A stretch of DNA of 63,595 nt, counting the filler, from Collodictyon triciliatum (lineage: Eukaryota), in NCBI GenBank assembly GCA_043381765.1. It is 6 parts of 6 records of this genome, joined end to end, with 100 filler letters (N's around TTAATTAATTAA, not from the genome) between each part and the next. Parts side by side here need not be neighbours in the genome. Positions count along the whole stretch, not along the records: positions 52,821 to 57,304 come from JBHJMP010001536.1; 5 more parts are not named here. The stretch is one strand, 5' to 3'. A program made the position numbers and the translations under genes. The notes beneath the pieces were generated by a model. It made no database searches. It was not told the DNA's origin and was given only the letters and a program-made list of their open reading frames with translations. This document shows, piece by piece, positions 1 through 63,595 of this stretch (the stretch's first letter is position 1; every line of letters begins with the position of its first letter).

Positions 1-200
1 TCGCTACTCTGACCGCAAGCGAAGAGAGATGTGGGAATGTGTCGTGCGATATCTCCCACAGCGTATCCAACCCCTGCTAGCCACGCAACCAGTCAACCAG
101 TTGGGACGCCCACCTGACCAGCTCGCTATCACTGATTTCTTTCCAGTGCTACCCTCTCCACGGCAGTGTCTTCCCTTACTCGCGTTTGCTCTCTATCATG
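1..200 (+). repeat. Best-preserved copy (5' truncated by window) of a dispersed coding repeat family; encodes RYSDRKRREMWECVVRYLPQRIQPLLATQPVNQLGRPPDQLAITDFF
   Basis: Colinear nucleotide and peptide similarity to 26546-26700 (RYSESNRR*PRLCVVRCHPQHIEPLLSTQPINQLGHPPDQLTITDIF) and weaker similarity to 24195-24330. Confidence 0.7.
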
Positions 201-366
201 CGCATCTATCTCGCTCCTATGTATCGCTCAAGGTTCTTATAGCATTTTGCATCGAGGTGAACCATTTTGTGACGGAATCCAACAAAATAGTAATATATAA
301 ATATAATAACTCATCGTGTAGATTTTAATTTGTTTTATTTGTAACCCGACGCTAGGTAGATATAGT

Positions 367-3300
367 TTAATTAAAGGACAATTTTACGGCGCTCGCAGAA
401 TTTGCAGCAGGCGGCAATCGGCTTTGACGTGCAAGGGAGAACAGCTGTGGTAAGACACTCTGCTCATTCATGGTTTCATGGGAAGATAGCATTTGTCGTG
501 TTAGGAAGTTCTCACATAAAGGTTGGACATCATTGCACATTTTATTGACAAAAAGCATACAATTTTCTTTTGTAAATTATAAGAAATAATTGAATGTTGA
601 ATGAGACAGCAATTACTGATTTGGTTGGGCTTTTCTCAAAAGGGCTCGACTTTGGACTGGATGGTCTCTTCGCCTTTGGAGAGGCAGGTGTAGGCGCAAT
701 AGTATCATACTCACCAGGTCCAAGTACACCAGAGGAGGGCGGAGGTCCGAATATGTTCGAGCAACGAGGAGACCTTTTTTTTTTTTTTATTTTGAAAAAA
801 ATACATAGATTACATCAAATAATTCATCGGAAGTACACTTGTTTCCCTACAATAAAATTACATCTCATTTGTAGTAAATAAAGATAATAAAATTATTTGA
901 TAGAGATTGTATGAATTCAAGTATGGTTATATGAAGTGCTTCAAAATTGCGCTATGACAGAAAAGTAGAGGGGCATAACTTTTTGTGCAATTGTTAGAAG
1001 ATCAAAATCTGGATTTATAGATATTCCATTGGTGTAAATACCTTGGAAATACACAAACTTCTGGTTTTTGTTGGATGTTGGCAAACGAGCTGACTGAGTC
1101 ATATGCCCCAGGCCCCAAATAAGGCTCGCTTCTAGGAAAAAAGGGCTATACGTATGAGACTTTTTGACGCGATAGTGTGTTGAGTGTAATTGGGATGGAA
1201 TGATAACATGTGTCCCTTCAAGACAATTTATAGCACTCCCACAAAGAGGCAAGATGGAAGAAAAAAAAAAGCAAAGATAGAAGTAATTTTATGACTTTGT
1301 GTGGTACTCAGCATCTCCAGGCAGCTTTGCCATCAACCTGGGAGAGTGCGATTGAAATGAGAGCGTGTGGCGCTTGGTAGATGATTGGGGAGGCACGGGA
1401 TTGTACGACCCTGGCCCAAGATCCTATTATCCCATTTTTAGTGCAGGCATTTTCTGAAGTATTTACAATATCTCCCATTCCCGAGAAATGAATATAGGCT
1501 CGCAAGCTTGAATAAACTTAATCGCACCAAATCAGATCTTCTCGGTCTTCTAGGGGAGGCCATGAAACTGCTAGAGGCTCGCTGTGGGTCCTTCACCTTG
1601 ATAGTGGATGTAAGCTGGTATTCTCCAGGTCCTAGATTTTATTATATCGTAGAAATTGACCCTTCAATATGAGCGCGCTAAAATTATTACTATTTAGATC
1701 AATACTTGTAAATTAAGCGCGGTCAGATATTCCTTGTAACATAACATACCATAACATAAGATAACATAACATAACATACCATACCATACCATAACATAAA
1801 CAATAAACAATAAACAATAAACAACAAACAACAAACAACAAACAACAAACAATAAACAATAAACCGAAAAAAAACAAGCCACAATACGTAATTCCTGAGT
1901 GTCGTAAACACGTAAAAAATCATTTAAGAAATGAAATGAAAAAGAAATGAAAAATGAATAGAAAAAACTGGAAGAGTTGGCACCTATGGTTGTGGCCGGT
2001 TCTTTGAATCTCGGCATCGTGGAACGGAAGCACATACTGTAAGTTTTGTACTGTGGATTTATTTTTATTTTTTTGTCAAGCATAGCGAATTTCTCATAAT
2101 TCATCCAATAGTATAAATACAAATACATGATAACAACTAATAAGTACGTATAAGATGTATCGAAACTCCTTCAACAAATATCAAATAAATGCGCCACCTT
2201 TGAATAAGAGTCGTTTTTGAACGCGTCAGCACTTCTTGTGTGAAGAGGGCTGAAGTTTGGATCTAAAAAGGAATATGATTTGTGGATGAACTACACCGTA
2301 ATGAAATAAGCTTTATTTCTCGACACACAAAGCAAAACAAAACAAAATAATAGTCTTTGGAGGGAAAAAAACACGCAGCTTTCAAATACGCACTGGACAT
2401 TTTATACCCTTTAATAGCGGTCCGAAAAATAATTCCATCAGTATTGACATCCACACGTCTTGGTTTAATTGGTACTCTATGGTCAATGATTCTTCAGCAT
2501 CAATTAGCTCAGGTTGCATGTACTGTACTCTCCGAAGGGTCATTAGAATCTTGGTCTCTTCAAGCTACATGCATGTATTTTTTTTTTGGTTGATGTAGAT
2601 GTTCTCTGAAAAATGTATGAGACAACCATGATGAACAGTAGTACACAGCCCATCTTTCTTCATTTATTCAGGTATAAAAAAATAATTGCTAGGCGCAAAA
2701 ACAAATTTCGTGAATATATAATTGAAAGATTATTGGTCATTTCATACGACACTATTCATATAATGTGTTTACATCTAGTAACCCCAGTGCGTTATACGTT
2801 GACAGACTGTCAAGGATCGACAAGTATCCATCAGCATCCAAATCAGAAAATATGAAGACTTGCTTGATGTGTGTCTCTAGAAAGTGAATGAAGCCGTATA
2901 TATCCATCCTAAGCATGTGATGTATTAGCATGCCGAAACAATTCAGACCAGAAGTAACTTAATAGAAAGAAAAAAAAGAAGACAATAATAATAATAAAAA
3001 GAAAGGAAAAGGAAAAAGATACGGGAAAAGGTGTAGAGTGGTATTGGAAGCTTCTATGAGATAATGTGTAATGTCCAGGGTATTTGATAACAAACTGATC
3101 AGCTATATCACACATCCGAAGAGTTTTCATTCCGAGCCTGTGGATGATGTCCTGAAAAGATGGAAAAATAAAGCGAGACATAAAAAAAACCCCAGTTTAT
3201 ATGCGTTATTTCTTTGCCTTCATAAAAAGCATGATGTGACTCCGTAAACCATTAACTTTGTTTGATTGTAAAAGATTAGGAGGAAAGGAGAAAAGAAAAA

Positions 3301-3441
3301 AAAAGGCTAAAAAAAGGCTAAAAAAGGGGATGGGCTCACATATACTTCTGTTGGGTTCAAGTATCCTTTTCCGTGGACATCGCCTTCCAAAAAGATTTGT
3401 TGAAGACAGCGATAACGCGGCCTTGTAAGAAGTGTGCCCAT
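367..3441 (-). CDS. EF-hand-like plus SHIPPO-repeat (ODF3/STPG-like) protein, about 11 exons, probably flagellar
   Basis: Phase-consistent GT-AG exon chain: MGTLL..GDVHGKGYLNPTE, SDLDADGYLS (EF-hand-like), then FRSTMPRF..IGPGEY, LGPGSY, LGPGAY, LGPGEY; stop TAA at 367-369. First and last exon boundaries are less certain. Confidence 0.7.
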
Positions 3442-3535
3442 CTATTCGGCAGGAAAAAAGGAAGACGAAGAGGCTTCAAAATCCCAGCCAGCGTTTATCT
3501 GGTTTTTCATTATTTATTTTACTTTGCAACTATTA

Positions 3536-3537
<2 letters not shown>

Positions 3538-3604
<67 letters not shown>

Positions 3605-3612
3605 AAAAAATT

Positions 3613-3645
<33 letters not shown>
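3538..3645. repeat. Long poly(dT:dA) tracts between divergent genes
   Basis: Two homopolymer T runs seen directly. Confidence 0.9.
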
Positions 3646-3647
<2 letters not shown>

Positions 3648-3979
3648 AACTTTTTTTTGTGTTATTTAGCGTCTGCAAAACGGCATTTCCGTCCGCTGAA
3701 AGGCAGATATAAAATTCGATGCACCCTTGACAAACGAATATAACTGTGTATGTGTAATAGACAACAAATAGCCAATACCATATTCCACAATCATACAACT
3801 TCCGCGCCGATCAAAGATTCCATCACAAAGCGGGTGCCCCGATCAGACGCGCTTGAAAGACTGCAACACCCTTGAAGAAGACGCAACAACCCGACTGAGT
3901 GCGAATACCCAGAATTCTCACGTGACTCGCTTGTTCACAGGAATCAGTCCAAAAGCACGCGCAGCGCCAAAGTGTTTCG

Positions 3980-6389
3980 ATGGCCACGGCAAAGATCGTA
4001 AGAAACCCATCCCAAAGACTTGTCTGACTATGCGCCTGATTATGTGTCTGGTTTGGTTTGTGAATCGGACTGTTTCTGAGCCGAATGGGTTTTGTGGNNN
4101 NNNNNNNNNNNNNNNNNNNNNNNNNNNNNNNNNNNNNNNNNNNNNNNNNNNNNNNNNNNNNNNNNNNNNNNNNNNNNNNNNNNNNNNNNNNNNNNNNNNN
4201 NNNNNNNNNNNNNNNNNNNNNNNNNNNNNNNNNNNNNNNNNNNNNNNNNNNNNNNNNNNNNNNNNNNNNNNNNNNNNNNNNNNNNNNNNNNNNNNNNNNN
4301 NNNNNNNNNNNNNNNNNNNNNNNNNNNNNNNNNNNNNNNNNNNNNNNNNNNNNNNNNNNNNNNNNNNNNNNNNNNNNNNNNNNNNNNNNNNNNNNNNNNN
4401 NNNNNNNNNNNNNNNNNNNNNNNNNNNNNNNNNNNNNNNNNNNNNNNNNNNNNNNNNNNNNNNNNNNNNNNNNNNNNNNNNNNNNNNNNNNNNNNNNNNN
4501 NNNNNNNNNNNNNNNNNNNNNNNNNNNNNNNNNNNNNNNNNNNNNNNNNNNNNNNNNNNNNNNNNNNNNNNNNNNNCTTATCTTTTCCGCCTCGTTTAGG
4601 AGAAGAAAACAAACTCTTCAGGTATGTATTTCTATCGTAGAATCCAGAATACATAACTACGAATGAAATTAGTGAATATTCTGCAAAGCAGTCAGCGTAA
4701 CATTTAATGCGTTCAATAGGCTTGACTCTGAAAGACATCGACAATAAGTTGAGAGATATATGGACGAAGGAGAAAATTGTGCTTGGCAATTTTCTAGGAA
4801 AGGGTGCTTTTGGAGACGTTTATCAAATGAAAAACAGAGTCTCTGGAAAAAATGCAGTGATTAAAGTCCAGAAAATACAGGGACAGGCAAAATTATCTAT
4901 GGGCGAAGTGATTGAATCACTAATATTGGAAACACTGTTTCTGAAAGAATGCCGTGGATGCAAGTTTATTGTGGAGCTAATGGGTGTATATCGAAAGGAG
5001 AGTCAGCTGTACATCATCATGGAGAACGCAGGCATCTCCCTCAAAAAGATGATGGAGACTCCTAAAGAGAAAAAACCTAGTGCTCTACAAGTTGCCCAGT
5101 TCTCGGAGCAAATCTGCACCGGACTTATCTTCATGCACTCCAAAAATCTGTTTCATGAGGACTTGAAGCATGAAAACGTGATGATTGTAGACGGCACAGT
5201 TAAGCTTGTTGACTTTGGGATTGTTAGTCGAAGGGAAAACGAAAAGGTCGGCTCACACCTTCCTACTAGGTTCGGGGAATTGAAAAAGCATGGAACGGTA
5301 AACTGGCAAGCTCCCGAAATACATGAAGTAATCTGCAAACCATACTATGATGATGAGAGCATCTATGGAGAAGAAGGCCTCAATCAAGGGCATCGCGGAG
5401 AACCAAGTAATGTCTACGCATTCGGACTTCTCGTTTGGTACATGTTTTCTGGTGTGGAGCCGTTCCTTGGTGAAAAAGAGCCTCAACGTTTCCCGATTGG
5501 CGGCCTGCGACCGAGGATGCCAGCACACGTCCCATTGGAGCTACAGTTACTGATTAGAAGCTGTTGGAGCCAAAACTACAAGTTCCGTCCATCCCTCCTT
5601 ATGGTTTCAAACTATCTCCGTGAACTGCAAACAAAGAATCTAAAACTTGGCGAAGAGGTGGCAAAGCAACTTCTTCCAGGGCCAAACTCGACAGCATTGG
5701 GGGATATGTACCGAGGCGAGTTTGTAGAATTCTTGTTCAACAGCGGATGCCACTCTCTTGGCGAGAAGATTGGAAGGAATGAATGGGAAAGAGTGAATGA
5801 CAATCCTGAAATATTGGAAGAACGCGAGCTCATTAAGAGATATCACATAACACGAGAACAAGGACTGCAGTTTGTCGAAATATCCAAACAGGCAGCCAAA
5901 CCTTCTTCAAAACACCCAGGCCCTCGTCTCGTGAAGGACCTAGAATCTAGTGAGTTGCGGTCATTCTTACATGCAGAGAAATCTCTGGGGGCGCTCTATG
6001 TTCTTGCGAAGGGGTTGGGATTAAGCGGGGGAACAATTTGCTTGCTGGACCGACCGGGAATTCTTTCAAAATTCTCTATTTCCTTGGAAGATATCAAAGC
6101 TGCTGTAAAGGCGATTGAAGGCAAGTCCAACCCAGTAGAATCTCGCTCTGCCGAGCGGGGGCTTAAGCTAAGCGCAGCTTCCCAGGTGGCGTTCGAAAAG
6201 AGCTTGGTTTCAGGCAAGAAAGAAGCCTTTGCCACAAATACTCCCACAGCTTCTTCATCTTCTACATCCAACCGGATTCAGTCGCCACCTGCTTTGGAAA
6301 CAAGCACAACAGGAGGTGCAAAACCCCTTGGTGTTAAGGCAATTGGCTCAATCTTCGAGGGGAAAGGAGCTATCCCCAAGAAAAACTAA
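3980..6389 (+). CDS. Protein kinase (TKL/STE-like fold, non-RD) with two C-terminal SAM-like helical domains and an S/T-rich tail
   Basis: GKGAFGDVY, AVIK, HEDLKHEN, DFG, GTVNWQAPE, CWSQNYKFRPS in the large exon 4720-6389. Proposed 5' exons MATAKI (3980-3997, donor gtaaga) and EKKTNSSG (4600-4621) join in phase; a gap lies between them, so the start is tentative. Confidence 0.85.
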
Positions 6390-6429
6390 AAAAAAGTCGA
6401 ATGTCGGTCTCAAGATTCGTTTCTCACAA

Positions 6430-6524
6430 TCACTCTCTCACTCTCTCTCTCACTCACTCTCTCACTCACTCTCTCTCTCACTCACTCACTCTCTCACTCT
6501 CTCACTCTCTCACTCTCTCTCTCC
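6430..6524. repeat. (CT/CTCA)n microsatellite running into a gap
   Basis: Seen directly. Confidence 0.9.
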
Positions 6525-7282
6525 NNNNNNNNNNNNNNNNNNNNNNNNNNNNNNNNNNNNNNNNNNNNNNNNNNNNNNNNNNNNNNNNNNNNNNNNNNNN
6601 NNNNNNNNNNNNNNNNNNNNNNNNNNNNNNNNNNNNNNNNNNNNNNNNNNNNNNNNNNNNNNNNNNNNNNNNNNNNNNNNNNNNNNNNNNNNNNNNNNNN
6701 NNNNNNNNNNNNNNNNNNNNNNNNNNNNNNNNNNNNNNNNNNNNNNNNNNNNNNNNNNNNNNNNNNNNNNNNNNNNNNNNNNNNNNNNNNNNNNNNNNNN
6801 NNNNNNNNNNNNNNNNNNNNNNNNNNNNNNNNNNNNNNNNNNNNNNNNNNNNNNNNNNNNNNNNNNNNNNNNNNNNNNNNNNNNNNNNNNNNNNNNNNNN
6901 NNNNNNNNNNNNNNNNNNNNNNNNNNNNNNNNNNNNNNNNNNNNNNNNNNNNNNNNNNNNNNNNNNNNNNNNNNNNNNNNNNNNNNNNNNNNNNNNNNNN
7001 NNNNNNNNNNNNNNNNNNNNNNNNNNNNNNNNNNNNNNNNNNNNNNNNNNNNNNNNNNNNNNNNNNNNNNNNNNNNNNNNNNNNNNNNNNNNNNNNNNNN
7101 NNNNNNNNNNNNNNNNNNNNNNNNNNNNNNNNNNNNNNNNNNNNNNNNNNNNNNNNNNNNNNNNNNNNNNNNNNNNNNNNNNNNNNNNCATTTTTACGAT
7201 TTGTTCTGTTGCATTTGCTCATTTCTTTATTATTATTATTAATTTATTTATTTTTTTCATTTGAGTCTGGATTATCCCTTCG

Positions 7283-10200
7283 TTAGTTGTACGAAAGAAT
7301 CGAGCCAAGCCACTTTTCGACTGTCTCAACAGATTCGTTCTTTCGCTTCGCATAGTCTTCAACCTGCAAGGCAGAGAGTTTAATAGTACTCAAACACATC
7401 AACATCGAAAATCAGGCAATATGCGTATGAATTTCAGGTAAATTAGTAAGTATATAATAAAAACGAATAAAGAAAAAACATAAGGGTAGGGGGATGCGAA
7501 TTACCTGGTCTTTTCCAATTTTACCCACAGCAAAGTACTTCGCCTCGGGGTGGGCAAAGTACAGACCACTAACAGACGCAGCCGGGGTCATAGCCAGGTG
7601 CTCAGTGAGTCCGATGTTTGTCTTCTCTTCAATCTGCAACATTTAGATTCCGTTAAACATATTCTCGTGTATGAAAATATCGTCAGTGCATCGCCATTTG
7701 TACATGCAAACCAGCGTGTCGAAGTAGGGCGGTGCTGGTAGTGTAATATTAGCATCGGAATTACCTTCGCAAGTTGCCACATCTGAAGCTTTTCTGTGTG
7801 GTCAGGCTGCGAGGGATATCCAGGAGCGGGTCGAATTCCCTACACATGAGGCAAAAGAAAACAAACATAAAAACATGTAAGGAACGCCGTGCAGTTGAAT
7901 ATTTTGACTTGCTTCTTGCATAAATTTCGGTGTATATAAATGAATAGAGAGCTGGTCGCCCCAGCTTTTTTTTTTTTATCTTTTTTTAATCGTGCAGGCT
8001 CCTCACCTGATACTGAACTTTGAGAACCTCATCCAAGCTAAGGTCTTCCTGTGGGTTGTATCCCCAGTAATCCTTGCGCACAAGAAGATGGAGCAATTCA
8101 GCAAACGCTTCGGCCTAAATTATTATAAGAGAGTGGTTATCCATATGCATAGTATTTGTTGCTTTTTTTTTGAATAAATGTATATTTCTTGTTATTTATT
8201 GGCTGTATGAAAGAAGAGAGTGGAGGAGGAGAAAGAAATATTTGCTTTAGTTTGCAATGGAAAAAATAAAATATCGCAAATTACCAATCGGTCGGCAAGC
8301 GATTTAATCATAATGGAACTGTAGTCATCTCCTTCTTTTTCGTATTGCAGAGCCAGCTCGTGGCAGTTAAAGCCGGCAGACACAGCAAAGACTCCGATGT
8401 AATCAGCAACACCGGAGGACTTTGGTGCAATGTAATCAGAGAGGCACAGGTACGGCTGGTCCGTCTCCTTTTCTGCTTGTTGGCGAAGCCCGTGGAATAC
8501 AGAGACCACCTTTGTGCGGCTTTCGTCTTCATAGACCTTTGAAAATTCATATATTTCGATGATTTAAAGGACGGGAAAAAAAATGAAAGTATAATTTTGG
8601 GGTTTGCTTGAATATCACTTTTCAAAAATAAGAAAAATCCTAAGTATGAGACAAGCAACCTCCATGATAGGAAATATAATATGTTTGTTTTCAGTATTTG
8701 TGTGTTCCCGACCTCGATATCATCCCCAATGGCGTTGGCAGCATAAAGACCAACAATACCGCTGGCCTTCAAAGACTTTTGCGAAATAATCTCCTTCAGG
8801 TATCTCTGCGCGTCATCAAAGAGTTTCTTTGCCTCCAAACCTTTTAAGATGGTATAATATAATGAATATTAAGAAAATAAACTTAAATTTTATAAAAGGT
8901 GTAGATGGATTAGGAAACCGTCACCAAGGATTATTTTTATTTTACAATGTTTTTTTTTCATCTTTCAAATCAAATAAATCAGCTCATTGAACATTCATAC
9001 CAACTGTGGGGTCGTCAAAAATTTTTGGATATCCTCTGTGGGGGTACTTTCCTCGCAACTGCCACACCTGGAAGAATGGATTCCAATCGATGTGCTTCAC
9101 AAGGTCTTCTAGAGGGAAATTATCCAGCACCTTTTCAAAGTAATACGTTAAAGCTGTAAAAATCGGTTATTTTGTTTTTCTTTTTCTTTTCTTATTCGTA
9201 ATGCAAAATAGACAGCATTGTTTCAAGATTGATTATACATGGACACCGAGCTTCTTTGGCACGGCTGTAGGTGTTTTCTTGAAGTCAATTTTGAGTCCCT
9301 TTTCTCTTGCTTTGCTCAAGGGAAGATACTTGCGCTCTCTGAGAGTGGCATAGTGCTCCTCCCTCAATGTCTCGTACTCATCTTCGACGTCCAAGATGTA
9401 ATCATCGCGGTTTTGTTGGTCTAACAAGCTGGATATCTGGGTGAGGAGGATATTAGTGCTGTCTGTCAGTTTATAAGCGATGGACTGATCCCCCTGGTAT
9501 TGGTCTGAGACCAATAAAGTTTTTTTGTGCTTTTGATACGGAAATGTATGTGTGTGTATGATTTAATACGCATACCACAACCACAGAGCGAGAAGCATCA
9601 AGCACGTGAATCACAGGTGATTTATACTGTGGTGCAATTTTGACGGCAGTGTGAATCTTGGAAGTTGTTGCTCCTCCAATTAGAAGTGGAACCTGATCAG
9701 GGGGGACACATTACTATGATGACATAATTATATTTGCATTGGTATGGGATATTGTGCTTCGCAAGCACTTACTGTAAAACATTCAAGACAAACTAAATAA
9801 AGAAGTGTGTATGTGACATATACATGCAAAATGATACAAACATTCAGCCCACGACGCTGCATTTCCCTAGCGACTGTCACCATCTCATCGAGTGATGGGG
9901 TAATAAGACCGGATAAGCCAATAATATCAGCTTTCTCGTCAATTGCTGTTTGGATAATTTTTTCGCAAGGTGTCATTACGCCGAGGTCAATAATCTGTGA
10001 GTGCGAGTATGGTTCGATGTTAAGAGGGAAGCCTAGAACATAAATTTCACTTCTGTCTTTTTCATATGTTAGCGCTCATACCTTGTAGTTGTTACAGCCG
10101 AGAACGACAGCAACAATATTCTTGCCAATATCGTGCACATCTCCCTTGACAGTTGCCAGGACAACTAATTGGAATTAAAACCGGAATAATTAGATTACTC

Positions 10201-13200
10201 TTTTCATTTGGAAGATAGGTTCTTTAGACAGTTGCTTTTCTAACGTTAAATCGAAGCTCTGACACTTATGAATTCGAGGAAAGAGGAAGGTATCTGGTAT
10301 CTACTTTTTAATGTTTCAACACATCTTGAATACAATACACTTACCAACTCCTTGATTTTGGACTGCTGCATCTGGATTTTCGAGTATTTGGAGCTTCTTC
10401 TCTTCTTCCATGAAGGGAATCAAATAAGCCACAGCCTTCTTCATGACTCTGGACAATATACAAAGAGTGTGATTGCCTGCGTGTATATGTATTGTGGATA
10501 CACTAGATGGACCCTGAACCAAGGCGAAAATAATCAAGACGTAATTAACCTGGCACTTTTGATGACTTGGGGTAAGAACATTTTTCCTGCACCAAATAGA
10601 TCTCCAACTGTGCTCATACCTTTCATCAAAGGCCCTTCGATGACATTGAGTGTCTTCGGATGCTGCAATTTCAAGAAATCATCACATGAATAAGCCTACT
10701 GAAATACTGCAAGTAACTGCAACAATGGAAGCCCTTATATATTGACACTGGCTTACCTTCCGCTTATCCTTTCGAGCATCTTCTGTGTCTTCGACAATAT
10801 ACTCAACGATACCTTTTACCAAGGCATACGATAACCTCTCTTCCACAGGTAGAGAGCGCCATTCTTCATCGACCTAAATTGTGTTCTATGTTAAACTAGT
10901 GGTACCCAAAGTAGAACACCATCATGAGGAGCTACATAGAGATTGGATATTCAAATTTAACGAAGTGAAAAATCGTATTAGTTTATTTATCCTTTTATTA
11001 TTATTATTTTGACAATAAAACCTTTGCGGCCTTTGTTTGGCCCTTTGATTTGCTAGCATATTCCAGTAATGCTTCAGTAACGTCCGATCTGATAACGAGC
11101 ACGGTTTAAATGGCGTTTTACTTCTAATTTATGGATTCTTCTCTTCATTTATCGATTATTTTGGCATCGTCTCTCATTATGCTATCTAACGAATATTCAT
11201 CTGCTCAGATTTGAATCAAACCTCCTGTTGAAGATGGCGTCCTCGCAAAGTTGCAACAAATCTTTGGGAATATCCTCGTAAAGGGGCAAATTGCCTGCGT
11301 TTACGATACCCATGTCCATTCCAGAGCGGATTGCATGGTACTATTATTGTGATAATTTTTTTTAAGTAACATTAGACGTATTCAATCATTTGTGTGTTTG
11401 TAAGATGCTAACTGAGAAATTCGTGTGCATAAGCAATAATAAAATAAGAGGGAAAATAACGTTTTGAGTGTGTAAATTGTACCAGAAAAGCACTGTGCAT
11501 ACACTCTCGAAGATAATTTTGCCCTCGGAAGGAGAATGACAAATTGGAAACACCGCCACTGATCTGATAAAGTGGTGGAGGTATCAGAAGTGAGAATAAC
11601 TATCTCTCTTTAAAAATAATAATAATAATAATAATACAACAATCATGCTGAATAGTTCATATTGATATAGCAATTACTCTGCATCCAGGACACGCTTGTT
11701 TAATCAGTGGGATACAATCGATGAAATTTTTGGCGTAGTTGTTGTGCTCCTCTATCAATTCAGATAAAAGTCATCATTTTGCATGCGATTGAAAATGTTG
11801 TCAAACTTACAATTACACATGTACTTTTTTTTTTCATACTACATGCAAATTATGAAATTGTTCGTCACACATGGCACGAAGGATGCATTACCCATTCCCG
11901 TGCAGATAGTGAGAATATTTGGGTCAAAAATGATGTCGTGAGGGTCGAATCCAACCTCATTGACCAGTATGTCGTATGAGCGCTTGCATATGCGGACCTT
12001 GTCGTCAACTTCAACAGCTTGGCCATCCTCATCAAACTGTGAGAAAGAGAAAAGAGTGTTCAACGTAGTCCATGCAAGGTATTTAATGAGAATAAGTTTC
12101 ATAACAAGTCAAGGTTCTTGAAGTCTCCATGAGTGCATTTGCTTCATATTTAAGCCTAGGACGAAATTGAATAAAGATATTAAGAACAGGAAGCCCTACT
12201 GCCATTACAATCACTGCTGAACCGAAGCGGTGAATAGTCTTGGCTTTCTCGATAAAATCGGCTTTTCCTTCTTTCAAGCTATAGAGATAATGATGCCATT
12301 TTCATGAGAGAAGGATATGGGTGTTACGCACCTTATGAAACCTGAAACAAGAGAAGGAGACGCCAATGTAAAAGAAAGAGATATAAAAATGTCCAGAATA
12401 TTTTAAAAAAATAGAAGGGCATTTGAAAGACCTTATACTGTTTACGACGCATTTTCCTTGGGCACACTTCAGTCCAGCGGATATAACGTTAAAGTTCGAT
12501 GAATCGATCACAATTGGAGCCTGAAAAAAAATATTTTTGAGATGGTTAGAATAAAAAAAATGTAGCATAAAATATATAGAAAAAACGGACAGGGAAATTT
12601 AAGGCTCTGAATAATGGCTCATGAATAATTAGGATACGCAGAATGTCCTACTTTGGCAATTTCTGGGTCCGATGCAATCAGGTTGATAAATCTAGACATG
12701 GAGCTGATGGCATCGAGCATTCCCTCGTCCATATTAAGATCAATCATTTGTGCGCCTGCTTCGACTTGAGCACGGGCTATAGCAAGCGCTTCCTATGATG
12801 TTTAGGGTATATCTTGGTTGTGTATATATATGCGACGTTGACATATGTGTGAATGAAATTGACAAGGAAATTAGAAACCAAAGAGTGACAAATTCATTTG
12901 GTGAGGATATTTGTAAATCGAGCCTATTTCCAAATGAAACTGTAAAAGAATTCTAAATTGGAAAGAAAGGTCAAAGTTGACAATATTCAAACCTCAAATT
13001 TTCCGTCGATGATCATCTTAGCAAAAACACGAGACCCAGCGACGTTGCATCTCTCTCCAATATTAGCAAAGATGATATTTTCTGTGAGGATGTAGGGCTC
13101 GAGTCCACAAACTGCAAATCTGTGATGGGTCGGAGCTCACATCAGCTTATGGTTGCATGAAGATTACTGTGTTTTGTCAAAAAAAAATTGGGAAAAAGTG

Positions 13201-16030
13201 TATTTGTACAAACTGTGGAGCTATCTCGGGAATCTGTCTCGGAACAACACCAGTGACAGCCTTTTTCATAGCAGCAATGTGTGACGGTCCAGTACCGCAG
13301 CACCCTCCGATTATGTTGATAAGTCCGGACTCAGCGAACTCTTTGATGATGTCCGCCATGTCTTCGGGTGTCTCATCATAGCCACCGAGAGCATTGGGAA
13401 GACCAGCGTTTGGATAGCACAGAACAAAGGTGGGTGCTAGCTTGGAGAGAGCAGCGATAAAAGGGCGCATGTCGGAAGCACCGAGAGCGCAGTTCAGACC
13501 GATGCTAGGGTGTATATTTTGGTTCTGAGTCAGACGGATACCAAATTGGAGGTCATTGCATCGATAAAATAAAATGGAAGGTATATCCAGATAATGTTTC
13601 GAGAGGACACGTGAGAATAAAATAATCATGAAATCTTGGTCTTACGCCAAACTCTCGATGTATAAAAAAAAAAAAGGAATATTTTTGGTGTGGTAGAAGG
13701 AGGAATGAAAATTTAACATCACGCTATGTCATGTTTTTTACACAATTAAAAATAGAAGAATGTGAAGACAAACGCAAAAGGCTTTGAATGCCGCACACTA
13801 ATCCAAAAGGCTTCCGTTGTTTGTCCAGATAGGGTTCTTCCACTCTTGTCAACAATTGTTCCAGAAATCTGTTATATGGTTATCATATAGACTGATAAGA
13901 ATATGTTTATCATGAATCGACTCGAAAAGCAATAGGAAGGTGTTAACATAAGTCAAAATTTGGCAGCTTAGTTTGTGGTGTACCATGATTGGAACGTCTC
14001 TGTATTGGGGATACTTCTCCATGTAAAGATCAATGGCAAAGAGTGCAGCCTAATGTTGAATGCACAATAAATGCGAAGACATACATTGGGTTTAATCACG
14101 CAATTGTTATTTTTAGATATCTAAAAATAACGCGGTAGAATGAAAGTTTCGATATAATGATTGGGATGTAGCAACTCAAAAATGTAGATTTGCATATTAT
14201 CGGAGTCCCATTTTCTTTTTAGTAGGGAATAGGAGAAGATAATTAGATTATAAAAATTAGAATAGACCGACCAAATATGTGTGTTTGAATCTTGTTGTCT
14301 CCCTCTCAAACACAAGTCTTAAAAAAAAAAACTACACCCATATCCAGATTTCGTACCTTAGAATTGGCCGTATCAAAAATGGTCTCAACAAGGAGGATGT
14401 CGATGCCACCCGCAATCAGACCATCGACCTGCTCGTAGTATGCCTCGACCAACTCATCGAAGGCTAAGGATCGAATTGTGGACCATCAGGGAATTAGAAA
14501 ATTATAATGCATCGATGCTTAGTTATAATCCGGTTTTTCCATGAGTAAAGATGTATCTCGAATGCCATGTTTCAGCAATAAGCTCACTAATGTTGCGAAG
14601 AGCAGGATTTTCGACCGACGGAGATATGCTGAGAGTGCGATTGGTTGGACCGACAGCGCCTGCCACAAAGCGCGGTCTATCGGGCGTGCGTAGAGTCATT
14701 TCTCGACATGCAAGGGACGCGATTTCGGCAGCTCGTTTGTTGATGAGGAAGGTCTGTTGTATTCATATGTATCCGTTTAAATTGAATGAGTGAAGAAGCA
14801 TAAAACTGCCCCAATGAAAAAGCACTACTCTAGGGATAGAAGAGTGCATGAATAATGTTAAGGTGTCTTTTGGGCTGGATGGAGGGGAAGTTATAATGCG
14901 GTATCGTTTCTTTGGGCTCATCAAGTATATAACTTCTAGAATGAATGTACCTGTTCTTGCATTTGGTAATCAGCCTGGGAAATACGTGTTCCATTAAAAG
15001 TGTTTGTCTCAACCATGTCAGAGCCAGCCTCCAGGTAGTTCTGTGTAGTTGAGACGTGTGAATTAAAGAGTCGTGTTCAAAAAATCGACATATCTGAACT
15101 TTTTGTGAAGGTATTTTTTTCCCTTTTGTGTAGGTATTTTAAAATTATAATGAGACGAGATAAGGAGTTTCTGGCTGTGTCTAATTGGCTGATTGTGACA
15201 TTCAAATATATATCAAATATTGGTATGATGGAGTCATGAAGGGGCTTGTTTTTGTTTGTTTTTGTTTGTTTTTGTTTGTTTTTGTTTATTTTTGTTTATT
15301 TTTGTTTATTTTTGTTTATTTTTGTTTATTTTTGTTTGTTTTTGTTTGTTTTTGTTTGTTTTTGTTTGTTTTTGTTTGTTTTTGTTTGTTTTTGTTTGTT
15401 TTTGTTTGTTTTTGTTTATTTTTAGCTTTTTAAACATCCCAATGTTTACGACAATAGAGTGAATCAAGGGGCATATGCATACCAGGTGAATGCGTTGGAT
15501 TACGTCAGGCTTTGTGATACAAAGAAGATCGTTGTTTCCCTTGAGGTCGTGAGGATGGTTTGCGAAGACCTCTCCTATGTTGTTTCCATTGAAAGTAACT
15601 ATACGTTCTCACATTGAAGGTTTCTATATTACTTTTATTTTTCTTCCTTTTCCTTTTCTTTTTTTTTTTTCCTCCCTCCTTGGATGTTTACATATCGTTC
15701 TTTCATCGTCACAACGCGAAGAGAAGGTCAGACCATTTCACAAGAAAATGAGAAATACCGCGATAGTCAGCTTCAGTTAACTTGAAGCTCTGGATCTGTG
15801 TTCCCATCCCACCGTCCAAGAACAAGATCTCGTTCTGCAGTTTCTGAGTAAAGTAGGCACGCACCTCTACACAGACAATTATTCAAGGTCAAGAAGGTTC
15901 CTTTTTTTTCTAGTTTTTTTTGGCACAGTTGCATAGAGAACAAGGGCAAGAACCAGGGATTAAACAACAAGGGATGCATACCAGCTGGCGTCATGCGTTT
16001 GTAATCAGTCTGTCCGACTCCAGAGTCCAT
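7283..16030 (-). CDS. MTR: Cobalamin-dependent methionine synthase (MetH/MTR), complete, 32 exons
   Basis: Spliced end to end with GT-AG introns: [29 protein letters not shown] (Hcy/Zn domain), [11 protein letters not shown] (pterin domain), [15 protein letters not shown] (B12-binding DxHxxG), GIRPAPGYP and [10 protein letters not shown] (reactivation domain), ending WLGSILSYN*. Confidence 0.98.
15245..15422. repeat. (TTTG/TTTTTG)n microsatellite in an MTR intron
   Basis: Seen directly. Confidence 0.9.
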
Positions 16031-16113
16031 AGCTAGAAGCCTTGTAAGTCAGAGTTGTGAGAATCTTCTATGTACGTGTTGAAAGACATTCAGTATACCA
16101 CACATACATACGC

Positions 16114-17101
16114 TCATAAGAAGTCCAAACAGGGTAACAAAGCAACGTCTGCTGCGTATTGTACCCCTTCCAAGCTGAAACCAAACAAAAAAAAAACCAC
16201 CCAGCAGAGAGAGGCTATTGAAAATATAGAAAAGAAAAAAGGAAAGAAAAAGAAAGGTTAAAGGAAGCATGAATACAATAATAATAGAAAAAAATGAGAG
16301 AATTAAGAGAAGGCAGTGATATCTCCGATATATCAAATCTCTTGTGGAATCAGGTTATACGGAGCGCCCGAACAACCGACGCCGGCATTGCGAAACTGTT
16401 GGACGGACGATGCGTCTCTGTTTCTGACTGCGCCCACACACGATGTTGCGTTAAAGATATGCGAGTATATGTATTACCCGAGGAATGTGTATTTCGAGGA
16501 AGGACAGCACAAAGCATTTAGTTTCCATCATATTCCACATGTGAGTAATTTCATTGAATGTAACTTTCCTAATATTCGCTGGGGACAATTCCATTCTGTA
16601 CTGATTCCAGTTATTAGGGATATAGTCTGCACAGTGACATTATTCATGGATATGACCTTGTCAAGTGATGACTTAACCTGTGGCTCGCCTATCTTCTGTG
16701 GCAAGTATGTCCTGAACGAGAGAAGTGGGTCTGATATCATTGTGGGAGACCCAGCGCTCCCGTCTTAACCTTCAAAAGGCAATATATATTAATGTATAAT
16801 AATTTATATCAAATCAGTATATTTGAAAGGCTGTGTCCATCAATTATGAGATTAGATATAAAATACAATAAATTCCAGATTTGAAAGAAATGTGGTCTCT
16901 TCTTTTTCTCTTCCAGTTATGTGTGTCGCCACAGCGATTAATCTGCTGCACAACCAGACAAGTCGCAGTTGCGCAGCTGCTTCGCTGGGAGGAGGCCGGT
17001 GAGTTGGTAAACCGAACTGGCGGAGATATTCCCACTTCGTGAGAGGGAAACCGCAGACAATGACCCAAGGAGAAGACAGGAATACCGCGGAGAATTCATC
17101 C
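16114..17101 (-). other. Possible spliced upstream unit (small gene or MTR 5' leader exons with uORF)
   Basis: GC-richer blocks bounded by minus-strand splice signals (about 16769-16680, 16430-16361, 16174-16114) join in phase as ..LRRERWVSHND..VRNRDASS..LEGVQYAADVALLPCLDFL*; no recognisable homology. Confidence 0.3.
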
Positions 17102-17436
17102 TAACAGAGCACAAAGGCAAAGCGTCTCATCGCCTGATAAATTCGTGTGCCAATCCCTTCATGGTTATCGGACCCCGCCTTTGTTACTGCCTCTCATATT
17201 CTTAGTATAATCGAAATAGTGGCGTCTCCTTTTCTCAGCATAAACGTGGTTTTATTGTCGCTGTATACCAATACGAAGAACTATAAAACCCAAAAAAACC
17301 ACCCAAAAAACCCCCAAAAAACCCCCCCAAAAAAACCCCCCAAAAAACCCCCCAAAAAACCCCCCAAAAAACCCCCAAAAAACCATTTTAACCTAAGTAT
17401 AATTTTCATTAGTTTCCTTTATTTCGTCTCTTTCAG

Positions 17437-17562
17437 ACAAAAACAAACAAACAAACAAACAAGCAAACAAAACAAACAAACAAACAAACAAACAAACAAA
17501 CAAACAAACAAACAAACAAACAAACAAACAAACAAACAAACAAACAAACAAACAAACAAACA
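17437..17562. repeat. (CAAA)n microsatellite at block end
   Basis: Seen directly. Confidence 0.9.
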
Positions 17563-17662
17563 NNNNNNNNNNNNNNNNNNNNNNNNNNNNNNNNNNNNNN
17601 NNNNNNTTAATTAATTAANNNNNNNNNNNNNNNNNNNNNNNNNNNNNNNNNNNNNNNNNNNN
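17563..17662. other. Artificial assembly spacer (N44-TTAATTAATTAA-N44)
   Basis: Identical 100-bp structure five times; the 12-mer places stops in all six frames. Confidence 0.95.
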
Positions 17663-17664
17663 AA

Positions 17665-17795
17665 AATGGAAATGAAAATGAAAATGAAAATGAAAATGAA
17701 AATGAAAATGAAAATGAAAATGAAAATGAAAATGAAAATGAAAATGAAAATGAAAATGAAAATGAAAATGAAAATGAAAATGAAAATGAAAATGG
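17665..17795. repeat. (AAATGA)n microsatellite
   Basis: Seen directly. Confidence 0.9.
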
Positions 17796-18269
17796 AAGTG
17801 GGAGTCCAGTCCGTCGAAATGATGGGGAAAAGAACGATTTAAAATGAGGTCTAATACCCTTTCATCTTATTTGTTTGTGGAATATATAATTATCTTGTCA
17901 TCATGCCACTATGTGATTTTTACAATGCCTTCATTTGTGTAATTTTTCATCATAATATATAATGTAACACAATTGTATGTAAGTCAGCAGCTTTCTTTCA
18001 CCGATTTTTAAGAATCCTTTCCTCATGAAGAAAATACAGAAATAGCTCTGCTCTTTGATGCCATACATTTCGATTCCGTACAAATATGATGGAATCCTTT
18101 CCATTTTTACAAAAGAATCCAAGGTAATATCAATCTCAAATTCGGAGATCAGAAATATCCTATTTAGATTCATACGAGCCAAAGTTTTTGTCCGGTTCAC
18201 AGAACATCCGGCTGGCTTTTCACGAAAAATACAAAGACTTTATGAAGTCCTCGGCTATGTGCAAACAAA

Positions 18270-18445
18270 ACCACAATAAACCACAATAAACCACAATAAA
18301 CCACAATAAACCACAATAAACCACAATAAACCACAATAAACCACAATAAAAAGACAATAAAAAGACAATAAAAAGACAATAAAAAACCACAATTAAAATA
18401 CAATAAAAACAAAATAAAACCACAATAAAAACACAATAAAAAGAC
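18270..18445. repeat. (ACCACAATAA)n 10-bp minisatellite with degenerate variants
   Basis: Seen directly. Confidence 0.9.
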
Positions 18446-18879
18446 AAATAAGTCGAATCAAAAGTATTAGTGAAAAATCATACTGCATTCATAGCGAATA
18501 AAAAAAAATGCAGAAAATCATCAAAATGGGATGAATTGTGTCTCTATATGTGCGGCTCAATCATAATTGTAGTTTTTAATGTATTATTGCAATTTACTCG
18601 GCTCACCTTGTCACCTCCACGTTCTTCACTAAGACACGATGAGAAAAGAGATATGTGGAAAGAAGCCGAGAGAGTGATATTCAACATCACCTTTTATCTC
18701 TCATGAAATCAAAAGACCCAGACTACAGGCCAAACCGCAGGATGCCATTCCTGATTGCAGAGTGCTTCTCTGCCACCCGGCCACCAAGTAGCATCCATGC
18801 AAACGATGGCTAGAGAATAAAGCCAACATCCCTATCATCCGGCGCAAATAATAAGAAAGAATAAATTATTAAACCTGCT

Positions 18880-19860
18880 GTTTGGGGCGACATGTATGTT
18901 GTCATTAACGAGTGTCAGCTCCATCGATTTGGATATCGAGACTTATGCAGCGGCCTGTAATAATCTCTCTGAAGCGAGGATTGAGTTTGGCTATCCATTT
19001 CTTGCATAAAAACGCTACACCTACATGTCTCTGTTGATTATCGTCACAGGACAACATTCGTGGACCTTTCCTTATTTCATTGTTGGTTGGATTGCCAGGG
19101 CTGAGCCATGTTTCTTGGAGGCAGATGATATCTGCATGAGAGAAAAGAGCAGTGTTTATGGACTCTTTTCTTTTTTGGAGGGGGTCGTTAATCTCCTGAC
19201 GTTCCACGGCAGAACGTTAAAACGCATGGATAGTCTATTAACTTTTGGAGGCCGTAGCCTCCGGTGATTAGCCCTCTCCGCTGGAGCTGGGTTGCTCAGA
19301 GTGGGGCAGTTTACTCGAGTTATTCTTCATTTGGCCGGTGTTATGATTGCTCGCGGCTCGACCAGGATTTGTCGGATGGTCTTAGACTTTGGGCTGCAAC
19401 CCCTCTGTAACTGTCGTGATAGGGGATGTACTCTGTTGGTCATCAGCAACCCTCGGTTCCAATTTTTCTCCCCTCATCCACGCGGTAGGCAGGGCCATCC
19501 ATGTTTCTACTCTCATTCTGATTTGCTTTCTGGCTCGCTATATTCGGTGTTGTGCTTGGATGATTCACTCTCTTTTCATCGATATCAGCAGAACCTCTAT
19601 GAGTACGACAGGTTGGATGGACTGTTCTTCTTGCAATTCAGTCTCTGGGATGTCGTTTGTTATAGATTGCACAGTATTTTCTGAAGGAGTCTCTTGGGTG
19701 GTTCCAGGAGCCATGCCATCTAAGGTGGCTGGTGGGTGTGGTTTGGTGGGTGACGTTATGCTGTTTCCTGATTTTGTTGCCGATTTTCAGTGGGTTTTCC
19801 TTTTCTCAGCATCCCCCTCATAATCCAGAGTGAAATTTGATGGGTCATCACAGCTTGGGG
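18880..19860 (-). mobile_element. Decayed non-LTR (LINE, L1/Tx1-like) fragment: ORF1-like tail plus start of the ORF2 APE endonuclease
   Basis: ATG at 19227, MRFNVLPWNVR, then a frameshift into INDP..ADIICLQET..GVAFL..GRCISLDI and a stop; upstream P/T/S/E-rich stop-interrupted region. Confidence 0.8.
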
Positions 19861-21799
19861 TTTGGTAATCCTAGGAGACTAGCAATCCTTCTCCACATGT
19901 TCGAAATAGTGATTCTGCTAGTGATGTCATATCATCCGTGTCTATTGGAGAGATTGGAGTAACATGTCCGAACAAATTGAGGAGTACTTTGTCCTTTTTT
20001 GATATCCACATCTTGATTTTAAGATGATTTATTACCTACTGTCTTGATTGAGACCTCATACATTTATTTCAAAAGTTATCTTCCATCATTTATTTATAAC
20101 AGATTTAGAAGAATTACATTTATTCACGTTGTTGGGTTCAAGGTAGGTTTTGCGCATGCGATTCAAGGATGCTGACCAAGCCGCAGCAATGTAATTGGCT
20201 ACTGTTGCTTTGGAGCCCAAGGTGCGTGCGCTAGCATTTTTGGCTTTTTTTAACTATTATAAAAAGGCGGCCACTTCTAGGCTTCCTCGCTTATTGGAAT
20301 TAGGTGATGGTATTTCCGTCTATTTTTTGAATATATGTACCTTTTCAATGTGGTCCATCATTAATCACAGCATGGAAAAGTACTTTTGACATGCATATAA
20401 TTTCTAATCATGAGCGATAGTAAGTCTTTCATGTACGCCTCTGCAGGGATGTTTTAGTTGAGATAAAATAACACTGAACATTAAATTAGTCGCTCTGGTC
20501 GGTATTCGCCACGACATTAGGCAAGCGTGCGGCGTTGAGATAGCTTTTGTTGTTATGAGAACATATTGGTGATAATATATAGATGTAAACGCCCGCGCTA
20601 ATTGAGAGCAATCGTGATTTTGTTCCTTGAAAATGTACATCTTGGTTGGTGATTGAATGATGGTGCAAGGTTGATGCCGACCGGTAAGTGGTTCCATTTG
20701 AAAATCGCCTCAATTTTTACATGGACTGCTTTTTTTTCTTTTTTACATCCTGGCGACGTTCTATCAATCATTGCATCCAGAAAATAGACGAAACAATGAG
20801 GCTGGGATGAGGGATGTGATATGAGGATTTTACCATTGCGAGTTGCTTCGTTGTAATAATCCTAAAAGGTGTCTATATGCGGAAAATACATGGAATCAGT
20901 TGCTTGAACAGTAATTATATTAGTAATGAGGATAATCATGATAAAAATTAGCAACCAGTTGTAGCTTACTAATTATAAGTTCTCATATAGATTCTCTTGA
21001 ATCTATGCAACATCCCAGAAGTTGATTGACTTTATTTTCTATTGGGTTACTTGACATCACTTTGAACCGTCATCTGCCACAATTACTTTACAACTTCAGC
21101 CTAAAAGTGTTGGAGATTTGTATATCGTTTGACATGTACGCGCACAGAAATGAGCGTCTCGAGGGTCTTTCAATACAGGAAGAAAAAAATTACAAAGGAC
21201 AAAGTGTCACTTTTTTAAATCAATATTCGTAATTACATGGTATTTTCCAAGAATTCATGAATTTTTCAAAGAAAAAAAGAAAAGATTTTCATTGAAGACC
21301 TATTATTGCTTTGTTTTTTGGTCAAAATATTTTTTTCTTTCATACATATTGAGAAAATTAATTTCCCTTCATTTCTTGGAGAAAATAATCACATCTTTTC
21401 ATTCGAAATTGTAGAGCTTTGGGGAAGAACAACTATATAAATACCCTCCATTCATTTTTCGTCAAGAGATAACAGAGGATGAAAAAATGAAATAATTTCT
21501 TGACCCTCAGAAACCCACATGTCTGAGCATATATTTTAATAAGCTTGGAGGATGTGAATTCAACTTCGCAATTAACATCGTGGCAGACAAGTTTAATTTT
21601 TTTTATTGGGGACCAATGCATATTTTTCAGTTGTTTTAAAAGAATCGCGCGCCTGCAAAAATATTCTCGACCACTATTTGATTAACTATTGAAGCAGAGG
21701 TTTTTTTTATCAACGCTAAGCTGAAATTATGGGCTGGATGAATGAAACGTAATGTAATCAACAATGCAACCAGTGAAAGGGAAAACCAAACAAGCGCAT

Positions 21800-22750
21800 A
21801 AAACATAAAAAAACATAAAAAAAACATAANNNNNNNNNNNNNNNNNNNNNNNNNNNNNNNNNNNNNNNNNNNNNNNNNNNNNNNNNNNNNNNNNNNNNNN
21901 NNNNNNNNNNNNNNNNNNNNNNNNNNNNNNNNNNNNNNNNNNNNNNNNNNNNNNNNNNNNNNNNNNNNNNNNNNNNNNNNNNNNNNNNNNNNNNNNNNNN
22001 NNNNNNNNNNNNNNNNNNNNNNNNNNNNNNNNNNNNNNNNNNNNNNNNNNNNNNNNNNNNNNNNNNNNNNNNNNNNNNNNNNNNNNNNNNNNNNNNNNNN
22101 NNNNNNNNNNNNNNNNNNNNNNNNNNNNNNNNNNNNNNNNNNNNNNNNNNNNNNNNNNNNNNNNNNNNNNNNNNNNNNNNNNNNNNNNNNNNNNNNNNNN
22201 NNNNNNNNNNNNNNNNNNNNNNNNNNNNNNNNNNNNNNNNNNNNNNNNNNNNNNNNNNNNNNNNNNNNNNNNNNNNNNNNNNNNNNNNNNNNNNNNNNNN
22301 NNNNNNNNNNNNNNNNNNNNNNNNNNNNNNNNNNNNNNNNNNNNNNNNNNNNNNNNNNNNNNNNNNNNNNNNNNNNNNNNNNNNNNNNNNNNNNNNNNNN
22401 NNNNNNNNNNNNNNNNNNNNNNNNNNNNNNNNNNNNNNNNNNNNNNNNNNNNNNNNNNNNNNNNNNNNNNNNNNNNNNNNNNNNNNNNNNNNNNNNNNNN
22501 NNNNNNNNNNNNNNNNNNNNNNNNNNNAAACATAAAAAAACATAAAAAAACATAAAAAAACATAAAAAAACATAAAAAAACATAAAAAACATAAAAAAAC
22601 ATAAAAAACATAAAAAACATAAAAAACATAAAAAACATAAAAAAACATAAAAGAAACATAAAAAACATAAAAAACATAAAAGAAACATAAAAAACATAAA
22701 AAACATAAAAAAAACATAAAGAAACATAAAAAGCGTTGAAAACATAAAAA
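21800..22750. repeat. (A5-7CAT)n simple repeat spanning a gap
   Basis: Same unit on both sides of the N run. Confidence 0.85.
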
Positions 22751-22816
22751 ATAGAAAACAAAAATTTAATCAATTAAAATTTTGCTATATTTACATAAAA
22801 TGAAAAAAGTAAAAAG

Positions 22817-23365
22817 ATGGACAAAGCAATCTGTCCTTACTGCACTAAGAGGCTATCTTCATCACGAAATCGCCGATTGCATCTAAATATTTGCAAACTC
22901 AACCCGGAGCGTCATCAAATTGTATTTCTATGTGCTGATTGTCCAACATGGAAAGGCTTCTCGGATCAAGCTCGCACAGAGCACGTTAAATCCAAAAACC
23001 ATCATAAGAATGTTAACTCCTGTTCGAAATCTGCCACAAATATCCCAGTTCATGCAAATGCATCCGAGATTACCCATGAAGACGTACAGAAACCCATTTT
23101 TGTGAAACCTTCAAGCCTTTCTAGTTTCCATGACATTGTCTTCACTCCTAAGCTTAATATTGATTATGACAGTGCTGAAGATGCCTCGACTTTGACAGAA
23201 ATTACTTCATTCATGTACACTAATGAATGGGAAAATGAGACAATACACGAAGATATAATTGCCAATCGAGTATTCAGACCAGAAAACAACACATCCAACG
23301 AAGAACTCACCCAAAACCCCAATCCTCCAGAAGATTCCTGTTGGAATACTTTTGAGAATCAATAA
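22817..23365 (+). CDS. Intronless zinc-finger ORF (C2HC plus C2H2-like); possibly the 5' part of a decayed mobile element
   Basis: CPYC-x12-HLNIC and CADC..HVKSKNH followed by an acidic region; downstream sequence is stop-ridden and includes a repeat-family copy. Confidence 0.5.
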   Translation: MDKAICPYCTKRLSSSRNRRLHLNICKLNPERHQIVFLCADCPTWKGFSDQARTEHVKSKNHHKNVNSCSKSATNIPVHANASEITHEDVQKPIFVKPSSLSSFHDIVFTPKLNIDYDSAEDASTLTEITSFMYTNEWENETIHEDIIANRVFRPENNTSNEELTQNPNPPEDSCWNTFENQ

Positions 23366-24194
23366 GATTTAAATAAAAACAATACAATTGAATAAAAGGA
23401 AAAAATTCTATCACATTTACTGAAAGTCGACCTCTATGATTTACGTAGAAGAATGTCTTAAAAACTCCCTTTTTCGCTACTTGTTTCTCATAAAACAAAT
23501 CATGCTCTAAAAAAACCATAAGATAGTACAATCGACCAAAAAATGGGGATTTTTAATAGTAACCAGATAAGCTTCTATATGAACCTTAAAGACATCATTA
23601 ATGGCCATAAAGGGAGATTATTGAACAAAATCAATGGTTTTTAAAGAATATATTCAATCATCACGATTAATCTACACGAATAATGCCAGTCTCATACATT
23701 TGAGGAAATCAATATTTAATCAATTAATATTTTTTGTTTATTAGCCCAAGTCATCACAATTTCCTTGGTTGAATAAAAACAGGTTGTCTGTCACATGACC
23801 CAGCAAATCTCATTAAATATGAATGGTTTCAAGTTTTTGATATAAAATAAAGAATATGATACTTTACGAGCCCTGAAAATGAGAATATAGGCAGAAAACA
23901 TAGGTATGATAGACTCATTAAACATTTTTTTATTGATATTCCCTTCAAATATATGAAATACAAGGGATTTTGGTGGACTCTTCGGTATGTAAAAGCTGAA
24001 AACTAAAGTTCCACGATTCTAGAATAATGTTAACAGGCATATGGGCTACATGGGCTATACTTTTTCAAGTAATTACATCGTGTAGATGCTAATCATCCTC
24101 CAATGGCTTGATTGAACGAGAAGCAATGAACCAGACTACAAAGCTTTTATCTTTATGTTTTCTTAAATTTTTCTGTAGCGTACATACATTCCTT

Positions 24195-24330
24195 GCTACT
24201 CTGACCGAAAGTGAAGAAATATGGGAGATGTTGTGAGATATTTTCCCCTCAAATTCTGCCTCTATCACACACAAACAATTTACTATTAAGGTCCACTATT
24301 TGACTGGGTCATAGTCATTGAAATCTTAAA
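24195..24330 (+). repeat. Highly decayed copy of the dispersed repeat seen at 1-200
   Basis: gctactctgaccgaaagtgaagaaatatgggagatgttgtgagatatt matches the window start; peptide CYSDRK*R..VVRYFP..TQ. Confidence 0.6.
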
Positions 24331-25909
24331 AGTTAAATATCATGAGACGCTGAACATATTAGTCTCGCATTTTTTGTTAATGTGAGCGCATTTCATTCCT
24401 ACTGTTGACCAAGCACCTCTAAAATGATTAATAATAGGAAAGTAGAATAATATAAAGAATAAATTCGGATTTGCAATTGCCATCAATTTCTTCATTTTTT
24501 TCATCTATTGGTTTATTTTAAATGATAACATGAGCACGCATAAACTAAGTTCTTTCACATGATTGATTTGCATGCACTCTTCATATATACAAGCTATTCT
24601 AGTTTTCGAATCGAGATAATACAAAATCTGAAAGAAAATTGCCTCTCTGCAGCCAACCCCGGATTTTTCCTTTATTCAATTCAAGAGCACTCAATCCTAG
24701 GTATTGTGTGTGAACGAAGGCTAGAAACCAAGGGTAAAGCCTATCATCTTTGATTGCTTGAAATAAAAAAAACCTCGTCTGGTTTACAAAGTCACTAGTT
24801 TGTACCAGTTTTGCTCTTATAATTCTTAATGTATGTCTACTTCCCATAGAAATCTCCTTCATCAACGATGACTACCTTTTAGCATTTCAAAATTGAAATG
24901 AGGCCATTTGTATTGAATTTTCCTTGGAAAAAAACTTTTGATGAGATGAGACAATTTTCCTCGTAACCAAAAATTTTAGTTCTTTCAACCTTTTATTTCA
25001 ATAGTGTTTCATTTTGTTCCTGACATTATCATGTGCCAACGGTATAATCTAATCTTTGGAGAGATATTATCAATTCATAAATTAACGAAGTCAAGTTTTT
25101 TTTTCCTTTATTCGATCCGATGAATGAAGGAGGCAAGCTTGAAACACCGTTTTTTTGTTTTTGTTTTGTTTTTTAACTTAGAGACGATTTAAAAAAAAGT
25201 AAAACCATTGTGCAAAAAAATCTGCTCTATTCAACATATTGAATTTATATTTTTTTGAAATGACAGTTATTGCCGCGAGTTCCATTAAAATTCATGAATA
25301 TTGAACAAAATGGCCAAATATTGATGTAAATTTTGTCAGTAGGCGCCAAAATCTGGCAAGATTCTTTGCTCAAAGTAACGGTTTCTCCCTGGTGCTAAGG
25401 CTAAATCAGCTGTTAATAGCAGTTTATATCATGTATTATTTACTAAACTTGCTATTATCAAGAATGTATTGGCTCATATCATAGCCCAGCTAGCTTTCTT
25501 ATTATTCTATAGCCAAATGTCGAAGCTAAAGCTTTAATAATGAGTGTGCTCTATCGGTTTTAATTAAGACGGCAAACAATTCTTTACACTATTTTTTTTT
25601 TCCTTTATTCGATTCAAAGTGTTGCGAGGTTATGCAATTCTTTACACTATATATTAGGATTGTGTTGTTTCAATTTTTTCTAGACACATGAAATAATCAT
25701 CTAAATAAATTATGCTGGAGTCCACGACTCTGGGAATCGTCTCATTATCAATAGGGCGAATAATTGAACAATTAAAAAACCTCTGAAGGGATAAACAAAC
25801 CAATGCCACAGAAAATAATATGGCGAAATTGTTTAAAATAATGCAAGATACATATTGTATAACTAAGGAGTATATTGATATCCGGTCTAATATTTTTATC
25901 AAAACTAAA

Positions 25910-25933
25910 ATCAATCAAAATCAATCAATCAAC

Positions 25934-25988
<55 letters not shown>

Positions 25989-26015
25989 CCAATCAACCAA
26001 TCAATCAATCAATCA
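25910..26015. repeat. (TCAA)n microsatellite
   Basis: Seen directly. Confidence 0.9.
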
Positions 26016-48900: not shown

Positions 48901-50480
48901 GTCCAATATGCGGCCGGGTGTTGCTACGATTATATCCGGTCTCGACCTCAGTTCTGCCTCCTGGACTTTCCCGGACAATCCACCTACAGAACAAGAAAGT
49001 GAGAATATGATTAACATGATGAGATTCACGCAAAAGAGTTTTTTTTTCTTGGTCTGTTACTCAGCATGTTGTGGCAGGGTTTACATATGAGAGAGAGAAT
49101 AATGTCATGAGCATGATGTTAAACAAAAAGAACCTACCGACAACCAAGCAAGACCTTATATCTGTGTGCTTTGCCAGGTTTTCACAGACAGAGTGGCACT
49201 GGGCGGCAAGTTCTCGGGTCGGAAGCAAAACAAGAACGCGAGTGGTTGCGATTCTCTTGTTGCGATGCGAAAGCCTCTCGAGAATCGGTAGCAAAAAAGC
49301 AGCCGTTTTACCTGTGATTGAAAATAGCTTAGCTGGTGTGTAACTTATGTATAGGTATTGAGCAGACATTTATACAGCTACAATATATCATCATTTGTGG
49401 TATTGATTGAGGTACGTCTGGTGATTATTATTTATGTGGGATAATGTACCTGAGCCCGTCTGTGCACTTCCACACACGTCTCTTCCCAGCAAAATGACTG
49501 GAATAGCGCTAAGTTGAATTGCTGTAGGTTTCGTGTATGACAGATCCTCTATAGCTTTCAGAAGAGGCCTGTCGTTTTTCAAAAATGATTGAGTTTTAGC
49601 AAATTACTCACATAAGACGAAATGCAGGGATTGTTTAACAAGCGTAGAATTCAAGGAATGAATATATTTGTCACAAAAGAATGTATCTACCTTGAGAGAT
49701 TCAAGTCTTTGAATGACTTGTTATTTGCTTTTTCTAATGGGTTGGGAGCAAATTCTATCTATGTTTACAATAAATATATATAATTCTATAATCTCATATT
49801 GAAGGAAGATGGTAAAGGAGAGGGTCTTATAAATTGATTCACAAACTTTAGGCCCTGCTTCCTCTTCATCCATGCCATCATCTTCCTTGTCGGATGTCTT
49901 TTGCTTCTTTATGGCTTTGTTGGATGATGAATCAAACTCGCCAGATTCTTTGCTCTTATTTTCTTTGGTTCCATGCTCTTCTTCGCTTCCTTCATCATCG
50001 TTTTCGTCAACGTTTTCATCATCGCCTCCTTCGCTCTCAGCACTTCCATCATCACCATCCATCTCAGCATTTTCTTCATCTTCATCTTCACCTTCACCTT
50101 CACCTTCACCTTCACTCTCATCATTCTCTTCTTCATTTTCATCGCTCTCGAGTGACTGCGGATGCTTCCTTTTCCTCTGTTGGATTTTCTGTTCGATTGA
50201 CGTAGGTGTGTATGTTTCCTATGCGAATTAGATAATTTGTTCGAATTTTAGTCCATTATTTAGATGAAATATGCGTACGACTGATAAAAAAAAAAAGTAA
50301 GTGATTTATAATGTCTTTTGTATACTGCATGCATCTTAATTTTATTTATTTATCTTTCCGAGTGGCCCTTACAGGATTGTCGGTGAGAACAGCTCGACGA
50401 GCAGATGAGAAGTTCCAGGGAGACTTTATGTTTTTGCTCGTAGCATCGATGAGGTCCTCGAAGAACCCGAGTGTTGACCC
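45998..50480 (-). CDS. DDX27: DEAD-box RNA helicase DRS1/DDX27 (60S biogenesis), 5' end in gap
   Basis: [71 protein letters not shown]; acidic N-terminus; basic end FKRRK*. Confidence 0.92.
47990..48088. repeat. (AAACC)n microsatellite abutting a DDX27 splice acceptor
   Basis: Seen directly. Confidence 0.92.
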
Positions 50481-51217
50481 CTGCTGAGTCAAAAAAGGTG
50501 AGAGAGAAGACCGGGGAAAAAAGTTTGGGNNNNNNNNNNNNNNNNNNNNNNNNNNNNNNNNNNNNNNNNNNNNNNNNNNNNNNNNNNNNNNNNNNNNNNN
50601 NNNNNNNNNNNNNNNNNNNNNNNNNNNNNNNNNNNNNNNNNNNNNNNNNNNNNNNNNNNNNNNNNNNNNNNNNNNNNNNNNNNNNNNNNNNNNNNNNNNN
50701 NNNNNNNNNNNNNNNNNNNNNNNNNNNNNNNNNNNNNNNNNNNNNNNNNNNNNNNNNNNNNNNNNNNNNNNNNNNNNNNNNNNNNNNNNNNNNNNNNNNN
50801 NNNNNNNNNNNNNNNNNNNNNNNNNNNNNNNNNNNNNNNNNNNNNNNNNNNNNNNNNNNNNNNNNNNNNNNNNNNNNNNNNNNNNNNNNNNNNNNNNNNN
50901 NNNNNNNNNNNNNNNNNNNNNNNNNNNNNNNNNNNNNNNNNNNNNNNNNNNNNNNNTTTCCACGTTAAAGTAAATAAAACAGAAATCACAATCATTTCAA
51001 AATGTAGAATAAATAAAACACACGATAATATTTTTGGATAGTTCATTTTTATTTAAACTCTTACATTTACCCCTATTTACTTGCAGAAATATTGTTTGAT
51101 TACTTAATATAAATCCGATAGTGTTCTTCGTTTCCTGCCAAAGTTCTTGTATTATAATGTTCGGAGGGTTGATTTCATGTTTTGTTGACCGATTTCTTTC
51201 AGCTATCTATAATTCCT

Positions 51218-51600
51218 CTATTCTTCCGCCGTCTCAAAATCACCAGGAGCTTCTATAGATTCGATATACTCTAAGGTTGTTCTTGTCTTTTCGTCATTAT
51301 TCCCGTACAAGGTGGATTGGATGTCGTAGACCTTTCGAAAGTATTCCAATGCGTCCTTGTCACAAAATGAGTCATAATGCAATATTGCGATGTTGTAGGA
51401 GGCCACATCCAAGTCCTCTTTCAGAGAAGACGAAGACGACTGGGATAGAATGTCAGCTGCTCTCTTGTAAAAATGGATTGCCTCTTGATTCTTTTGCTTC
51501 CTTTTTTTAATATTCGCGATGTACTTGAGATTCTCTGATAGGGATATGTGTAAGGCCCCAAAGACTCTCTCACGGATGGCCAGTGATTTTTCTATGTGCC
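51218..51600 (-). CDS. TPR-repeat (kinesin-light-chain/TPR_12-like) coding segment; upstream exons unresolved
   Basis: EKSLAIRERVFGALH..EAIHFYKRA..YNIAILH..ALEYFRKVYDIQSTLYG. Confidence 0.65.
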
Positions 51601-52037
51601 TCAACGGTATATTATTGTGGAAAATAGGTTGGGACGAATCAAGTTTGATTGTTGCACAGCATCTCAACAATCACACGATTCAGGTGTGTGTGTGTGTTTG
51701 ATCGGAAGCTGCTTGGCACTGAGTGAAAATGACTGAAAAGGAGAATGAAAATAGAAGAAAAGAGAAAGAGAAAGAGAAAAGACAGAGAAAGAAAAAATGA
51801 AGGAAAAAATGAAGGAAAAAACAAAAGTAAGCGATAAGACAAATCATATAATAAAGGTAGATAATGATAAGGCAAATCACGCGAGTATAAGAAAAGGTAG
51901 AGCGACAAGTTGCAGATTCGCTCGCTAGGATATTTTTATTTTGAAAAGAGCAGGAAGTGAGCATCATATCTCCATAATTCAAAAAAGGCTGAAAAACTGT
52001 AGCACACTTAAACACTAAAAATACACTAGACTGCTGA

Positions 52038-52574
52038 ATGTCACAAAGTGGGACAAAGGGGACTGGGAAAGCCACTGGAAAAAAGAGGGGGTCGATTCTT
52101 AAGTCAACTTCGCGCGGCACTCTGGGCGATGAAAACCCTACATCGGATTTGAAAGACGGTCCCTCATCAGCCCGTTTGACGGTAACTCTGCTTTTCCTCT
52201 TCTCTCTTTATAACCAGTGAACAGTGTTATGACTGGAGCATATAATTAAATTTTCATTTTTTTGTCAATACAACAGTCTTGTGATGTGTGATGTGTGATG
52301 TGTGATGTGTGATGTGTGATGTGTGATGTGTGATTCTGATATAATCACAATACATTCTTTTCATAAGTGACTAAATTGCTCATATATCTTAACTTCACCT
52401 TTTTCAAGTAAAGAACATTCAAGGCATCATTTATTTAACCGTTTTAAATTATGGAATGATTTGGCTCAAAAGGAACCATCTCCGACAATATCACAGACAA
52501 AGCGTGATTTGGGTGCGGCTTCATCGTCATCTGCTAGAAATATTGGGCTCGCCGAATCAGAATCTCATATAGCT
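52038..52574 (+). CDS. 5' two exons of a hypothetical protein, truncated at block end
   Basis: MSQSGTKG..SARLT|gtaact..aag|EPSPTIS..SHIA|gtaata in phase. Confidence 0.5.
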
Positions 52575-52720
52575 GTAATACATTTATATATATAAAAATT
52601 AAAAATTAAAAATTAAAAATAAAAAACAAAAAACAAAAAACAAAAAACAAAAAACAAAAAACAAAAAACAAAAAACAAAAAACAAAAAAATAAAAAACAA
52701 AAAAATAAAAAACAAAAAAA

Positions 52721-52820
52721 NNNNNNNNNNNNNNNNNNNNNNNNNNNNNNNNNNNNNNNNNNNNTTAATTAATTAANNNNNNNNNNNNNNNNNNNNNNNN
52801 NNNNNNNNNNNNNNNNNNNN
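52721..52820. other. Artificial assembly spacer
   Basis: N44-TTAATTAATTAA-N44. Confidence 0.95.
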
Positions 52821-53061
52821 AAAAAAAGAAAAAAAAAAAAAAAAAAAAAAAAAAACAACAAAAACGAAACAAAAACGAAAAAAAACAAAAAAAAAAAAAA
52901 AAAAGGCGTAAAAAAAAAAAAAAAAAAAAAAAAGAGGGCTGAGCCTCTCAGTGCTTTTTGATCAACCCGATTATATCAGCAGCAAAGCCATACTGGCTCA
53001 CCTTTCCTTTAATGTCCTTTCCGAATTTTTAAAGAGCAAAAATCATTTTTAGTAAAGAGTT

Positions 53062-56000
53062 ATGATCCTCGTCGCTGGCCAGCTGAAAAGGGGATTCACT
53101 CCCAGTAAGATCTCGCTGATTTAGTTCAAGAAATCTTTGTAATCAAAATGCCGTTGCTTAATCCCTCGCTCATTTTTTTCAAAGCCTAGAAACTTGAATT
53201 ATGTAAATATAAACTAGCTAGGGCTTAACAATAGTTCCACAATATCTTTTAGGTATTTTTGTTGGGATATTGCTATTGCAAGTGGCGTGGTGTGATTACC
53301 TAATACACTCATTTGGTTCGCCATCATCAGTCACGTCGCTTGCTATAACCCCTGACAGCTCTAAAATCATATCTGGGAATGCAGAGAGTAAAATTCAAGT
53401 ATGGGATATCTACAGTGGCAATTTGCTGCAAACTTTGACGGGTATGAATCAAAACATCACAAGCCTTGTTGTTACCCCCGACGGGAACAGACTAGTATCA
53501 TACAGTGGCGATGGAACCATAGGAATCTGGAATATTGCTAGTGGCTCTTTAACTCGTGCAGTCAAGTTCTTTATGGGGTTTGATGTTTGTATGACATTAA
53601 CACCTGATGGTGCAAAAATTGTGGTCGGGAGCTCTAATGATTACAAAGTTAAAATATTTGCTTTCTCTAATGTGTCATTGATATCATCACTGTCGGGTCA
53701 TACAAGCAGCGTAAATAGTGTCACAATTACCCCTGACGGCTCGAAAATTGTTTCTGGGAGCTCCGATAAGACAATCAAGATTTGGAAACTTTCTGATGGA
53801 GCATTAAGTCGTAGTTTAATGGGGCATGAAGGAAGTATTGAAAGCGTCGCAGTTACTCCGGACGGTTCGAAAATTCTTTCCGGTAGCCAAGACAAGACAA
53901 TCAAAATATGGAGCATGTCTGATGGGGTGCTCCTGAAAACTCTACATGGGCACACTGGATACGTATTAAGCGTAGCAATTCACCTTGATGAATCTTTTAT
54001 CGTTTCCGGAAGTGATGATAAAACGATTAAAATATGGGACTTATCTACTGGTGTTTTACTTGATACAATTTTTGGACACACCGACTCGGTAAATATGATT
54101 GCTATTCCACTAGATGGAATGACAGTTGTATCTGGAAGCCTTGATGAAACCATCAAGATTTGGAGTATCATTAATGGATCGCTAGTTCGCACCATAGAGG
54201 GTCACGCAACTACTATATTATCTCTTGCAATTAATGCTAATGAAACAATACTTGTGACAGGAGGGCAAGATAAAACGGTCAAAATATGGGACCTCGCCAC
54301 AGGTGTTATGACATATACTTTACTCGGGCACACCGGGTCTGTAAATTCATTGGCAATCACACCTGACGACACTAAAATTGTCTCTGGAAGCGATGACAAA
54401 ACAGTCAAAATATGGAGTCTTATTTCTAAAAGCCTCATTCGGACCCTTGTAGGCCACATAGAGTCAGTAATGTGTGTGTATATCTTTCTTGACGGCTCAA
54501 TGATAGCCTCAGGAGGATGGGACACAAATATAACACTCTGGAATTTAAGTGATGGCACCATTTCTAGATCGTGGAAAGCGCATACCAGTGCTATAATGAG
54601 CATAAATGTATCGCAGGACGGGGAAAAACTTGTATCTGGAAGCATAGACACCACGTTTCGAGTTTGGGAGCTAGCCAATAACGCCCTTTCTTTTGTTCGC
54701 TCAAACAATGGCTTCCCAGTATACAGTGTTAGTATGACTCTTGATAAAAACTTCATCATAGTCGGTGGGGGTGGGGGAACCATCAAAATATGGGATATTT
54801 CAAAACAATCGATCACCCAGGAATTATTTGGCCACTCCAATTTCGTCACTAGCATTCGTTTGACCTCTGACGGGTTGGGTGTGGTATCAGGCAGTGCAGA
54901 CGGTACAATTAGACTATGGAATTTCGTGGACGGGTCTGCAATTAGCATTCGTATCGGTCATAGAGGCGGAGTAAGTGACGTGGCCCTTGCACAAAATGCG
55001 AATAAGATTTTATCAGTGAGTTATGATGAAACAGTTAAGCTTTGGGATCTAAAAGAAAACGAAATCATTCATAAATTTACAGCGTACGTGAATGATCTAG
55101 TGGCAGTTATTTATTCTCATGATGATTCGCTGCTCATTACAGCTAGTTTTGATAATCAATTCATCAAAGTATGGGATGCAGAAAATCTGCTGGTATCTAA
55201 ATTCATAAATGCAATACCTAAGGGTATGACATGCTTAGTGCTTACAAAAGACAACACCATTGTGATAGCAGGTGGGGCATATGGCACCATATCAGCATTT
55301 TTCGTATCCAGCGGGACAACTGCTTTTAGTATCACAGACGCTGAAAACGATAAGACGATAAAGACACTCATATTGACACCAGACAACTCAAAGCTCATTT
55401 CTGGAGGAGAGAGTACTAATATTAAAATATGGAGCATGTGGAATGATAGCTTGCCTCTTGTGTTAATCGGCCATTCAAATACTGTCTCCAGTTTGGCTGT
55501 TGTATCAAACGGCTCCGTGCTTGTGTCAGGTAGTTACGACCGCACTATTAAAATATGGTCCATTGATGAGGGAGTCATAAAAAAAAGTATAGTTGGACAC
55601 GAAGATGCCGTACTTTCAGTGGCAATTACACCAGACACATCCTATATTGTATCCAGTAGCTCTGATCGCAATGTCAAAATTTGGAATTTCAATACATATA
55701 TGTTAGCTCGTATAATCTCTGGAAATTCAAACTCTGTAAACAAGATAGTGTTATCTGTTGACGGTTCAAATATCATAGGGGCCCTAGCCGATTCACTCAT
55801 AAAAGTATGGGATTTTTCTGGAGAAGTCATTCGTATCATGTCTGGGCATCAAGGCAGTGTACATACGTTAGGCATATCACACAAAGGTTCGAGGATAGCA
55901 TCCGGTGGGGCAGATGGAAATGTAGTTGAGTGGGACATATCCACAATTTGTGAACCTGGATACTATTACGATAAGTTTTCAAATCTATGTAATAAGTGTG

Positions 56001-57304
56001 CACAAGGTTACTTCAATCCATGGAAGGGACAATATTCGTGTACTCCCTGTCCATCAGGTACTTACAACTTAAAAATGGGTGCCATAGACGAAGGAGACTG
56101 CCTACCATGTATCGAAGGGACCTACAATCCATTCGTTGGACAATCAGAGTGCAATAAATGTTCGAAGGGAACATTTAATCCGAATACCCAGTCAACAATG
56201 TGGTATAAAGCATGTTCTGACTGCCCTAAAGGGTCGTACGGTGATGCTATTGGCATCAGTTTATGCCATTTTTGTCCTCCGGGAACATTTAATCCGTCAA
56301 CTCGGTCCATAAGCAACAATTCATGTACCCCATGTGAACCTGGTACGTACAATGCTGTGGAAGGCCAATTTATATGTATTGAATGTAAACCTGGATACAT
56401 ATCAACTGGACAAGGTAGCTCTTCATGCGAGCCGTGTACCCCAGGGACTTACGCTAGCTCATCAAAGTCAACTAAATGTACAGCTTGTCCAGAGGGGACA
56501 TTCAATCCTAGTATTGCATCTTCATCCTTGGAGAGCTGTCAGCCTTGCAATCAAGGGTATTACTCATCCACACCTGGAACTTCATTATGTAGTCCTTGCC
56601 CACCCGGAAAGTATAGCTCCAGCAAAAATCAAACTCAATGCACAGAGTGTCCTTCTGGAACTTACAACCCAAATAATGGCGCCACTTCAATTAACGATTG
56701 CATTATATGTCCAGCAGGTGCATTCAGCGATGACGAGAGAAATAAGTGCACATTATGTCCAGCTGGTACATATAATGGAAAAAATCAATCTCATGGCCTA
56801 GATAGCTGTAAAAATTGCCCGAGTGGATATTACAGCAACCAAGGAAGTTCTTTTTGCTCTCAATGCCCTTCAGGGTTTTACCAAATTCCCGAAGCAAAAC
56901 GGGACATATCATCCTGTGCAAAATGCAAAAAGGGAACATTTAATTCACAACCCGGGCGAACTGGGGATTCATCTTGCATAGAATGTCCCGTTGGTTCATT
57001 TGGAAACGAAACTGGTTTGGTATCTTGTATATCCTGCCCCGCAGGAACGGCAAATCCGAACAAAGGGTCAAGTGAGCCAAGCGTTTGCAAAGGATGTAAA
57101 CTAGGGTACTACAGTTTGGTGGGTAGTTCAATATGTATTGCATGTTCTTCAGGATACTACCAAGGAACGGATATGATGAAAGACCCTTCGTCATGCTTGA
57201 AATGTCCAACAGGAACATTCAACTCGCTGATTGGCTCATATGGCAACTCTTCGTGCATACAATGTCCGCCTGGTACGTATAATGATGAGGAAGGACAGCC
57301 GTCG
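53062..57304 (+). CDS. Signal-peptide protein with 21 WD40 repeats followed by tandem GCC2/GCC3 (ephrin-receptor-like) Cys-rich repeats; 3' truncated
   Basis: Proposed exon 1 53062-53104 (donor gtaaga) splices in phase to 53253, giving MILVAGQLKRGFTPSIFVGILLLQVAWC-DY; 21 counted GH..WD-type units to about 55937; then CxxCPxGTY/F repeats up to the spacer. Confidence 0.9.
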
Positions 57305-57404
57305 NNNNNNNNNNNNNNNNNNNNNNNNNNNNNNNNNNNNNNNNNNNNTTAATTAATTAANNNNNNNNNNNNNNNNNNNNNNNNNNNNNNNNNNNNNNNN
57401 NNNN
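57305..57404. other. Artificial assembly spacer
   Basis: N44-TTAATTAATTAA-N44. Confidence 0.95.
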
Positions 57405-57463
57405 GGATTGGAACGACTGCTGGCAAAATCGGACAAAGTTTTGCAACATAATATGCTATTTAC

Positions 57464-59914
57464 CTGCAGTAGACTATTTTCCAGTCTCTGAAATTGTTTG
57501 ACCATTATATCCTCCATTTGCTTTATATTAGTTATAAAAGTATAATAATTATACTAAAGGAAAAAATAATAATAATTTTTTTTTATTCTTCCTTTCAATT
57601 TTGTGCAGGATGGTGAAAAGAATAATAAAATTTAAAATAAAATTTGCCAGAGGGAAATAACTATCATAAAAATTGGTGTATTCCTTTCGTCATATATTCA
57701 TTTTTTTTAAACCTTAACAGAGTCCCCAATAAAAGTATCTGTTTGGTGAATTCGATTTTCGATTAGCCCAAACCTCTTCCTGATTTCACAGAATTGTAAA
57801 TCAACAGATGGGATAATTTCTTCAATTTCATTCTATGGTACAAACATACGATTTTTTTTTAATTAATGTTGTAGAATGACTTCAAAGTTGAACCTCCAAA
57901 CGAATTATACCATAATGAAAATTTTAATATATATAGGCCCCATTAAGGTAGAAAGAACGTCTGAAATTACACATCTATTTCGGATTTGAATCGTATTTTG
58001 TTCCCTGTTTCTCCCTTCGTGCTCTACTATATCATGGATCTTTTCTGACATTTCGTCCAACAAAACCTTAGATAAAAGTAAATATTATTAATCAATGGCT
58101 GATATGCTCTTAAATATATTCTTGATAACCTCACCTTGTAAACCTCTTCATTCTCCTTTACCAAGTCATTCAAATATTGAACTGCCTTTTGTAGTTTGTT
58201 AAAATTTTGCATGGTCTCTTCATCCTTATCTGAGACCATCTTCTTCACTTCTTCCAATATATCGGGTGGATCGTCTATCTGAATTTGTTGCTAATTGAAA
58301 TATTCAGTGACCCATTTTTTTTTTCACGCGCAGATAATACAACAAATGTTGCGAGAATTCATAGTGTTTCTAATGATTATTTTGTCAACCTGTTCGTAAA
58401 TAATATGCGTTTCCATCATTCCCGTTGATAAAATATATCCTGTCTCCCTTGTAGAAGGAAGCTTCGGACTAATAAGAAGTCAATTGACATAACTTCATGA
58501 TATTTGAATAATTTGTGGAGCAGTCTAAATTCAGTATGTGCCAAAAACAAACAAACAAACAAACAAACAAACAAACAAACAAAGAAACAAACAAAGAAAC
58601 AAAAAAAAAAACGAATCACAATAAAACTTTAATTGTGTTTAGTGTTGAACCATAATGCATAGTCACCTGAATAAGCGGGGTCTTTCGTGTCGTTGTAATT
58701 CGAACTCTTTTTCAAAATTGGAAATCCTTAGCCTTAAGTCATTCAAATCAGCATCCAAACTGTTGCGTACATATTTAATCTCTGACGTTATGGATTCCTT
58801 GAAGACTTTATTGTCATATTGTCGATCTTTTTCCCTCTATTGATATTAGTTTCCCTTATGAATAGATAGACACATAGACACACACATATAAATATATATA
58901 TATTTCGCCTCAAATGAATAGAAAATAGAGGTAATCCTGAATCCTCCATCATAATTAAAAGTAATATTCTATTAAAAATGATAACAAATAAAATTTACTC
59001 TGAAAAGGCATTACCTCGGTCATTTGTTGAAATTTATCGGATGTATCTCGGACACGGGTATTTATAACTGCCATGGTCTAGAACAATTGATAGACATAAT
59101 CACAATATATACATTCCATTTCAAGTTAAGACAACTCAATGAAAATTACATAATCAACTGGAGAGGGCTATCATAGAAATTGAATGCTAGGTTATCGATT
59201 ACATTCCCGTGCTGAACGATGGCATCTTCATTCACTTTGATGCGTTTTTTCAGCTCTTCTATTGATATGGTCGCTTCTTTCACTCTGATTTCAATATCAC
59301 CTTGCTTTTCCACATTTTTTCGAATAGCATCGAAGTCATTCTTCTGTTTTTCTATAACGACATCTGTGCTCTGACCCAAAAGAATATAAAAAGTTCAAAA
59401 AATTAAAATAAGCTACATAGGCTTACTTACACATGAAGGAAAACCAATATTTGATGCACAGTCATGTTAGTTAAGAGAATCATCATGCTTTACATATTTA
59501 CATTTTAACACAAAACCAAAGCTCATGAGTTCAAAGTATAAGGATTGGAACTGACCAAAAAGTTGTGTAAATAACTGATATATCAAATATGACAAACCTT
59601 TGATACTTCGTCCAATCGTAATATATCCGCCTGAATCTTGTCTCGCATGAGATGAACATCGAGAATCTTCGAGGATGATAAATGCCAGTTACTAATTCTT
59701 AAACGAGGGTAAATGTGCATCATCAAGGAAATGAGATGGATAATAAAGATAATTTGTAAATAAAAGTAAAAAAAATCAAAAAACAAGAAGCTAAGAGAAA
59801 AATGAGCGGTCACCATACCCCTGTCTTTAGCAACTCTTCAGCAGCTTTGGTTTGAGACAAAGCCACCTCTAATCGAACTTCGCTATCGACGAGTCGCATT
59901 TGGTTTGAATGCAA
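57464..59914 (-). CDS. Internal exons of a coiled-coil hypothetical protein (both ends missing)
   Basis: Exons with GT-AG borders: SEVRLEVALSQTKAAEELLKTG|ILDVHLMRDKIQADILRLDEVSK|STDVVIEKQKNDF..|TMAVINTRV..|REKDRQYDNK.. Confidence 0.65.
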
Positions 59915-60165
59915 CTAATGAGAGGGTTATATACTATCGATAAGAAATATGAAGCCAAACAACCAAAGCATTTATCACCTAGGAAAATTGAAGTAATTCT
60001 GCAATATTGCATCAAGGTGTCTTCAGTATTGAACTAAAGCTGATAAAGTTAAATTTTTTTTAAAGCAAAATAAAAAATAGAAAATAAAAAATAAAAAATA
60101 AAAAATAGAAAATAAAAAATAAAAAATAAAAAATAGAAAATAAAAAATAGAAAATAAAAAATAGA

Positions 60166-60265
60166 NNNNNNNNNNNNNNNNNNNNNNNNNNNNNNNNNNN
60201 NNNNNNNNNTTAATTAATTAANNNNNNNNNNNNNNNNNNNNNNNNNNNNNNNNNNNNNNNNNNNN
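60166..60265. other. Artificial assembly spacer
   Basis: N44-TTAATTAATTAA-N44. Confidence 0.95.
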
Positions 60266-61538
60266 TTGTTTGTTTGTTTGTTTGTTTGTTTGTTTGTTTG
60301 TTTGTTTGTTTGTTTGTTTGTTTGTTTGTTTGTTTGTTTGTTTTGTTTGTTTGTTTGTTTGTTTTGATTTTGCAATCGAGTACGTGTCCCACTTGATGGC
60401 TTCAGGCAAGGCCTGCTCGATTTTGATCGGCTTGTCGAGTAATATGGCGGATTAATTAGTCGCTGAGCTCACGGGACAAATGCTGTTCAGATTCTTGGAA
60501 TGGATTTCGGAAACAAAAATTGGTGTATAAATATAGTGAACGTGAACAACAAAATGCGTTTAAAAAACATTTCATATGTCCTATTTCCATATATAGAAAA
60601 CCCATGATAAACATCTGGGATTAAAGTCGTCTTGATTTGGAACCAGTTCGGAGCATGGCGTGTGTGATGGTGTGATTGCGCAGGAGATGCGGGGATGTCT
60701 GTTGACCGCTTATTTTTGCAAGACAATGTAAAACAATCGTTGGATTTACATGAAACATTGCATGGAATCATCGGCAAACCCTTCGAAACTTCCCAATGCG
60801 AAAAATGTCTGTATACGACTGGTTCCCAGATATAGAAAAACTAGATATCGACGGCTGGGGCGATAGAGGGCTTCGACTCAGTATCTGCCGAGTTATTAGG
60901 CAGGGTGTTTGTGGTATTTTTGGGGGGTTCTTTTTTATCGCATGAAATCATCTGGGATTGAGTGAGGGAGGATGAGGGCGTAGTCTCTGAAGCTATTGGT
61001 AGATTCGTTCGTTACTAATTTCTTGCTCTAGCTTGATTTGCCAACATCCGAGGTATAGGATTCAATAAGAAAAAAAGACAATGATTAAAGATGACTTACC
61101 ACATATATAATGGCGCATTTTTTTGAGTAGTTGAACATAAGAATTATATAATTACATCATCATTAACGCCGAATTCTTCATGAGTCGGAGAACGGCTATC
61201 TCTGATGGGCTAATTTGTCATTTTTATCATTATCATCATTACTTACCAAAATGGGTTCATTATTCAGGTATAGGAAGGTTCAAAATTCTATCAATACACC
61301 AAGGCTATCTCAGATAATCAGAAAAGACGAGGATTCTGTGGAATAGAATTGAAAACCTCTTCCTCATTGTTGGAACTGTTTCTGTGAAATACAACTATCA
61401 ATTGATTTTTAGTCAGGCTTTTAATCGATTTCTTAATAATGATAACAATAATGATGATGAAAATAACAAATATATTATACAATACAGAGATTCGAATAGC
61501 TAGGTTAAGGATAATTAAGTGTAACTATGGACTTACTT

Positions 61539-63595
61539 TTCACACCAGTGCTCTTGGAATCAGAAAGTCGCCTTTTTTTTTCGAGACGATTATTTGCAGA
61601 GGAATTGTATGAGTTTTGTCCAGGAACATAGATTACAAGAAATTTGGAGATGAAATAATTGAATACTTCTGCACGCATGTTGCTTATCTTTTTGGGTTAT
61701 TTAATGTTCTATATGTATTCAGGTGAAGAAGATTGACAGCCGACTGAGGAAAAATATGTCTATTTATAGTTTTGATTTACGTTTCAGTGGTCTCAGGGAA
61801 ACGATTTATAAAATGCTGGTAACGGAGCTGCTCGAAAGATTCCTCGGCTTCGAAAGTTTGATTCGGGATGGACTGTAATAATTTACCTTCAAACTAAAAT
61901 TGCACCATAAAAAATGAAAAAAATTATGGGGATTTAATATTTTGATACCAAAAATCTATATTTTAAAAGAAATAATATATTTGGTTATCCACCTTGGTAA
62001 ATAAACTTGAATAATAATATGGGTCAATCACCTTAGCAGGTTGATTTACTAAAGTCGCGCAACAAATGTCATGATTGTGGGTCAGGTGTTTTAGTAGAAT
62101 GCAAGGACGCGTTTATTCGAAATTTTCAATAAATTTATCTGCTAAGAAATTAACTTTACGTGGAATTCTGGGACTCTTAGTAGGTATATTCACTCCTTTT
62201 GATATATTTATAGTATCAGACTCATCCACCGAATAGTAGCCTGATAAATTAACTTGCCCTTTGGTAATGATTATCAGAGCTAAAATTGAAAAAAGAAAAA
62301 TTCAGAATTCAATTTAAGCAGTGCAATTACCTTATTACAATCAATTTTTGAATACCATAGAATAAATAAATATGCAGTATCGCAACATAAATAAATAATA
62401 AGTAATTCTACGCTTTCCAGGAGCAGGCAATGAATTGAATGATTTTCTTGCTGCTTTTGAAGAAATATCCCAGGAAACTTATGTGTAGTGTGCACCAAGA
62501 AGGAAGTAGATTTTAATGATGTGCAGTTACATCTTTATAAGAGAATGAACAAAAGGCTTATGCGTATACAAGAGAAAAATTAGTATCTGTTAAACATATA
62601 ACATGTGAGATCTGTGGAAGTCCTATTCGCAGTTGCAAATATTGCAAAAACGAAAAAAAATTTATTGGTCATTCATAACTGTTTTTTGAAAAGAAAAATT
62701 AAATGCACCTGTGTCATTAAAGCGCAACTCCTCGAAAGACAGGTGACTGAATTCAATATTTCCAGTAATTGATGTGATGTACATTCCCTCCATCTAATAC
62801 TCCGGGAGATATATAGTCAAATTATGAGAGATTCTTCGATCAAATAGTAATTATGGTCTCAGGCGTAAATAATTGCAATTGAACAAATGGGGCCATTAAT
62901 ATCCTATCGTAAATATTACCATTATTTTTGATGGATGCACTCCGCGACTCGAACTGTTAGCTACAAATCAAGAGTGTTGATAAGTCACCCAATTTATGGA
63001 AATAATCCACGCACAGACCCACCCAAAACTTAATATACTTTGGGTTTATATTTCTGACTGGAGCAAGTAAAATATACAAATAAACAAATAAACAAATAAA
63101 CAAATAAACAAATAAAAATGAGCAAGTAAATAAAAATAATAATCGAAATTCATTCCGAAAGTTTGGGAGTGCATTTATATCCACATATGATATACTTTAA
63201 AGTATAAATGCAGAAAAGAATCAAATAAAATCGAGAATAAGGCATTCAAATAGAAGGCGATCATAAGTTTTGTACGCAAATTTTCTGTCTCGCAGGATTA
63301 AAAAAAATATATTCGTACCAAAGTGTGGATCACCCGTATTTGATGTCCGAGAATATCTAGAGCTTTGTAATTTTCCTTTATTGTCGTCTTGATGATTGAG
63401 CCCTCCTCCTATACCGCCCGGACCTGAAGGTACTCCAAATCCAAAGCCTTCGTGATTGTGCCCTCCTCCTATACCGCCCGGACCTGAAGGTGCTCCAAAT
63501 CCAAAGCCTTCGTGATTGTGCCCTCTTCCTAAACCGTTCGGACCTGAAGGTGCTCCAAATCCAAAGCCTTCGTGATTGTGCCCTCCTCCTAAACC
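61539..63595 (-). CDS. Partial multi-exon gene: Gly/His-rich GFGFG repeat exon and a putative GLEBS-like exon
   Basis: Open frame through the 60-bp repeat ending at donor gtacga (63318); candidate exon 61781-61886 KLLQSIPNQTFEAEESFEQLRYQHF; exon linkage not established. Confidence 0.35.
63393..63595. repeat. 60-bp tandem repeat, at least 3.4 units, runs off the window
   Basis: Unit tgattgtgccctcctcctataccgcccggacctgaaggtgctccaaatccaaagccttcg with few substitutions. Confidence 0.95.

Follow-up and report, generated by a model that had tools for sequence, protein, structure and literature searches.

A single open reading frame in the 63,595-nt stretch of Collodictyon triciliatum DNA analysed here (the window) joins 21 WD40 repeats, predicted to fold as three seven-blade propellers, to a run of at least 11 Cys-rich modules of the Ephrin_rec_like (GCC2/GCC3) type. 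We assign a probability of roughly 0.55 to the product being a secretory-pathway protein with a signal peptide, the three WD40 propellers, the Ephrin_rec_like stalk and an anchor encoded beyond the contig. An extracellular propeller head on a stalk is the best reading because the two parts should share a compartment, the stalk matches known ectodomains and a signal-peptide-like stretch stands directly before blade 1. The first-pass annotation had arrived at a similar picture. Its domains, their common frame, the extracellular or lumenal matches of the stalk and the signal-peptide-like stretch all stand, while the location itself is only what we infer from them.

Gene structure

The window is a chain of contigs with N44-TTAATTAATTAA-N44 spacers and the gene lies on the contig at 52821-57304. 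On the plus strand no stop interrupts the frame between 53222 and the end of the contig, which gives 1345 stop-free codons counted from 53270 in the standard code; upstream a stop codon at 53219-53221 closes it. The frame runs to position 57304, where the spacer at 57305-57404 takes over, so the 3′ end of the gene is missing and the C-terminus is lost at the spacer, as was first annotated. With that side cut and 241 nt of contig before the proposed ATG, the gene is uncertain at both ends. The contigs of RNA run X1 differ from the window at 11 coding positions, eight of them third codon positions (binomial p about 0.009), and this excess indicates that the frame is under constraint. GC at third positions is low in both halves, 0.37 in the WD40 part and 0.34 in the Cys-rich part compared to 0.46-0.59 in other genes of the window, a weak and not decisive similarity. 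A tblastn search of the window gave two HSPs, none beyond this contig, hence no paralogue elsewhere in it.

No ATG on the contig other than that at 53062 can be connected to the main frame by GT..AG sites. The start model that follows from it, a 43-nt first coding exon (53062-53104, plus strand; ATG, 14 codons and one base) and a 148-nt intron (53105-53252, plus strand; GTAAGA...TTTTAG), is plausible on sequence grounds. In size and ends the predicted intron resembles those of methionine synthase in this assembly (85-200 nt, GT..AG), and the exon shows two differences from run X1, Leu to Leu and Arg to Lys. The 53104/53253 splice junction is absent from the contigs of four runs (X1, X2, X3 and X9), a lack of cover that is uninformative either way; the single contig that spans 53023-53192 passes through 53104, yet it is part of an antisense spliced form.

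The model yields an n-region with a Lys-Arg pair, a hydrophobic core of 12-13 residues and A-x-C ahead of the first repeat. The core and its small-residue end (A-W-C) are encoded at 53253-53299 on the plus strand, where IFVGILLLQVAW and then C-D stand directly before the first WD40 profile match (nt 53300); the hydrophobic N-terminus ending AWC-D had been recognised from the start. Hydropathy detects no second hydrophobic segment anywhere in the model; here the mean Kyte-Doolittle value is 2.39 in a 12-residue window. AlphaFold gives the first 17 residues a pLDDT below 50 and no strand of three residues or more. A degenerate WD40 strand was considered for this stretch and rejected, since the profile match begins after it and the model has no such strand. 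The n-region, core and small-residue end would together form a putative cleavable signal peptide.

The WD40 head

Three sets of seven repeats follow on the plus strand at 53300-54166 (repeats 1-7, propeller 1), 54167-55048 (repeats 8-14, propeller 2) and 55049-55945 (repeats 15-21, propeller 3), the last comprising the most degenerate units and then a two-residue link. The divisions derive from Pfam, the repeat register and the model, which has pLDDT dips near residues 300-320 for propeller 1 and 600-610 for propeller 2. PF00400 scores 472.8 bits (cut-off 27) over 15 stretches, many WD40 propeller families match too, and the W-D/N/K/S/E register gives 21 units with a period of 42-43 residues, in agreement with the three-times-seven count proposed earlier. 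The AlphaFold model of the WD part has a pLDDT of 90.2 and 83 strands for the 21 repeats. Foldseek places PDB entry 2ymu first (E 2.7e-51), which also matches in sequence with 446 bits, and its best matches are WD40 proteins with seven-blade propellers in tandem. The repeats are read as three seven-blade propellers, in each of which four-stranded blades would close into a ring. Pairwise identity among the 21 units averages 29% with a maximum of 60%.

The WD part carries no sign of adaptation to an ectodomain: sequons occur at chance level and the Cys content is ordinary. The first-pass annotation drew attention to nine N-x-S/T sequons in this region and the number is correct, but shuffling expects 9.8 +/- 2.6, so there is no enrichment and sequons were rejected as an ectodomain sign. 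Depletion of cysteine was likewise rejected, as the three Cys in 883 residues lie at the 27th percentile among 193 homologues. With that Cys content no blade disulfide is seen.

The Cys-rich stalk

At least 11 Ephrin_rec_like modules occupy 55946-57304 on the plus strand, where they are cut by the contig end; Pfam, PDB sequence matches, the model and Foldseek all identify them. The part comprises 453 residues, 49 of them Cys, and PF07699 scores 239 bits (cut-off 23.1) over 11 stretches, which upholds the original description of about 450 residues of Cys-rich repeats. An alignment with 16 relatives has 54 invariant Cys/Gly columns and the AlphaFold model has a pLDDT of 87.0. The mastigoneme protein MST1 matches the stalk with E values of 4.8e-37 by PDB sequence and 3.3e-24 by fold. 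In Foldseek, 13 matches reach E<=0.001, each of them to an MST1 or ELAPOR1 entry; those to TNF receptors and EphB6 are weaker. The significant structural matches of this half are, without exception, extracellular or lumenal disulfide-rich ectodomains, and the solved relatives MST1, ELAPOR1 and TNFR suggest that the modules here are disulfide-bonded and extracellular or lumenal.

Union of head and stalk

The junction at 55946 is in frame and lies precisely where repeat 21 gives way to the first Cys module, and hydropathy of the whole model detects no hydrophobic segment between the array and the modules. Since the two parts share one frame with no such segment between them, they should reside in the same compartment. 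Near-identical DNA repeats are absent from the junction and from the rest of the contig, where repeats are 60-89% alike over short cores only. None of the contigs of the four runs (X1, X2, X3 and X9) covers 55671-56270, which is uninformative either way. Runs X2 and X9, from one freshwater metatranscriptome study, each contain exact pieces of both halves.

Is the same architecture found in other proteins? The searches comprised a word-seeded comparison with the whole protein (the 120 best of 4743 matches, none covering more than 70%) and an exhaustive phmmer search in which residues 601-1345 were compared with 1.84 billion representatives (the 150 best of 306,716 matches, down to a score of 417 bits). 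By local phmmer, none of 260 homologues combines WD40 with Ephrin_rec_like (193 have WD40 only and 67 are Cys-rich only), where the homologues are the best listed and weaker or shorter relatives lie outside this scope. A metagenome scan with the junction peptide gave 24 loci, all of them WD40-side matches and none with both halves; at two (L006 and L021) the match extends past the junction, and their translations read as WD40 proteins with no Cys-rich repeats. In the literature searched, including the accessible text of PMC2394772, we found no description of a WD40 fusion to the stalk domain. The layout appears, from sequence comparison, to be rare. It is new in its WD40 head, propeller-on-stalk surface proteins being already known.

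Comparison with related proteins

An RCC1-like propeller N-terminal to Ephrin_rec_like repeats was present in four of the ten Cys-rich matches scanned. Examples of such proteins are Ostreococcus tauri XP_022838323.1/CEF96829.1 (the cluster of P0170), Percolomonas cosmopolitus MMETSP0758 (P0223) and the metagenome proteins P0242 and P0248. In these proteins, as here, a seven-blade head at the N-terminus leads directly into a long Ephrin_rec_like run, 35-39% identical to our stalk. Signal-like N-termini occur together with C-terminal hydrophobic anchors or several transmembrane segments; P0170 and P0242 each have the signal-like N-terminus and the anchor, judged by hydropathy. The difference is in the head, one RCC1-type propeller (PF00415/PF25390) as against three WD40 (PF00400) propellers; the best 25 of 54 families listed for the protein described here do not include RCC1. 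By these comparisons our protein would not be an RCC1-headed member, and its stalk is homologous. We found no paper on an RCC1-propeller - Ephrin_rec_like family, the names in use being database annotations only.

The plant receptor CRINKLY4 follows the same logic. The accessible text of a preprint on ACR4 and PpCR4 describes an ectodomain with a signal peptide, a seven-blade propeller (which its authors call a WD40 domain) and then a TNFR-like Cys-rich domain (bioRxiv 10.1101/2020.08.10.245050). The order of propeller and Cys-rich domain behind a signal peptide is the point of likeness. CRINKLY4, however, has a single propeller with one disulfide per blade, one Cys-rich domain of about 90 residues, a transmembrane helix and a kinase, whereas here there are three propellers free of blade disulfides and at least 11 Ephrin_rec_like modules, and neither a transmembrane helix nor a kinase is on the contig. 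The protein is not a member of that family.

MST1 of the Chlamydomonas mastigoneme and the apicomplexan CRMPs use the same Cys-rich module, but their heads are Ig-like, Kringle or EGF domains and not WD40. CRMPB is described, in the portion of the preprint available, as a GCC2/GCC3 protein that spans the membrane nine times and is required for rhoptry secretion triggered by contact (bioRxiv 10.1101/2022.02.24.481622). Several giant matches to the stalk end, by hydropathy, in multi-pass regions like that of CRMPB.

Signal-like N-termini are seen in 34 of the 193 WD40 matches, and in 23 of those the first WD40 match starts within the first 51 residues, which implies that such arrays do occur outside the cytosol. 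Exported bacterial and archaeal examples include the 2ymu-type arrays of Nostoc, a Gemmataceae protein (P0084) and P0148. They resemble the present protein in the regular repeat consensus and in a signal-like N-terminus placed closely before the first WD40 repeat (23 of 193), and differ in having no Ephrin_rec_like stalk (0 of 193); the signal-bearing ones are 22-27% identical.

The NACHT-WD40 proteins of fungi and cyanobacteria (HET-E and NWD) are also among the top sequence matches of the WD part, with 33-35% identity, and L006 is such a locus. They are cytosolic, however, with an N-terminal NTPase, and their repeats are near-identical with hypervariable positions. The label 'NLR-style' given in the first-pass annotation is not supported. 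The best 25 of 54 families listed include no NTPase and in particular no STAND NTPase N-terminal to WD40; the stop at 53219-53221 closes the frame, though off-contig exons are possible. The repeats have diverged, at the mean and maximum identities given above and 60-89% in DNA over short cores, unlike those of HET-E/NWD-type arrays, and the regular consensus fits bacterial WD40 arrays such as 2ymu just as well.

A model for the protein

On the preferred reading, the contig would encode the first ~1365 residues of a modular secretory-pathway glycoprotein of a freshwater heterotrophic protist. The short first exon and the 148-nt intron would supply a cleavable signal peptide, and the mature chain would start at once with the 21 WD40 repeats, three consecutive seven-blade propellers forming a head of ~100 kDa. 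This head would pass, with no linker or membrane segment, into at least 11 disulfide-laddered Ephrin_rec_like modules that make an elongated stalk, and a membrane anchor or other C-terminal parts would lie beyond the contig end. By analogy the propellers might be a platform that the stalk keeps clear of the cell surface and that binds particles, prey, substrate or partner proteins. The domain content, single frame, folds and constraint on the frame stand as shown; the signal peptide, extracellular location, anchor and any binding role are what we infer, and to cast the protein as a receptor that recognises prey, pathogens or self is speculation.

Few interaction platforms in eukaryotic cells are as common as WD40 propellers, and to our knowledge the canonical eukaryotic proteins almost all reside in the cytosol or nucleus. 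The propellers of eukaryotic ectodomains belong to other families, such as YWTD, Kelch, Sema, FG-GAP and RCC1-like. A more ambitious proposal, which we offer tentatively and would not favour at even odds, is that a deep-branching predatory protist (collodictyonid-like, CRuMs) displays three outside WD40 propellers on an Ephrin_rec_like stalk as the first eukaryotic PF00400 ectodomain, perhaps after a bacterial-style, self-folding array was swapped for the RCC1 head of an older family of protist surface proteins. Such a protein may sense contact with prey or a partner, perhaps through a CRMP-like multi-pass C-terminus, and its expression might be governed by antisense RNA. If the extracellular reading is true, then the WD40 family can fold and work in the eukaryotic secretory pathway, head domains are exchangeable on a stalk that many protists use for surface proteins, and a poorly known, deep-branching group of predators gains a candidate recognition molecule. 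The value is moderate until a full transcript is available, the gene being incomplete at both ends, and no long-standing question is opened.

Alternative explanations

Several questions bear on this assignment. Could the protein be a building block of the cell surface and not a sensor? A secreted or surface component of a filament, coat, scale or extrusome, mastigoneme-like and with the propellers as assembly interfaces, is unlikely, though less so than the other alternatives. Of the solved relatives, filament-forming MST1 is the best match to the stalk; its Cys-rich domains make the main subunit contacts according to the accessible part of the structural report (PMC10602792), and the WD40 repeats have diverged with no sign of diversifying near-identical units. 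Against this, the Ig-like domains and polyproline helix of MST1 are not seen here, and in other relatives of the stalk the C-terminus is a membrane anchor or a multi-pass region. Is the gene larger than it appears? Exons 5′ of the contig might encode a cytosolic domain, for example an NTPase, with the hydrophobic stretch serving as a signal anchor or transmembrane helix and the WD40 and Cys-rich parts still outside. The contig starts just 241 nt before the proposed ATG, the frame open from 53222 offers a possible alternative acceptor, and P0148 combines an exported WD40 array, one transmembrane helix and a P-loop NTPase. We regard this as distinctly improbable, given that the hydrophobic core is short, that an exon with an ATG and canonical splice sites fits within the contig and that its two differences are silent or conservative.

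Might the two halves be an artefact? A chimera, in which assembly or amplification had fused a gene for a cytosolic multi-WD40 protein to one for a Cys-rich surface protein, would fit the missing bridging contig in the four runs and the lack of a compared homologue with both halves. As general context, and not for this assembly, the accessible text of a preprint reports that draft genomes of related protists were made from amplified single cells, in which chimeras are frequent (bioRxiv 10.64898/2026.06.11.730069). We give it little credence, however: the join keeps the reading frame and coincides exactly with a domain boundary, where no repeat is shared, GC3 is similarly low on both sides, the same two runs hold exact pieces of both halves and the layout has precedents. 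It is very unlikely that the protein is intracellular, its N-terminal stretch not a targeting signal and its Cys-rich repeats cytosolic, for instance in metal binding. The usual location of eukaryotic WD40 proteins and the unadapted WD part would accord with this, but in both sequence and fold the Cys-rich half comes closest to disulfide-bonded modules that are extracellular or lumenal, MST1 displays a disulfide ladder in the accessible part of its report (PMC10602792), and stalk relatives have, by hydropathy, signal-like N-termini and membrane anchors. Finally, antisense RNA overlaps the 5′ half of the gene. Spliced contigs of run X1 on the minus strand (53023-55338) skip six stretches of 75-176 nt, have GT/GC..AG ends on that strand at five of the six joints, contain no long ORF and are the only spliced RNA seen over the gene in the four runs. 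These would suit a silenced or decaying gene with a spliced antisense non-coding RNA as its main product, an option we consider the most improbable, in view of the 1345 stop-free codons, the eight of 11 X1 differences at third positions of the plus-strand frame and the confident fold predictions.

Gene structure and domain content

The contigs of the window are separated by N44-TTAATTAATTAA-N44 spacers and the gene under study lies on one of 4484 nt (52821-57304). A single plus-strand frame stays open between 53222 and the end of the contig, giving 1345 stop-free codons from 53270 in the standard code. The first-pass annotation described a WD40 array followed by Cys-rich modules, and both are confirmed in this one frame. 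Pfam on the whole translation reports WD40 (PF00400, 472.8 bits, 15 stretches), many other WD40-propeller families and Ephrin_rec_like (PF07699). The last 453 residues, scanned alone, match Ephrin_rec_like at 239 bits in 11 stretches, with weaker overlapping matches to NCD3G, ELAPOR1-type TNFR and TNFR_c6. The W-[DNKSE] register delineates 21 WD40 units with a period of 42-43 residues. Cysteine accounts for 4 of 912 residues in the WD part, as against 49 of 453 in the Cys-rich part; among 193 homologues the WD part ranks at the 27th percentile for Cys content. On the small contigs the genes are flanked by extended A-rich stretches and microsatellites of the (CAAA)n type, at 52821-52940 and 58540-58600.

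We consider the best explanation, at a probability of roughly 0.55, to be a protein of the secretory pathway in which an Ephrin_rec_like stalk bears three WD40 propellers as its head. An extracellular location, an anchor and any receptor function would follow by inference. The layout is unusual and testable, and the gene is incomplete.

The 5′ end and a putative signal peptide

Upstream, the WD40 frame stops at a TAG (53219-53221), and its first in-frame ATG does not occur before residue 59 of the translation. Only one ATG of the contig joins this frame via canonical sites, the one in the first exon proposed by the first-pass annotation, 53062-53104 on the plus strand. The proposed intron, 53105-53252 (GTAAGA...TTTTAG, acceptor 53253), is typical judged by the 85-200-nt GT..AG introns of the methionine synthase gene in the window. 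The junction 53104/53253 occurs in no RNA contig of the four sequencing runs compared (X1, X2, X3 and X9).

The modelled N-terminus carries a Lys-Arg pair, a hydrophobic core of 12-13 residues (IFVGILLLQVAW), A-W-C and then Asp. By hydropathy it is the only hydrophobic segment in the gene model, with none between the WD40 and Cys-rich parts. The first WD40 profile match starts at the Asp-Tyr following A-W-C (nt 53300, profile position 3) and AlphaFold gives the first 17 residues pLDDT values below 50, without any strand of three or more residues; a propeller strand is thereby ruled out. The sequence is that of a putative signal peptide. Nine sequons were also noted in the WD part; the count is correct but equals the shuffled expectation of 9.8 +/- 2.6.

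Predicted folds

For the WD region, 893 residues modelled from an alignment of 49 sequences, AlphaFold gives a mean pLDDT of 90.2, a pTM of 0.47 and 83 strands, with dips around residues 300-320 and 600-610. This is as expected of three seven-blade propellers, presumably closed rings, in loose mutual orientation. The top Foldseek PDB match is the Nostoc double propeller 2ymu (E 2.7e-51, 36% identity); behind it come tandem WD40 proteins from the SSU processome, Apaf-1, Aip1, Gemin5 and the three-propeller Trm734.

For the Cys-rich region (453 residues, alignment of 17 sequences, pLDDT 87.0) the model is a chain of small hairpins. All 13 Foldseek matches with E<=0.001 fall in entries of the Chlamydomonas mastigoneme protein MST1 (best 3.3e-24) or of ELAPOR1 (about 1e-6 to 1e-5); TNF-receptor ectodomains, EphB6 and thyroglobulin match more weakly (E 2e-3 to 4e-2). 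MST1 also matches in sequence (E 4.8e-37). In MST1 the modules have a disulfide ladder, and an extracellular filament is built from them (PMC10602792). It is mainly because the MST1 modules are disulfide-laddered and extracellular that the whole chain, WD40 included, is placed in the secretory pathway.

Related architectures

None of 260 fetched homologues, drawn from the best 120 of 4743 and the best 150 of 306,716 matches, combines the two parts; 193 have WD40 only and 67 Cys-rich modules only. The best identities among the matches listed are 34-42%. When JGI metagenomes were scanned with the junction peptide, 24 loci matched, each with WD40 only.

Ten of the smaller Cys-rich homologues (1569-2822 residues) were scanned for domains. 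In four, from Ostreococcus tauri (P0170), Percolomonas cosmopolitus (P0223) and metagenomes (P0242, P0248), an RCC1-like seven-blade propeller precedes the Ephrin_rec_like run; some of the others carry TIG, VWA or Ig-like domains. A local search found RCC1-like matches in 6 of the 67. Hydropathy indicates a signal-like N-terminus and a C-terminal hydrophobic anchor in P0170 and P0242, and multi-pass C-terminal regions in P0248 and several giant homologues. The latter recall the apicomplexan CRMPs, of which CRMPB has GCC2/GCC3 modules and nine transmembrane segments and is required in rhoptry secretion (bioRxiv 10.1101/2022.02.24.481622). The layout under study would be a variant of a recurring protist surface-protein plan in which the usual head is an RCC1 propeller or another module. 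The literature searched held no description of the family seen in O. tauri, P. cosmopolitus and metagenomes, in which a putative signal peptide, an RCC1-like propeller and an Ephrin_rec_like run are followed by a membrane anchor. In plants, the CRINKLY4 ectodomain comprises a signal peptide, a seven-blade propeller termed WD40 by the authors, with one disulfide in each blade, and a TNFR-like Cys-rich domain (bioRxiv 10.1101/2020.08.10.245050).

Prokaryotes commonly carry exported WD40 arrays. A signal-like N-terminus is present in 34 of the 193 WD40 homologues, 23 of which have their first WD40 match within the first 51 residues. One (P0148) has 14 near-identical WD40 repeats behind a signal-like N-terminus and, after a single transmembrane helix, a P-loop NTPase-like region; it appears to be an exported array linked to a cytoplasmic NTPase. 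The earlier label 'NLR-style' fares poorly: no NTPase is seen on the contig (best 25 of 54 Pfam families listed), and the 21 repeats average 29% identity (maximum 60%, among units 4-9), whereas HET-E-type and P0148-type arrays have near-identical units. The label would draw solely on a repeat consensus common to bacterial arrays.

Alternative explanations

A main rival is an assembly chimera of the two halves. No contig or read from the four runs bridges the WD40/Cys-rich junction, and the combined architecture was not found elsewhere, among either the fetched homologues or the metagenome loci. Against this, the junction is in frame and coincides precisely with the boundary of repeat 21 and the first Cys module, and self-comparison of the contig reveals no near-identical repeats able to mislead an assembler. 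GC3 is low in both halves, 0.37 and 0.34 vs 0.46-0.59 for four other window genes, and exact pieces of both halves occur in each of two runs from one freshwater metatranscriptome study (X2 and X9), at 55300-55540 and 56368-56684/57141-57304 in one and at 55320-55470 and 56962-57104 in the other. The GC3 comparison set 53270-57304 against 4707-6386, 29059-30446 and 33097-34209, and covered kinase, P450, IQ-motif and methionine synthase genes. The lower GC3 leaves room for another source, such as prey, the contig being tied to the probable collodictyonid-like source by association only. The gene is a single exon of over 4 kb; methionine synthase in the same assembly has many small exons.

There are four other main rivals. 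The protein may be structural, forming a filament or coat; it may be intracellular; it may be larger, with 5′ exons missing; or the locus may be silenced. Over 53023-55338 the X1 contigs agree with the window at 98-99% identity. One of their 12 differences falls in the proposed intron and the other 11 in the coding frame, where eight occupy third codon positions (binomial p about 0.009) and six are synonymous. Proposed exon 1 holds two of them, one Leu>Leu and one Arg>Lys. This pattern shows purifying selection on the plus frame.

A possible antisense RNA

The X1 contigs omit six stretches (53193-53299, 53373-53464, 54212-54291, 54445-54584, 54914-55089 and 55143-55217), each of 75-176 nt and never a multiple of three in length. 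Read on the minus strand, three have GT..AG ends, one of them after a one-base shift, and one has GC..AG. The fifth skipped stretch is GT..AG if two additional letters of the contig are taken to reflect one single-base difference; the sixth is non-canonical. The joined forms contain no long ORF on either strand. The simplest reading, with the RNA nature of X1 a guess, would be an antisense non-coding RNA of several exons that spans the 5′ 2.3 kb of the gene.

Other genes in the window

A cobalamin-dependent methionine synthase gene on another scaffold (7286-15867, minus strand) is covered by about 25 matches of exon size. Diphylleia rotans matches best, at 81% on one exon vs 72% and below for the next, with 15 of 25 HSPs at 70-100% identity, and the assembly is thus probably that of a freshwater flagellate of collodictyonid-like (CRuMs) affinity. 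At 63224-63595 a minus-strand Gly/His-rich repeat frame (unit about GGGHNHEGFGFGAPSGP), with no Pfam match, is open past the window end. A cytochrome P450 gene of at least three exons, with Pfam p450 in three ORFs, lies at 29059-30605 (plus), and a protein kinase (Pkinase 125 bits) occupies a single-exon open frame of 562 codons at 4701-6386 (plus, ATG 4707). The sole Rfam/ARAGORN match of the window is a tRNA-Thr (AGT) at 32900-32972 on the plus strand.
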